From the NCBI GenBank assembly GCA_965230435.1, contig CBDDLB010000004.1:836634-900633 (forward strand): 64,000 bases of DNA. Reading direction: 5' to 3'. The DNA is from Bacteroidales bacterium. Its GTDB lineage: Bacteria > Bacteroidota > Bacteroidia > Bacteroidales > JBDKHP01. The notes beneath the pieces are model-generated. The model saw nothing but the letters and a program-made list of their open reading frames with translations, searched no databases and had not been told where the DNA came from. Position numbers and translations under genes: made by a program. Shown piece by piece: positions 1 through 64,000 of the stretch (the stretch's first letter is position 1; each line of letters begins with the position of its first letter).

Positions 1-165
1 GGCTAAAGCTTCGGCCATTGTTTCAGTTTCGATAGTGGTTCCCATTGGATTTAGCTTATAAGGCACACCACTTTCGCGTATCATTGCTATTACTTTGGAT
101 ACATAGGCACTAACGCTAGTTCCTTTGTCGGTAGGAAATATAGAGAAGTTTAACAATACAGACAT
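1..165 (-). CDS. MTH1187/YkoF-family (DUF77) thiamine-binding protein, N-terminal part; gene runs off the window edge
   Basis: Own translation of the minus strand from ATG at 165-163: MSVLLNFSIFPTDKGTSVSAYVSKVIAMIRESGVPYKLNPMGTTIETETMAEALA. This is the typical N-terminus of the family. It is absent from the ORF track because the window edge truncates it. Confidence 0.7.
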   Translation of the reverse strand, partial: MSVLLNFSIFPTDKGTSVSAYVSKVIAMIRESGVPYKLNPMGTTIETETMAEALA

Positions 166-170
166 AAGCA

Positions 171-223
171 TTTCGGGTTAAATTCGGATTTTACTTTTGC
201 TAAAATCTGAATTTAACCCGAAA
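171..223 (-). terminator. 22-bp inverted repeat (hairpin) about 50 nt downstream of the 937-aa gene; no clear U-tract
   Basis: tttcgggttaaattcggatttt (171-192) pairs with aaaatctgaatttaacccgaaa (202-223) with one G-T position; 9-nt loop. Confidence 0.45.
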
Positions 224-272
224 CAGTAAAGGCCAAGCCTCTGTATTTTGAAAATACGCAGAACGTATCTGA

Positions 273-3086
273 TTATTTCCGTCCTTTCTTCTTCCCTTTT
301 TTACCTTCTTTCTCGTCCTCTTCCACAGGACCAAAGGACTCACTGTATTGCGACAGATCCCAAGTTTCTTCTGCTGTCCAGCCTTCTTTAATTTTAATAA
401 CAGTTCTGTAACGGTACATCCGCTCTGGCTGACGTTTTTCAAGGAAATTACCACTGTCCCACTTACTGTTCTTATTTCTATCTGCAAAAACGCGTAGCTG
501 ATAATCGCCCGGCTCAAGAAGTTCGATTGTCAGGTTGCTCTCCGTAATAGTTCCTATGTGACGTACAAGTGCTTCTCCCTGGCTGTCCATTACTTCTAGA
601 ATGGCATTTTCAGGATAATTCGACAGTTCTAGCTCAAGAATACCATACTCGTCGTCGGTTTTCATCTGAAAATCGATACTCACACTATCGTTATAGGTTT
701 GCCAATATGTATTGAAAGCCATTGAGTCTAAGCGAATTCTATACTCCTTTTCAGGAGCAAGGTCGGCACGCAACCAGAATTTCCGCATTTGTTCTTTGTC
801 TTTCTCAATGGTAAACGGAATCTTGTTCAATGTTTTAATCTCGTATTCCCGCGCAATTTCTTCTGGCTTCTCTACTTCTTCTTTAGGAGGTAAAGACACA
901 TCGGTGCTATCCACCACAGATTTTTCAAGTTCTTCTGGATTTAGGTTCTGCAATGAATCTGGTAAAGTTATAAGCATCACTTCCTCTTCTGCAATTCGTT
1001 CTACCATCAACGAGTCTAAATACGTATACGAAAGCAACATTTGTAAGCTATCTTGCTCAATGTTATTCTTCTCAATAAGTGTTGCGCTAAATTGAGAACT
1101 ATCTGCATTAAACGAAGCTTCGAACCACTTTTGTTTCGAACGGAAGTTCATCGGTTGCAGTTCAGGAACCTTTACCAATGGCAATTCAAAATCGAACACA
1201 AGCTGTGTGGAGTCTTTTCGTATGGATTTCAGGAGAGCCTGTTTTTTGCTTTCGAAACCAATTGGCAACATCAGGGTTGTGTCGTTCCCATTTGGGAGCT
1301 TATCCTGAATTTTCACGTTAACGAAAATGTTGTTTAAAGCTGCTGTCTGCTGATTTACCCAGAAATCTATCCGTAAACTATCGTTGGTTAAGCTTCTGGT
1401 CTGTCGGGTAATCCAACCCGATTGACCAGAAAAATTCCCAGCCTCAATCGAAAACGGATTGCCTGAAATTTTATTGAAATAGAATACGCAGTGGGCTGAA
1501 TCTACCCGTTCTGCTTTTATGATACTTTGCAATGAATAAGGAATCTTTACAAATTTTCGATCCTGAACAATTGCATCATTATAAAACAAATTCGAGAAAT
1601 GTGCTTCTACTGCTATAGTATCGCGGTTAGAAACGGCAGTGTCCAAAACATGTAATTCTACCTTTCTTCTCTCGCTATCCATACTATAGTCAAACCACTT
1701 ATAGTCTTCACTTGCAGTTGAGAAATATGGCTCTTCGGGAAGTGCTCTTTCGAACCAGAAAATCAACGAATCCGGACGCGGACGCTGATATCTCAATAGG
1801 TTCTGTTTTCTAAGGTCCGTTACAGTTGAATCTTTCAGTTCGTACAGATGGATTCTTTTTTCATTGAAGCCTTCAATAATCTGTCCTGCATAGAAATATA
1901 TACTTTTCCCAAAACCTAATTGTCCACTTCCTACATTTACATCGAAGTCGATAAAGTTTGTAGAATCTACTCCCGTTTCCGGCACTTTCCAAGCTATTTT
2001 CAAGGTGTCCGTACGTGGAATCACTTGCTCTAGGCTATCCAATGTTTTGAACTCGGCACTTAACAAAAGCGTATCCTGTGAAACGAGGCTAGTGTCCGTA
2101 ATCCAGAGCATAATGGTATCGTTCGTAGGATTGGGCTCTTTGATGAACCACTCTTCGCTGGTATTTTCTACTGGCTTAATTAGCTTGACTTTTAGGTCTT
2201 CGTCTAAAAGCCGGTTGAATTTCCACTGCAACTGATGTTTACGCGGACGCTTATATTCTTCTATGTAAGGCCTACGGTGCTCTTCTTCAAACAGGAACAT
2301 TTGAATGTTGTTTGGCGAAAGCAGGGTCTGGGCATTGGTAACAACACTATCGCGCTCTCCAGATTGGCTAACCAGCGTATCGGACATTACAATGCTTTCG
2401 GCTTTTGGAATTACGATAGAATCTAGAAATGCTACTTTCTCCGTTGGCATATCGAAAAGTAGATTGCGGTTCTGATCGTGTAATGCAAAAAGATGATAGT
2501 TTGCTGGGTGCATATGAGAAATCAGGAAACGTCCTGCCGAATCTGTTTTAGCAACATAGTCTGGCTTTTGTAAATAAGGCGTTGAATCCTGCATCGTCTG
2601 GAAAACACCAACGTATACTCCCTCTACTCCCTTCAGGGTAGAAGCTTCGAACAATTGCCCTCCTATTGCCATTGTATCTATGGTTTCACCAGTAGAAAAC
2701 ACAAAAGTGAGATCTTCCATTGGGTTCCCTTCTGTGAAGTCTACAATGGCATCGGCAAACTGTAATGTGTAGGTTGTATTTTCCTTTAGCGAGTCAGGAA
2801 GTTTTACAGTGAGTTTTTTGCTCCAGATTTTCAGTTCTGGCTCCTCTTCTGTGGGAGGTGACATCACAAATTTGTTCTGGGCATTATCCAGCTTGAAGTA
2901 TTCATCAAAATACAACTTTACCTTTTTTCCATCGAAATTAGTGGTGTAGTTCAATGGTCTACTTCCTATCCAGGTAGGCGGTATACTATCTTTTTTTCCT
3001 CCTTCAAGCTGCCCAACTTGCGCACAAGAATGAAATAAATGAAGCGCCACTATGGCCAAAAGTATAATCGTCAGGTTTCTTCTCAT
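273..3086 (-). CDS. Large Ig-like-domain lipoprotein of unknown function
   Basis: 937-aa ORF. Lipoprotein-type signal LLAIVALHLFHSC. The N-terminal module GGKKDSIPPTWIGSRPLNYTTNFDGKKVKLYFDEYFKLD resembles the Bacteroidota Ig-like-domain protein family. Lys-rich C-terminal tail. Confidence 0.6.
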   Translation of the reverse strand: MRRNLTIILLAIVALHLFHSCAQVGQLEGGKKDSIPPTWIGSRPLNYTTNFDGKKVKLYFDEYFKLDNAQNKFVMSPPTEEEPELKIWSKKLTVKLPDSLKENTTYTLQFADAIVDFTEGNPMEDLTFVFSTGETIDTMAIGGQLFEASTLKGVEGVYVGVFQTMQDSTPYLQKPDYVAKTDSAGRFLISHMHPANYHLFALHDQNRNLLFDMPTEKVAFLDSIVIPKAESIVMSDTLVSQSGERDSVVTNAQTLLSPNNIQMFLFEEEHRRPYIEEYKRPRKHQLQWKFNRLLDEDLKVKLIKPVENTSEEWFIKEPNPTNDTIMLWITDTSLVSQDTLLLSAEFKTLDSLEQVIPRTDTLKIAWKVPETGVDSTNFIDFDVNVGSGQLGFGKSIYFYAGQIIEGFNEKRIHLYELKDSTVTDLRKQNLLRYQRPRPDSLIFWFERALPEEPYFSTASEDYKWFDYSMDSERRKVELHVLDTAVSNRDTIAVEAHFSNLFYNDAIVQDRKFVKIPYSLQSIIKAERVDSAHCVFYFNKISGNPFSIEAGNFSGQSGWITRQTRSLTNDSLRIDFWVNQQTAALNNIFVNVKIQDKLPNGNDTTLMLPIGFESKKQALLKSIRKDSTQLVFDFELPLVKVPELQPMNFRSKQKWFEASFNADSSQFSATLIEKNNIEQDSLQMLLSYTYLDSLMVERIAEEEVMLITLPDSLQNLNPEELEKSVVDSTDVSLPPKEEVEKPEEIAREYEIKTLNKIPFTIEKDKEQMRKFWLRADLAPEKEYRIRLDSMAFNTYWQTYNDSVSIDFQMKTDDEYGILELELSNYPENAILEVMDSQGEALVRHIGTITESNLTIELLEPGDYQLRVFADRNKNSKWDSGNFLEKRQPERMYRYRTVIKIKEGWTAEETWDLSQYSESFGPVEEDEKEGKKGKKKGRK

Positions 3087-3403
3087 ATCCTAATCGCTTA
3101 CGTAGACAAAACATTCTGCTCCTTTGCGAAGCCTCAAATATTTTGCCCCTAAATCTAATTCGGGGCAAAGTAAATAAAAGGCTACCAATTCTCTGCACTG
3201 TTTCGGGGGCTTCTTTTGTTAAAAAAAACAATAAAAGAAAAGGAATCTGTGAGTAAGTCTAAGTAGGCAATTGAAGATAAAAGCTGAAGATTTTCAGATA
3301 GTAGCACCAACAATGCCTATACTCTAGACATGGATCATTGAATCACAGAACCTCCAACCAATGACCGATGACCAATAAGCCAATGATCAATTACCTTCAG
3401 AAA

Positions 3404-4495
3404 TTAAGGCTTAAAACAAAATGCACCTGGAATAATTCCAACTTTAAACCGATCTATTTCTGTTCCATCGGGCCGAAAGCGATACACAACACCTTCTTGC
3501 ACATAATCTATGGCATCGGACACGTAAATTTCCGAGGTGTACGGATCTACATCCAAACCGTAATATCCTCCAGAATAAGTCCCTGTATACGGACTTTCAA
3601 TAAAAAGCTCTGGTTCGTCGTCCGAAAACACGGCATGGCGGTAAATGTGCCTGTTGATGTAATACAGAGTATCCCTTGTGCCGTTGAGCTTAACTTCCGA
3701 CGGCCAATCGCCCAATTCGAAACGGTACGTTTTTTCAACTTCCCCTGTTCTGGCATCAATACAGATCAGCCCTGGTGCTTCATGTCCATATGGACTTCTG
3801 TAATAACCACCATCTGTGACTGTCCATATTTTATCGTATTTATCAATGATTAAAGAAGTTGGCTGTTTCAACACTTCAATTTCGCTGACTACCTGATCGG
3901 TTTCTGTATCAATAACCAAAACTTTATTGTCGTAGCTCCAACAATTGGTAAATACAAAATTCTTATACTGAACCATTTGTTCTGTAGGATGTTGATAAAA
4001 CTGCGATTCTTTGTTATCAACATTAATTGAACCTGTGACCTCGAATGTCGTTGGGTTTACAATTGCGATCGACTTCGCATAAAGATCGGTTACATATGCC
4101 TTTGTATCGCTGATAAAATGAATATAGCGGGGAGATGTAAGCCCTGTAATTTTCCCCACATACTTAAACGTATTGATGTTGATTACATAAATTTTACCGC
4201 TGTTGTTCACCACAACATACCCTAAACTATCGCGGATAGCCATCGACTGTGCCACATCGCCCAACTGAAGAGCGTTGGCGTTATAAAAAATATCGTTATG
4301 AACTTTGCCTGTCTCCAAATCGTAATACGAAAGTGAAGCGTTGCCATACATAAAATTCCCTTCGTTGGTGATGAACACACCTTTGTTCCGTATTTTGTAA
4401 TCCGTTTTTTCAAAATCCCACAGTTCATCATCTTTCATGCACGACGAAAGCATTATGAACAAAGAGAATATAACATACTGTATTTTTACATTCAT
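3404..4495 (-). CDS. YncE/DUF5074-like beta-propeller surface lipoprotein, in the position BtuG occupies directly after the TonB-dependent receptor
   Basis: Signal peptide ending LSSC followed by MKDDE (Cys plus acidic residues, like the Bacteroidota surface-lipoprotein export signal). Motifs [20 protein letters not shown] and repeated propeller-blade-like segments. Last gene of the riboswitch-headed locus. Confidence 0.75.
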
Positions 4496-4499
4496 AGCC

Positions 4500-6542
4500 T
4501 TAAATATTGAAAATTAACAATGCCATGTAATTTCTGCCCGGCATTGGGCGATAAAGAACAGAATGGTAAGTTTCGTTGAAAAGGTTGTAGACTTTTAGTT
4601 CGGCAGACAGTTTCACTCTTCCCAACTGGATTTTCTTTCCTAAAACCAGATCGTTCATAATATACGGATAAAGCCAATCGCGACGGGTTGTTTTATTGCT
4701 TGAGGTAGTGAAACGCTCGCTGTAATGATTGAACTGATAGGTAACAAAGAACCCTGCATAAGATATATTTGCGATTACGTTGCTTGAATGCAATGGCACA
4801 TACACCAATTGTTTGCCGTAAGATGCATCGCCCCAAACTTCTTTTTCTCCATAATTAACGGAAGGTGTAAAGGTGTACGTTCCTGAAAAACGATACTTCA
4901 TTTTTCCAATTCTGCCATTTACCGAAAGACGCCCCTCCAGTCCTTGAGACAACACTCTTTTTACATTATGAGGCTCCCAGAATCCTTTGTAGTTCGGAAT
5001 CCAGATTATCCAATTGTCGATATCGGAACGATAGGCGGTAAGTTCGGCTTCCAAATTTTGCCTCCTGATCCGTTTGCGGTATTCAATTCCCAGTTCGGCA
5101 CTAACGCCATCCTCGGCTAACAAATCCGGATTTCCGCCGGGCTGCCAATACAGATCGTTCAACGAAGGCTGATGATAATTCCGCGAGATATTTCCTTTAA
5201 AAATGAAATTCTTGTCTCTAATAATGCGGTAATCGAAACCAAGGAAAGGAATAAAAGGAACAAAACCATCATCAACCCAATCCTGACGGAGCATTAAGTT
5301 TAGGTTCAAACGGTTAGCAAAGCTTTTTCGAATGGAAAGAAACCCCGACACCTCTAAACGTTTTTCTTCGTAACCTGTTTTCTTGACCGATTCGTGCGAA
5401 ACTACATCGTAATAGTTGGCATTAACACTTGCTTCGATAGAAAAATCATGTGTAAAATCGTGGACAATCTCCACTGTATTGAACAAACTCTGTTCTTTAC
5501 TTCTGGAATCGATAGCCAGTGTTGGCCCTCGCCCGATCACGAAATTCTTCAGTGTATAATCCAGTTTTTTATCGGAATATCCAGACCGCAAGGTCAATTT
5601 CGATTTATCCGAAAAGTGTTTCCAGTCTACAACAAACTTGTTGTCGTGGTCGATCTGATTGTTCAGGTTAGAGTTCTCAGGCCCTTCGTAACTGGTTGGT
5701 CTGGGAATAGTGCGGTCTGCCCATTGTCCCCAATATTTTGCTGAAATGATGTTGTTCTGGCTTGGACGGTAATATACTTCCTGCAAGATTCCATATTTTG
5801 TAAAATCGGCATGATCATTTTTATCCGAAGGATTCGAGACTTCTCCCGTTTTAGTGTCGATGTCCTGTATGGATCGGTTTATGAATGGATAATCGTTCTT
5901 GGAATAATTATGATAAACCCGTGTATTGAACTGAAGCTTTTTATTTCCGCCTCCCACTTGTAAAAACTCATCGAAAGTGTTGTAACTGCCTATTCCCTGT
6001 AGATATTTTACGTTGAACTTTTTGTTCCAATCAACCCGATTGCCAATGTTAATAGAGCCTCCCAATCCTCCGCTCTGATCGGCAATGGAAGCTCCACCGT
6101 GTTTTAGGTTCAGATCGTCGATTATGTAAACAGGTATCAGCGAGAAATCGACCATTCCCAACATTGGGCTGTTGATATTTATCCCATTCCATTTCACCTG
6201 CACATGCGATGCTGCTGTTCCCCGAAACGATGCCGTTGCCAAAGCCCCCCGTCCATTACTTTTAATAAAGACAGAAGTATTTTCGGAGAGCAGTTCTGAA
6301 AGCGACGAGTTCATCTTTTCCATCAGTACCGACGAATCTACTTGGGTTTCCTTCATCCCAGCTTCTTCTTTCTTAAACAAGCGCTTCGCAAATACATCGA
6401 CAGTTTTTATCCGAAAAACAGAATCGCGCATTCCCTGCGAATAAGAATGTGAAGCAATCGTTAGAAAAAAAACAATTGCCACAATACATTTTACTTTGCT
6501 ACTTCTTAACAAAACGGACTGTTCCCTCTGCATTCGAATCAT
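4500..6542 (-). CDS. TonB-dependent outer-membrane receptor (small, BtuB-sized)
   Basis: 680 aa with a signal peptide. Plug-like region ([35 protein letters not shown]). Beta-barrel with C-terminal aromatic end ...[10 protein letters not shown]. The annotated start overlaps the upstream gene by 44 nt, so the start is uncertain. Confidence 0.85.
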
Positions 6543-7914
6543 TAATTTTTATCGTATAAATGCCTTTTGGTAGTGCTTCTACTCTTATTGATGTTTTGTA
6601 ACCAACACTATTGGTCTGCAAAACTTTGTTACCCATAATATCGAAGATCGAAATCGTAGATTTTCCTATACCTTCAATAAAAATAGTCTCCGACACAGGG
6701 TTAGGATACACCTTAAACTTCATTGCATTAACATCTACAGCGGTGGAAATGGCTTCGTATTCAAGTTGAGCAGATACGCTGGTCTTTATTTCGGGTTTAC
6801 TGGCAAGAGAAGCAGTTAGGGTTAATTCTCCCGAAGTCGAAAATGTGAGCTGGTTATTGTTATCAACTTCTGCTGTTGACAAATTCGACGTCCAATTGAT
6901 TACTTCATCTTCAACCCGCTTTCCTTTATGATAAACAAATGCTTCGAGCTGAAAACTTTGTCCTTTTATTGTTTTGGGCAGTTCTTTTATAACGATCATG
7001 TCTAAATTGCCCGTCAATGTTTCATCTGCTTCTACATCTACAGCACCTGTGATTTCGGTTGAGACTTCGCCCAACCATCCTGCATCTGCAAGTATGGCGT
7101 TGTGTACTTTTACAAAGTGAATTACGTCTAAGCTTATGTATTCGCCATTTTCATCAACAGCCCAATCGATATCGAAAGCATCGCCACCCGAATTTTCTTT
7201 CTCTAGGGTGTACGGATTATCAGGTACTGTATATGGCGCTGCTCCCCTCAACCGATTATCAACATACCCGAACGGCTTTCTGTACGATTTAATGTACGTT
7301 GGTATGGTGCGGTCGACAGCATCAGCTATTTTTGTTCCAGAGAGGGTGTATTTTTCTTCAGGAATATCGTTGAATTCATCTACCAAAGGATAGTAAGGCT
7401 GTTCATGAAAACCGTTTTTTAGGATGAAACCTGTGTTGCCCTGATTGTCTGCCCAAGCTACATCTGCTGCTTCATCTTGCTTGGGGTTGGTGTAAGTAAC
7501 CTCGTAGTTTTTCAGCGTGGTTGAGAAGAAATAATCGCTGCCAGCCAACTCATACCAAGTGTCGTCGGGCAAACCGTTGCCGTTCTCATCTTTCATTACC
7601 GAAACAATGCCTTGCTCCGACCATTCTTCCAACGGATTACCAAATATCGTGAAATCAACACCAAACGGATTATCAGGATGATTCTCTACTGGTTGTTCGA
7701 ACTTGAAAACAACATATCCCCCAAAAGCTCCAAGACTCAATGAACCTGTTACTCCGCCAATAAGCGAATTTGCAGAGCTTTGCATTCCCCAAGGAGAAGA
7801 ATTTATGAACTGCCCGGGAGCAGGCCGATATTCCAAAACCTCCGATATGTACTGTGCTTCTGAAGCAACAGCACTAAACAAAAAAAGTAGAATGAAGCGT
7901 ATTTTTCTAAACAT
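6499..7914 (-). CDS. Secreted cell-surface protein (paralog 2) with T9SS-type C-terminal domain
   Basis: Signal peptide MFRKIRFILLFLFSAVASEAQ. N-terminal 300 aa are paralogous to 11059-12192 (VLEYRPAPGQFINSSPWG...LSLGAFGGYVVFKF...GVDFTIFGN). C-terminus KVYPNPVSETIFIEG...GIYTIKIND is T9SS CTD-like. Confidence 0.8.
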   Translation of the reverse strand: MFRKIRFILLFLFSAVASEAQYISEVLEYRPAPGQFINSSPWGMQSSANSLIGGVTGSLSLGAFGGYVVFKFEQPVENHPDNPFGVDFTIFGNPLEEWSEQGIVSVMKDENGNGLPDDTWYELAGSDYFFSTTLKNYEVTYTNPKQDEAADVAWADNQGNTGFILKNGFHEQPYYPLVDEFNDIPEEKYTLSGTKIADAVDRTIPTYIKSYRKPFGYVDNRLRGAAPYTVPDNPYTLEKENSGGDAFDIDWAVDENGEYISLDVIHFVKVHNAILADAGWLGEVSTEITGAVDVEADETLTGNLDMIVIKELPKTIKGQSFQLEAFVYHKGKRVEDEVINWTSNLSTAEVDNNNQLTFSTSGELTLTASLASKPEIKTSVSAQLEYEAISTAVDVNAMKFKVYPNPVSETIFIEGIGKSTISIFDIMGNKVLQTNSVGYKTSIRVEALPKGIYTIKINDSNAEGTVRFVKK

Positions 7915-8030
7915 GATAAATGATTATTAGCTGAGTAAGGTTGAGCTATTTTAGAAATTTATGAGTTGTGAACTGCGAAGCTCACCATGAAGAACTTAAA
8001 AATAGGTAGTGCTACCTTATGTTTGCTAAA

Positions 8031-8114
8031 GTGAATTTGGTCATTATAGACGCAAAATTTTGCGCCTGTACAGTTCCGGCAAATAGATCGTTACAAAATT
8101 TAAACACCGAAAAC
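8031..8114 (-). repeat. Copy A of an ~84-nt segment also present at 12490-12572
   Basis: gtgaatttggtcattatagacgcaaaattttgcgcctgtacagttccggcaaatagatcgttacaaaatttaaacaccgaaaac aligns with 12490-12572 at roughly three quarters identity by eye. Confidence 0.7.
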
Positions 8115-8211
8115 CATTTTCACTATAGTATAATGTTTGAAATGCCACCAATTTCTCCCAAAAGTGCTGGGTTATTAGGTTCTAATTTTATATGAATTTT
8201 TCATCATCAAT

Positions 8212-8284
8212 GTAAGCGCCAACGGTGCGGAGTCTGTTTGTAAATCGCCTGAACTAAATTTGATTACGCACCGTTGGCGCTTAC
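8212..8284. repeat. Perfect 18-bp inverted repeat with 37-nt loop in the intra-locus spacer
   Basis: gtaagcgccaacggtgcg (8212-8229) is the exact reverse complement of cgcaccgttggcgcttac (8267-8284). Confidence 0.9.
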
Positions 8285-8380
8285 CAGAATACGATAACAA
8301 TTCATCATAGGGCTTGCACCCTATACTATTAGATACCACACCTTTGGCGCTGTTGTTCAATAAAAATTAATTCACACAAC

Positions 8381-8496
8381 TAAGTAGGCGGACAATAATA
8401 GAATGATTGAATAAAAGAATAATTGAATCGTCTTTTGTTTGAAAACCAACCAATTACATCCTTAACAAAGTGAAGTTAATTATGTCCGCCTACTTA
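8381..8496. repeat. Perfect 14-bp inverted repeat with ~88-nt spacer, immediately after the stop of the DUF4465-like gene
   Basis: taagtaggcggaca (8381-8394) is the reverse complement of tgtccgcctactta (8483-8496). Confidence 0.9.
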
Positions 8497-8514
8497 TCTT
8501 TTGAAGCGCCCCGA

Positions 8515-10992
8515 TTATTGAATTATGATTGACTTAGTAACTCGTAAATCGTTGTTCAGCAATTCAATCACATACTGACCAGCAGCATATTTGCTAATGT
8601 CAATCAATTCAGAGCTAGAGTAGTTCGGGTTTGAATAAACTATATTGTTACTCAAAGAATAAACCTTCACCTGTAGTTTGCCATAATTCTTTGTACTATT
8701 TATTCTAAATCTACCATCAGTAGGATTAGGCCAAAGTACGATATCACTAGGTGTTAGTTTTTCCACTGCTGTAACAGAAGTCACTTTTACATTAAATGAG
8801 GTTGTAACTGTTTTTCCGTTCGATTTACCTTCGATTACAATATCTGCGCTTCCTTCGGCATCTGCCGCAAATTTCAGCGTGAGCTTATCATCTGAAATAC
8901 TTGTAGAAACAAGCTCTTCGTTACTATTGCTCTTAACCGATTTCTCAATAGGAGCTTCGTCATCTTCATCTACAAAAACATTGCTTAGGTCGATGTCCAT
9001 GCTTTCTGTATTGATTTTCGCAACCACGTTTTCTATTGGTTCTGCAACCTCAGGAACAGCATCTGGAAGCACTTCGAAATTATCGGCACAGAAATACATC
9101 GGAGTATTTATTCCCCAGTCTCCAACATCCGAAGAAGCAAGGCTGAATTTAATCTCGTCAACTTTACCTAAAGAAGTTAGGTCTACCCACTGCCAAGTTT
9201 TTATGATGTAATCTTTTGTGTTGTCTTCGAAACGGAAATCAGCAAGGTAGAAATCGACAACATCAGTTTTTTCACCATCTTTCACTCCCCAAACAGACAG
9301 CTTAAACCAATCGGGATCGTTTCCATCTTTACCACCAAACTTCTTGGCAAAAGCATCGCCCTGTTCCATTGACAAAGCTGCCCAAGTACTATTGGTAACA
9401 TAAAAGCCTTTTACCGCATATGCTGAACCATCGTTAAATGATGCTCCGATAGGCGCAGCTTCATACGTTGCAAAATCTGTAGGAACATATGCCAAACCAT
9501 AATTCTTACCTCCCGATTCTTCTGGCTCAAAACCAGCTCCTGTAATAGCACTATACTGGTTACCGAATCCAGGTGTTGAAACATCTGAAGTATTAGAATA
9601 TGCCCATTCACTCCAAGATCCGAAAGCATTATCGTAACTGTTCGAAAATTTCACCAATCCAGTAACGAAACCTCCTGTTTCATCAGATCCATTCCAAAAA
9701 CTTTCATCTTCCAAAGTCAAGTCTTCGAAATTTGAAACCGTGCCACTTGTTGACGTTGACGAATAAACACCTACGGTAAGCTTATCGGTAACAGATTGTC
9801 CATTAGAAGTAGCTTTAACCACAATTTCTGTTTGCCCAGCAGATTTTAGGTCTACAGTAAATATATTTCCTGAAATAGCAGAAGCGGCAATCTCTTCTGA
9901 AGAATTTGAAACAAGTTCATAAACCAAAGGCTCAGTATCGTCAGGATCGGTAAAATGTTTGTTCAAGTCAATTTGAATTTGCTCGTTCTTACGTCCCACG
10001 ATTGTTCCTAAATTGGTTACTGCTTTAGGCGATGTACTTTTATAAACTTCAGCAACAGGTCTTCCCATCGATAACACCAAAACTTTGTTTCCTTCTTCTT
10101 CACTATCAATATTTCCTACCGATTTAATCATGCCCAGCCAGTCCATTACATCGCTTGTTGTCGCCAAAATATCGTAGTTATTACCATCGCCTTCTACACC
10201 ATTCCATTTTGCCAAAAATTTATCGGTAGAAAAACTGTTCGAGTTGAAAATCAAGTTTCCAGCTTCATCAATTTCACAATCGTAAGGGCCATCCGACAAA
10301 TCAGATAGTTTTGTAGCATCCGCTACCGTAAGAACCTTGCTGCCTTCCGAAGCAATTGCTGCATCGATATCCTTTTTATTCCAACGAAACAAAGCCGTTG
10401 GCCCTTCTGTAAGAGTGTAATATGTTCCATAGTAAATATTTCCATCTGCATCAGCAGCCAAACCAGCCGAACTACCTCCAATTTCAATCACCTTCTTGTG
10501 TTTGTTCTCACCAGATGTATCCAAAATGAAAATTGAGTTTGGGTCGTTCCAATTAGGACTGTTTAAGCCGGAAATCAGAATGTGGCCGTTCCAAAATTCA
10601 AGATCAAAATTACAAGCAGAAATAGCCTCTAAAGTCCATTCACCTGTTTCTACATTGATACTGTAAATTCTATCGTCAGTATTGCCACTGTTTGTAAACC
10701 CAGCCCATATGGTTTTAGCATCTGGCGACAAGGTTAGAAAACTTGGCCACGATGTATAATCGCTCGGTTTATCGTAGCTTTTTACTTCCTCGCCTGTTTT
10801 CAGATTTAGGCAGCGGATAGTATTTCCTTCATTTCCATAAAGCAAATCCCCAGCAATATCAAAAGCCGAAAAAGTATCGTAGTTAACAAGGATATCTTTC
10901 GTCTTGTAGCTTTCCGATGGCGTCAGATAGCTCTGTGCTGTTACAACCAAGTTGAACAGCAATATGGATATTATCAATAATGACCGTTTCAT
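8515..10992 (-). CDS. Large secreted protein with a DUF4465-like domain flanked by Ig-like modules and a T9SS C-terminal domain
   Basis: 825 aa. Signal peptide MKRSLLIISILLFNLVVTAQ. Central region GGFVTGLVKFSNSYDNAFGSWSEWAYSN...DWFKLSVWGVKDG...IKTWQWVDLTSLGKVDEIKFSLASSDVGDWGINTPMYFCADNFEV resembles DUF4465. C-terminus LWPNPTDGRFRINS...QYVIELLN is T9SS CTD-like. Confidence 0.75.
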   Translation of the reverse strand: MKRSLLIISILLFNLVVTAQSYLTPSESYKTKDILVNYDTFSAFDIAGDLLYGNEGNTIRCLNLKTGEEVKSYDKPSDYTSWPSFLTLSPDAKTIWAGFTNSGNTDDRIYSINVETGEWTLEAISACNFDLEFWNGHILISGLNSPNWNDPNSIFILDTSGENKHKKVIEIGGSSAGLAADADGNIYYGTYYTLTEGPTALFRWNKKDIDAAIASEGSKVLTVADATKLSDLSDGPYDCEIDEAGNLIFNSNSFSTDKFLAKWNGVEGDGNNYDILATTSDVMDWLGMIKSVGNIDSEEEGNKVLVLSMGRPVAEVYKSTSPKAVTNLGTIVGRKNEQIQIDLNKHFTDPDDTEPLVYELVSNSSEEIAASAISGNIFTVDLKSAGQTEIVVKATSNGQSVTDKLTVGVYSSTSTSGTVSNFEDLTLEDESFWNGSDETGGFVTGLVKFSNSYDNAFGSWSEWAYSNTSDVSTPGFGNQYSAITGAGFEPEESGGKNYGLAYVPTDFATYEAAPIGASFNDGSAYAVKGFYVTNSTWAALSMEQGDAFAKKFGGKDGNDPDWFKLSVWGVKDGEKTDVVDFYLADFRFEDNTKDYIIKTWQWVDLTSLGKVDEIKFSLASSDVGDWGINTPMYFCADNFEVLPDAVPEVAEPIENVVAKINTESMDIDLSNVFVDEDDEAPIEKSVKSNSNEELVSTSISDDKLTLKFAADAEGSADIVIEGKSNGKTVTTSFNVKVTSVTAVEKLTPSDIVLWPNPTDGRFRINSTKNYGKLQVKVYSLSNNIVYSNPNYSSSELIDISKYAAGQYVIELLNNDLRVTKSIIIQ

Positions 10993-11058
10993 TAGTTTAT
11001 TTTTTAATGACAGGCGTCACTCTCACAAGTTGAACCTGACCGTTACATTCTGGTTTAA

Positions 11059-12192
11059 TTATTCAATAATTACTTTGCAGATTGATTTATTATCAGCGTT
11101 TTTCACGATATAAGCACCTTTGTCAAGCTGATTAAGGCGCTTGTCCCTAAGGCTAGATACTTTCAATGCGCTGTTGCCTTCTACATTGAACAATTCAAAC
11201 TTGCCAGTAATGCCCTGTGCCGAAGAAGGGTAAACAGAAACTCTGCGAAGTTCAACCTTCTTTGCTTTAGCTTTCTTTTTTGCACCGCTTGCAGGAGCAA
11301 CATCAACTACACCACGGATTTCTGTTGACACTTCGCCCAACCAACCGCACATACGGTTCAGGCCAGTTTGGATCTTTACAAAGTCGATTTCATCTAACGA
11401 AACAGAATTTCCCTCGGCATCAATAGCCCATTCTATTTTCATTGCATCGCCTCCTGCTCCTTCAAGAGTGCCAACTGTAGACGGGTTATCTGGTAGATGA
11501 ACATAGTCTCCATCTTTTTCCGCTGGGTGGTTGTCGGCATAGCCATAATCCAACGCAAAAGACTGAATGTAAGATGGGTTGCTGTCGTCAACATTACCAG
11601 AGATCAATGTTCCACTATACGACTCACGGCTTGGGTTTACATTCGGGAAAGCATCCGAAGACGGATAATAAGGCTGTTTATGATAAGCATTCACTAGAAC
11701 AGCACCTCTTTTGTTCAAAACATCGCGCCAAGGTACATCTGCATAACCGCCTGGATTAACATAAGTCAGCGAATAGTTTGGAAGCGTATTGGCTTTTGAA
11801 TAGTCGCTTCCCTTTAGCTGATACCAAGTATCGTCGGCTAGTCCGTTGCCGTTCTCGTCCTTCATTACATAAACAATTCCCGGCTCTGCCCAACCATCAA
11901 ATGCATTGCCGATAATTGAGAAGTCAACACCGTATGGGTTGTTCGGATCATTTTCAATAGAGTGGTCGAAACCAACTATAACATAGCCGCCAAAAGCACC
12001 AAGGCTCAAAGTTCCTGAAGCTCCACCAATCAGCGTTTCTGGAGATGCTGAATTTCCCCATGGATCAGAATTGATAAACTGTCCGGGAGCAGGCTTATAC
12101 TCCAATACTTTTGACACATAAGGACTTGTTTGGGCGAATAGTCCTACATTGAAACATAGACATATCGCCAGAAATAAGTAATTTCGTTTCAT
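11059..12192 (-). CDS. Secreted cell-surface protein (paralog 1) with a probable T9SS C-terminal domain
   Basis: Start trimmed to the internal ATG giving MKRNYLFLAICLCFNVGLFAQ. Paralogous to 6499-7914 (VLEYKPAPGQFINSDPWG...LSLGAFGGYVIVGF...GVDFSIIGN). Confidence 0.8.
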   Translation of the reverse strand: MKRNYLFLAICLCFNVGLFAQTSPYVSKVLEYKPAPGQFINSDPWGNSASPETLIGGASGTLSLGAFGGYVIVGFDHSIENDPNNPYGVDFSIIGNAFDGWAEPGIVYVMKDENGNGLADDTWYQLKGSDYSKANTLPNYSLTYVNPGGYADVPWRDVLNKRGAVLVNAYHKQPYYPSSDAFPNVNPSRESYSGTLISGNVDDSNPSYIQSFALDYGYADNHPAEKDGDYVHLPDNPSTVGTLEGAGGDAMKIEWAIDAEGNSVSLDEIDFVKIQTGLNRMCGWLGEVSTEIRGVVDVAPASGAKKKAKAKKVELRRVSVYPSSAQGITGKFELFNVEGNSALKVSSLRDKRLNQLDKGAYIVKNADNKSICKVIIE

Positions 12193-12489
12193 CTGGTTTA
12201 ATTTTTCAGAAAAAGCTTTGGCTGTGAGAAAGAGCTTAATCACGCTCGTATGTGTCTCAATAACAAATCGAGCCATGCTTGTTTCATCTGGTTTAAAATT
12301 GATTTTCAATTGTCAGATGCAACTTCCACATAAGTTCAACTTTCCTCGTATTTTGCAAGAACAGGACAATCGAATTTACATGGTCGTTTCATAATGCAAT
12401 TTTTAAGAACTAATTAATTGTGTTATGGTTAAGTGCGAACGGCAGAAGGTTTTGGCGAACACTGCCGTTCTTTTTTATTTTAAACTGAA

Positions 12490-12572
12490 ATGAATTTGGT
12501 CGTTAGATAGAGATGCATTGCGTCTGTACAGTTCTCGAATAGACAATTACAAAATTTGAAACCACAGAAAAC
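12490..12572 (-). repeat. Copy B of the ~84-nt segment; here it supplies the last ~23 codons and the stop of the membrane-protein gene
   Basis: atgaatttggtcgttagatagagatgcattgcgtctgtacagttctcgaatagacaattacaaaatttgaaaccacagaaaac aligns with 8031-8114. Confidence 0.7.
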
Positions 12573-12937
12573 AAAGCAGAAGCAGAAAGCGATGCCAGAA
12601 GGATTTTCTTAGGTTTAGTTTTCTTCAGCAACAGAAAACCTAGGCCTCCGATAAAGGCAAAAGCAAGATATGTCCGATGAAAACCTTGGAAGAAAAACAC
12701 GAATGCCTCGAAGTATTGAGCATGCGACACATTGTTTATCACAAAGTCGCTCAACCACAACGATAGCACAAGAATCAGTAAGGCAGTATGTTTCTGTTTG
12801 AAATAAGCTGCACCAAACAAGGCAATTGCTCCAAGAGGTGCAAAGTTGGGCGGATGTGGAATCAGACGGCTGAATGCCGCCAACAACACAAAAAGTATCA
12901 GAAGTCCAAAACGAATGTCGATTTTTGACTTTTCCAT
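12503..12937 (-). CDS. Small polytopic membrane protein (DUF6580-like), first gene after the cobalamin riboswitch
   Basis: Start trimmed to MEKSKIDIRFGLLILFVLLAAFSRLIPHPPNFAPLGAIALFGAAYF. This signature (PHPPNF-P-GA-ALFG) matches my recollection of the DUF6580 family. About four hydrophobic helices. The longer track ORF would run into the riboswitch expression platform. Confidence 0.7.
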   Translation of the reverse strand: MEKSKIDIRFGLLILFVLLAAFSRLIPHPPNFAPLGAIALFGAAYFKQKHTALLILVLSLWLSDFVINNVSHAQYFEAFVFFFQGFHRTYLAFAFIGGLGFLLLKKTKPKKILLASLSASALFSVVSNFVIVYSRTVQTQCISI

Positions 12938-13044
12938 TGTACTGCAATTTTGATTGTACACCTGATTACTAGATTTTGCAGCATACGATGGGCATAGTAA
13001 AGCCAATGAAACATCGTCATGATCAGCTATCTGTTCTCCGCAGA

Positions 13045-13258
13045 CTGCAAAAATCTATGTTTCACTGGCAGGTCTTCTGACTTACCCCTGTTTTTAGCAC
13101 CTTCCCCTTTTGCAAAGAGTGGCATTTTGCTAAAACATTTCCGAAAACTATCCGGAAGGGCTTACAGCAGCGGGAACTGTTGCCGAATTACACGGCATTC
13201 CCTTTTAATTTCTCCTCCAATCTGTATTTCTCTACAGATTAGATTAGAAAACCAATGA
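13045..13258 (-). promoter_or_regulatory. Cobalamin (B12) riboswitch
   Basis: The minus-strand RNA reads ...ttaaaagggaatgccgtgtaattcggcaacagttcccgctgctgtaag...atgccactctttgcaaaaggggaaggtgc...agtcagaagacctgccagtg. This matches the conserved AAAAGGGAA / GTG-AA-TC / CAG-CCCGC-GCTGTAA core, a GCCACT element, GGGAAGG, and the B12-box-like AGTCAGAAGACCTGCC. Confidence 0.85.
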
Positions 13259-13263
13259 GGCGG

Positions 13264-13271
13264 CAAAGTTA
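13264..13271 (-). promoter_or_regulatory. Candidate Bacteroidota -7 promoter element upstream of the riboswitch
   Basis: The minus strand reads TAACTTTG, which matches TAnnTTTG. No convincing -33 TTTG was seen. Confidence 0.35.
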
Positions 13272-13525
13272 ATAATTTTGTGTATTAATCTATTTTGCAT
13301 GCGAGAGTAACTGAGTTTATTTCGGAATAAGGGTAAGCACAAAATGGATCAACCTCTAATCGTAATCATCAACTAACTTTTTTTGAAACAAAACACAGTC
13401 AAATAATTGAACTATCGAAAGAAAACCCTACCTTTGCGCCCGATTTCGAGCAGTCATCGTGTGATGGAAAGTTGGCTTTGCTCGAATTACAGCCAACTTT
13501 AAGTAGCACAACAAATTATAAAGAA

Positions 13526-14113
13526 ATGAAGACGATTGAAATTTCTGGTGAAATCAGAAAAGAATTAGGCAAAAAAAGCACAAAACAACTTCGCCGTGAG
13601 GAGAAAGTTCCTTGTGTAATGTACGGAGGTGAAGAAAACGTTCATTTTTCTGTTACTGAAAAACAAGTATTGAAATTGGTTAATACACCTGATGTGTATA
13701 TTATTCATTTCAATATCGAAGGAAAAGAAGTAAAAGGTATTATTCAAGAAACTCAATATCATCCAGTTTCTGACAAACCTTTGCACTTCGACTTCTTGCA
13801 AGTTACAGACGATGCTCCAGTAATAATTGGTATACCTGTTATTCTTGAAGGTTTTGCTGAAGGTGTACAAGCTGGTGGTAAATTGCAGCTTATGCAACGT
13901 CGCGTGAAAGTAAGAGCTATGATCAAAGACCTTCCTGAATCTCTAAAGCTAGACGTAACAAACCTTGGCCTTGGTAAAGTTATTAAAGTAGGTGAATTGG
14001 AATTTGAGAACCTTGAACTTCTTTCTCCTCCAAGTTCAGTAGTAGCTGCGGTGAAACTTACGCGTGCTGCTCGTGGTGCTTTGGCTGCTGCTGCTTCAGA
14101 AAGCAACGACTAA
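13526..14113 (+). CDS. rplY: 50S ribosomal protein L25 / general stress protein Ctc
   Basis: MKTIEISGEIRKELGKKSTKQLRREEKVPCVMYGG... is the typical L25/Ctc N-terminus. Start trimmed to the internal ATG at 13526. Confidence 0.9.
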   Translation: MKTIEISGEIRKELGKKSTKQLRREEKVPCVMYGGEENVHFSVTEKQVLKLVNTPDVYIIHFNIEGKEVKGIIQETQYHPVSDKPLHFDFLQVTDDAPVIIGIPVILEGFAEGVQAGGKLQLMQRRVKVRAMIKDLPESLKLDVTNLGLGKVIKVGELEFENLELLSPPSSVVAAVKLTRAARGALAAAASESND

Positions 14114-14137
14114 GCATTACATACAACATATTCAAAA

Positions 14138-14173
14138 GCCAAGACCATCGCGGTTTTGGCTTTTTTGTGTTTT
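14138..14173 (+). terminator. Rho-independent terminator after rplY
   Basis: gccaagacc / ggttttggc stem (one G-T), 5-nt loop, followed by ttttttgtgtttt. Confidence 0.75.
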
Positions 14174-14370
14174 AAAACCAACGTTCTATTCGTCAATTTA
14201 TCTAATTTTGCATCTGCTCTTAATCGAAGAGTTTTTTAGCAAGTGTACACAGGTTCAGAAAGTGTCTGCTGAAAAAGTAGGTATTTATGAAATCTGAACG
14301 AATTTAAACAAACCAAGCCCTTCATAAAAGGACATGCTTAAATTCAAACACCTAACTAAAATTTAAACAC

Positions 14371-14934
14371 GTGAAATATTTAATTGTAGGCTTAGGAAAT
14401 ATCGGCAAAGAGTACGAAAACACAAGACACAATATCGGTTTTCAGGTAGTGGATGCTTGGGCAAAAGATGCTGGGGCTACTTGGGAATACGAACGTTTGG
14501 CCTATAGAACAGAAGTGAAATCAAAAGGCCGCACTTTCGTACTGATAAAGCCAACCACATACATGAACCTTAGTGGAAAGGCTGTTAACTACTGGATGCA
14601 ACAAGAAAAACTCGACAAAGAACACGTTATGGTGATTGTTGACGACCTTGCGCTCGATTTCGGTACAATCCGCATAAAATCTAAAGGTAGCGACGCTGGA
14701 CACAACGGATTGGCTGACATAGCAAAAACACTAGGACACTCGAATTACAACCGACTACGGTTTGGAATCGGCAACGGTTTTTCGCGTGGAAAACAGATCG
14801 ACTTTGTTTTAGGCGAATGGACTTCAGACGAAAGTGCAACTCTACCAGAACGTATCGACAAAATGATAGAAGCCCTAAAAAGTTTCGGTTCTATCGGTGT
14901 TTCGCGCACAATGAATTCTTTTAACGGCAAATAA
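14371..14934 (+). CDS. pth: Peptidyl-tRNA hydrolase
   Basis: GTG start. MKYLIVGLGNIGKEYENTRHNIGF... and GHNGL motifs are typical of Pth. Confidence 0.92.
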   Translation: MKYLIVGLGNIGKEYENTRHNIGFQVVDAWAKDAGATWEYERLAYRTEVKSKGRTFVLIKPTTYMNLSGKAVNYWMQQEKLDKEHVMVIVDDLALDFGTIRIKSKGSDAGHNGLADIAKTLGHSNYNRLRFGIGNGFSRGKQIDFVLGEWTSDESATLPERIDKMIEALKSFGSIGVSRTMNSFNGK

Positions 14935-15029
14935 GTTCATTAGAACTTAGGGATTGGTTTTATGCTGCATACCAGCAAAGCGCCTCTCCAAGAAGTGACG
15001 TTTATATTACGACACCAACTTAATAAAGC

Positions 15030-16250
15030 ATGGAATATCAAAGCTTTGCTTTGCCCAATGGTATACGTCTGGTACACGCCTACGATGTTTCCTACGTTGG
15101 CCATTGCGGATTTTTTATCAATACGGGTTCTCGCGACGAGAAAGAAAACGAACTTGGTATTGCACACTTCATTGAGCATACCATTTTCAAGGGGACGAAA
15201 AAACGCAAAACCTATCATATCCTGAGTAGACTGGACGATGTTGGTGGAGAACTCAATGCCTATACTACAAAAGAACAAACGGTTGTTTACGCGTCATTTC
15301 TAAAAGAATACTTTTCGCGTGCTCTGGAACTAATTTCGGACATCGTTTTCAACTCTGTTTTTCCGGAAAAAGAAATCGAGAAAGAAAAAGAGGTTGTCAT
15401 CGACGAAATCAATTCGTACAAAGACAGCCCATCGGAACAGATATACGACGATTTTGAAGAGCATCTTTATAAAGAACAAGCTATCGGGCGTCAGATATTA
15501 GGCTCATACGAATCCGTTAAGGGTTTTAGTTCCAAAACCATACAGGAATTCATACGCAACAACTACTACACCGACCAAATGGTTGTGAGTATTGTTGGCA
15601 ATGTCAGCTTCAAAAAAGCCCAAAAGATGGTGGAAAGCCACTTTGCCCACATACCATCTAGGTTTAGCCCCAATAATAGACGCCAAGAGCCTGTGCATCA
15701 TATTTTTTCTACAAATGAAAGTGCAGATACGCATCAGGCGCACTGTATAATTGGTAGTGGTGCTTTTGGTGTATTCGATAAGCGAAAAACAACGCTTTCT
15801 TTGTTGAGCAACGTACTTGGTGGTCATGGCCTCAATGCTAGGCTGAACCTATCGTTGCGCGAAAAGCACGGCATAGCATACAATATCGAGTCTAACTATG
15901 TATCGTATTCCGACACGGGGCTTTTTTACGTGTATTTTGGTACAGATAAAGAAAATTTGGATCGAAGTCTAAGCCTGATTAACAAAGAATTTAAACTACT
16001 TCGGGATAAAAAACTTGGAGTCCTGCAATTGAGCCGTGCAAAGAAACAACTTGTAGGACAGATTGCGATCAGTGCCGACAGTAACGAGAACCAAATGTTA
16101 TCGATAGGAAAAAGCATGTTGCTCTTCGACAAGGTAGACCCACTGAAAGTGGTTTACAAACGAATAGATGATATTACAGCAGAAGGATTATTGGAAGTGG
16201 CAAACACAATACTTACAGAAGAACGGTTATCTACTTTAATTTTTCAGTAA
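15030..16250 (+). CDS. M16-family (pitrilysin-like) zinc peptidase
   Basis: Inverted zinc motif HFIEH (GIAHFIEHTIFKGT). 406 aa with the two-domain M16 architecture. Confidence 0.85.
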   Translation: MEYQSFALPNGIRLVHAYDVSYVGHCGFFINTGSRDEKENELGIAHFIEHTIFKGTKKRKTYHILSRLDDVGGELNAYTTKEQTVVYASFLKEYFSRALELISDIVFNSVFPEKEIEKEKEVVIDEINSYKDSPSEQIYDDFEEHLYKEQAIGRQILGSYESVKGFSSKTIQEFIRNNYYTDQMVVSIVGNVSFKKAQKMVESHFAHIPSRFSPNNRRQEPVHHIFSTNESADTHQAHCIIGSGAFGVFDKRKTTLSLLSNVLGGHGLNARLNLSLREKHGIAYNIESNYVSYSDTGLFYVYFGTDKENLDRSLSLINKEFKLLRDKKLGVLQLSRAKKQLVGQIAISADSNENQMLSIGKSMLLFDKVDPLKVVYKRIDDITAEGLLEVANTILTEERLSTLIFQ

Positions 16251-16415
16251 GCAAAGTAATCATGGACAGGTGGGCTGTCGGTTCAATGTATTGAGCAGAT
16301 TAATTCGCCAATTAGATAGAAAGAATAAGTTAGTCTAATGCACATTTTGTTTTTAAACTCAGTGCGTATTTTGCGTAGATAAAAGTTAAGGAGCAGATTG
16401 TAGGCTAGAGTAGCG

Positions 16416-16970
16416 TTATTCTTTTACCTCTACTGCCTTTTTCTTTCTAAATTTCTTTATCCAAATATACCACAACAAGAATGTGCAAGCATAAACAGTA
16501 TATTTAAAGACCATATGGTGGTTGATATTCATATATTGGGGAAGGTACTTATTGGTAAGGTATAGCCCTACTATACGTAAAATATTGATAATAAAAATAA
16601 TGATAAGCCCCATAGGGATAAACCAGAGCTTCGTATTTATTCTCCCCGGAAACACCACAATGAAACCAGCAAAAAGCCCCATCAGGTTCCGTCCAAGGCA
16701 ACCCTTGTCTAAATAAATTCCATTACCGCCTATTTGTTGAAGGGCTTTTCCATAAATAAGACTTTGCTCACCTACAAGCGAAAGGAAGAACTGAGATATC
16801 TCAAGAAGGATATGGGTGAGCCAGCCTGAAAACTCATCATAAAGAGGGTCGATAAAAACCAACCTACGCACAATATAGAAGAATAAATACCAAAATAGTC
16901 CGACGCAAATTGTATTAACAACAAACTTATTTAGCAGGCTTAAGCTTTTGTAATGCTCAATGATTTTCAT
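16416..16970 (-). CDS. Exosortase-family membrane protein, XrtF-like in size and architecture
   Basis: 184 aa, polytopic. Candidate catalytic Cys in LDKGCLGRNLMGLFAGF, conserved Asn/Arg helix IINILRIVGLYL, and His in NINHHMVFKYTVYACTFLLWYIWIKKF. This is the Cys/Arg/His layout of exosortases. Confidence 0.7.
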   Translation of the reverse strand: MKIIEHYKSLSLLNKFVVNTICVGLFWYLFFYIVRRLVFIDPLYDEFSGWLTHILLEISQFFLSLVGEQSLIYGKALQQIGGNGIYLDKGCLGRNLMGLFAGFIVVFPGRINTKLWFIPMGLIIIFIINILRIVGLYLTNKYLPQYMNINHHMVFKYTVYACTFLLWYIWIKKFRKKKAVEVKE

Positions 16971-17071
16971 GCAGTAGAATTTTCCAAAACGATTTTGCTC
17001 ACATTCAATAACCAGACCAATAGAAATGGGAACATTTAGATCATCGGTCTTATGAACTGGTTTTCTAACTG

Positions 17072-17122
17072 CATAAAAATAAAAAACTCTTTTCTTCTTC
17101 TTTAAATGAAGAGGAAAAGAGT
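17072..17122 (-). terminator. Hairpin plus T-run between the mini-ORF and the exosortase gene
   Basis: On the minus strand actcttttcctcttc / gaagaagaaaagagt form a 15-bp stem with one mismatch and a 7-nt loop, followed by tttttatttttat. Confidence 0.65.
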
Positions 17123-17147
17123 AGAATCATATCTCATTATTGAGTAG

Positions 17148-17348
17148 TTACTCTTTTTCAGCTTTTAATTTACGCGCCCCATATGCTAATCCTGCGAGTA
17201 AAAGTGCAGTTAGCCCACCGTCAATCGGTACTTCTGGGTCAATATCTGGTGGAACAGGTTGTGCTACTGCACTCTCTATAAAACTTGGAAAGAACATAAG
17301 GATTGTCATTATAACTAATATGCCAATTGCTTTTTTCATCTGTTTCAT
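17148..17348 (-). CDS. Mini-protein: signal peptide plus a short Pro/Asp-rich peptide plus a PEP-CTERM-style sorting tail (P-I-D type)
   Basis: MKQMKKAIGILVIMTILMFFPSFIESAVAQ / PVPPDIDPEVPIDGG / LTALLLAGLAYG / ARKLKAEKE. The start could be either ATG (17348 or 17339). The longer TTG-initiated track ORF is unlikely. Confidence 0.55.
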   Translation of the reverse strand: MKQMKKAIGILVIMTILMFFPSFIESAVAQPVPPDIDPEVPIDGGLTALLLAGLAYGARKLKAEKE

Positions 17349-17970
17349 AAATTTACTTCCAATTACCAGATGTAACTCCCAAACCGATTTAATCACCCCT
17401 GTCAATGTATTGAATGACCAAACTAGCTTAGTCGTTTCATTTTCGGAATAGTTCGTTATGGTACTTTTGTCTTAAGATTTTTGAAAGTCTGTAATCACCC
17501 TTGTATTAACTCATTACAATAACCATGCTATAAAAAACATGTCGATGAGATAAGGGGGGTAACTTATATAACTTTCATTTAGGAATGATACGTTATCCTT
17601 TTGTTTTTGTGCCAGATTTCAATGCTATTTTTCTCATACAAAAGTACTTTCATCAATGACTCAACAACAACAAAAAGAGTTGCTTGAGTATTCTGAAAAT
17701 CACTGTTATAAGCCTATAAAAAGGAAGAAAATAAAAAAATCAGAATAATAAAACAACATGCAAACGAAATAACTGGAATCTACAAAACGTAATTCCGGTG
17801 GAATAAGTTCGCTATATGGTAGAAATAAAATTCAGAATGTGGTTTGTGAAGCTGGGAGGGGAGCTGGATTTATAATCTCAGATCTTGTTCTTCTGGATCA
17901 CTTTACTTAAACGGAAGTTCTAAGCAGCAACGAGGCATATGATAAATTCATTTTAACAACTTCATTAGCT

Positions 17971-18000
17971 AAAAAAAAGCTGATCGAAACCGACCAGCTT
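17971..18000 (-). terminator. Rho-independent terminator after the 18010-19572 gene
   Basis: The minus strand reads aagctggtcg-gttt-cgatcagctt followed by tttttttt, 10 nt after the stop codon. Confidence 0.8.
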
Positions 18001-18009
18001 TTTAATACT

Positions 18010-19572
18010 TTATTTGCGCATTGTTGTGATAATCATACGTTTTTCGGTTTTAGCATCCAACCGCTTTTTGGGCTTGAACCCTCTTGTTTTGAACAATACT
18101 TCTTTCAGGTCTTCCACAATGAAATCGTAGCCATACTCTTCTTTTGTAACCAATGGAGTGAATTCTTCTGTTTGTGCATTAAGCTGGAGCGTTTCTACCC
18201 CAAACGGATCTGTACACTCAAACTCTTCAGGTAGTTCTATTACTTTATTAGCATTCGCATTGCTGATGTGGTAATTATCCAAGAGTGATACTTTTTGTCC
18301 ATCGGCAAGGTGATAAATTAGACGTATGTAACAGGCTTTATTAACACGTACGAACACTTTCATCGTTTCGCCTTCTGTAAAGATAAGCCCATCGTTACCT
18401 TTATTTGTTGAAAGGTCTACAATCAGCCCTCCGTTCGGTTTTTTCTCATTGTTGAACTGAACCAATGTTTTGATAGCGTTATCATAATTCGCAGGCTTGT
18501 AGCTGATGTTATTGTTGGTAAAGTAACTTTTGTCGATAGTAGCCTCACTGCTGGCCACAGTTTTTCGGGTCAGCATATCGCGGATGTTGGCTATGATCTT
18601 AATTTTATCGCCCTCTTCCCAATACGTACCTACCATATTGTAATACTCGCTTTCGTCTACATTGTCTATCATAGAAGGTTTGTGTATGGTAACCCTGAGG
18701 TCGTTGGCAGCTAGTTTACTCTCTAAGCTACGGGTAAACCTTTTCGAGAAAATGCTTGCCATCTTTGTGTCCTGAAATGTAAAATTGTTCAAACGGATTT
18801 CTCGTTTTATCGAATCTGCCTGATATTTCAAACCCATTGCAATAAGAAATGCAGCGTCGTCTATCGAAAGATCCTTAGCAGCTTGTAGCGATTTTACCCC
18901 TTTATTGGCTTTCAGTTTCAGGTCGTTTACTTCTTTGAAATATAAATGCGCAGCGTCGGTACTAACCCCCTCGAAGGTCATGATAAGTGTTTGTGCTTCT
19001 TCAATCTCGCGGAAGAGCGGCATACACGAATAATAACTCTTCAAGGCACTCTGGTTGTCATTCTGTTGTAAATAGGTAGATGCATTGTTCAGGTTTTGTT
19101 CGACGCGCGCTTTTTTACTAACTATTTTATTGCGGTAGAGCTTCGAGATTTCTGCTTTTTCTGCATAAGAAAATGCAAAGCCCTGTCTTTTTTTCTTGTC
19201 GAAATAGGTTTCGGTTTTCAGCCCCTGTAATTCGATGTTGGACAACGATACACTCGTGCGGCGAAAGGAGCTGTGTGCCTGCTCGTTCTGTGTCATCATT
19301 TGTGTGGTAGACATACTGCGTATGTTTACTTTTATCGATTCCACCAACTCTGTCCGGGCATCGCTCTGCAACCGGTCTTCAAGCTCATCTGGAACTCCAA
19401 AAGAAGTATAGGCTTCCGAAGCGAAACCTACAACGTATTTGTCTTCTGGAAACATCGATTCACGTTGATCGTATTCAACCCACTTAGGAGCCTTTTTTCT
19501 TTGTGCCATGCTCGGAACCGATACTAAGAGAACGGCTATTAGCAAGGGAAAATTTTTTTTTATTGTATTCAT
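18010..19572 (-). CDS. Secreted protein of unknown function (LPP20-like N-terminal region; DUF4384-like C-terminal region is a weak call)
   Basis: Start trimmed to ATG giving MNTIKKNFPLLIAVLLVSVPSMAQ. No catalytic motifs recognised. Confidence 0.55.
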   Translation of the reverse strand: MNTIKKNFPLLIAVLLVSVPSMAQRKKAPKWVEYDQRESMFPEDKYVVGFASEAYTSFGVPDELEDRLQSDARTELVESIKVNIRSMSTTQMMTQNEQAHSSFRRTSVSLSNIELQGLKTETYFDKKKRQGFAFSYAEKAEISKLYRNKIVSKKARVEQNLNNASTYLQQNDNQSALKSYYSCMPLFREIEEAQTLIMTFEGVSTDAAHLYFKEVNDLKLKANKGVKSLQAAKDLSIDDAAFLIAMGLKYQADSIKREIRLNNFTFQDTKMASIFSKRFTRSLESKLAANDLRVTIHKPSMIDNVDESEYYNMVGTYWEEGDKIKIIANIRDMLTRKTVASSEATIDKSYFTNNNISYKPANYDNAIKTLVQFNNEKKPNGGLIVDLSTNKGNDGLIFTEGETMKVFVRVNKACYIRLIYHLADGQKVSLLDNYHISNANANKVIELPEEFECTDPFGVETLQLNAQTEEFTPLVTKEEYGYDFIVEDLKEVLFKTRGFKPKKRLDAKTEKRMIITTMRK

Positions 19573-20374
19573 TTTGCGAAAGTTATTGATTTGCAAAAAA
19601 GGTCATAGACCTATAACTAATTAACAATGCCGTGTATTTAAATCTTCTGAAGAACCATGTTTTCTTCTTAAGTACGTGGTACTATTTAATTATGATCGCC
19701 ACCGTTCTGCTTCTCAGTATTGCAACAGATTACAAAGTGGCGGTTATATAAACTCATCTGCTTCATAACAAGTTTACAATAAATGGCTTTATCAGTAAAG
19801 CAATTTATTTTTGAAACCAAGATTTCACAGACTGTCTTTTTATCTTTACCTCTAATTCTTAAGCATGTGGTGCTTTTGTTAGGAAAAGCATTGTGCTAAT
19901 TTACAGTGTGTTGACAAGCCTTAAGAGACTTTTATATTGGCACACCCACTTACTTGTGTTATCTAAGTTGAAAATTGTGAGCTTATTAAGCTTGGATGTT
20001 TTAATTTGAAAATGAATATTTTAGGATAAAACAATGCAATTTTAGTGCTCAAAATACAACTCTGATGTTTAGATAAAACTCTGGCATAGGCCTGTGATTA
20101 GTTAAGTTAATTGAACTGGTTATTATAAGCAGTCAGCTATATTTGAATAGATTTGTTGTGTTGTTAAATCACTGATTACTTGAATGTTAAATAAATAAAA
20201 TAGGTTCATGACCTTAAAATCTGTAATGGTTTAGAGATAACTGTTAGGTCTGTTGCACTTCATCCTCCAAAATCTTGTGCATCTTACCAACAATTATTTT
20301 TATACGTTTACTTAAAACGTGCCGTTTGTCATCTTGACACCAACTTAAATTACAATTTGTTAAAACAACTTCAC

Positions 20375-21565
20375 ATGAAAAATCTGCTTCTACCTGTTGT
20401 GGCGTTTGCCTTAAGCTTAATTGTTGCTTGTGGCGGCCCTAAACACGATGGGTTTGTGATAAGTGGGCGTTTCGACAACGCCAAAGCTCACAAAGTATAT
20501 TTGAACAAGGCTATGGGCAACTCTCTCATTGCAGTTGATTCTACCGTTCTTATAAATGATGGAACGTTTTCGTTTAAAGGCACTAATGCCTCAACTTGTT
20601 TCTATATTGTTTCTGTCGTTTCGGAAGACGGAAAAGTTACAAACAATATTCAGCTCCTTGTTGGTCCAAAAGAACAAGTGCAGCTTTCAGGAAACCTTTC
20701 GGGAGCTTTGAAACAGAATTATTTGGTAAGTGGTTCGCCTGAATCGCAAACGATAAAGAAACTACAGGATCATCTGCAAGTTACCATAAAAACAATGGAT
20801 TCTATAGCCACTGTATTCAGAGAAGCAGCAGGTACAGCTCCTATTGACTCAGCCTTGAAATCTCAGCTCGATCTAAAGAACAAACAGACTTATGAGATGC
20901 ACAGGCAATTTAGCAAAAAGCTTATTCAAGACAATGATAGTTCACTGGTTGGTGTTATGGCTCTATTTCAACACCTAAACCGTCATGAGGCCGTTTTCAA
21001 TATTCAGAACGATTTTGAGCTTTATAAAACTGTACTGAAAAAGTTAGCGCCACTGTATCCGGAATCTGAACTTATAAAATCGCTACGGATGATGGTTACT
21101 GCTCAACAAAGGCAACAAGGGGTAGATCGATTGAACAAAGCATCCTTAACAGTTGGTTCTGTTGCGCCAGAGATTGTTCTGCCTGCTCCCGATGGTAAAG
21201 AAATTGCCCTTTCTTCCCTAAGAGGGAAATATGTCCTTCTTGATTTCTGGGCTTCGTGGTGTTCTCCATGCCGCAAAGAAAACCCTACGCTTGTAGATAA
21301 CTTTAAAAAATACAAAAGGAAAGGTTTTAGGATCTATCAGGTATCTTTGGATAAAGAAAAGGAGAAATGGACTGAGGCGATAAAAAAAGACCGTTTAACA
21401 TGGTATCATGTGAGTGACCTGAAGCATTGGAAATCGGACGTTGCGAAATTGTATAATGTCCGTTCTATTCCGTCTAATTTTTTGATTGATCCTGATGGTA
21501 AAATTGTTGGCATAAATCTTCGTGGCGATAGGCTTGGTGAGAAGCTTGGTGAGATTTACAAGTAA
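20375..21565 (+). CDS. TlpA/ResA-like thiol-disulfide oxidoreductase lipoprotein (N-terminal DUF4369-like domain plus thioredoxin fold)
   Basis: Lipobox LSLIVAC. Thioredoxin active site WASWCSPCRKENP. Start trimmed to ATG at 20375. Confidence 0.85.
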   Translation: MKNLLLPVVAFALSLIVACGGPKHDGFVISGRFDNAKAHKVYLNKAMGNSLIAVDSTVLINDGTFSFKGTNASTCFYIVSVVSEDGKVTNNIQLLVGPKEQVQLSGNLSGALKQNYLVSGSPESQTIKKLQDHLQVTIKTMDSIATVFREAAGTAPIDSALKSQLDLKNKQTYEMHRQFSKKLIQDNDSSLVGVMALFQHLNRHEAVFNIQNDFELYKTVLKKLAPLYPESELIKSLRMMVTAQQRQQGVDRLNKASLTVGSVAPEIVLPAPDGKEIALSSLRGKYVLLDFWASWCSPCRKENPTLVDNFKKYKRKGFRIYQVSLDKEKEKWTEAIKKDRLTWYHVSDLKHWKSDVAKLYNVRSIPSNFLIDPDGKIVGINLRGDRLGEKLGEIYK

Positions 21566-21617
21566 TATTCGTAGTTTAAAGAAATCACTAAGGCATGTTA
21601 AAATAAATGATATGCCT

Positions 21618-21650
21618 AACCCTTCTAATGTTTTGAACTTTAGAAGGGTT
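21618..21650 (+). terminator. 11-bp perfect hairpin after the TlpA-like gene (no U-tract)
   Basis: aacccttctaa / ttagaagggtt with an 11-nt loop. Confidence 0.4.
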
Positions 21651-21696
21651 AACAACTAAAATAAAGGCTTCTCGTAACCTCAACCAAAAGCCAATT

Positions 21697-22767
21697 ATGA
21701 ATGCCTACAAAAAGCTCATTGTATTCTACTTCTCTGGAACGGGAAATGCCCTAAGAACAGCAGAATGGATCTGCAAAGAGGCCAAGGAAACAGGACTAGA
21801 AACCCAATTGGTGAATATTGAAAAAGGAACTTTCGATTTTGCATCCATCGACAAACAAAGTTTGATCGGTATCTGTTCACCAACGCACGGTTTCAATCTA
21901 CCTCCTTTGGTAATCGATTTTCTTTTTAAAATACCCAGTCAGAAATCGGTAAAGGCTTTTTTGATAAACACCCGTGGGGGCACCAAACTGGGCCGCTTTT
22001 TTTTGCCAGGACTTAGTGGTGTTGCGCAAATCTTTCCAGCTCTGGTTTTGTGGACAAAAGGCATTAGTGTAGTTGGTTACAGACCTGTTGATCTGCCATC
22101 GAACTGGATATCTCTCCATCCGGGACTTCGGGAAAGGGATGTGGAAAAAATCATTGAACATTGGCACAAAAAAGTTGTTGTTTTTACTCAGCGTACTCTT
22201 TTAGGAAAGAAAACTTACACTGGACTTTACGCGCTTCCAATTGATCTTCTTATCGCTCCTATCTCGATACTTTATTATTTCATTGGAAGGTTTGCCTTAG
22301 CCAAAACATTCGTTGCTACGGATGCATGTACAAACTGTGGCTTTTGTGTTAAAAACTGCCCTGTAAATGCAATTGAAGAGCGAAAAAGCTTGTTCTGGAG
22401 TTATCGCTGCGAAAGCTGTATGCGCTGCATGTGCAACTGTCCGGAAAGGGCTATTGAGACTGCACATGGAATTACTTTTCTGCTCTGGTGGTTAGTTTTT
22501 GGTGTTCTTCCTGCTTTCTTGTTAAGTGTTCTGATAAAAAACGAACTTATCGGATCTGCTGATTCTCCGTTATCGAAACTGATAGAGTTTGCTTTTGTGG
22601 CTGTTGAAATGTTTTTGCTTTTTGGTGCGTATAGCATTATGAATTATCTGATGCGTTTCAAATGGTTCAATCGCCTGATTACTTATACTTCTTTAACGAA
22701 ACTCCGTTTTTGGAATCGATATAAGTTTCCCGCAAAGCTTGCCCGAAATTTTACGAAGAAAAGTTAA
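21697..22767 (+). CDS. Flavodoxin-like / 2x[4Fe-4S] ferredoxin-domain protein with a C-terminal membrane anchor (EFR1-like)
   Basis: N-terminus LIVFYFSGTGNALRTAEW is flavodoxin-like. Two cluster motifs are present, CTNCGFCVKNCP and CESCMRCMCNCP. Hydrophobic helices follow (ITFLLWWLVFGVLPAFLLSVLI, FAFVAVEMFLLFGAYSIM). Confidence 0.7.
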   Translation: MNAYKKLIVFYFSGTGNALRTAEWICKEAKETGLETQLVNIEKGTFDFASIDKQSLIGICSPTHGFNLPPLVIDFLFKIPSQKSVKAFLINTRGGTKLGRFFLPGLSGVAQIFPALVLWTKGISVVGYRPVDLPSNWISLHPGLRERDVEKIIEHWHKKVVVFTQRTLLGKKTYTGLYALPIDLLIAPISILYYFIGRFALAKTFVATDACTNCGFCVKNCPVNAIEERKSLFWSYRCESCMRCMCNCPERAIETAHGITFLLWWLVFGVLPAFLLSVLIKNELIGSADSPLSKLIEFAFVAVEMFLLFGAYSIMNYLMRFKWFNRLITYTSLTKLRFWNRYKFPAKLARNFTKKS

Positions 22768-23013
22768 GGTGAATTTAGTGGAGTGGAAAATCACAGAGTA
22801 ATCTTCGGATGAGATTAATTCCCGTTCAACTTTACTGTTGTGCCTGCTTCGGATGGTACTTGGTTGAGCCCATTGTTTAGGTCTAATGCCCGAAACACTG
22901 ACATGATTGTGTGAATAGGGGTGCTATCCATTCACAATGGTTTCGTTCAAAAACGATCCATGCAAGATTCGTTGCACAGACCGTTTTGTACCTAAAATTG
23001 AAATTCAATATTT

Positions 23014-24324
23014 TTAGTCTAGTTGAAAATTAATAGGAACAGTATACCAAACAGGAACTTTTTTCCCTCTCTGTTTTCCTGGAGTCCAACTTTCAAGTTT
23101 CTGCAAGGCATCTATTGCAGCTTTATCAAGTTCAGGATCAACACCTTTTACAACCGTAAAATTAGACATTGTACCATCAGGTTCTACTATAAAACGAACA
23201 AAAACTCTTCCCTGAACACCTCGCTGAATAGCTCCTTTGGGGTATACTACATTTTTAGCTATTGTTTTCAGTAACTCATTGGGACCTCCCGGGTATTGTG
23301 GCATTTCTTCAACAATTACAAATGGTTGTTCGCCCGATTTGGATACTCCTGGAGTCATTTCGATAGCTTTTTCTGTACGTATTGTCTCTGTTCCATACCC
23401 AACTACTACGACCTCTTCTTTATATTCCTTTTTATCATCTTTTGTTTGCGATTTCTCAGTATCCACCTTTTCTTTATTGCAGGCAAATGCAAAGAAAAGT
23501 CCAATAAGAAGCGAAGCCATAAGGCCAATGTGAGACGACTTTGTTTTTGAAATATTTTGTATCATGATTAATCTCTTTTTTGTAAACTGTTTGTTAAAGA
23601 AGCTTGCCATCTGCAAGCCCTGCTGCCGGTAGGCTGCCGAAACGAGGCTACGGCCATAATCCGCAGGATCTGTTCCTGAAAAAAGAACTTCCTGATCGGC
23701 CAAATATTCGTGCAGTTCTACCAACGCTTGGCGCCATAAATACACCACTGGATTGATCCAAAGCAAAGAAAGTGTAAACTCGGCCACGAGCTTATCGACA
23801 GAGTGCAGCTGTCGGGCATGAGCCATCTCGTGTGTGAGCATTTCAGTATTGTGACGCTGTTTGTGTTGTAAAAAAATGTAATGAAAGAATGAATAGGGCA
23901 GATTTGCATCGGGATCGAAAACCAAGCGATAACCGCTTTGGCTCTCGCTTGGTAACTTTTTAAGTTTTTGTTTCAGCTTGAACACACTGAAACAGACCCT
24001 TAGCATACCTAAAAATGATACTAAAGAATAGAGAATGATCAGCATAACACTGATTGAGAGTTCTGTACCAACTTCTTGAGGCGCTTTTCCGCCAACCACA
24101 ATTTCTTCCAACATGAAACTTATCCGTGGTAACTGTACGTCTGAGCCGCTGAATCCAAAGTCAATCGTATTCAACTTTGGTAACAGAATAGCCAACGGTA
24201 GGCAGGCTAAAAGATAAATACGCTGCAATGTAAAATTCCTGCCCCGTTGTACAGTTAAACGATAAACGGTGTAAAGCAATGAAAAAGCAAGGTTTGCCTC
24301 AAAGAAATACAGAAACTCAGTCAT
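23014..24324 (-). CDS. BlaR1-like M56 peptidase sensor fused to a TonB C-terminal domain (copy 1)
   Basis: HEMAHARQLH zinc motif and four N-terminal TM helices. C-terminal PQYPGGPNELLKTIAKNVVYPKGAIQRGVQGRVFVRFIVEPDGTMSNF is a TonB C-terminal fold. Start trimmed to MTEFLYFFE. Confidence 0.85.
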   Translation of the reverse strand: MTEFLYFFEANLAFSLLYTVYRLTVQRGRNFTLQRIYLLACLPLAILLPKLNTIDFGFSGSDVQLPRISFMLEEIVVGGKAPQEVGTELSISVMLIILYSLVSFLGMLRVCFSVFKLKQKLKKLPSESQSGYRLVFDPDANLPYSFFHYIFLQHKQRHNTEMLTHEMAHARQLHSVDKLVAEFTLSLLWINPVVYLWRQALVELHEYLADQEVLFSGTDPADYGRSLVSAAYRQQGLQMASFFNKQFTKKRLIMIQNISKTKSSHIGLMASLLIGLFFAFACNKEKVDTEKSQTKDDKKEYKEEVVVVGYGTETIRTEKAIEMTPGVSKSGEQPFVIVEEMPQYPGGPNELLKTIAKNVVYPKGAIQRGVQGRVFVRFIVEPDGTMSNFTVVKGVDPELDKAAIDALQKLESWTPGKQRGKKVPVWYTVPINFQLD

Positions 24325-24334
24325 CTTCTTCTCC

Positions 24335-24423
24335 TTTCTTTTTTTCAATCTGCTCGTCGAGCATTTCGCGTAACGATTCCAAATCGCTTAGGTTCATATC
24401 TTTTTCTTTCATTAAGAAAGAGA
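24335..24423 (-). pseudogene. Orphan 3' fragment of blaI carried along by the duplication
   Basis: Translates to ...MKEKDMNLSDLESLREMLDEQIEKKKKGEEDD*. This is nearly identical to the C-terminus of the intact blaI at 25900-26286, but the body of the gene is missing. Confidence 0.8.
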
Positions 24424-24569
24424 GGGGTGTTGGTCGGTTTTAATGCTCGAAAACGCAGAGATAATTATAAAAATAGGGGGAGCAACGCCTTATTCATGCT
24501 AATTCTATTCAAAAACGATCCATGCAGAATCGCCTGCACAAACCGTTTTGTATCTAAAATTGAAGTTCA

Positions 24570-25907
24570 TTACTTTTGCTGTAAAGTGAAATTAACTGGA
24601 ACGGTGAAATATACAGGAACTGCTTTTCCCCGTTGATATCCTGGAGTCCATCTGCCTAACGTCTTAATTGCATCAATAGCTGCTTGACTTAATTCCGGAT
24701 CAGTTTCTCTTACTGCCTCGAAACTAGACATTGTGCCATCTGCTTCTACCACAAAACGAATATAAACACGTCCTTCTATACCTTTTGCCATGGCTCCCGC
24801 TGGATATTTCACATTCTTTGCAATGATCCTAAGAAGCTCCTTTGCCCCTCCTGGATATTGTGGCATTTTTTCAACAATTATAAATGGAGACTCACCATAC
24901 TCCCTTTCAACAACTTCTTTTTGCTCTGATGTTACCACCTGCTTTTCCTCGCGACTAATAGTTTTCTTTTTTCCATAACCGACAACGTGAATTTCATCCG
25001 TAATTGCCACATTCTTAGATGGAATGGAACTATTGTCAACTGTATCTACCTCTTCTTTATTGCAGGCAAAAGCAATAAAAAGCCCGATAAGGAGCGTAGC
25101 CATAAGGCCAATGTGAGACGACTTTGTTTTTGAAATATTTTGTATCATGATTAATCTCTTTTTTGTAAACTGTTTGTTAAAGAAGCTTGCCATCTGCAAG
25201 CCCTGCTGCCGGTAGGCGGCCGAAACAAGGCTACGGCCATAGTCCGCAGGATCTGTTCCCGAAAGAAGAACTTCCTGATCGGCCAAATATTCGTGCAGTT
25301 CTACCAAAGCTTGGCGCCATAAATACACCACCGGATTGATCCAAAGCAAAGAAAGTGTAAACTCGGCCACGAGCTTATCGACAGAGTGCAGCTGTCGGGC
25401 ATGAGCCATCTCGTGTGTGAGCATTTCAGTATTGTGACGCTGTTTGTGTTGTAAAAAAATGTAATGAAAGAACGAATAAGGAAGATTTGCATCGGGATCG
25501 AAAACCAAGCGATAACCGTTTTGGCTCTCGCTTGGTAACTTTCTAAGTTTTTGTTTCAGCTTGAACACACTGAAACAGACCCTTAGCATACCTAAAAATG
25601 ATACTAAAGAATAGAGGATGATCAGTATAATACTGATTGAGAGTTCTGTACCAACTTCTTGAGGCGCTTTTCCGCCAACCACAATTTCTTCCAACATGAA
25701 ACTTATCTGTGGTAATTGCACGTCTGAGCCGCTGAATCCAAAGTCAATCGTATTCAACTTTGGTAACAGAATAGCCAACGGGAGGCAGGCTAAAAGATAA
25801 ATACGCTGCAATGTAAAATTCCTGCCCCGTCGTACAGTTAAACGATAAACGGTGTAAAGCAATGCAAAAGCAAGGTTTGCCTCAATGAAATACAGAAACT
25901 CAGTCAT
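24570..25907 (-). CDS. BlaR1-like M56 peptidase sensor fused to a TonB C-terminal domain (copy 2)
   Basis: Same HEMAHARQLH motif. C-terminal PQYPGGAKELLRIIAKNVKYPAGAMAKGIEGRVYIRFVVEADGTMSSF. Overlaps the blaI stop by 8 nt. Confidence 0.88.
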   Translation of the reverse strand: MTEFLYFIEANLAFALLYTVYRLTVRRGRNFTLQRIYLLACLPLAILLPKLNTIDFGFSGSDVQLPQISFMLEEIVVGGKAPQEVGTELSISIILIILYSLVSFLGMLRVCFSVFKLKQKLRKLPSESQNGYRLVFDPDANLPYSFFHYIFLQHKQRHNTEMLTHEMAHARQLHSVDKLVAEFTLSLLWINPVVYLWRQALVELHEYLADQEVLLSGTDPADYGRSLVSAAYRQQGLQMASFFNKQFTKKRLIMIQNISKTKSSHIGLMATLLIGLFIAFACNKEEVDTVDNSSIPSKNVAITDEIHVVGYGKKKTISREEKQVVTSEQKEVVEREYGESPFIIVEKMPQYPGGAKELLRIIAKNVKYPAGAMAKGIEGRVYIRFVVEADGTMSSFEAVRETDPELSQAAIDAIKTLGRWTPGYQRGKAVPVYFTVPVNFTLQQK

Positions 25908-26286
25908 CTTCTTCTCCTTTCTTTTTTTCGATCTGCTCGTCGAGCATTTCGCGTAGCGATTCCAAATCGCTTAGGTTCATATCTTTTTCTTTCATAAAGA
26001 AAGAGAACACTGCGCTTCTTGAGCCTTCGTAAAAATTATTGACCCATTTGCGCAAAAGACCCTTCGAATACTCAGCTTTGGCAACTGTTGGGTAATACTC
26101 GCGCAATTTGCCGTGAGCATTGTACGCAATAACCCCTTTGTCTACCAAAACCTTTATCACAGTCGCAACTGTGGTATAGGCCGGTCGTGGTTCTGGAAAC
26201 TGAGAGATAATATCTTTCATGTATCCTTTTTCGATGCGCCACAGGTACTGCATTACCTGTTCCTCTGCTTTGGTCAATTCTTTCAT
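25900..26286 (-). CDS. BlaI/MecI/CopY-family winged-helix transcriptional repressor
   Basis: 128 aa. LTKAEEQVMQYLWRIEKGYMKDIISQFPEPRPAYTTVATVIKVLVDKG is typical of the family and sits directly upstream of blaR1. Confidence 0.88.
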   Translation of the reverse strand: MKELTKAEEQVMQYLWRIEKGYMKDIISQFPEPRPAYTTVATVIKVLVDKGVIAYNAHGKLREYYPTVAKAEYSKGLLRKWVNNFYEGSRSAVFSFFMKEKDMNLSDLESLREMLDEQIEKKKGEEDD

Positions 26287-26299
26287 GTTTCAAACTTAC

Positions 26300-26344
26300 T
26301 ACTATTTTTATAGTAATGAAAATATTTTTACTATAAAAATAGTA
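26300..26344. promoter_or_regulatory. Two operator-like dyads upstream of blaI
   Basis: TACTAT-tttt-ATAGTA (26300-26315) and TACTAT-aaaa-ATAGTA (26329-26344), located 14 and 43 nt upstream of the blaI ATG. Confidence 0.55.
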
Positions 26345-26387
26345 ATAATTCAACTATTTGCTCAAAATCAATGAATTACAACATGCC

Positions 26388-26433
26388 TATTGAAAGGGTG
26401 ACTATTGGTTGATCTTAATAGTCGCCCTTTCAA
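26388..26433. repeat. 18-bp inverted repeat (hairpin) downstream of the Uma2 gene
   Basis: attgaaagggtgactatt / aatagtcgccctttcaat with one G-T position and a 10-nt loop; no T-run. Confidence 0.6.
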
Positions 26434-26525
26434 TATTCAATAAACTACTTGAAAATTGATCTGATAATAGATTCAAGGAAAGAGAAATTCAGCTTAACTC
26501 AAAGAAAAGCCAGACTTAGGAGAGG

Positions 26526-27203
26526 TTAACCAACAAATATGTTTGCCAAATCTAAAACAAAACCTTCGATAGCTTTTGATCGGATGCTATCGCCTTTGTT
26601 TGCTTTTTGTACAAGCTGCATTTGCTGGTTTTCGTTGTGGTAAACTTCGATGTATTCTTCTTCGGGTGCTACAATCCAATATTCCAACACATCGTTTTCT
26701 GCATAGAGCTGCATTTTGCGGATACGGTCGTCGTCCTCGTTTGTTGATAAGATTTCCACAATAAAATCAGGAGTTCCATAAGCCCGTTTTTCACCTACTA
26801 TTGACGATCGTTTTATTGAAATAAAAATCAAGTCTGGCTGAACAACATTTTCCTTATCAAATTCAACATCATATGGAGCATAAAACATTTCTCCTAACTG
26901 ATTGTCTTCTACAAAATTGTCGATTTGTCTTGTCAGACGACGGGATATACGTTGATGCTGAGTACTCGGCGCAGCCATAAATACAAGTTTTCCGTTTATT
27001 AATTGATAAGGTGCTAGTTCTGGTAATAGGTTGTAATGATCTGTTGTATAATCCTTTTCCTCGTCGATGGTGGTTATTACATAACAGTCCCACTCTTTGT
27101 AATGGAAAATTATCTGGCCTTCAGGAATTGGGTAATACCCTCTGGGCGACACGAGTTCTTCTGGGTTCAAGGAACTGAACAGATGTTTTGCTGGGTCTTT
27201 CAT
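26526..27203 (-). CDS. Uma2-family (DUF820) PD-(D/E)xK endonuclease
   Basis: VQPDLIFISIKRSSIV...GTPDFIVEILSTNEDDDRIRKMQLYAENDVLEYWIV is the Uma2 signature. Start trimmed to MKDPAKH. Confidence 0.8.
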   Translation of the reverse strand: MKDPAKHLFSSLNPEELVSPRGYYPIPEGQIIFHYKEWDCYVITTIDEEKDYTTDHYNLLPELAPYQLINGKLVFMAAPSTQHQRISRRLTRQIDNFVEDNQLGEMFYAPYDVEFDKENVVQPDLIFISIKRSSIVGEKRAYGTPDFIVEILSTNEDDDRIRKMQLYAENDVLEYWIVAPEEEYIEVYHNENQQMQLVQKANKGDSIRSKAIEGFVLDLANIFVG

Positions 27204-27473
27204 CGTTAACTTTTTGCTGGGCAAATGTAGGAAATTGAGAAAAACAAACAGCAATCTAAAACTCAGTTCAATAACACTACCTCCTCTTTGTAACTCTTAA
27301 TCTAAAATTAACACATAGATTACCCTTTATTTTTCAAAATAGTCAACTTTACTATCGTAATAAAACAAATAAGACTCATATAAAGTTGTTTAAAAAATAT
27401 AAAGCAATAAATTATCATTCAACATAAAATTCTTAGTTACACCAACCCTACTTAACAAGTTAAATCACAAAAG

Positions 27474-27790
27474 ATGAGAAAGTTTGTTCTAATCCCATGC
27501 TGCTTATGTCGCTGTGTATAAGAGCACAATCCACAACAGAGAACGGACAAACTACCACAACCGATCAAGTTGGAATTGGGACAACCTAGATCGTTTCAAA
27601 CAGCAAACTAACAATTGGAGGAAACCTCAATGTTGGAGGAGAAAGCAATGGCATTATCTCCGCCAGACACGTTAATGGTAAAAGTCATTTAAACTCCAAC
27701 CTCAACAACCTGTATCTTAATTACAACACAAACAAAGCTATTTATTCGAATGTGAAGTTTACTATGACGACAGCACAATGACAATGAGTT
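27474..27790 (+). pseudogene. Decayed fragment of a tail-fibre-like / repetitive surface protein gene
   Basis: Own translation: a short ORF MRKFVLIPCCLCRCV*, then TTDQVGIGTT*IVSNSKLTIGGNLNVGGESNGIISARHVNGKSHLNSNLNNLYLNYNTNKAIYSNVKF with an in-frame stop. Confidence 0.35.
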
Positions 27791-27868
27791 ATAGTTATCC
27801 GACTATACATTTGAAACCATAAAAACTAAGTATATTGAAGTGTTTTTAGTATAAAATGAATTTGCCTT

Positions 27869-28717
27869 ATGTTTAAGATACTTAAAGTCCTCCTACTCTT
27901 GCTTGTTTTTTCGCTGATTGGAATAAGTACAAAAGCTCAAGTTGAAGACAAACGAAGTATGCTCCAAGGCTATTGGCTTGCAACAACCATCCACGATTGT
28001 TGCCCGTTCTACATGTGTTTCGAAGATTCTTTAGCTGTTACAATGTTCGATTACGTTTACTGTCCTTACCAACTAAAGGGAGATACGATTGTAATAAAAA
28101 AAACTGATGCACCTAGGTTCTTCTGTAAGGGGGATTTTGTGTTTACAATACACCAAATAAGTTCGGATAGTTTGTACTTAAAAGCTATTGATGAAAACAC
28201 AAAAGCTATGACTAACAGATTCTTTGAGACAGATTCCAATTTTCTAAACTTGAGACGATATAAAGGCGCAGCTGATAATTATGAAATCGAAAGAATCAGC
28301 TATTCCAACCGTCGCTTAACAGGTGTAGGTGTCCACTATTTTGATGTAGAGTTTAACAAAAATGGAGAGGTGAAATATCGGAGAGTACAATCTGATCTGA
28401 CTAAAGAAGGGTTGATGGGTGTTTCCAGAGAAGATTACAAAGGAACAATCAGTTCTCAACAATTTAAAGCCTTCTGTAATATTTTTAATGCTATGGGAAA
28501 AAAATCTTTTAAAAAGATGGACACTCGCGGAGGAAGCAGTTATCTGGCTTGCACAACGAGCTCGGGGAAAAAAATTGAGCTTGAGTTTAATAGAACTATG
28601 GAAGAACCTTTTTTATTCGGACTTTTGGTTGAAAAGATTTATTCAATACCATATGCTATCAAACTCGAAAAGACAGATTGGGGCAATTATGATTTCGAAG
28701 ACCATAGCAGACATTAA
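27869..28717 (+). CDS. Secreted hypothetical protein
   Basis: 282-aa ORF with signal peptide MFKILKVLLLLLVFSLIGISTKAQ; no recognisable motifs. Confidence 0.55.
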   Translation: MFKILKVLLLLLVFSLIGISTKAQVEDKRSMLQGYWLATTIHDCCPFYMCFEDSLAVTMFDYVYCPYQLKGDTIVIKKTDAPRFFCKGDFVFTIHQISSDSLYLKAIDENTKAMTNRFFETDSNFLNLRRYKGAADNYEIERISYSNRRLTGVGVHYFDVEFNKNGEVKYRRVQSDLTKEGLMGVSREDYKGTISSQQFKAFCNIFNAMGKKSFKKMDTRGGSSYLACTTSSGKKIELEFNRTMEEPFLFGLLVEKIYSIPYAIKLEKTDWGNYDFEDHSRH

Positions 28718-28757
28718 CCAGTAGAGATACGATGCTTCATGTCTTACAAGAGCAATC

Positions 28758-29540
28758 CTAATCAACCTCCATTTTCTTACGGGCAATAACAATAACAGGA
28801 TGATAAGTCAGACTAACATGCCCTTTCTCATTACCAGACCCCTCCCGGTATTCTTTGTCAAATACCCGTAGTTTTTCTTTCCCCAAAAAGCCACCCGAAA
28901 GTCCATTCACCCCAGTCTTTTTAATATGTCTGAGTACAGACGTTGGAGTATCGAAAAACAATTGTTCTGTCCATTCCTCGGCATGTAGCATTTCGAAGTT
29001 TTGGCTAAGCATTGTTTTCAATTGTTCGAGCGGAATATAGTTCAGCCCAACATTCAATGTTTTTCTGATTTCTATAAAATTCTTCTCCCCGAAAGTGCTA
29101 AAGGCCAAGTAGCCATCAGGAAGTAACAGCGTATTGACTTTTTCCAGAAAAGAAGAAAGGTCACCGAACCATTGAAAGCACGATGCCGAGATAACAGCAT
29201 CGAGTCCATTAGGGAAGCTGACTTTTTCCGCATCTCCACCAATAAAAGATGTGTTCGGTGGCCTATGTCCATTTAGGCGGTTCATTACCTGTAGGGCCGA
29301 ATTATCAGCAAGATCATTCAGAAAATAGTTCCTGACATCGAACCGCTGAACAATCTGTTCGGTAAGGAATCCAGTACCACAGCCAATTTCCAACAAGCGA
29401 CCTGTTTTCATACTTCCTTTATTCTGAAGGAGCATGGCCAATTTATGTGCAGTTTTCCACTGAACGGAAGCTTCTGTGTTGTAGGTCGAAAAATTCTGTT
29501 CGAAACGTTGCTTTACTTTTTTCTTCTTCTGTTCGATCAT
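28758..29540 (-). CDS. bioC: Malonyl-ACP O-methyltransferase BioC
   Basis: Class I SAM-methyltransferase motif LLEIGCGTGFLT and a BioC-like N-terminus (RFEQNFSTYNTEASVQ). Last gene of the biotin cluster. Confidence 0.8.
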   Translation of the reverse strand: MIEQKKKKVKQRFEQNFSTYNTEASVQWKTAHKLAMLLQNKGSMKTGRLLEIGCGTGFLTEQIVQRFDVRNYFLNDLADNSALQVMNRLNGHRPPNTSFIGGDAEKVSFPNGLDAVISASCFQWFGDLSSFLEKVNTLLLPDGYLAFSTFGEKNFIEIRKTLNVGLNYIPLEQLKTMLSQNFEMLHAEEWTEQLFFDTPTSVLRHIKKTGVNGLSGGFLGKEKLRVFDKEYREGSGNEKGHVSLTYHPVIVIARKKMEVD

Positions 29541-29650
29541 TCTATATCAGTCGTAAACCCAATACAACATCTAGAAATTGAAAAATCAAGCTCTTCAACA
29601 TCTAGCTGTTGCTTTCGGAATGTATTTTTTGTTTTGTGGTATTTTTCTAG

Positions 29651-30307
29651 CTACAGGGAAACGATCTCATTCCAGCTCAAAAATCCAGTAAAAGGATAAT
29701 GCGCAAGATTATGTTCCACAACTTTGGTTTTAGCCGTCCAATAATTCCATTGATTTTTTGCTGTGAAAACCATGTCATCGCGTCCAATCAGCACTGTACT
29801 GAACTTAAAATACTGCCTTTCGCCTGTGGTGATTTCTTTGTGTAAAAACTCCAGTTCCTCCTTTTGTTCACTTGCTCTTCTATGTGGTAGCCTATGTATC
29901 AGCTGTTCATATTTTTCGTTGCCGCCCATCATCCGTAAGTTGAACTTCTTTCGGTTGCGGTCGTTCCAACTTTCCAGAGTCATTTCAAAAACCCGTGGCT
30001 GAATACCATTTCGGGCGTCAATAGGTGACAGAGTGCCGTTTATGGCAATCGATTTTGCGAAACTCATAGGTGTATCTTTAAAAATTTGGGCACTTGCCCA
30101 CACACCCATCGACCACGAAATAAGGTGAAGTTTCTTGTAGCCAGTAAATTCGTCTTCAGAGAAATTGAAATTGCGATAATTATAGAACATGCAAAGGTCA
30201 AAGCCATTGGTATCAAGGTGGTTGATGGCATGTTCGTCCATTCCCCAACCATTGAAAAAAAGAATACATGTGGAATTGCCGTCTTTATTTAACCACTTTT
30301 TTTGCAT
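29651..30307 (-). CDS. bioG: Pimeloyl-ACP methyl ester esterase, BioG (DUF452) type
   Basis: ILFFNGWGMD and nucleophile motif ISWSMGVW. Sits between bioF and bioC and overlaps bioF by 23 nt. Confidence 0.75.
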   Translation of the reverse strand: MQKKWLNKDGNSTCILFFNGWGMDEHAINHLDTNGFDLCMFYNYRNFNFSEDEFTGYKKLHLISWSMGVWASAQIFKDTPMSFAKSIAINGTLSPIDARNGIQPRVFEMTLESWNDRNRKKFNLRMMGGNEKYEQLIHRLPHRRASEQKEELEFLHKEITTGERQYFKFSTVLIGRDDMVFTAKNQWNYWTAKTKVVEHNLAHYPFTGFLSWNEIVSL

Positions 30308-31409
30308 AGGACACTAAAATTTGTTTTATCTGTGTTAGTTCATCTAAATCTAAGTCCGCATTTAGTGAAAACCGGAGCCGGGCAGTTGATTTTGGTACTG
30401 TTGGGTATCTAATCGGCAATACCCGGAAGCCTGCCTCTTTTAGAGCTTCAGAAGCTTCTATTGCTCTTTTGTTTTCTCCTAAAACGTATGGAACGATATG
30501 GCTGTTCGCTTTTTCTCCCAACATTTCCGCAAATTCCATGCTGATGCGTTTCAGACGTTCGCGGCGGCCAGAGAACTGTTCCAGACGATCAACAAGAAAG
30601 CTCGTCCACGCTATGTTAACAGGTGGCAATGCAGTGGTGAAAATTAAGGTGCGTGAGTGGGCTACTAAATACTGTTTGAAGAGGGAAGAGCAAACCACAA
30701 ATGCTCCAACAGAGCATAGGGCCTTCCCAAAGGTACCTACAATGAAATCTATGTCATCGATAACACCTTCTTCCTCCGAAAGGCCAAGGCCAGTTCTGCC
30801 CATGGCTCCTACCCCGTGTGCTTCGTCGATGTAAAGAAAACAATTGTAACGTTTTTTTATATCAACCAGTCTAGGTAGATCTGCCAGATCGCCGTCCATG
30901 CTGAAAACACTCTCGCTGACAATGAAAACGTTCCGGTATAAAGAGCGTTTTTGTGAAAGAATTTTCTCTAAATGTTCATAGTCGGAATGTCGGTATCTGA
31001 CAAAATCAGCTTCGCTCAGTTTGAAACCATCAATCAAGCTTGCATGAACCAGCTTATCGGCCACAATAAGATCACGTTTATCGGTTAACGTAGTTAGAAT
31101 CCCTAGGTTCGCATGATAACCGCTGTTGTACAGCAGGCAAGTTTCCTTTTGATATCTAGCCGCAATTTTTTCTTCCAATCGGATATGTTCGGAAGAATTT
31201 CCGCTTAATAACCGAGACGAACTAGAGCTAAAAGAGTGTCTTTCTCTCGATAAAGCATCCAGAAATTCATGATAAAGATTTCCATCATTATTCAGTCCAA
31301 GATAATCGTTCGAACAAAGATCTATCAGTTCAGTTTCGGCTTCGGGTAAAACCCTTAAGTTCGAAGTTGCTTTTAGTTCTTCCAGCCTTTGTTTATAGTT
31401 GTCAAGCAT
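30285..31409 (-). CDS. bioF: 8-amino-7-oxononanoate synthase
   Basis: PLP-dependent alpha-oxoamine synthase motifs: DLCSNDYLGL, YIDEAHGVG, and GTFGKA with the PLP lysine. Confidence 0.88.
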   Translation of the reverse strand: MLDNYKQRLEELKATSNLRVLPEAETELIDLCSNDYLGLNNDGNLYHEFLDALSRERHSFSSSSSRLLSGNSSEHIRLEEKIAARYQKETCLLYNSGYHANLGILTTLTDKRDLIVADKLVHASLIDGFKLSEADFVRYRHSDYEHLEKILSQKRSLYRNVFIVSESVFSMDGDLADLPRLVDIKKRYNCFLYIDEAHGVGAMGRTGLGLSEEEGVIDDIDFIVGTFGKALCSVGAFVVCSSLFKQYLVAHSRTLIFTTALPPVNIAWTSFLVDRLEQFSGRRERLKRISMEFAEMLGEKANSHIVPYVLGENKRAIEASEALKEAGFRVLPIRYPTVPKSTARLRFSLNADLDLDELTQIKQILVSYAKKVVK

Positions 31410-32704
31410 TATGAATAAAGTTTAAACAAAGTGTTGCAGATACCGTCCGTTAGCTGTTTCAGTTCATCATCCGAAATCACAAAAGGAGGCATAGTGTAAA
31501 CCAGCTTACCAAAAGGCCGCATCCAGATACCTTGTTGCGAAAACTCATCCTGCATCAATTTCATATCCACAGGCTCTTTCATTTCCACAACACCGATAGC
31601 ACCCAATACCCGAACATCCTCAACAGCGTCCAGCTCCGCTAAAGGCTGCAAAGATACTTCTAGTTGGCGTTCGATATTCATGACTTTTCCCTGCCAATCG
31701 CTTTCCAGCAGCAAGTCGATACTTTCCGAAGCCAATGCACAAGCCAAAGGGTTTCCCATAAAAGTAGGTCCGTGCATAAAAACACCAGGCTCCGCCCCAG
31801 AAATTGTTTCTGCAACATTTTTCGTGCAGAGTGTTGCCGCAAAGGACATATAACCACCCGTCATAGCTTTGCCTATACACATTATATCTGGCGATATATC
31901 AGCATGTTCACAGGCAAACAATTTTCCAGTTCTGCCAAATCCTGTCGCTATTTCATCTGCAATAAGAAGTACACCGTATTGCTTACAAAGCCTACCAACA
32001 GCCTTCAAATAGTCCGGATGATAAAAACGCATCCCGCCAGCACCCTGCACAATAGGTTCAAGAACAAAAGCCGCAATTTCATGATGATGTTCCTCGAAAA
32101 ACTTCTCAACAACACCAATTTCACTCTCAATAAATTCCCCACCGAACCTAGACTCTGGCGAAGGCAAAAAATGCTGAATCGGAAGCTTCTGATTAAAAAT
32201 ATGATGCATTCCCGTAACAGGGTCACAAACCGACATCGTGTGCCACGTATCACCATGATAACCACGCCTTACCGTCGCAAACCGATTCTTCTCTCCCCTA
32301 CCCGATGCATGCCAATATTGCAGCGCCATTTTCATCGCCACTTCCACCGCCACCGAACCCGAATCGCAATAAAAAATACGGTCAAGCCCCTCAGGTACAA
32401 TCTTCAGAAGACGTTCCGTAAGCTCAACCGCAGGACGGTGAGTAAGCCCCCCGAACATCACATGCGACACCTCCGAAGCCTGTCGCTGCAAAGCCCCGTT
32501 CAGCCGGGGATGATTATAACCATGAATCACCGACCACCAGCTCGACATCCCATCCACAAGCCGTCGTCCATCTTCCAGTTCAATAAACACACCTTCAGCA
32601 CGCTTCACTACCAACGGATCCACCGCGTTATTTGCCGACGCATACGGATGCCAAATATGAGCCCTATCTATCGCCAAGAGTTGATCTATCTCCATACAAT
32701 TCAA
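31409..32704 (-). CDS. bioA: Adenosylmethionine-8-amino-7-oxononanoate aminotransferase
   Basis: IWHPYA, class-III aminotransferase motifs [18 protein letters not shown] and the PLP lysine in [10 protein letters not shown]. Confidence 0.9.
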
Positions 32705-32760
32705 ATTATAAACATTTCATTATTAATGATTAGGAGCACAACACTACCTCCATTTAAATC

Positions 32761-32895
32761 GCCCCTTCGCGCCTTCCGCTACAAGTCCTTGCCCCCCGCA
32801 CCGTTCAGCATCGGCGTGGCGGTCTATTCCACTCTCGTTCCATAGCCGCCACACCGTGCTTCACAGGCGCGCGTGGCTGTGGGCTTTCCGCTACA
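32761..32895. repeat. GC-rich block with degenerate internal repeats in the bioB-bioA spacer
   Basis: ttccgctaca occurs twice (about 32774 and 32886). caccgt..ca..ggcg..gtggc.gt occurs twice. ggcgtggcgg lies opposite gccgccacacc. The composition is strikingly GC-rich compared with the surroundings. Confidence 0.6.
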
Positions 32896-32940
32896 GTCAC
32901 GGCTATTTTAGAACTGCATTGCTTTCCTATTACATTTTTA

Positions 32941-32971
32941 GACCCGATGGGTTTTAACAACCCATCGGGTC
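32941..32971. repeat. Perfect 12-bp hairpin
   Basis: gacccgatgggt-tttaaca-acccatcgggtc. Confidence 0.85.
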
Positions 32972-33068
32972 AAGCATGCGTCAGCCAATTCAACTATACT
33001 ATTTATGTGATGAATTTACCGATATGATGAAACCGAAGGTTTCAACGGAAAAGCAACGCTTTTCAGCT

Positions 33069-33168
33069 CCCCTCCTTAAAAAAGGAGGGGCAGGGGTGGT
33101 TGTATTTTTATAAATACATCATGTTATTATATAAACACCACCCCTACCCCCTCCTCAGAGAGGAGGGG
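33069..33168. repeat. ~100-nt composite palindrome forming three hairpins, 50 nt downstream of the bioB stop
   Basis: H1 cccctcct/aggagggg (33069-33090). H2 aggggtggt/accacccct (33092-33145). H3 cccctcctc/gaggagggg (33148-33168). The left and right halves are also reverse complements of each other. Confidence 0.85.
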
Positions 33169-33217
33169 AATGAAATTACTGAAGCTTTATTCCTATAAAT
33201 TCAAGTTCGAAACCGTA

Positions 33218-34177
33218 TTATCTGACCTTAAAACCACATTTTTCAAAATCACGAACATCATCATCAACATCCGAACCAGTAGTAGTAAGATAATCACCAG
33301 TAAGCGCAGCATTAATACCAGCATGCAAAGCCTTATCCTGAAAAGCCTTTATTTTCAAACGGCCACCAGCAAAACGCAATTTAGCCGTAGGATTCAAAAA
33401 GCGGAAAATTGCAATTGTAGTCAGGATTTCCTCTTCCGTAAGTTCCTGAGTATTCTCCATCGGAGTTCCTTCTATCGGCATCAGCACATTAATCGGGATC
33501 GACTGAACCTCAAGGTCACGCAATGCAACAGCCATTTCAATACGGTGTTCCATCGTTTCGCCCATTCCGATAATACCACCAGAACAAATATCAATGCCTA
33601 ACTTCTTAGCTGCCTTAATGGTCTCAATCTTCTCATCAATAGTATGCGTTGTACACACCTGATCGAAATACGATGGCGCAGTTTCCAAATTGCAGTGATA
33701 ATGCGAAAGACCGATTTCATTGTTCAACCGCTTCAGTTGCTCTTCAGAAATAAGTCCCATAGAAGCACACAGTTCGATATCGCTTTTCTCCTGAATCTCT
33801 TTGTAAATCGGAATCAGCTTATCCAAGGTTTTGTCATTTACCTTGCGTCCGCTAGTCACCAAAGAGTGGCGCTTCACACCTTTAGCAGCATTAGAAACAG
33901 CCTCGTTAACCGTACTCTCACGGTCAACAATCTCATACTCCTCAACATCGGTCTGAAAATGCGCCGACTGACTACACCATTTGCAGTTTTCAGGGCATTT
34001 ACCAGATTTAGCATTCGTAATCGAGCACAGATCCATTTTATTTCCGCAAAGCTTCTCACGTATTTCGTCTGCGGCTTTATAAAGAGCGTTTTTGTTTTCG
34101 GTTTTGCTTAGCTCCACTGCTTCATCGTAGCTAAGTGCATAACCTCCGAGTACTTTTTCTTTCAATACTTCTATCAT
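33218..34177 (-). CDS. bioB: Biotin synthase
   Basis: Radical-SAM motif in KSGKCPENCKWCSQS (CxxxCxxC) and a typical BioB length and C-terminal region. Confidence 0.92.
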   Translation of the reverse strand: MIEVLKEKVLGGYALSYDEAVELSKTENKNALYKAADEIREKLCGNKMDLCSITNAKSGKCPENCKWCSQSAHFQTDVEEYEIVDRESTVNEAVSNAAKGVKRHSLVTSGRKVNDKTLDKLIPIYKEIQEKSDIELCASMGLISEEQLKRLNNEIGLSHYHCNLETAPSYFDQVCTTHTIDEKIETIKAAKKLGIDICSGGIIGMGETMEHRIEMAVALRDLEVQSIPINVLMPIEGTPMENTQELTEEEILTTIAIFRFLNPTAKLRFAGGRLKIKAFQDKALHAGINAALTGDYLTTTGSDVDDDVRDFEKCGFKVR

Positions 34178-34207
34178 AGGTCATTACATAAAAAAGTCCA
34201 TAAACTG

Positions 34208-34627
34208 CTAATTGCAGAATATGGACTTCATGGGGTTAAAACTAAATTTTAATCCTTCAAACTCTTTCGGGCATGGTTGTACAGCTACTTCGCATTGCAG
34301 TAGCTCTAGCCATTCTATTTCTGAGAGATCCCTTTTTCGATCCCGTTCTTCTTCATCTTCTACAATGTCTCCATTTTGTTTTGGAAGCAGACAAAGCTCA
34401 TCCGCTCCAAAAACAGAGGAGTACAAATCCATTTTCAACTGCCCGATATTCACCACACGCTTCAAGCTGGCAAATGTCGCATAGCTCTTCCCCGACCATT
34501 GTGTAAACACAAAAGCTTTTGGGATACTATTTCGCAGTTTTCTTTTCATAAGTGGGCAAAGGTAGTTTTTCTGATTTACTTTCTGGGCTTCTAACTTCAA
34601 TACTACATCCCAGTTTTTTTCAGTCAA
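34208..34627 (-). CDS. Unassigned ORF directly upstream of bioB; coding status uncertain
   Basis: 139-aa ORF ending 30 nt before the bioB ATG, with an acidic/charged middle (DIVEDEEERDRKRD). No family recognised. Confidence 0.3.
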   Translation of the reverse strand: MTEKNWDVVLKLEAQKVNQKNYLCPLMKRKLRNSIPKAFVFTQWSGKSYATFASLKRVVNIGQLKMDLYSSVFGADELCLLPKQNGDIVEDEEERDRKRDLSEIEWLELLQCEVAVQPCPKEFEGLKFSFNPMKSIFCN

Positions 34628-34807
34628 TAATTGTTCGTTAAAGTCTTTTCACTTTATCTTCGCATCTTTAATTGTAAATTGATGGTTCTTTATAGTTGTC
34701 AATTCGTAAATATTCAGTAGAAAATAAATCGTATTAGATAGCTTTGTGAACTTAATTTGCTATTTGAAGAAAACTAGCACTGCCTTTGTTTGATTTTTAT
34801 TAAAAAT

Positions 34808-36760
34808 ATGTTGATGAGAAAAATTTTAATGCTTGCATTTATGGCGATTAGCCTGCTTGCAAATGCTAGTCCCGCTGACAGTTGTTTGTTCTCTAATGAT
34901 TTTGAGAGGCAAGTGTTTCAAAAATATCAAAATGGAGAAAAAGTTGCTCCTTTGGACATGTTGGCTTGCTTTTATTATAAGCAGGAAGACTTCAAGGTCA
35001 TTCAGCAAAAGATAGAGGAAACTAAAACATTGTTGGAAAGCAAGAAGATAAGAAAGAAAAATCGGAAGAAACAGATCAAGCTGATATATAAGTACGTTCA
35101 TTCAACTTTACTTAAAAAATATGTTGAAGATGCGTTCTTTAAGGATCTATTTAAACATGGTCAGTATAATTGTGTTACAGCTAGTGCCCTATATGCGCTT
35201 CTTATGGAGCACTACCAGATAGACTATCAGATTAAAGAAACCCCAAACCACGTTTATCTTATTGCAGAGCCTTTGCGCTCCAATATTTTACTTGAAAGTA
35301 CCAACCCACGGAATGGATTACAGGTTATGTCCGATGATTACAAACGGAAATACATAAACTATTTAGCTGCGAACAAGATTATTTCAGAAGATGAAGTAGA
35401 ATCAGAATCGCTCCATAATTTGTTTGAGGAGCATCATAATAAAGACGTTACCATCGATATTTATCAGTTGGCCGCATTGCAGTACTACAATAAAGGAGTT
35501 TTTCTGCTTAAAGCAAAGAAAACAGATGCAGCGATTAAAAACCTAGAAAAAGCTAACCTAATCTACCCTTCGAATGGCGTTAGGTTTATGTTGAATCTGG
35601 CCATTGGAAGTAGTTTAGATGAACAGGTGCAGACAAAATCATTTGACGGAAGAAAGTTTGCGAAATTTCTCAACCTGAATGCAAGCAATAAAGAGGTTAT
35701 TCAATACGGAGAACAGTTCTTTAACACTGTAGCGCAAGAACTGATGGTAAAGCATCCTAACCCCAAAGCATATGATCAATTTTATACTGAGTTTACAAAT
35801 GAATTGGCCGATTCGGTAAACAGAACGCCTTATACACTTAGCTACAATTATTCTTGGGGTTACTATGCTACAAACCAGACAGAGTATGTAAAAGGACTAA
35901 GGCATCTCAAGAAAGCATATGAAACAAACCCTAGTAATCTAGAAATTAAAAATATAATAGAGCACGCAGCATCAAAGCATTTGTTTATAAATAAGGATTT
36001 TGAAGCAACGATAGATTCTTTGGAGTATTATTACGAACAGTTCCCGTTTCTAAAAGAAAAAAATAATTTTAAAACCTATCATGCATATTGTCACATCAAT
36101 GGAGTAGACAAAGCATATGGTAGAAAGGAAGAGGAGATTGGTTATAAGCACCTTGTGAGTTTAGAACGAATGCTTCAATCACATAAAGATCTACGCCTTG
36201 AGGAGCGGCAGATAGAATATGCTTATTTAAAAGCAGCAGAGTTTTATATCTCGAAGAACGATGAAAAGAATGGACTGCAAATGCTCAAGCGGGGATTGCA
36301 ATTTGTTCCAAATTCACAAACATTCAATGCAATATTGAAGGAAGCTAACAGACCAAAAACATCATACAATGCTCCGTTCCTTAGGATGGACAATACTGGG
36401 AAACAAAAGAAAGCAAGGGCAAAGAAACTAGAAACAGGTATTAAGGCTCATTTTGCTAAAACATGGAAGCTGAAAAAAGTAGAGAAAATCGATTTGAAAT
36501 TGCCTGGAACTGCGCCAACTGAACTTAGGATTGTAGCAAGAAAAGATAAGTCTGTTGTGTTTACCTACAATAAACGTAAAAACATTAAAGGCAGATGGGC
36601 AGTGCGTTACGGAAGTAGACTTTTGTATTTAATTCCAGATAAGGGCAAAAATCAGTTTGAACTGTTCAAAATAGAAGAGTTTTCAGCTAACAGAATGGTA
36701 CTGATTCCCTATGAAAACGACCGAGGGATACCTTTTAAGTTGATTCTTCAGCCAGAATAA
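34808..36760 (+). CDS. Secreted transglutaminase-like (Cys-protease fold) protein with TPR-like helical repeats
   Basis: Signal peptide. HGQYNCVTASALYALLMEHYQIDYQIKETPNHVYLIAEP fits a Cys...His transglutaminase-core pattern. Long helical repeat region. Start trimmed from TTG to ATG. Confidence 0.6.
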   Translation: MLMRKILMLAFMAISLLANASPADSCLFSNDFERQVFQKYQNGEKVAPLDMLACFYYKQEDFKVIQQKIEETKTLLESKKIRKKNRKKQIKLIYKYVHSTLLKKYVEDAFFKDLFKHGQYNCVTASALYALLMEHYQIDYQIKETPNHVYLIAEPLRSNILLESTNPRNGLQVMSDDYKRKYINYLAANKIISEDEVESESLHNLFEEHHNKDVTIDIYQLAALQYYNKGVFLLKAKKTDAAIKNLEKANLIYPSNGVRFMLNLAIGSSLDEQVQTKSFDGRKFAKFLNLNASNKEVIQYGEQFFNTVAQELMVKHPNPKAYDQFYTEFTNELADSVNRTPYTLSYNYSWGYYATNQTEYVKGLRHLKKAYETNPSNLEIKNIIEHAASKHLFINKDFEATIDSLEYYYEQFPFLKEKNNFKTYHAYCHINGVDKAYGRKEEEIGYKHLVSLERMLQSHKDLRLEERQIEYAYLKAAEFYISKNDEKNGLQMLKRGLQFVPNSQTFNAILKEANRPKTSYNAPFLRMDNTGKQKKARAKKLETGIKAHFAKTWKLKKVEKIDLKLPGTAPTELRIVARKDKSVVFTYNKRKNIKGRWAVRYGSRLLYLIPDKGKNQFELFKIEEFSANRMVLIPYENDRGIPFKLILQPE

Positions 36761-36988
36761 TAAAAGGTGGTTAGAAGAGACTGTCCATATAGATAGTCTT
36801 CGAGAGTTGTTCAAAGTTAGGCGAACAGAATTCTAAAAGCATTACCCTAAAATTGAAGAGAAAGTACTGATAGGCTTTAAGTGTGGTTAGTTTCTTCATT
36901 TACACAATTGAAAATCTAATAACTCCCTGCATATCTATGATAAGCGAGGGAGGTTCTACAAAGAGGTTACTTTTCGTATATTTGTAAC

Positions 36989-37234
36989 ATGGATTATGTC
37001 AAAAGAATAAATACAGATTTAAAGCCATACATAGATAGTAAGTTAAACAAAACTGTTGTTGACTTATTTGCTGGATGCGGTGGATTATCATTGGGTTTTG
37101 AAGCTAATGGTTTTGAAACCATTGGGTATGAAATGGATAAAAACGCATCTAATACATATAGAAGTGATTTAAACTTTTTTACAAAGTTGTTGCCAGTGAA
37201 GAGAAACGTGAACTTTTCACTTTCCTATTATTAG
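36989..37234 (+). pseudogene. Truncated DNA (cytosine-5) methyltransferase; only the N-terminal ~57 aa are family-like
   Basis: Motif I DLFAGCGGLSLGF and GYEMDKNASNTYR are present. The catalytic PCQ motif IV and everything after it are absent, and the ORF ends after 81 aa. Confidence 0.75.
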
Positions 37235-37239
37235 CTCGC

Positions 37240-37640
37240 AACAAATGAGTTACAGAAAAAGTTTAAATCAGTTCACTTATATCTTCATAGGGAAAAATTA
37301 AACCAGCTGAATTTCTTTGAATTATCGCATGAAGAATTACCCGATGTAATCGCTTATTCAAAAGCAAAGAATTGGTTATACCTTATTGAAGCAGTTTACT
37401 CTTCTTGCCCTTAGTGAGTTAAGGTTGCTTCAGCTCAAAAAACTCACCGAAAAATGTAAGGCTGATATTGTATATGTTACTGCTTTTTTGGATAGAAACA
37501 AATTTCGTCAGTTCATGACAGATATAGCTTGGGAAACTGAGGTTTGGATTGCTGATAATCCAGATCATTTAGTACACTTCAATGGCGATAAATTCTTGGG
37601 GCCATATGAAATCTTAAACCCAAAAGCTGGTCAAAAGTGA
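37240..37640 (+). pseudogene. C-terminal remnant of a BsuBI/PstI-family type II restriction endonuclease, with a frame disruption
   Basis: Own translation gives ...ELPDVIAYSKAKNWLYLIEAVYSSCP* and then, in another frame, LSELRLLQLKKL...IVYVTAFLDRNKFRQFMTDIAWETEVWIADNPDHLVHFNGDKFLGPY. As I recall, the conserved C-terminus of that family is LIEAVTSHGP...AWETEVW...HLIHFNG-RFLGPY. Confidence 0.65.
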
Positions 37641-37973
37641 AGGATATTAGTGTTTCTCTTATACATTATCTGGATTTTTATGTCGACATAAGTCATTGAA
37701 ATTAAGCGATATGCATTAATCATGGGTGATGTGGCTACTAAGCGCAGCCTTTGGCTACACTTTACAAATATATTTTTAAAAAGTAGGCTGTGTGTCCTGC
37801 TTTTTTAATACCTGTACAACACTTATAACGTAGCATTTCATTAAAGAAGTTCATAAACTTGTTCCATTTGATCCCACCAATTAACAAGTGCAATGCATCA
37901 AAAGCAGCGCAATTGTCGTAACCCTAAAAAACTAATATTCAGTTTGAACTGAAAAATATAATACCTGTAATCT

Positions 37974-39113
37974 ATGCATTTAAAAAAGGCGCTCAATTTC
38001 TTTTTCATTCTGCCGTTGCTTTTTCTTGGTGTTTTTCTCCCCAGTTCACCAAAAAGTACAGGAGCTAAAGAAAGTAAATCGGATACAACTGCAGTAAGTC
38101 AGGCACAAATAATACAAGAATATTTATTCTATGCGGCACAGTTACGAAGGAATTACCCAAAACTTCAGCCCTACATCAATAAGATGGCGATGTTTGATAC
38201 CCTAAATTCGAAAGGAAAAATCCTTCCGAAGCAAAATTATGAGAAATACCTGATTGCGTTGGTTACCCAAGAGTCGAATTTTATTCAAAAGAAGTACGAT
38301 GGAACCATATTAAAATCGTATGCCAATGCAGCTGGGGTTGCACAGTTTACCTCGGAAGGTGTAAAAGCGGTAAATAAATATCTGTCGCAAAGGCGGGATA
38401 CAACAGGGAAAACCGAAGCTGAAAAACTTATCAGTGAGCAATATGCAAAGCAAAAAGATGTAGATCTTGAACTGTTGTTGGACACTGGTAAAAAAGGTGT
38501 CGAGGAAGGATATAGGGCAGCTAGTTTGCTATCGAAAATTCAGTTGTTGCGTCATCCCGATTCATGGAAATTTGCTGCTATCGAATACAATTCAGGAAGA
38601 ATGCGTAGGGGGAATTATGAACGCGTTAAGCGCCGCATACCACGGGAAACAAGAGATTATGTAGAGCGGCTGGAACAACACATGGCGCATTATGAGAAGG
38701 GAAATTATTTACGTTACCTCATACTCAGGTGGGGCGTTGTAATGATCGAGTTGGAAAATATGCGGGGAAATCAAGCCATGAAAAAAGGAGATTCGGAAGA
38801 GGCTAAGCTGCACTATGAAAATGCATTGATTTTAAACGAATATCTTATTCAGAACAAACTCGACACCACCATGCGCTACCATGATAATATGATACTGCAT
38901 GTCAATTATGAACTTGGCAACCTAAAAGCTGCCGAAGGAGATACTATGGCCAGTTTGGACCATTATTTCGAAGTCATAAAAACAAAGAACAAGAAGAAGC
39001 GCTACGAATATCGGAATGCCAAGTTTTACTTGAACAAAATAAAAGAACGAACGAATGATACAGTTATAAAAGCCCGTACAGGAGAGATTATTCAGTTTTC
39101 AGACTCTATATAG
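37974..39113 (+). CDS. Lytic transglycosylase (SLT)-domain protein with TPR-like C-terminal region
   Basis: Signal peptide. SLT-type motifs LVTQESNF, AAGVAQFT and AIEYNSG. Confidence 0.65.
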   Translation: MHLKKALNFFFILPLLFLGVFLPSSPKSTGAKESKSDTTAVSQAQIIQEYLFYAAQLRRNYPKLQPYINKMAMFDTLNSKGKILPKQNYEKYLIALVTQESNFIQKKYDGTILKSYANAAGVAQFTSEGVKAVNKYLSQRRDTTGKTEAEKLISEQYAKQKDVDLELLLDTGKKGVEEGYRAASLLSKIQLLRHPDSWKFAAIEYNSGRMRRGNYERVKRRIPRETRDYVERLEQHMAHYEKGNYLRYLILRWGVVMIELENMRGNQAMKKGDSEEAKLHYENALILNEYLIQNKLDTTMRYHDNMILHVNYELGNLKAAEGDTMASLDHYFEVIKTKNKKKRYEYRNAKFYLNKIKERTNDTVIKARTGEIIQFSDSI

Positions 39114-39274
39114 TTTTAAGTTAGTTATCTAAATGTCACTTTTATGTTTAGTGCTACGCTGAATATTAGTGCAATACTTCTTCTGAAAAATAGTATCACA
39201 ACCTAGCAATTTTGGGAGAAAGTTGCTAGGTAATCTATGGGTTATACATTGCAAGCATTCATGCGATTAGAATT

Positions 39275-39919
39275 TCACTCTTCATCTTCACGAGTAAAAG
39301 GCACAAACCGAACAGAAAGCACATCCTTTCTTTTAACCTTACCATCTTTTTTTTCCAATAATACAAGTCGTTGAACACGATATTGCGATCCAACAGGAAT
39401 AATCATTTTTCCGCCCTCTTTCAGTTGTTCAATTAAAGGCGGAGGAATAGTTTCGGCAGCAGCAGTAACAATAATAGCATCAAAAGGAGCCTGTTCTTTC
39501 AATCCTTTGTAGCCATCTCCAATAACCACTTCTACATTGTTGTAGTTTAATGTTTTTAAAAGTTTTTTTGCTTTTAGCCCAAGCGGTTCCACAATTTCAA
39601 TAGAGTAAACCTTTTCAACAATTTCAGCAAGTACAGCAGCCTGATAACCCGAACCCGTGCCAATTTCTAAGACTTTATAGTGAGGCTTCAGCTCCAATTT
39701 CTCTGTCATAAAAGCAACGATATACGGTTGGGAAATGGTTTGCCCTTCGCCAATGGGCAAAGGGCCATCCCTATAGGCAACATGAGCTAGTTCTGGGGGG
39801 ACAAATTTGTGGCGTTTTACTGTTCGTATAGCTTCTAAAGTTGCTTTGTCTGATATGCCCTTTGCAATGAGCTGATTTTTAACCATGGCATTACGTGCTG
39901 TTGTGAAATCGTCCTGCAT
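39275..39919 (-). CDS. pcm: Protein-L-isoaspartate O-methyltransferase
   Basis: TISQPYIVAFMTE and VLEIGTGSGYQAAVLAE motifs. Start placed at the internal ATG (MQDDFTTARNAMV...); the track ORF extends 15 codons further. Confidence 0.88.
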   Translation of the reverse strand: MQDDFTTARNAMVKNQLIAKGISDKATLEAIRTVKRHKFVPPELAHVAYRDGPLPIGEGQTISQPYIVAFMTEKLELKPHYKVLEIGTGSGYQAAVLAEIVEKVYSIEIVEPLGLKAKKLLKTLNYNNVEVVIGDGYKGLKEQAPFDAIIVTAAAETIPPPLIEQLKEGGKMIIPVGSQYRVQRLVLLEKKDGKVKRKDVLSVRFVPFTREDEE

Positions 39920-40103
39920 GCACGCATTCAATATCAGACATATGCCAATAATGAGGTTAACCATAAGCTTTTTAGTTTTCGAACTTTAGTAAGTTACGAA
40001 AATGCATGGGGGCGTTCAAGAGTAAAGCTCCGTTTAAGAGAGCTTTGTTCGTAAACTTTCGTTTGGAGAAGAAAACAAGGGGGAGGAGATGTAATTTAAA
40101 GAG

Positions 40104-40131
40104 CAAAAAAAAGCACCTCTCTGAGAGGTGC
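40104..40131 (-). terminator. Rho-independent terminator after the anti-sigma-like gene
   Basis: The minus strand reads gcacctc-tcaga-gaggtgc followed by ttttttttg. Confidence 0.7.
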
Positions 40132-40204
40132 ACCTACCTAAAATGAAGATCTCTGATCTTTTTATCTTTGTTAGAGCATAGCTAATCTAAACCTATAGTG
40201 GCTG

Positions 40205-41083
40205 CTATTTCCGGTTATGATTTTCAATGAATACTTTTTTCCAATATTCAATATATGCTTTGTTTTCGTCTATTAATTGTTGAGAAAGCTCGTGTTTTTC
40301 AGTACTTACTTTATTGCTTACTGAAAACTTAGCTGTTTCAATTTTCACAAGTGTCTCTGGTTGCATCATTGCTATCGATGCGTAATCCACATTTTCTTCC
40401 ATTTGTGGTTCCATCACTTCAAACTCTTCTAAAAAGCTGTCGTCGCTTTTTGGTTGTATAGGATTGTTGGCCGCAACTTGTTTCGATTCAGTTGTTGTTT
40501 TGGTTGTGGCTGTGTTTTTATCTGTTTTTACTTGTTCTGTTTTTTCAACTTTACGGGCTACCTTTTTACGTTTTACGGAGTTATCTGCCAATTGTTCATT
40601 TCCATCGTTGGTAACCATAGCAAATACTATAATTGCGGCAACGATAGATGCGGCGGCAGAATATCCCCAGAAAACCGGGCGGATTAGTTTTTGTTTCAGC
40701 TTCGCTTTATCTGGAAATGTTACCTGCATGGCAGGCTTCTGTTTCGTAAGAGCAAAAAGCTTTATGTCGTGTTCTATCTCCGGTTCATTCTTTTTGATCT
40801 GTTCGAAAAGAGCTTTCTCTTCTTCGCTAAGATCTCCCTCCATGTCACCGATGCATAGGTAATCGGCTTCGGATATACCGTCTTTTCTAAATTTCAGTTT
40901 CTCTTTTAGAGGAAACATAACGGGCTCGTCTGATAACTGCATGTTCTCAATGCTTTCGAATTCCTTTTTTATCTCTGGATTCATCAAAAGGAAGTTCTCA
41001 ACATCGGACTTTTCCGAACCTTGTAAGTTTCCATCGAGATAGTCAATTAAGAATACCTCGTAATTTTCTTTGTTAATTTTCAT
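40205..41083 (-). CDS. Putative anti-sigma factor (single-pass membrane protein)
   Basis: Lies 31 nt downstream of the ECF sigma gene. N-terminus YLDGNLQGSEKSDVENFLLMNPE, one TM helix (VFWGYSAAASIVAAIIVFAMV) and a low-complexity periplasmic part. Confidence 0.5.
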   Translation of the reverse strand: MKINKENYEVFLIDYLDGNLQGSEKSDVENFLLMNPEIKKEFESIENMQLSDEPVMFPLKEKLKFRKDGISEADYLCIGDMEGDLSEEEKALFEQIKKNEPEIEHDIKLFALTKQKPAMQVTFPDKAKLKQKLIRPVFWGYSAAASIVAAIIVFAMVTNDGNEQLADNSVKRKKVARKVEKTEQVKTDKNTATTKTTTESKQVAANNPIQPKSDDSFLEEFEVMEPQMEENVDYASIAMMQPETLVKIETAKFSVSNKVSTEKHELSQQLIDENKAYIEYWKKVFIENHNRK

Positions 41084-41114
41084 TGCAGCAGCTTCTTTTA
41101 AATCTTGATACAGT

Positions 41115-41600
41115 TTAGATTACCGTTTCCAGAGAGCCGATGAATTTTTTCAAAGCTACCCGAGCCCTATAGATGTACACTTTTACCTGAGACTCGTTTA
41201 ACTCGGTGATCTCACCAATTTCTTTATACGAATATCCCTCGTAATCGCGCAAAAGGATCACTGTCCTTTGGATTTCGGGAAGCTGTTTCACCGCCTCACT
41301 GATGATTTCGGAGAGATCGGTATATTGCTCTGTATGCGAAAGGCTACTGAAATCTGCGGCTTCAAGTCCCGACAAACGGTTCTCTCTACGGTAGTGATCT
41401 ATCATGGTTCTGTATGCAGTAGTGAATAGGTACGATTTCACTTTTTCTGCATTTACCTGTTCTACCTTATCCCACAACTTCATAAACGTTTCCTGAACAA
41501 TGTCCCGAGCTACATCTTCGTTTTTCGTGTTTTTCAACAGAAAACGGTAGATGTTATCCGAAAACATTTCTACGCTCTTGTTGTATTCCCTAACAGTCAT
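41115..41600 (-). CDS. ECF-type RNA polymerase sigma-70 factor
   Basis: 161 aa. Region 2 (DIVQETFMKLWDK) and region 4 (LLRDYEGYSYKEIGEITELNESQVKVYIYRARVALK). Confidence 0.88.
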   Translation of the reverse strand: MTVREYNKSVEMFSDNIYRFLLKNTKNEDVARDIVQETFMKLWDKVEQVNAEKVKSYLFTTAYRTMIDHYRRENRLSGLEAADFSSLSHTEQYTDLSEIISEAVKQLPEIQRTVILLRDYEGYSYKEIGEITELNESQVKVYIYRARVALKKFIGSLETVI

Positions 41601-42000
41601 AATAAGAATTGGAGGATTTTGCCTTTAAGACGTTAAGCTGTATGTTTAGTTACAGCAATTTAGTTTTTTTTCTTGAGAAAGCGGTTAGTATGATGATACA
41701 TCGTTGTCTATCTGAAACTTAAGTGTGGAAACTTTATTGTTTCGAAAGCTAGAAGTTAGGGTGAGGTTCTTTTTTAAACTTCTATTTCATGTTTCATCTC
41801 TTGATGCTTCAGATGGAGATCAATCATTCGCATCGATTTGTTCAGATGTTTAGGTTTTTCCAAACTTACAGCCTTCTGCTTTATCCTCCAAATTTGATTG
41901 TTGTATGGGGAAATTTCAAATTCTCGCTTTGTTGGTGTGGTGTTGGAACGAAATCGTTAGTTGGTTTTGTTGTGGTAATTCTTGTTAGGGTAGCATCTTC

Positions 42001-43785
42001 TTATTCGTCTTTAAACCTAAAAAAACGAATGGAGTTCTCAGTTGATTTGCTGTGCAAGTTCAGTTCTTCGGAACTTGTAGATAGCTCTTCTGCTATTGCG
42101 GCATTTTGTTGTGTAATTATACTAAACTGTTGGACAGCTTTGTTAATTTGGTCTGAGTTTATTTTCAGTTCCATACTGGAAACTGAAATATCGCGGAGTA
42201 GTTCTGCGGTGCTTTGCACTCTGGGTGATATTGAAGATAACAGTTCTCCTGATTCTTCAGCTATGTTTACTCCCTCGTTTGTAAGGTCTATAATTTCGTT
42301 GGCATATTTCTGAGTATAGGCAGCAAGTTTTCTTACTTCCGACGCAACAACAGCAAAGCCTTTTCCATATTCTTTTGCCCGGGCAGCTTCTATTGCAGCA
42401 TTTATTGCCAGCAGGTCGGTCTGCGACGCAATTTTATCTACCTCAATGATCTTTTCTGCTATTTTTCTAATCATTGTAATGGATTGGTGTGTGGTTTTCT
42501 TCACGGCTGTAATTCCTTCCTCTGCTGTAATTGCAATAGATTTTGTATCGGTTGTTTTTCTAGTATTCCTATTAATTGTTACTGCGATTTCTTCGGTAGC
42601 ACTACTTATTTCTTCAATTGCGGCAGTTTGTTCATCTGCTCCAGACGCTAGTTCTTCGGAACTGCTTAAAATTAGTTCGCTACCCATGTTTACTGTCGCA
42701 ATGTTTTGGGTGGTACTTTCAATGGTTTCTGTCCATTTCAGGGATAATTCATTGGTGGCATTGCCCAGCTTTGAAATCTCGTCTTCTCCATTCACTTCTA
42801 CGTGCTGTTTTAAGTTCCCATTACTTAAGGATATAATTGCTTTCATAATCTTCTTAAGGGGAGAGGTTATTATGAGCCTTGTTATGATATTGATCAGGGT
42901 AAATGTTATTATGGAGGCTAGTGTAAAGCCCATCACGACAATAGCTGTAAGTTGACGGATGCTTTTCTCAATTTCATACTTGGGAACGGAGAGGCATAGA
43001 GTCCAGTTTGGGGAATGTTGAATTGGACGAAAGAAAACAATCTCTTCTACGCCATCTGGTCTGAGTATTGAACTGTAGCCACTTTCTTTTTCTGTATTGT
43101 GGGCGTTTTTTGATATGAATGTATTGAATTTAGATGCTTTTTTTTCCAGTAGTGAAGTCTTGTAAAGATGAACAGAGGTGGTGTGTTCTGGGTAAATTAT
43201 ACTGCCATATCCAGAGGCTCCGAACTTCATCCGTTGTGCTATTCTAGATAAAGTTCGAAGCTCAATATTTGCAGCAAGAACTCCAAGTACTTCTCCCGAT
43301 GAATTTTGGATAGGTACTGCAATATTGAATTTTTCAACATTTGTAGTTCTCGAAATAGTTGGTTGTGTAATGGAGAAATGTTTGCCTTTGGATATAATGT
43401 CTATGAAATATTTTCTGTCAGCTACGTTGGCAGATGCTTTCCCTTTTAGGGTTGTAAAATATGTGCCGTCTGGGAAACAGATAAAGAGCATTTGATACGT
43501 ATCTTCTCTTCGTTTTGCAAATGTTTGAATGTCTGCTTTCATGGTATTCCAATCCATTGTTTTTACAGATGATTTTTTGGCTATCAATTGTAGCTCGTGG
43601 GTAAGGGATTGAAGCCAAATGGATATTTGTCCACTTCTGGCAGCGACGATCTGAGAACCTAAAGAATTAACAGTTTCTTTTTGATACGATTTTCCTACGA
43701 CGAAAAGTGAAATAGCAAGTAAGGAAAAAACGATGATCAGGACTGGGGTGATGAAGATTAGGTATTTGGTTAGGATGGATTTCAT
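42001..43785 (-). CDS. Methyl-accepting chemotaxis protein (dCache-like sensor, HAMP, MCP signalling domain)
   Basis: Highly conserved hairpin-tip sequence [34 protein letters not shown]. Two TM helices flank a ~270-aa periplasmic domain. Start trimmed to MKSILTKYL. Confidence 0.88.
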
Positions 43786-44299
43786 AAGTGTTGGTATCTG
43801 TGGGAAATTGAAATGTTGGATTTTCTCTTCCCGTAACAGGTGTTTGAGTTTTATTTTCGGAGGTAAGTATACCACAGGTTAGGCTCAAAATCTGAGTTCA
43901 GGCTTTTCTTCCTATTGTTTTTGGCGTTCGATTTTCCAAAAATGGGGTACATATATGTTGAAGAAGTAAATTATTGGGGTATATATTACTGTTTTTCAAA
44001 ATAATATAAGACCTTTGTGGTATCACCGATTAGTTTCTGCACTTCAGACCTAAAACTCAATAAAGTAGCCGCATCAATCTTGGAAAGTGTGTACATTAGC
44101 CCGTTTCTATGAGCTATTGAGTGTGCTTATATATTATGAAATTTGAGGTAAGATTGGTACGTACCACAATTGGCAGCTCAATTTTAACTGGACTGTGATT
44201 GTTAAAGCCACCTTTCTTCTTGGATTTAGTTCATTTTAATAGAGCTTAAGAAATTTTGGGGTATGTAGTAATCTTAAATAATATGACAAAAACAGACAG

Positions 44300-45007
44300 A
44301 TGAGAACAAATTTTACGGTATTGATTTTCTTATTTTTTTCTTTTGTCCTTTCGGCTCAAAATGTTGTTCCTGTGTCGGGAGAGGTTGTTGTTGATGAAAA
44401 AAAGTTTGGCGGGGTATTGGTCACCGTAGAAAATCACAATTTGGGAACAATCACAGATGCTTCTGGTAAATTCGAACTTATGGTACCAGAAGGAAGACAG
44501 ACCCTTATGTTTAGGGTGAATGGCATATTGAGGCATCATCATAGTGCCGATTTCAGTAAAGAGAACAAGTACAGTTGGGATGTAAAGGTTGGGCCAAAAT
44601 ATAGCAAGGCACACCTTATCCGAATGAAGAAAGAAGGACGGGAAGATGAGCTTGAACTTTCTACTATAGAGGTGAAAGCCTATACAATGGTGCAGGGAAC
44701 TGTGGGTTTTGACGATATGTTCTTGCCTAATTCCACAGTTACGGTAAAAGAAACAGGAGACCAAGCTACAACAGATTCGGAAGGGAAATTTGAGCTATGG
44801 GTAATAGAAGGCTTACAAACGTTGGAATTCAGTTTTCATGGTTTCGAACCTTTTACATACAAATTGCAGGTTGACAGTAAGAAAAAGTACGACGTGGAGG
44901 CGAAATTTGGACCTGCTTATAGCAAAGAATTTTTAGAACAAAAAAAGGCTGAAGGAAAGTTGAGCGAACTGAAGCGTTCTGAGTGTACCATAAAAGTTTC
45001 GGAATAG
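44300..45007 (+). CDS. Secreted protein with two carboxypeptidase-regulatory-like (CarbopepD_reg) modules
   Basis: Signal peptide. Internal duplication: VSGEVV...TDASGKFELMVPEGRQTLMF aligns with VQGTVG...TDSEGKFELWVIEGLQTLEF. Confidence 0.6.
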   Translation: MRTNFTVLIFLFFSFVLSAQNVVPVSGEVVVDEKKFGGVLVTVENHNLGTITDASGKFELMVPEGRQTLMFRVNGILRHHHSADFSKENKYSWDVKVGPKYSKAHLIRMKKEGREDELELSTIEVKAYTMVQGTVGFDDMFLPNSTVTVKETGDQATTDSEGKFELWVIEGLQTLEFSFHGFEPFTYKLQVDSKKKYDVEAKFGPAYSKEFLEQKKAEGKLSELKRSECTIKVSE

Positions 45008-45250
45008 ACCTATAGGTTTTGTAATTAGGTAGTTATTGAAGTTTTTTTGAAATTGCTAGTTGTAATAAATGATTTATGAGATAAAACCAACCTATTGCGT
45101 TAACGAAACGCTATATTAATATATAGACTTTACATTTGGGCGCTGTATAAAAATTCGGATTACTGGATATGTACGATTTTATTTTGTAAATCGGTTGTAC
45201 ATTGTAGTCTGCGGGTTTTTATGTTGCGCCCATTGTTTTTGTGTAATGGG

Positions 45251-45258
45251 TACTTTTG
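45251..45258 (+). promoter_or_regulatory. Candidate -7 promoter element upstream of sdaA
   Basis: TACTTTTG matches TAnnTTTG and ends 20 nt before the ATG. Confidence 0.3.
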
Positions 45259-45278
45259 TACTTTAATACTTCATTCTA

Positions 45279-46478
45279 ATGGAATCGATAAAAGAGATTT
45301 ATAAAATAGGTTATGGGCCTTCGAGCAGCCATACAATGGGGCCTGCAAAAGCTGCCCGTTCGTTTAAAAAGAAGTACCCTATGGCTTCTAGGTTCGTGGT
45401 AACGCTTTTTGGTAGTTTGGCGGCAACAGGAAAAGGGCACATGACAGATCATGCGATAGAGCAGGAGTTGAAGCCTTTGGATGTTGAATTTATTTGGGAG
45501 CCCAAAAAGTTTCTTGCCCGGCACCCAAATGCTGTGAAGTTTGTAGCATTCAACGAAGGTGAGTCGCTAGGCGAGTGGACAGCCTATAGTGTTGGAGGTG
45601 GCAGAGTAATTGATGATGAGACAGAAATTGAGGTAGAGGACATATATCCTAAAACTCATATGAAAGAGGTGTTGCAATATGTGCAGGATAATGGCATGAG
45701 CTTTTGGGAGTATGTTGAAATGATAGAAGACAAAGAAACATTGCACAGCCACCTGGAAAAGGTGTGGAAAACGATGAAAGAATCTATAAAAAGGGGAATT
45801 GAAAATGAAGGAACTTTACCTGGCATTTTGAAACTGCCCCGAAAAGCAGCCTCTTATCACGTTAAAGCAATGAATCAAAAAGCAATGCGTAAGGAAACAA
45901 GCTTGATTTTTGCTTTTGCACTTGCGGTATCGGAAGAAAATGCGGCGGCAGGTGAAGTTGTTACTGCACCAACTTGTGGTTCGTGTGGGATTTTGCCCGC
46001 TGTATTGTTATCTTTACAGAAGCGGTTCAAACTTTCGGATGCAAAAATAGTCCGTGCATTAGAGACCGCAGGCCTTGTTGGCAATTTTGTGAAAGAAAAT
46101 GCTTCAATATCAGGTGCAGAAGTAGGATGCCAAGGCGAGGTTGGTACCGCAGCGGCTATGGCGGCGGCGGCGGCCACTCAGCTTATGGGCGGAACTCCTG
46201 CTCAGATTGAATATGCTGCGGAGATGGGACTAGAGCACCATCTTGGGCTAACGTGCGATCCTATTGCCGGGCTTGTTCAGATCCCGTGTATAGAAAGAAA
46301 TGCACATGCTGCCATAAAGGCTTACAGTGCTGCAACTTTTGCTATCATGTCCGATGGTATGCACTATGTTCCTTTTGATAGTGTAGTGGAAGCAATGAAG
46401 CAGACTGGAGACGACTTACCACATCTCTATAAAGAAACTTCAGAAGGCGGGCTTGCCCGTTTTGCAAAGCGAAAATAA
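45279..46478 (+). CDS. sdaA: L-serine ammonia-lyase (iron-sulfur dependent, fused beta/alpha form)
   Basis: IGYGPSSSHTMGP N-terminus. APTCGSCGILPAV and the GAEVGCQGEVGTAAAMAA motif. Confidence 0.9.
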   Translation: MESIKEIYKIGYGPSSSHTMGPAKAARSFKKKYPMASRFVVTLFGSLAATGKGHMTDHAIEQELKPLDVEFIWEPKKFLARHPNAVKFVAFNEGESLGEWTAYSVGGGRVIDDETEIEVEDIYPKTHMKEVLQYVQDNGMSFWEYVEMIEDKETLHSHLEKVWKTMKESIKRGIENEGTLPGILKLPRKAASYHVKAMNQKAMRKETSLIFAFALAVSEENAAAGEVVTAPTCGSCGILPAVLLSLQKRFKLSDAKIVRALETAGLVGNFVKENASISGAEVGCQGEVGTAAAMAAAAATQLMGGTPAQIEYAAEMGLEHHLGLTCDPIAGLVQIPCIERNAHAAIKAYSAATFAIMSDGMHYVPFDSVVEAMKQTGDDLPHLYKETSEGGLARFAKRK

Positions 46479-46483
46479 ACGAA

Positions 46484-47584
46484 ATGGGAAAAAGGATTTT
46501 GCTGGTTTGGGACAGATTGGGTGATTATCACCGTGCCCGTGCTGAAGCTCTTCGTACTGGACAGGCTAAATATGAGGTGCTTACTGCCGACCTTGGAGGT
46601 GCTGATGAACTCTATATGTGGCAGAGCAGCAACGATCCTTTCCATTTTCAACTTTCGAAGAATGATGTCGACGAATCTGATTTTTGGAGAAGAACGTTGC
46701 GTTTTCTTTGGCTGATACTTTTTAAACGGGTGAGAATTGTTGGTCTTGCTGGCTATGGACGTTTCACTTATGTGTTCTTTATTCTTCTGGCGAAATTACT
46801 CGGAAAGAAAGTAATTGTGTTTGCAGAGTCTTGGTATGGGAAAAGAAATACGAAAAACTATTTTAAATCTATTTTTCTGAACCTTTTTGTGAATGGTTTT
46901 TTTGTCTCTGGCAAAAGAGCAGAAGAGTTTTTTCTTAAGACGTTGAAGTTGCGAAGGAAGCGCGTAAAAACGGGTTATAGTGTTGTGGATAATGAACATT
47001 TTAAAGCGCGGAATGTAATTATGCGCAGTTTGTTTGAATATCCACACATTCTATGTGTAGCACGTTTCGCTCGGGAAAAGAATCACGAACGTATGATCGA
47101 TGCTTTTTTGCGTTCAGAGGCAGCCAAACAGTATCATTTGAAATTGGTAGGTACCGGCCCCATGTTATCTACTCTTCAAAAACGTTTTTCGCAACGCAAA
47201 GAGATAATTTTTGCACCATGGACAGACTATGCTGACCTTCCTAATCTTTATCGTCAGGCTACGGCCTTTGTGCTTCCTAGTACTTTTGAACCCTGGGGGC
47301 TTGTTGTTAATGAGGCTATGGCGACGGGGCTTCCAATTTTACTCTCAAAACAGGTAGGATGCGTACCAGAGCTATCAACAAGGGAAAATTCGTTTGTGTT
47401 CGATGCTTATCGCACACAGGAAATTCGTCAGGCTTTTGATCTGTTCTATGCTTTAGATCATGAGCAGTGCTCGGCAATGGGAAATGCTTCGTTCAACTTA
47501 ATTAAAAATCTGAATACAAGGACTTGGGCGAAAACATTCTTATCTTTAGCAAAAGAGAGAGATTTGATGACGAAACAGGAATGA
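46484..47584 (+). CDS. GT-B fold glycosyltransferase (GT4-like)
   Basis: C-terminal Glycos_transf_1 signature FVLPSTFEPWGLVVNEAMATGLPIL. Confidence 0.8.
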   Translation: MGKRILLVWDRLGDYHRARAEALRTGQAKYEVLTADLGGADELYMWQSSNDPFHFQLSKNDVDESDFWRRTLRFLWLILFKRVRIVGLAGYGRFTYVFFILLAKLLGKKVIVFAESWYGKRNTKNYFKSIFLNLFVNGFFVSGKRAEEFFLKTLKLRRKRVKTGYSVVDNEHFKARNVIMRSLFEYPHILCVARFAREKNHERMIDAFLRSEAAKQYHLKLVGTGPMLSTLQKRFSQRKEIIFAPWTDYADLPNLYRQATAFVLPSTFEPWGLVVNEAMATGLPILLSKQVGCVPELSTRENSFVFDAYRTQEIRQAFDLFYALDHEQCSAMGNASFNLIKNLNTRTWAKTFLSLAKERDLMTKQE

Positions 47585-47769
47585 ACATTATCTGTTCAGG
47601 GAATGGTGTGATAAACCAAAGTCTGTTTATAAACGGTATTTTATTGATGGTTAATTAGATAAATGATTTAGCGAACTTAGGCCAAAGCACGAAGTGGAGT
47701 TGTAATTTCCAGATAACTTACAGACGCTGATTTCGTGATATTTAAGTTGGCTCAAGGAGTGGTTTGGCA

Positions 47770-49113
47770 ATGCTTTTTAGTATCGAGATAATAAACATAT
47801 TAACCTTTGTTCTGTTTGGATTAGTTGTTGCCCATTATTTTCAGCGCAGCGATGAGTTCCTTTTCCTGCCTATCTTCTTCTTCATTGCAACAGGTATATT
47901 TCGTTACGAAGCTGTTATTTCTGGTGAAACAGAATGGGCTAAAGTAGCTTATGCACTTGATATTTTTAATCTTACAAATGAGCTTGGTGAGGTAGCTTTG
48001 AATTATTTTTTCTTTGGTACGGGCACTTTCATTTTGGCTTACCTTTTCTTTAGCGGAAATGTCGAAGAACGAAGGGTGGTGTATGATAGTATGGAGCTAT
48101 TTAGGAAGTTCCTAGGGCAATACAGAAGGTATATTATTTATCTTTTCATCTTGGTACTGATTGTAACTACGGCAGCAAATAGTGTTATCAGTGGAGTGAC
48201 TGCAATTGCGTATGGGATGAGTTACTTTTACCTGTTTCAATTGGCCATAGGTGGGATGATCCTTTTAATGTATCTGGTATTTGATACAGTTTCTTGGAAA
48301 AAAAACCAGACTGATAAATTGCTTTTTGGTACTGGGATATTGTTTGCTGCTTATATGTCTTATAATCCTAACTTGCGGTTTCAGTTTTTATCATGGATGT
48401 TGGCCCTTGCCATTTTTTGGGGCAAGGGGCGTCGACCTATGGATAAAATAAGGTATTATATTGTTGGGGGAATTACCGTTCTTATTGTTTTTTCGATGGC
48501 AGGAAATGCCCGTCATGCTAAATTCAATCCACTCAGTTTAGAGGAAAAAGTTGGTTTGGCAGTAGAAAGGCTTACTATTGCCGAAGATTTGAACATGTTG
48601 GATGGTATGATGATGGTTTTGCAGGTTTATCCCGATCATCTGGAATATCACTATGGCAGTGAGCATCTCGAAATATTGATGCGCCCCATCCCACGTGCTC
48701 TTTGGCCAGGAAAGCCAGTAGGAGGATATGCCAATAAACTCGGCCTCAACGACAATATGGCTACAACTACGGTTGGTATTTCACAGACCATCTACGGAAG
48801 TTTCTATGGCGAAGGAGGACTGATCGGTATCATTATTTTCTCATTTATTTATGCAGTTCTGTTTGTTAAAATTTTTCAGTATGCCTATCGATTTCATTCC
48901 CCCATGCGGTATCTGATTAAGGGAGTTGCTTTTGCTTCTTGGGTTCCGATGTTGCGGGGAGGTGACCTGCCTGGTATTTATGCCTTTATCGGTATGAGTT
49001 TTTGGCCCATATTTTTGTTTCTCTGGTTATATATACGCTTTCTGAAGAAAGAAAAAGCTATTGCTGAAGCAGAAAAAAGAAAACAAAAGAAATTGGATTT
49101 GCAGCGGAGGTAG
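47770..49113 (+). CDS. Polytopic membrane protein, O-antigen/oligosaccharide-repeat polymerase-like
   Basis: At least 10 hydrophobic helices plus one large loop. Adjacent to the glycosyltransferase. Start trimmed from TTG to ATG. The functional call is weak. Confidence 0.5.
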   Translation: MLFSIEIINILTFVLFGLVVAHYFQRSDEFLFLPIFFFIATGIFRYEAVISGETEWAKVAYALDIFNLTNELGEVALNYFFFGTGTFILAYLFFSGNVEERRVVYDSMELFRKFLGQYRRYIIYLFILVLIVTTAANSVISGVTAIAYGMSYFYLFQLAIGGMILLMYLVFDTVSWKKNQTDKLLFGTGILFAAYMSYNPNLRFQFLSWMLALAIFWGKGRRPMDKIRYYIVGGITVLIVFSMAGNARHAKFNPLSLEEKVGLAVERLTIAEDLNMLDGMMMVLQVYPDHLEYHYGSEHLEILMRPIPRALWPGKPVGGYANKLGLNDNMATTTVGISQTIYGSFYGEGGLIGIIIFSFIYAVLFVKIFQYAYRFHSPMRYLIKGVAFASWVPMLRGGDLPGIYAFIGMSFWPIFLFLWLYIRFLKKEKAIAEAEKRKQKKLDLQRR

Positions 49114-49160
49114 AGGCTTGTGTCGGAACCGAAAATATTGTTCTATGTGTTTGGGCGTAG

Positions 49161-49210
49161 AACTTTCCAAAAGCCTTTTTCTTGAATGTATAGCTTTTGG
49201 AAAGTTTTTT
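49161..49210 (+). terminator. Rho-independent terminator
   Basis: aactttccaaaagc / gcttttggaaagtt form a perfect 14-bp stem, followed by tttt. Confidence 0.7.
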
Positions 49211-49240
49211 AGATGTGTCGTTGAGGTATACTAAATCAAC

Positions 49241-49891
49241 TTATGATGCAACAACAAGTTCATCTTTCAGCCGTCCATCAACAAACATATCGGCTACTTC
49301 TTCGTCCGAAATATGGATATGATAGGCTTGTATCCCTACCTTTTTAGCAGCTTCTACATTAATAGCAGCATCGTCGATAAACAATGTTTCTTCGGCATTC
49401 AGGCCATTTTCTTCCAATACTAAGCGAAAAAGCTTTTCGTCCGGTTTGCGAAGGCCTACCCTTTGAGAGTAGTAGATTTTGTTGAAAATATGGCTCAGGT
49501 CGTTGTATCCGCTGCTTTCTTTCAATATTTTCAGATAAGCTTCTAAATGGATTTCGTTTGTGTTACTAAGCAAGAAAGTAGAGTAATGTTTCTGCACCTT
49601 TTCAAGAGCTTCTAGGCGGCCGGCAGGAAAATCGAGTAGCATTGCATTCCAGGCCTTGTCAATTTGTTCGTTGGTGAAGGGCATACCAAAAAGTTCGCGC
49701 AGTCCATCGCGAAATTCGGCGGGTGTTATTTTTCCAACTTCGATATCGTCGAAAAGCTCTACCTGATTTGGGAAATTATACTTCTGTCTTACATTTTCTA
49801 GACCGTAATTTTCAAAAGCTTCCACAGTCAAATTTGGATCGATATTGAGCACTACGCCACCTAAATCGAAGATTATGTTTTTAATAGCCAT
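49241..49891 (-). CDS. HAD-superfamily hydrolase (subfamily IA)
   Basis: Motif I IIFDLGGVV, motif II LLSNTN and motif IV FIDDAAINV. Confidence 0.8.
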   Translation of the reverse strand: MAIKNIIFDLGGVVLNIDPNLTVEAFENYGLENVRQKYNFPNQVELFDDIEVGKITPAEFRDGLRELFGMPFTNEQIDKAWNAMLLDFPAGRLEALEKVQKHYSTFLLSNTNEIHLEAYLKILKESSGYNDLSHIFNKIYYSQRVGLRKPDEKLFRLVLEENGLNAEETLFIDDAAINVEAAKKVGIQAYHIHISDEEVADMFVDGRLKDELVVAS

Positions 49892-50017
49892 TGTCGAGGT
49901 TTGTTATTATGGAACTGTAGCCAAATGTCTTAATTTACAGCGACCTTCATAAGGCCACTGCGTTAAATTTATATTTACAATCAGCTTAGCGAGGCTGTGC
50001 CTCAATTATTATACTTG

Positions 50018-50635
50018 TTATGGTATCAGTTTCTGGTCGCGCAAATAGTTACGGTAGAATAGCAGAATGATGAATACTCCTATCGTAATCGAGGAGTCAG
50101 CAATGTTGAATACAGGGCGGAAAAACAGAAATGGTTCGCTGCCCCAGAACGGCATCCAACTTGGGAAAGTGCCTTTTATCAGCGGAAAATATAACATATC
50201 CACAACCTTGCCTTGTAGAAACGGAGCGTAGCCTCCTGCATCGGGTAGTAATTGAGCCACTGTATAGTAATCGCTCTTGCTGAATAATACGCCATAGACA
50301 GCACTATCGACAATATTGCCCAATGCCCCGGCCATAATCAGGCCTATGCTTATCATATAACCCAGCGGGGCTTTTTCACGGGAAAGGCGTACAGTGTACC
50401 AGAGTAGGAAGGAAACTGCAACAATCCGGAACAGGCTAAGTAGGATTTTTCCAATTATACCTCCGAGTTCCCACCCGAAAGCCATTCCATTATTTTCGGT
50501 GAAGTGTATGATGAACCAATCGAAAATTCTGATTTCTTCGCCCAGTTTAAAGCTGGTTTTTATCCATACTTTTATGATCTGATCTAGAAGAATAACAAGT
50601 ACTGTAAGAGATAGTGTTTTACTTAGCTTAGACAT
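50018..50635 (-). CDS. lspA: Lipoprotein signal peptidase (signal peptidase II)
   Basis: NNGMAFGW and FNIADSSITIG motifs; four TM helices. Confidence 0.88.
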   Translation of the reverse strand: MSKLSKTLSLTVLVILLDQIIKVWIKTSFKLGEEIRIFDWFIIHFTENNGMAFGWELGGIIGKILLSLFRIVAVSFLLWYTVRLSREKAPLGYMISIGLIMAGALGNIVDSAVYGVLFSKSDYYTVAQLLPDAGGYAPFLQGKVVDMLYFPLIKGTFPSWMPFWGSEPFLFFRPVFNIADSSITIGVFIILLFYRNYLRDQKLIP

Positions 50636-51020
50636 TTGACTTCTTCGTTTAATAATTTAAAAATTAGGTCGTGGATCTTTAATCTAAAGAACCCAATCTG
50701 AACTACATTCAGAATAAGCGGATTGAATTTTAGTATCTCCACTTACATTTTCAGAAAGAGTTTTGCCGTCTGTATGTAATCCCCGATTAATTTCGTTTCT
50801 TGGCAAAAATTAAGTTTGTTCTCATTCTGTAGTTAATACAAAATAATATGTATGAATACTTTTTGAGTATTCAGATTGATATATTTTTATTTTATTCAAT
50901 GTAGTTTCTTTCGTTTGAAAACTGCTGTGTTACAGACCGATTTAAAACATTCTGAAGCACATTGCTGCAAAACTATAATATTTGGAATGAGCAGAAAAGC
51001 ATTAGATACTTAATAATATC

Positions 51021-51050
51021 AAAAAAAGCCAACGTGGTTCACGCTGGCTT
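51021..51050 (-). terminator. Rho-independent terminator after the dksA-like gene
   Basis: The minus strand reads agccagcgtg-aac-cacgttggct followed by ttttttt. Confidence 0.8.
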
Positions 51051-51163
51051 GTTCTGAATCTTCCCCGAAAACATAAGAGTCAATATTGCTATTATCACAT
51101 TTGTTTCGTATATGGGCAGAGCTTTTAAAAGAAAAGCAATGCTAATTAAGGTCTTGAACCTAT

Positions 51164-51541
51164 TTATTTTTGGTTACGCTTAGCTTCAATGCTTAATGTT
51201 GCATGTGGAACAGCCATAAGGCGTTCTTTGGCAATCAGCTTACCGGTTTCGCGGCAAACTCCGTAGGTTTTGTTTTCAATGCGGATAAGTGCCGACTTTA
51301 AGTGCTGGATAAATTTTGCCTGACGTTGTGCAAGACGTCCTGCTTCTTCTTTAGATAGGACGGCTGCTCCTTCGTCCATCAATTTAAAAGTTGGAGAAGT
51401 GTCCTGCACGTCGTTGTTGTCCTGGTGCGTAATGGCATTACGATAGATTTCGTAATCCGCTTGCGCCTTTTTAATCTTCTTATCGATCACAGCTCTGAAC
51501 TCCTCAAGCTCTGTGTCTGTATACCTTGTCTTTTCGCTCAT
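51164..51541 (-). CDS. DksA/TraR-family protein (Bacteroidota type)
   Basis: Coiled-coil N-terminal part and C-terminus YGVCRETGKLIAKERLMAVPHATLSIEAK. Only one Cys sits where the C4 zinc finger normally lies. Confidence 0.75.
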   Translation of the reverse strand: MSEKTRYTDTELEEFRAVIDKKIKKAQADYEIYRNAITHQDNNDVQDTSPTFKLMDEGAAVLSKEEAGRLAQRQAKFIQHLKSALIRIENKTYGVCRETGKLIAKERLMAVPHATLSIEAKRNQK

Positions 51542-51898
51542 AATGGGTAGTATTTAAACTTGGGTCACCGGTGATAAAACATAGGCCCTGTTATACGTTT
51601 ACTTGAGCCTTTCAGAACCCGCTGTACAGCGACAGTTCCAATCGAAAAAATCGATTTGCGAATATGATAAATTCTTTTTCCTTTGCAACTCTTTCTAACA
51701 AAAATATGCTTTTGAAAGTGTCACTTTTCTACAGTTGACATTTCGTTTATGTTGTCATATTTACGAAAGGTTTTGTTTTTCGTTGCAACAGGAGCACTAA
51801 ATCGGCACATAAACGGTGTTACAAATACTTCTACAAATCGATTAGCTTTCTAGTGTTTTAAATATCAGGTAGGTAGTAGACAAAACTTAGGCCAGTTT

Positions 51899-53179
51899 TT
51901 ATGAGTTGTTAAACTTTTGATTTGTTTGAAAAGATTGGAAACTGAATGCCATGCAGTGAAAGGGTGCTGTGTAACTATATTGAATTTCAATTTGGTACAT
52001 GTCGCATATCTTTTTTACGATCGCCAGCCCAAGTCCCATCGATTTAGAATGACTTCCTTTTGCAAAACGTTCGAATACTCTTTCTGTGTCAAGGGCCTCT
52101 CCTACTCCATGGTTTTTTATTACTAAGTGGTTCTTTTGAAGGGAAATATGAAGTTCTCCTTGTTGAAGGTTGTGACGTATTGAATTTTTCAATAGGTTGA
52201 AAATGAGTAGCTCTGCTAAGTAAGGGTTCATGGATAGCTCATTGGCAGGGGCAAGTTCGAGTTTTACGGATATCTCTTTGTCTTCGATAAATTCATAAAG
52301 GTTTTCGAGTTGCTGACGGATGATGTCTGCAATGTTGATCTGTTTTACTTCTGCAAACTGGTCGTTTTCAATTTTTGTAAGCAATAGGAGTGCTTTGTTG
52401 AGTTTCGAAAGGCGATCGACGGCTTCTTGTATGGTGACTAAATTGAGTAATTGACCTTCAGTAAGGGTGTCGTCCTGAAACATCTGGTCTAGTTTCGTAG
52501 AGATAATTGCTAGAGGGGTCTGTATTTCGTGCGATGCATTTTCTGTGAATTCTTTTAGGTTGAAAAAATCGCGGCGGATACGTTCTGTAATCTGATAGAG
52601 TACTTTGTTCAGTTGTTCGAATTCGTCGATGTCTGTTTGCGGAAGATCAAGGTTTTCTTTACGGTCAACTTTGATGTTTCGGATTTTGGCAATAGTTTCG
52701 AAAAAGCCCTCCAAACTCTGCATTGCAACATAACGGTTTAGAAGGTAAAAACTGAGCATGAAGAAGATTATGAGACAGCATAAAACAAAAAGGAGCCGTA
52801 TTGTTAACTCATCAGCATGCCTTAATGACCTGAATATTTCTACCTGATAGGTTCTGCTAGAATAATCGTGGGTGAATTTCAGTTTGCGGAAGTAGCCTTT
52901 TTCCTGTTTCACAGCCAGGGTCGTATCCGAAAACTGATCTGTAGAATGGGAATTGGTCTGCTGGATGTTGATAAGAACATCGAAATAAACGAAACGTTCG
53001 GGGTATGACAGTAGCTCTTCAAATTCACCTTGGGTGACTTTTTTATAGCGCTCCAGTTCGCGGTCGATATTATTGAGGGTGATATTGCGCAGTAATACAT
53101 AGAATATGACACAACCTGCAAAAAGAATGAACGCAGCTGCAGAAATGAAGTTGAGGTTTATTTTGGTGATCAGTTTCAT
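51899..53179 (-). CDS. Sensor histidine kinase
   Basis: Two TM helices, H-box FTENASHEIQTPLAIIS, and HATPase N/G boxes (LLKNSIRHN, GLGLAIVKKI). Confidence 0.88.
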   Translation of the reverse strand: MKLITKINLNFISAAAFILFAGCVIFYVLLRNITLNNIDRELERYKKVTQGEFEELLSYPERFVYFDVLINIQQTNSHSTDQFSDTTLAVKQEKGYFRKLKFTHDYSSRTYQVEIFRSLRHADELTIRLLFVLCCLIIFFMLSFYLLNRYVAMQSLEGFFETIAKIRNIKVDRKENLDLPQTDIDEFEQLNKVLYQITERIRRDFFNLKEFTENASHEIQTPLAIISTKLDQMFQDDTLTEGQLLNLVTIQEAVDRLSKLNKALLLLTKIENDQFAEVKQINIADIIRQQLENLYEFIEDKEISVKLELAPANELSMNPYLAELLIFNLLKNSIRHNLQQGELHISLQKNHLVIKNHGVGEALDTERVFERFAKGSHSKSMGLGLAIVKKICDMYQIEIQYSYTAPFHCMAFSFQSFQTNQKFNNS

Positions 53180-53853
53180 GTAGTTTCGAACTTATAACCT
53201 ATTCCATACACGTTTTTCACGTAGTCATTGGCTCCTGCTTTGAGCAGTTTTTTTCTTAGGTTTTTGATGTGCGTGTAAATGAAATCGTAAGAATCGGCCG
53301 AGTCCATATAATCGCCCCAGATGTGTTCCGACAGGGAGACTTTTGTTAGTACACGGTTTTTATTGGCAAGAAAATAGAGCAGAATGTCGAACTCCTTTTT
53401 TGTTAGGCTCAATTCTTTTTCATGGACGAAAACCCTGAATTCATCTGGGAGTATCCTAATTTCGTTGAATACAATGGAATTGTCGCCGTTGAAATTCAGT
53501 CTGCGGTTCAGGGATTTTAGTCTGGCATTTAGTTCGCTCAGATGAAAGGGTTTGGTTAGATAATCGTCGGCTCCCATTTCGAGCCCGGATACGCGGTCGT
53601 CCACAGCGTCTTTTGCAGATATTACGATGATACCTGTTGTTTTGCCTTTAGCCTTTATTTCCGGTATTAGGTTGAGACCGTTCCCGTCCGGTAGACCGAT
53701 ATCCAGTAACACAACATCGTAATCGTAAACTGAGATTTTCTCCTGGGCAGTTTCGAAATCTGTTACACATTCGCTTACGTAGCCTTCTTTACGTAAAAAA
53801 TCGGCAATTGAATCGGAAAGGCTAATCTCATCCTCTACAATCAATACTTTCAC
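53176..53853 (-). CDS. OmpR/PhoB-family response regulator
   Basis: Receiver domain (MKVLIVEDE..., VVLLDIGLPDGNG) plus a winged-helix output (LTKKEFDILLYF..., VYGIGYKF). Overlaps the kinase gene by 4 nt. Confidence 0.9.
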   Translation of the reverse strand: MKVLIVEDEISLSDSIADFLRKEGYVSECVTDFETAQEKISVYDYDVVLLDIGLPDGNGLNLIPEIKAKGKTTGIIVISAKDAVDDRVSGLEMGADDYLTKPFHLSELNARLKSLNRRLNFNGDNSIVFNEIRILPDEFRVFVHEKELSLTKKEFDILLYFLANKNRVLTKVSLSEHIWGDYMDSADSYDFIYTHIKNLRKKLLKAGANDYVKNVYGIGYKFETT

Positions 53854-54212
53854 AAATTTAAATTTTAAAATTGCAGACCTATTTAAAGTTCAAGGAACTT
53901 AACTTGAACATGATCGGGTTAAGATCGTGAATCTATTTATTTTTAGGTTTCTTAACTCTACAAGTAAGTAAAAACTTAGTCTGAAATAAATCTATCTTAA
54001 TATTCTTCTGTGTACTTTTTTTACCTTCAGAAAAGGTTAGGCTAAATATTCACTTGCTGTTTCGATATAAGCATGTCCAAAATAAATTCAGCTGCAAACT
54101 TAGGCAATTTTCAAAAGGTTCCCCCACTGATGGATATAACTCATAATCATTTCTGTGTCCTACAGTGTAATATGAAATATTATGAATTTTATATATCTGA
54201 AATACAAATGTT

Positions 54213-54923
54213 TCAAAAGAATACTTCACGTAAAACTTTAATAGATTTTAGGCTGGATATGCTTTCAAAATGTATCTGATAATACTCAATCCATAAGTCT
54301 GTCAGTATTTGACGTTCTTTTCGTTTAAAGTCTTTATTTTCAGGAAAAAGTGATCTTGAAAATAGTGTGCTTTCTTCTTTTCTGAAGAACATAGGGTGCA
54401 TCGGTTCTTTGGCTTTGAACTTTCCATTTAGCAAATCGAAAAATAAGTCTTCTGTTCTTTCTTGTAGTTGAGGAACAATACCGAGCACTACGCTGTATCC
54501 CCTCATGAAATCGATTGGAAAGAATCCAATATTTGTGTTTTCTTCTTCTAGCTTTTCTATACTTTTTAGTAGAAAAGAATAAATAGAAGAATCGGCAGAT
54601 TCAATCCTCAAGCTTTTGTGGAGTAATTCTGATATGAAAAGAGCTGTAGTACTTTTAGAAACATTACCCAGAATGGAGTGGTTGGCTTGTTGCAGTGTTA
54701 CTTCTTTTATACGCTGCATGCTTTTGTTCTGTTTGAAATAGACTTCCATATTCAGTATGGTAAGCGGCTGGAACAGAGCTGCCCTAAATTTTGAGTTCTT
54801 CTTCCAGACTCCATTCACCAAGTAGCTCTGCATGCCGAGTTCGTGTGTGAAAATATGCACTACAAGCGAGGACTCGCCATATTTGTAGTGCGTGAGTACG
54901 ATTCCTTGTGTTTTGTGCAGCAA
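54213..54923 (-). CDS. recO: DNA repair protein RecO
   Basis: The N-terminal OB-fold sequence MLHKTQGIVLTHYKYGESSLVVHIFTHELGMQSYLVNG is typical of RecO; 236 aa. Confidence 0.8.
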   Translation of the reverse strand: MLHKTQGIVLTHYKYGESSLVVHIFTHELGMQSYLVNGVWKKNSKFRAALFQPLTILNMEVYFKQNKSMQRIKEVTLQQANHSILGNVSKSTTALFISELLHKSLRIESADSSIYSFLLKSIEKLEEENTNIGFFPIDFMRGYSVVLGIVPQLQERTEDLFFDLLNGKFKAKEPMHPMFFRKEESTLFSRSLFPENKDFKRKERQILTDLWIEYYQIHFESISSLKSIKVLREVFF

Positions 54924-54966
54924 TTTTTGTCGTTTTATGTGAGCTTGGGCATTGATTAAGTCCCAT

Positions 54967-57099
54967 TTAGTTGATAAATAGAAGTTTGAGTACTTCTCTT
55001 TCTTCGCCCTCCGCTCCTGTTAGAAAAATGAAATATACCCCTGATGCAACCCGTTCGCCTCTCATGTTTTTGCCATTCCATGTTGCCTGCCCTCCTATGC
55101 TTTGGGTTTCAAAAACAAGTTTTCCGGCAGTGTCAGCAATCTTCACCTCGGTGTCTGTCATTAGCCCTGTAATAGTAATGTTTCCAGTGTATTCAGGTCG
55201 TACTGGATTGGGGTAAATATAAGCATCTCCAAAGCTGATTTTGCCTTCTATCGATTCTGTTCTGTAAGAGACGAGACCTTTGGGAGTACTGATAAACAGT
55301 TCGCCTGATAAGTTATCAATAGCGAGATGTGTTATTTCATTGCTGAGCAAAGGTGAATTATTGCTGGTGAAATTCCTTAAAATTTGATTACCATCAGCCG
55401 ATAGAAGAAACAACCCAGCCCTTCTTGTTCCGATCCATTTTCTGTTGCCACCATCTACAGCAATGCAGGTTATAATATTATCCTTTAAAAGGTAGTTTGC
55501 TTCTTCATTTTCCTCTACTATGGCTCGATAGGCAATGGGAGCACCTTCTGTATAAAAAACAGAAGCCGGATTTGGGTAATAAAACAGTCCATTGTTGGAA
55601 CCGCACCAAATAATGGATTCTTTATCAAGAGACAGACAATTAATGACAGGGCTTAATGTTTTGCTATCTTCGTCTATTGCAGAGAAACTCTTGTGTTTAA
55701 TTTCAGTGTTGTTTTCGTTATAAACATGGATTTTGCCATTAACTAACATCCATTTATCCTCGGATGGTAATAAAAGCAATTGGCTTATGTTTAAATTGCT
55801 AAGTCCGGGGTCTGTAAATTTTCTTTGTTCTCCGTTTGGGTCTATTGATAGAAGCTGAAAATCTGTTCCTCTGTTGGACACCCAAATTTTCCCTAGGACA
55901 TCAGCTTGTATATCAGTGAAGTTGCCAACAGCGATTTCTTCTAACGTTTCCTGTTGTTTTTTGTAGAGTTTGCCTTCAGAGGAAATAAGCCATGTCTCAT
56001 TTGATACTTTGGATGGCAAGGCTTTAAGGTATGAATTCTCGTTTGTCCACCATTGTTCCTCGTTGAAGCTCTGAGCGAAGTCTGTACCAGTTATCCAAAC
56101 AGTACTGTTGTAGCTATGGAGGCTATTTAAAACATCACTTTTAGGGCTTCTTAGGTCAACAGAATTACCATTCAATAGAAGACCTTCATTTCCTGCCTGT
56201 AGCAGATCGCCAGAAAGGAAACTTCCTATTGAGGAGCGTTCTGTTGTGGTTTGAGAAACTTCGTTTATCTCCCCATTTTTATTTATGCTGAAACCTTTGT
56301 TTCCGCTACAAAAGAATAATTTGTCATTACTTTGGTTGATGCTATTTATAGTTTCCGTTGCAGTATAGGCTACAGACCAATTGTCTGATAAATAGCTGTA
56401 TAGTGTATTTGACTCATCTGTAGTCACACCAAATATTTTATTGCCAAGCGATTCTAGTTTATTGAATTTTCTATTGTCAAGTCTTCGCCAATTAGCAAAG
56501 TCCATTAGGTTTTGCCCATCTAGTTCACCTTTTAGTATGCCCCTTTCTGTAGCTGCCCAAATAGCATTTTGTTCTTTGTGAAAGATAATGTCATAGACAG
56601 CAATTTCTTCCCCGGTTTCACCTAAGAAATAGGTTTCCTTGACTTCCCTTCTTTGAAGATCGATGTGCAACACACCAAAATTTGTAGCTAAATATGCACT
56701 TTGATTTATAAATGCACAATCAAAAAAATGTGTCTCCCCTACCCTTTTTTCTTTTACAGATTTTATTGAATAGATTTTATTTTTAAAAATCAGATCGATT
56801 ATCCCTGAAGAAAATGTAAAAATCCCCACTTTGTTTTCTTCGGAATATGCTGCCAGATTGAGGCCATTATCGCTCAGTCCGTTTATCTTGGAGTAGAGCT
56901 GAAAATTACCATCACTATTGTAGACAAGTGCCGCATTTTCTGCGGCACAAAACGCTGTGTTGCCATTTATAGACATGCTCACAATTTGGCCATATGAAGG
57001 GAATGCACGCCAATCTCCTATTTTTGTCTGAGCTTGAATAAGCAGCCCCAGCAAGAGTAAATATGCAAATGCTGTTGTTTTGAAAAAGATAATCTTCAT
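54967..57099 (-). CDS. Beta-propeller (two-component-regulator-propeller-like) protein with T9SS C-terminal domain; PorZ-like
   Basis: Signal peptide MKIIFFKTTAFAYLLLLGLLIQAQ and repeated propeller-like segments. C-terminus YIYPNPVRPEYTGNITITGL...GVYFIFLTG...LKLLFIN is T9SS CTD-like. Confidence 0.6.
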   Translation of the reverse strand: MKIIFFKTTAFAYLLLLGLLIQAQTKIGDWRAFPSYGQIVSMSINGNTAFCAAENAALVYNSDGNFQLYSKINGLSDNGLNLAAYSEENKVGIFTFSSGIIDLIFKNKIYSIKSVKEKRVGETHFFDCAFINQSAYLATNFGVLHIDLQRREVKETYFLGETGEEIAVYDIIFHKEQNAIWAATERGILKGELDGQNLMDFANWRRLDNRKFNKLESLGNKIFGVTTDESNTLYSYLSDNWSVAYTATETINSINQSNDKLFFCSGNKGFSINKNGEINEVSQTTTERSSIGSFLSGDLLQAGNEGLLLNGNSVDLRSPKSDVLNSLHSYNSTVWITGTDFAQSFNEEQWWTNENSYLKALPSKVSNETWLISSEGKLYKKQQETLEEIAVGNFTDIQADVLGKIWVSNRGTDFQLLSIDPNGEQRKFTDPGLSNLNISQLLLLPSEDKWMLVNGKIHVYNENNTEIKHKSFSAIDEDSKTLSPVINCLSLDKESIIWCGSNNGLFYYPNPASVFYTEGAPIAYRAIVEENEEANYLLKDNIITCIAVDGGNRKWIGTRRAGLFLLSADGNQILRNFTSNNSPLLSNEITHLAIDNLSGELFISTPKGLVSYRTESIEGKISFGDAYIYPNPVRPEYTGNITITGLMTDTEVKIADTAGKLVFETQSIGGQATWNGKNMRGERVASGVYFIFLTGAEGEEREVLKLLFIN

Positions 57100-57237
57100 T
57101 GGTTCGAAATTTCTTAGAAAAAGTTTTGGTGTGCACTGAAACATCATAATAGACTATGCTGACAATAATTGAACAACTGATCAAGTGAATTCAATTATTG
57201 GTGAGCAAGGTGTGCATGAGTTATAGCAACACTTAAA

Positions 57238-57813
57238 TTATATCTGTTTAAGGTGATCGATAAATTTACGGACAGCTCTGCCACGGTGACTGATTTCGTT
57301 CTTGGCATCAGCTGGCATTTCTGCAAATGTTGTAGGTAAATTTTCTGGGTAGAAAACTGGATCGTAGCCAAAACCATCTGTTCCACGTGCAACATTTCCT
57401 ATTTTGCCCTCTACAACTCCTTCGAAATAATACTCTTGCCCTTCCGAAATAAACGCGATTACGGTACGGAATTGTGCTTTTCTGTTTTCTTTACTTTTTA
57501 GTTCCTGTATAAGCTTTGCTATGTTTGCTGCTGAGTTTTTGTCTTCTCCTGCGTAGCGAGCAGAATAAACGCCAGGTGCTCCGTTTAGTGCTTCAACTTC
57601 TAGCCCTGTGTCGTCAGCAAAAACGGCCAGCTGTTTGCGTTCCCAGACATACTTGGCTTTTGCCATGGCATTTTCTTCAAGAGTTTCGTAAGGCTCTGGA
57701 ATATCTTCTGTTATACCAATTTCGGCAAGGGTTACAATCTCGTGGCGGTTGCCGACAATTTGTTGGATTTCCCTCGCCTTGTTTGTGTTGTTGGTTGCAA
57801 ATACGATTTTCAT
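57238..57813 (-). CDS. rdgB: dITP/XTP pyrophosphatase (Ham1/RdgB family)
   Basis: MKIVFATNNTNKAREIQ..., FADDTGLEVEALNGAPGVYSARYAG and GFGYDPVF. Start trimmed to the internal ATG. Confidence 0.9.
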   Translation of the reverse strand: MKIVFATNNTNKAREIQQIVGNRHEIVTLAEIGITEDIPEPYETLEENAMAKAKYVWERKQLAVFADDTGLEVEALNGAPGVYSARYAGEDKNSAANIAKLIQELKSKENRKAQFRTVIAFISEGQEYYFEGVVEGKIGNVARGTDGFGYDPVFYPENLPTTFAEMPADAKNEISHRGRAVRKFIDHLKQI

Positions 57814-58112
57814 GGTATACTTATGTTCTAAGTTTTCACTGTTATAGTTCTTCGTTACAAAGTTATAGCTTGATTGGTTATCTGTATGAAAAAACATGGA
57901 TTTGTTTTGAATCTGGTAAATAGTTCTGAATTGTTAAAGCAGTATTTTTTAACTAGGTAGTACTTTTTTTACTATTGTGGTGTAACATTTACGGTATGTT
58001 TGTAGTCAGTTTACTTTGCCCTACCTAGATCAGGTTGTTTTGAAATATGATTTTTAAATGATTATTCCTGTAGGATAAAGCAAAAATTACTTCACCAATA
58101 AAGACATAGCAG

Positions 58113-61100
58113 ATGAAGAAACTATTCTTAAACTTATTCTTTTTTCTCACTATTGCGAGTGTTTCCCATGCACAGTTGGGCATTCCGCAATCGGAACACG
58201 ACGCGCTCGTGAACTTCTACAATGCCGCAGGTGGTGGCAGTTGGAACAACAACACAAATTGGCTTTCGGATGAACCAGTGTCGACCTGGTACGGTGTTAC
58301 GGTCGCAGATGGTCATGTAACGGAGATCATTATGCAGGACAACAATCTGGTTGGACATCTGACAGACCAGATCGGAGCACTTACTGAGTTGACCTTTCTT
58401 CAAGTATCCGCCAATAAGCTTTCTGGGGAGCTTCCGTCGCAGATCGGAGCGCTGACCAAGCTGAAAGGTCTATTGTTGCAGTACAACCAGTTTACGGGGG
58501 AATTGCCATCAGTAGTGTGGACACTTAAGGATCTGGAGAAACTATACCTTTCAGTGAACAGTTTCACAGGGCAAATCCCCAAAGAGCTAGGCAATCTATC
58601 GAAATTGGTTTGGCTGTTTCTAGATGTGAATAAGTTTTCGGGGCAACTGCCAGATGAGTTGGGGCAACTGACAAACTTGACTCACTTGTTGCTAGATGAT
58701 AATAATGAATTTACTTATCTGCCTGACTTATCCGCACTTGATAAACTTGAATATTTCCAGGTAGATCGTAATGCTTTTACATTTGAGGATCTTATTCGTG
58801 CAAATACGAAGGCATCAGTACGTTTTAGGTATCAACCACAGGACAAATTTCACCTTGGGGTGGAAACTGAATTGTACAGTACCAAGCTTTCTGTTGCGTT
58901 TGACGCTCCCGGAGCCACATACTCATGGTATCGGAACGGGATTGTTATTGAAGGAGCATCGGCTGCTACTTTCTTTGTAGATGGTTTCAATTCTGGTAGT
59001 TATTACTGCAAAGTTACGCACCCTAAATATCCAGATCTGGCGTTGATATCGGAATCAGTTAAGGTGGATCAGAAGCAGAAGATTCCACAGGCGGAACGTG
59101 ATGCACTTGTGAGCTTTTACAATGCCGCTGGTGGTGACAATTGGTATAACAACACGAATTGGCTTTCGGAAGAACCTGTATCAAGCTGGTACGGCATTAC
59201 GGTCACGAATGGTCATGTATCGGAGATTATTATGCAGGACAACAATTTGGTCGGTCATCTGACAGACAAGATCGGTATGCTTACTGACCTGACCTTTCTT
59301 CAGGTATCCGCCAATAAGCTTTCAGGGAAACTTCCCCCTCAGATCGGTTCCCTGACCAAACTTAAGGGACTCCTGCTAAACTACAATCAGTTCTCGGGTG
59401 AACTGCCAGCTGAAGTATGGACGCTCACCAATCTTGAGAAGCTGTATCTTTCAGTGAACAAGTTCACAGGACAGATTCCCAGAGAACTGGGGAACCTATC
59501 CAAACTGGTGTGGCTGTTCCTTGATGTGAATGAATTTTCTGGCCCTCTACCAGAAGAACTGGGACAGCTAACAGGTCTAACACACTTGTTGGTGGATGAC
59601 AACGATAACTTCACCTACCTTCCAGATCTGTCTGCACTGGACAAACTTGAGTACTTTCAGGTAGACCGTAACGCGTTCACCTTCGAGGATCTTATTCGTG
59701 CCAATACACAGGCATCGGTGCGCTACAGATACCATTCTCAGGCTAAATTCAGCCTAATTCAGACAACAAGCCAGCGTAGTACTGAGCTTTCGGTACCGTT
59801 TACGGCACCTGGTGCCACATACTCATGGTACAGGGATGGAGTGCCCATTGAAGGGGTATCCGTTGCCACTTTTACTGTTGAGGACAGCAATTCTGACAGT
59901 TATCACTGTGAGGTTGCCCATCCTGATTATCCTGAACTGACACTGACTTCGGAGACTGTAACAGTGGAATGGCTGTTGGATATTCCACTGTTGGAATATG
60001 ATGCGCTGGTGAGCTTTTACAACGCAGCTGGAGGAGACGACTGGTACACCAACACGAATTGGCTCAGTAAAGAACCTGTATCGACTTGGTATGGTATTAC
60101 GGTTACTAACGGCCATGTGACAGGTATCGAGCTTAAGAACAATAATCTTAAGGGGAGCATAACCGATCAGATTGGAGCCTTCACGGAATTGACAAATCTA
60201 CAGGTGCATTATAACGGGCTTTCTGGCGAACTGCCGCCGAAGATCGGTGCACTGACCAAGCTTCGTACTATGTATCTGCAATACAACGCTTTCTCTGGGG
60301 AGCTTCCTGCTGAAGTGTGGACGCTCACCTCTCTGGAGCACTTGTACCTTTCAGTGAACAAATTTACAGGACAGATACCAAAGGAATTGGGCAATCTGAG
60401 CAAACTGACGAGGTTGTTACTTGACGCGAACAAGTTTTCTGGTCAGCTTCCTGATGAACTGGGTCAGCTGACCGACCTGGAGCATCTTATGCTGAACAAC
60501 AACGATAACTTAACTTACCTTCCGGATTTGTCTGCACTGGATAAACTTGAGCAGGTGCAACTGGATCGTAATGCGTTCACCTTCGAGGATCTTGTACGAG
60601 CCAATGTAAAAGCTTCGAAGAAATTTAGATATAGTCCACAGGCTGAATTTGAATTGATTCAGGACAATAATAATACTGAAACTGTATTATCTCTTCCCTT
60701 TGAATCGACAGGTTGTTCGTCATCTTGGTTTAGGGACAATGAACAATTGAACACAGAAACAGTTAGTAACCTTAAACTAAATACCAATGAATATGGTGAT
60801 TTCCATGTAACGGTTTCAAATGCAGATTTTCCAGATTTTTTTTTGCGTTCTAAAAAGGCCACAGTGCTAAACGGTTATCTGCAAATAAATAGTTTAGAGG
60901 CCGATTTTAATCATACAGTTTTTCCAAATCCTACGACAGGTCGAGTGACTATAACGTCCGATGTTTTTTCTATGCATGAAGAAAAGGATTTGTCGATTTA
61001 TCTTTTTGACAATCAAGGAAAGGTAGAGAAATGTAAACTGGAACGACTTGATGCCAGAACGTATTCTGTTAATCTTGAAAATGCAGAACCAGGAGTACAT

Positions 61101-61163
61101 TTTCTTAGTGTAAGAATAGAAAAACAGCATGCAAAAATTGCACGGATTGTAATTCTCAAATAG
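58113..61163 (+). CDS. Secreted leucine-rich-repeat protein (three 300-aa modules of plant-type LRRs) with T9SS C-terminal domain
   Basis: Signal peptide. Each module has a cap (ALVNFYNAAGG..W.NNTNWLS.EPVS.WYG), 24-residue LRRs of the type L..L..L.L..N.FSG.LP.E.G, and an Ig-like segment. C-terminus VFPNPTTGRVTITS...GVHFLSVRIE is T9SS CTD-like. Confidence 0.88.
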   Translation: MKKLFLNLFFFLTIASVSHAQLGIPQSEHDALVNFYNAAGGGSWNNNTNWLSDEPVSTWYGVTVADGHVTEIIMQDNNLVGHLTDQIGALTELTFLQVSANKLSGELPSQIGALTKLKGLLLQYNQFTGELPSVVWTLKDLEKLYLSVNSFTGQIPKELGNLSKLVWLFLDVNKFSGQLPDELGQLTNLTHLLLDDNNEFTYLPDLSALDKLEYFQVDRNAFTFEDLIRANTKASVRFRYQPQDKFHLGVETELYSTKLSVAFDAPGATYSWYRNGIVIEGASAATFFVDGFNSGSYYCKVTHPKYPDLALISESVKVDQKQKIPQAERDALVSFYNAAGGDNWYNNTNWLSEEPVSSWYGITVTNGHVSEIIMQDNNLVGHLTDKIGMLTDLTFLQVSANKLSGKLPPQIGSLTKLKGLLLNYNQFSGELPAEVWTLTNLEKLYLSVNKFTGQIPRELGNLSKLVWLFLDVNEFSGPLPEELGQLTGLTHLLVDDNDNFTYLPDLSALDKLEYFQVDRNAFTFEDLIRANTQASVRYRYHSQAKFSLIQTTSQRSTELSVPFTAPGATYSWYRDGVPIEGVSVATFTVEDSNSDSYHCEVAHPDYPELTLTSETVTVEWLLDIPLLEYDALVSFYNAAGGDDWYTNTNWLSKEPVSTWYGITVTNGHVTGIELKNNNLKGSITDQIGAFTELTNLQVHYNGLSGELPPKIGALTKLRTMYLQYNAFSGELPAEVWTLTSLEHLYLSVNKFTGQIPKELGNLSKLTRLLLDANKFSGQLPDELGQLTDLEHLMLNNNDNLTYLPDLSALDKLEQVQLDRNAFTFEDLVRANVKASKKFRYSPQAEFELIQDNNNTETVLSLPFESTGCSSSWFRDNEQLNTETVSNLKLNTNEYGDFHVTVSNADFPDFFLRSKKATVLNGYLQINSLEADFNHTVFPNPTTGRVTITSDVFSMHEEKDLSIYLFDNQGKVEKCKLERLDARTYSVNLENAEPGVHFLSVRIEKQHAKIARIVILK
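58182..60881 (+). repeat. Three tandem 900-bp coding repeats inside the LRR gene
   Basis: Unit starts attccgcaatcggaacacgac (58182), attccacaggcggaacgtgat (59082) and attccactgttggaatatgat (59982) are spaced exactly 900 bp apart. Confidence 0.9.
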
Positions 61164-61429
61164 ATTTAAGAGGTAGGTAAGAAATATTTCGTAAAGTCTT
61201 CAATATAGAGCGTGAGATGTATAAGATAAGATTCAAAAAATTATAGTATAACGCGAAACGAAATTATTGTTTGCACCTTACCAAAGTAGGCGAACCTTAT
61301 GTTTGCCTGCTTTTTACCTCTTTTAGAAGTTAGTTATAAGCAAAATTAAACCCGTCAATAAAAGAAAAATGGATCCACTATTTTTGTATCTTGCTTTTGT
61401 TTCAAAAAAAGAACAAAAGAGGAATTCCT

Positions 61430-62167
61430 ATGAATATAGATGCATTTTTCAAACTATCATATGGCCTTTATATCGTAGCTGCAAGAAATAAACAAGGCCT
61501 CCTGAACGGACATATCAACAATACCTGTTTTCAGATTACATCCGATCCCCCTCAGTTTGCAGTTTCCATTAATAAAGATAATCTCACAGCAGATTATGTT
61601 AAGGAAAACGGTGCTTTTTGCATTAGTATTCTGCATGATAAAGTAGATCCGGATATTATCAAAACATTTGGGTTCAAATCGGGTCGGGACACGAATAAAT
61701 TTGAAAAGGTCGATTTTGAACTTGGGAAGAGCGGTGCCCCTATTGTGAAAGAACACGTTGCTGCTTTTATCGAGTGCAAAGTTGTGCAGGAAATTGAAGT
61801 CGATACACATATCCTTTTTATTGGGAAGGCGTTAAATGCAGATGTGATCGACACTGAAGCTGTAGCTATTACCTACGAGCGTTATCGCAATGAGATAAAG
61901 GGAAGGGCTCCGAAAAATGCACCAACTTTTTATAGTAAAAAACTAAAGGAGAAGTTAGAGAAAGAATTGACCGAAGCGACACCCCCCTTAAATATCAATC
62001 GGAATATGAAAAAATGGATATGCAACGATTGTGGCTGGGAATATGACCCCGAAGTTGGAGATCCTGAAAATGGGATTGCTCCAGGTACTCCATTTGAAGA
62101 TTTGCCAGATGATTGGGAATGCCCAGATTGTGGAGCACCTAAAGAGAACTTTGAACCCGTAGAGTAA
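61430..62167 (+). CDS. Flavin reductase-like domain fused to a C-terminal rubredoxin
   Basis: N-terminus [26 protein letters not shown] is flavin-reductase-like. C-terminus [43 protein letters not shown] has the rubredoxin CxxC...CPxC motifs. Confidence 0.85.
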
Positions 62168-62188
62168 CAGAACGCGCAATGTAAACTG

Positions 62189-62228
62189 AAGCTGGTGTGA
62201 GACAATCTTATACCAGCTTTTTATTTTA
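62189..62228 (+). terminator. Rho-independent terminator
   Basis: aagctggt(gt) / (at)accagctt stem followed by tttttatttt. Confidence 0.7.
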
Positions 62229-62397
62229 TAGAAGGCGTTGCAAACTTTCGGTTTAAAAGTTAGTTTTGTTTTTCAGCTTCGATACAGAGAAAGATCATTG
62301 TCTGTAGTTCCAGTTTATAAGCTTTTTGATTGGTAAAAGCCGCATTGTTTCATCCTAATTTCAAAGAAGAAGCAAGTATGGCAGAAAAAATATCCAA

Positions 62398-63351
62398 ATG
62401 AATATACCAGAAATATTTAAACAAAAAAAAGAGACACAATTCTCATTTGAAATACTTCCTCCTTTAAAAGGAAAAAGCATTGACCAGTTATATCCTGCTA
62501 TTGACCCTTTAATGGAGTTCAAGCCATCTTATATCAATATAACGGCTCATCGTGAACAACTTGAGTATAAAAAGCTAGCTAATGGGCTTATTGAAGAACG
62601 GATTGTAAGAAAGCGCCCAGGAAATGTTGCTATTGCTGGAGCTTTGCAGCATAAATATGGAATTCCAGTTGTTCCCCATATTTTATGTGGTGGCTTTACG
62701 AAAAGCGAAACAGAATATGCACTTATTGAGCTTGCATTTTTAGGAATCCGTAACGTGCTTGCCCTACGTGGTGATGCGCTGAAAACAGAAGCAAGCTACA
62801 AGCCCACGCAAGGCGGACATGAACGTACTACTGGTTTGATCAATCAGATTCTTGATTTAGGAAAAGGGAAGTACCTAGATCCGGATTTAGAAAACACTAC
62901 ACCTCTTGAATTTTCAATCGGAGTGGCTGGATATCCAGAGAAGCATTATTCTGCTCCAAATAAGCAGCACGACCTTGAGATGCTGAAGAAAAAAGTTGAT
63001 GCTGGCGCCAACTATATCGTAACACAGATGTTCTTCGATAACCAGAAATATTTTGATTTTGTGAAGGACTGTCGAGAAATAGGAATAGAAGTGCCAATTG
63101 TACCGGGGATTAAACCTTTAGCTGTTAGTTCGCAATTGGAGCGTTTGCCTCAGATTTTTTATATTGATATTCCAGAAGCATTAGCGGCAGAAGTACGTAA
63201 GGCTAAAGATAAGGATGCTGTATATCAGGTTGGTGTAGAATGGGCTATTCAGCAGTCTAAAGAACTTAAGGCGGCGGGTGTGCCTTCTATTCACTTCTAT
63301 ACTATGGGTAAGGCTAAGAATGTTTATCAAATTGCTAAGGAGGTTTTCTAA
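62398..63351 (+). CDS. metF: 5,10-methylenetetrahydrofolate reductase
   Basis: SFEILPPLKG, ALRGD, the AGYPEKH region and a FDNQKYFDF-type segment are typical of MetF. Confidence 0.88.
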   Translation: MNIPEIFKQKKETQFSFEILPPLKGKSIDQLYPAIDPLMEFKPSYINITAHREQLEYKKLANGLIEERIVRKRPGNVAIAGALQHKYGIPVVPHILCGGFTKSETEYALIELAFLGIRNVLALRGDALKTEASYKPTQGGHERTTGLINQILDLGKGKYLDPDLENTTPLEFSIGVAGYPEKHYSAPNKQHDLEMLKKKVDAGANYIVTQMFFDNQKYFDFVKDCREIGIEVPIVPGIKPLAVSSQLERLPQIFYIDIPEALAAEVRKAKDKDAVYQVGVEWAIQQSKELKAAGVPSIHFYTMGKAKNVYQIAKEVF

Positions 63352-63494
63352 ACTAGTTGAAATATGAAAACTGATGGATTTTTATTAATTGTTGCTTCTG
63401 CTTAGATAAATATTAGAAATGAATGACTTAAAATTATTTTTATGTAGTATTCTAGTGGTAGAATGAATTGTTTAATCCAAGAATTGGATATTGA

Positions 63495-63530
63495 AAAGCA
63501 TAAGATAATAACTATCTTATGCTTTTTTAT
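63495..63530 (+). terminator. Rho-independent terminator ~145 nt after metF
   Basis: aagcataagata / tatcttatgctt form a perfect 12-bp stem with a 5-nt loop, followed by ttttatt. Confidence 0.75.
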
Positions 63531-63632
63531 TTACTTTCGTATCTTGCTATTAAACTGCATTTTGTTTAATAGTTTTTGTGTGTAAATACGTTTAATTCTT
63601 CAATATAAATTATTCTATAATAGATTATAAAT

Positions 63633-64000
63633 ATGAACAAATTGTGTTTGTTTGCATGTCTAATATTTGTAGGTCAATTAAGTTTTGCTCAAACTTTTGA
63701 TCAAAGTGAAACAGATAAACTGAAAGATTTTTTGTCGCTGCCATCTAGTGCTGAAGGTAAAAACAATGCAGAAGTATTGCGAATAGGCGATCTTGATGAT
63801 CCATCAAATTGGACTGGAGTAAAATGGGAGAATACGAAAAAAAATAAACGCGCAGTTTCGATTAATTGGAGTCCTGAATTCATGAATCCAAACATGCTTG
63901 CCTTAGCTGACTTTGATGGGGATGGAAAAGATGATATGTTCGTTTCTTCCCCAAGTGGGCCAGAGGGAACAGGCTGGTATGTTTCATTTGGAGCTACTGG
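63633..64000 (+). CDS. Secreted protein, 5' part only (FG-GAP/VCBS-like Asp-Gly motif); continues beyond the window
   Basis: Own translation from ATG 63633: MNKLCLFACLIFVGQLSFAQTFDQSETDKLKDFLSLPS...LADFDGDGKDDMFVSSPSGPEGTGWYVSFGAT, open to the window end. Confidence 0.55.
   Translation, partial: MNKLCLFACLIFVGQLSFAQTFDQSETDKLKDFLSLPSSAEGKNNAEVLRIGDLDDPSNWTGVKWENTKKNKRAVSINWSPEFMNPNMLALADFDGDGKDDMFVSSPSGPEGTGWYVSFGAT

Follow-up and report, generated by a model that had tools for sequence, protein, structure and literature searches.

Genes and features of the locus

The window (the whole stretch of DNA that was analysed, 64 kb in length) contains an exosortase-family enzyme gene and, upstream of it on the same minus strand, a very short gene encoding a mini-protein. 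The features of the locus are listed below.

16416..16970, minus strand: exosortase-family enzyme gene, from the ORF calls; 184 aa, hydrophobic, predicted to be polytopic
16518..16523, minus strand: Asn150-His151 of the enzyme (in NINHH), putative catalytic His, from homologue alignments
16575..16586, minus strand: Asn129-x-x-Arg132 of the enzyme (NILR, in NILRIVG); N129 and R132 invariant in 81 sequences
16698..16700, minus strand: codon of Cys91 of the enzyme (in GCLGRN), putative nucleophile; conserved without exception among 20 close and 81 wider homologues
17074..17122, minus strand: hairpin followed by U6AU5, intrinsic-terminator-like, from folding (dG about -16 kcal/mol)
17148..17348, minus strand: PID-CTERM mini-protein gene, a 66-aa ORF that matches NF046080
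17151..17219, minus strand: GG, hydrophobic helix LTALLLAGLAYG and basic cluster ARKLK(AEKE), from the HMM match and the tail profile
17220..17261, minus strand: predicted mature segment QPVPPDIDPEVPID, 14 aa, Pro/Asp-rich, net charge -4, with P-I-D at its end
17262..17348, minus strand: predicted Sec signal peptide, residues 1-29, read by eye from the sequence

The gap between the mini-ORF and the enzyme gene is 177 nt. A second ATG of the mini-ORF at 17339 gives a 63-aa form, which is the called gene in the NCBI/ENA record. The genes flanking the pair encode an M16 peptidase and a DUF4384 protein, and neither a T9SS-tail protein nor a Wzc-like kinase was found near it. There was no ORF of at least 30 aa between 16250 and 16416, no second PID tail elsewhere within the 64-kb window and no tRNA in the window, and an Rfam search of 16200-18100 returned only sub-threshold noise.

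The enzyme is an XrtX-like exosortase

The family of the 184-aa enzyme was examined by HMM searches. The enzyme is a member of the exosortase/archaeosortase superfamily: it scored 51.1 bits with the signature model TIGR04178, whose cut-off is 23, and 29.9 bits with Pfam PF09721, whose cut-off is 25.7. The top model among those of named exosortases was NCBIfam exosortase X (XrtX, NF046081), which gave 121.6 bits and thus fell below its cut-off of 170. The XrtY model gave 68.3 bits (cut-off 160), and XrtF (TIGR04128), the third-best model, gave 62 bits (cut-off 90). Because XrtX scored 121.6 bits and XrtF 62, both under their cut-offs, the enzyme is XrtX-like, short of the curated XrtX threshold, and not XrtF. 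The label "XrtF-like" given in the sequence-only reading was therefore dropped.

That the locus is nevertheless an XrtF system is very unlikely. The XrtF model does rank third for this enzyme, and the host belongs to the Bacteroidota. However, the XrtF score stayed below its cut-off whereas XrtX reached 121.6 bits, and a TIGR04127-type partner is absent next to the enzyme. In addition, all ten relatives that were scanned individually scored higher with XrtX than with XrtF, and seven of these ten exceeded the XrtX cut-off. The XrtX and XrtF models both match all 81 homologue sequences. On these HMM scores the XrtF assignment was rejected.

The same reading had described an exosortase with a Cys/Arg/His layout, and this description was borne out by the two cut-offs passed and by the conservation of these residues in the 81 homologues. 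Asn150-His151 is invariant in the 20 close homologues and conserved at 90% or more among the 81 wider ones. Cys91 has its counterpart in the invariant Cys of the EpsH family, and the NILR sequence matches the Asn-Xaa-Xaa-Arg motif of EpsH (PMC1569441). Haft et al. propose that the Cys, the Asn-x-x-Arg and the His act together as a transpeptidase triad on the outer side of the membrane (PMC1569441). Unlike EpsH, which has a Gly at position His+4, the window enzyme lacks this residue.

The AF2 model of the enzyme is confident (pLDDT 90.6). It consists of helices apart from a single small beta element immediately N-terminal of Cys91, and it contains long hydrophobic helices at residues 12-32, 40-65, 94-106, 111-142 and 144-174. 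The model indicates that the enzyme is a polytopic membrane protein. Among solved structures, no sequence relative and no fold relative of the enzyme was found (best Foldseek E = 1.1).

The mini-protein consists of a predicted signal peptide, a short predicted mature segment and a PID-CTERM tail

From N- to C-terminus the mini-protein is composed of MKQMKKAIGILVIMTILMFFPSFIESAVA (predicted signal peptide), QPVPPDIDPEVPID (predicted mature segment) and GGLTALLLAGLAYGARKLKAEKE (helix and basic tail). The predicted signal peptide has the n-region MKQMKK, an h-region and an A-V-A site before Gln30, as judged by eye. Also by eye, the n-, h- and c-regions and the A-V-A|Q site are kept in the relatives, and the pattern of small-x-small followed by Q-P was present in 13 of 14 members of the clade to which the window belongs. 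Gln30 fits the Q-rule of Bacteroidetes, in which Gln at +1 is followed by pyroglutamate formation (PMC5837995). In the mini-protein alignment P41 and D43 are invariant, and the helix with its flanking residues, which include the small-xxx-small motif LLAAGxAYG, is the most conserved part. The exosortase is predicted to cut off the GG, the helix and the basic cluster together.

Residues 40-62 of the 66 matched the NCBIfam model NF046080 (PID_CTERM) with 39.8 bits (cut-off 26, E = 2.8e-10). This family corresponds to PF28310 "PID_CTERM" of a newer Pfam release than the one searched; the mini-protein was without a Pfam match because the release searched predates PF28310. No PEP-CTERM model (TIGR02595) was among the NCBIfam matches at E <= 1. 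The build first read from the sequence holds for the neighbouring mini-protein: a predicted signal peptide leads into some 14 residues rich in Pro and Asp, and these are followed by a three-part tail that resembles PEP-CTERM but has P-I-D. When the mini-ORF was compared with the sorting-tail models, as the sequence-only reading had proposed, it passed the curated PID-CTERM model and left the PEP-CTERM models unmatched.

The gene pair is conserved and the best-matching tails carry no cargo domain

Conservation of the pair was analyzed in 80 loci with relatives of the enzyme, taken as one genome per species and nearly all labelled Bacteroidota. A PID-tailed mini-ORF of 60-116 aa was present in 55 of the 80 loci, and in 52 of them it lay directly upstream of the enzyme gene on the same strand (median gap 30 nt). 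These 52 paired loci cover Bacteroidales-like, Flavobacteriales and Hymenobacteraceae/Pontibacter lineages. The adjacency of the mini-ORF and the exosortase gene is therefore conserved in relatives, and since the same pair recurs in 52 of 80 related loci, it is not a matter of chance. When 11 proteins flanking the pair in the window were searched by tblastn against the 80 loci, none was conserved beside the module.

A tail-only profile of 28 positions was run against 1.84 billion representative proteins (E <= 1e-3) and gave 2131 matches. The best 150 of these 2131 were all 36-121 aa long (median 74). Among them, the proteins inspected by eye all begin with a signal peptide, continue with about 10-60 residues rich in Pro, Asp and Gly, and have the tail at the C-terminus. 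A profile of the full-length mini-protein gave 2507 matches, the best 120 of which were 68-95 aa long. In about 1 Mb of sequence from the loci, no match of the tail HMM lay in a stop-to-stop segment longer than 144 codons. Among the best 150 of 2131 matches, then, PID-CTERM carries no cargo domain. The pair behaves as the dedicated enzyme/mini-substrate module that had been suggested from the window, with 52 of 80 loci paired and with short tail proteins throughout the best 150 of 2131 matches.

These data also bear on the alternative that AT-rich DNA gave rise to the mini-ORF by chance and that the exosortase is an orphan. The ORF is indeed short (63-66 codons) and had no match in the Pfam release searched. 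However, its PID_CTERM match exceeded the cut-off at E = 2.8e-10, homologues with the same three-part build occupy the same position in 52 loci, and the tail is carried by 2131 cluster representatives. Furthermore, the public record lists the mini-ORF as a called gene, and PF28310 exists in the newer Pfam. A chance ORF was rejected on the PID_CTERM score, the conserved position in 52 loci and the 2131 tail matches, and we regard it as extremely improbable.

In some genomes the mini-gene adjoins a large T9SS-tail protein and not an exosortase, so the link between the enzyme and the mini-gene may not be strictly one-to-one.

A divergent clade without the XrtX-associated membrane protein includes the window

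PID-CTERM (NF046080), XrtX (NF046081) and the XrtX-associated membrane protein (NF046082) are the three components that NCBIfam assigns to the curated system. The novelty implied for the module was thus not upheld, as curated models (NF046080/PF28310, NF046081 and NF046082) exist already. The window locus resembles the XrtX/PID-CTERM system in that its tail passes the PID_CTERM cut-off, the best model of its enzyme is XrtX, the gene order (mini-ORF, exosortase) is the same and the phylum is the same.

In the canonical loci (Flavobacteriales, Hymenobacteraceae and Pontibacter), a partner of about 160 aa is encoded downstream of the enzyme, and its best model is NF046082. The NF046082 score of the partner was 170.8 bits in one locus (L050; cut-off 75) and 57-69 bits in three others. 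With a partner HMM built from 47 loci, the partner protein was found in 49 of the 80 loci. Canonical loci often have two further neighbours: in 37 loci a large T9SS-tail protein (DUF8202) is encoded ahead of the mini-ORF, and in 20 loci a Wzc-like tyrosine kinase is encoded near the module.

In a neighbour-joining tree, the window enzyme and those of 17 other loci (L001-L017) formed a separate, monophyletic clade. An adjacent mini-ORF was kept in 14 of its 18 members. In contrast to the canonical XrtX loci, the window and the 17 clade loci are without the partner: the partner HMM found nothing in the 64-kb window or in L001-L017 (best E = 1.6), and tblastn for the XrtX-associated partner across the 64-kb window found nothing. 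Neighbours of the partner, T9SS-tail or Wzc kind were seen in 0 members of the window clade. The sequence-only reading had noted that no partner membrane protein lies adjacent, and this was confirmed, with no TIGR04127 match in the flanks and no XrtX-associated partner by tblastn or HMM.

The two groups also differed in their scores and sequences. The XrtX scores of all sampled enzymes of the window clade were 121-134 bits; the window enzyme (121.6 bits, cut-off 170) differs in this from the enzymes of canonical loci, which scored 187-236 bits. The gap between the mini-ORF and the enzyme gene is 177 nt in the window versus a median of 30. The predicted mature segment of the window clade is Q-P(4-6)-x-x-x-P-I-D and has 13-14 residues in 12 of 14 members, and Flavobacteriales mini-proteins have an invariant CWPPPC ahead of P-I-D. 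Unlike the canonical type, the mature segment of the window is without Cys and is of the 13-14-aa Q-P(n)-x-P-I-D type. Taken together, the window represents a branch of the catalogued system that has diverged, consists of two genes without the partner and falls below the naming threshold of the current XrtX models.

Recurrent terminator-like hairpins in the gap between the mini-gene and the enzyme gene

The gap between the two genes in the window contains a hairpin. Its stem comprises 9+5 bp with an internal mismatch and is closed by a loop of 7 nt, and a T-run lies behind it. The 91-nt region that was folded had a z of -2.86 against shuffles, and 1 of 200 shuffled sequences folded as well. 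A simple terminator scanner missed the hairpin because the stem has few G-C pairs. A terminator-like hairpin between the peptide and enzyme genes, as first noticed in the window, was thus located at 17074-17122.

The same feature was counted in mini-ORF/enzyme gaps of at least 20 nt (n = 32). A hairpin with a T-run was present in 14 of the 32 gaps, while composition-matched shuffling gave an expectation of 2.4 +/- 1.5 (maximum 5). The elements found in 13 related loci are analogous and not homologous; their sequences are unrelated, so what recurs is the feature and not the sequence. The recurrent hairpin supports the view, put forward in the sequence-only reading, that expression of the peptide gene would clearly exceed that of the enzyme gene. 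With a hairpin and T-run 3' of the mini-gene, transcripts of the peptide gene could greatly outnumber those of the enzyme gene, and production of the enzyme would then depend on read-through or on a promoter that was not recognised. A scan for sigma-70 promoters and for the Bacteroidota -7 motif TAnnTTTG gave no convincingly placed promoter for either gene. PEP-CTERM genes likewise tend to be single-gene units (Haft et al., PMC1569441).

Proposed function of the module

The locus is probably a self-contained two-gene sorting module of the XrtX/PID-CTERM type, from a divergent branch of the Bacteroidota without the XrtX-associated membrane protein. The mini-protein would be exported by Sec and cut by signal peptidase I after A-V-A. 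Gln30, once exposed, would probably be cyclised to pyroglutamate, as is usual in Bacteroidota, to give pGlu-PVPPDIDPEVPID. The C-terminal helix and the basic cluster would hold the protein in the inner membrane, with P-I-D-G-G at the outer face. Cys91, aided by Arg132 and His151, would then attack at P-I-D, and the helix and basic tail would be discarded. The leftover acidic, proline-rich peptide of about 14 residues might be released or passed to an acceptor, perhaps a lipid or glycan as the sequence-only reading suggested. Cleavage, transfer and acceptor are proposed here by analogy with sortases and archaeosortase A, and the literature searched contained no experiment on XrtX or PID-CTERM and no paper on NF046080 or PF28310. 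Several points count against the sorting-module reading: the enzyme scores under the XrtX cut-off, the third canonical component is missing within 64 kb, the mini-gene adjoins a T9SS-tail protein instead of an exosortase in some genomes, neither gene has a convincingly placed promoter, and longer PID-CTERM proteins may occur among the tail matches weaker than the best 150 of 2131.

In one alternative, the mini-protein would remain uncleaved and would serve the exosortase as a small single-pass membrane subunit or as a regulator, docking via its small-xxx-small helix (LLAAGxAYG); in the window clade it might replace the missing XrtX-associated membrane protein. This would agree with the strong conservation of the helix and its flanks, with the lack of a partner protein in the window clade and with the absence of cargo on any of the best 150 of 2131 tail matches. 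However, canonical loci hold both the mini-ORF and the partner, which argues that the mini-protein does not replace the partner and makes the subunit role less likely. A motif followed by a helix and a basic cluster is the arrangement found in sorting signals that are cleaved (PMC1569441). The mini-gene's own terminator implies expression far above that of the enzyme, and this is easier to reconcile with a substrate than with a stoichiometric subunit. We therefore consider a subunit role unlikely.

Another alternative is peptide maturation, in which the exosortase would hydrolyse at P-I-D and free the proline-rich peptide of about 14 residues with no attachment; the product could be a signal, antimicrobial or anti-adhesive peptide, as in precursor-peptide/protease operons. 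The precursor-terminator-enzyme layout fits this alternative, as do the peptide length held to 13-14 aa and the clade-specific motifs, e.g. CWPPPC in Flavobacteriales. However, no conserved export or immunity genes lie nearby, and related archaeosortase systems are said to anchor their substrates to lipid. Moreover, polysaccharide kinases and T9SS surface proteins accompany the canonical loci, and this link suggests a role in envelope assembly. A freely released peptide is accordingly an improbable outcome.

Within the sorting-module reading, a more tentative extension may be considered, which we put forward as a speculation with rather less than even prospects. XrtX-type exosortases may not sort proteins at all: the cargo-less mini-proteins might be their sole substrates, and their job might be to install a short, length-defined, proline-rich peptide on an envelope lipid, a glycan or a T9SS surface protein. 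For the window clade, this peptide would possibly be pGlu-P(4-6)-x-x-x-P-I-D, acidic and 13-14 residues long. If this is true, peptide tagging would be a new function for sortase-like enzymes, and the partner-less two-gene form would be its minimal version and the simplest system for finding the acceptor.

Significance and comparison with known systems

The existence of the module is not new, as it is catalogued by NCBIfam and Pfam. Since the family was already defined by curators, the discovery value lies in the comparative picture, which comprises cargo-less tails in the sample seen, a constrained peptide length in the clade, a recurrent terminator-like hairpin, a partner-less clade and, in other clades, a link of the mini-gene to T9SS-tail proteins. 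In XrtX/PID-CTERM the enzyme is paired with one tiny, easily synthesised candidate substrate. With such a substrate and the two-gene form, the cleavage site, the acceptor and the product become directly testable by mass spectrometry, which the many-substrate PEP-CTERM systems do not offer.

The window enzyme shares with XrtF of Flavobacterium johnsoniae (TIGR04128 with TIGR04127) its nature as a small Bacteroidota exosortase (about 175 aa in XrtF) and a kinship at the HMM level (62 bits). In contrast to the XrtF system, the window enzyme is under the XrtF cut-off, has no adjacent partner and has an adjacent candidate substrate. F. johnsoniae requires XrtF and its partner to colonise surfaces and to form biofilms, and the substrates of the two are unknown (PMC10936215). 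In the literature searched, no substrate was reported for any Bacteroidota exosortase. The sequence-only reading had expected a clue to what XrtF-type enzymes recognise; such a clue is given only indirectly, and for the sister family XrtX it was anticipated by the curators. A minimal relative with an obvious candidate substrate is a useful experimental handle all the same.

The locus resembles PEP-CTERM/exosortase A (EpsH) in the tripartite tail, with its motif, helix and basic cluster, and in the Cys, Asn-x-x-Arg and His of the enzyme (PMC1569441). However, PEP-CTERM tails are found on many diverse, often large, Ser/Thr/Asn-rich proteins per genome, whereas the PID-CTERM tails among the best 150 of 2131 matches are found only on Pro/Asp/Gly-rich segments of 10-60 residues. 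The window enzyme is also smaller, with about 180 aa against the 254 positions of the Pfam EpsH model, of which it matches positions 102-251 only. Archaeosortase A/PGF-CTERM is similar in that its enzyme belongs to the same homologous superfamily (TIGR04178), but that system is archaeal, acts on large S-layer glycoprotein substrates and uses another motif. Work entitled "Lipid Anchoring of Archaeosortase Substrates" (PMC7157517) reportedly provides a precedent for transfer to lipid.

T9SS-tail proteins beside the mini-ORFs

Immediately 5' of the PID mini-ORF, a protein of 600-1700 aa bearing a T9SS type A sorting tail was found at 37 of the 80 loci (L-numbers) that carry relatives of the window enzyme. 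The same pair of T9SS-tail protein and mini-ORF also stood without an adjoining exosortase at loci L081-L083, where the T9SS-tail protein was Pfam DUF8202 and the mini-protein was P0099, which was present in 258 blocks of the collection. These data suggest that the mini-peptide is functionally tied to a T9SS cargo.

Large T9SS-tail proteins
L025:2583-5564, example among L018-L079
L047:7135-10149, example among L018-L079
L081:876-3944, DUF8202; also in L082 and L083

Predicted mature segment and number of peptides

The full-length mini-protein profile gave 2507 matches, and C-x(3-6)-C was present in 117 of the best 120 (P0021-P0140). CWPPPC directly before P-I-D was invariant in the Flavobacteriales mini-proteins (P0021-P0140; loci L018, L020, L032, L038 and others), and mini-proteins from another clade carried the motif GMGMG...PPCGGPFPPCPIPLD. 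With these clade-specific conserved motifs, the short 'mature' segment is more than a mere spacer. Botryobacter ruber (L029) encoded three PID-CTERM mini-ORF paralogues inside 4 kb, on the strand opposite XrtX, so the one-peptide-per-enzyme rule is not universal.

PID-CTERM paralogues of Botryobacter ruber
L029:7085-7399, minus strand
L029:7844-8104, minus strand
L029:10813-11073, minus strand

Surroundings of the exosortase genes

The window module is flanked by two genes, the first conserved beside it in no related locus and the second not conserved next to it in other loci.

18010-19596, minus strand (same strand, upstream of the module), secreted protein of 528 aa that contains a DUF4384 domain (30.2 bits) and matches LPP20 weakly
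15030-16250, plus strand, M16-family (insulinase-like) peptidase, converging on the exosortase gene 3' end

Upstream of the mini-gene, window positions 17349-18009 comprised 660 nt with no minus-strand ORF of at least 30 aa and no Rfam match; the sole TAnnTTTG there, at 17646, preceded the mini-gene ATG by about 300 nt.

In the three window-clade members with no adjoining mini-ORF, a lipoprotein-like protein of about 275 aa preceded the exosortase, ending 5-250 nt ahead of its start. These proteins had a CxxC motif (TNCPEAH) and none bore a PID-like tail.

Lipoprotein-like proteins
L010:5149-5973
L011:5162-5977
L012:4880-5719

A Wzc-like polysaccharide tyrosine autokinase/chain-length determinant, found at none of the window-clade loci, was encoded no more than about 4 kb from canonical XrtX genes at 20 loci (L046:9187-11529 and 19 others), which recalls the exopolysaccharide link of PEP-CTERM/EpsH systems.
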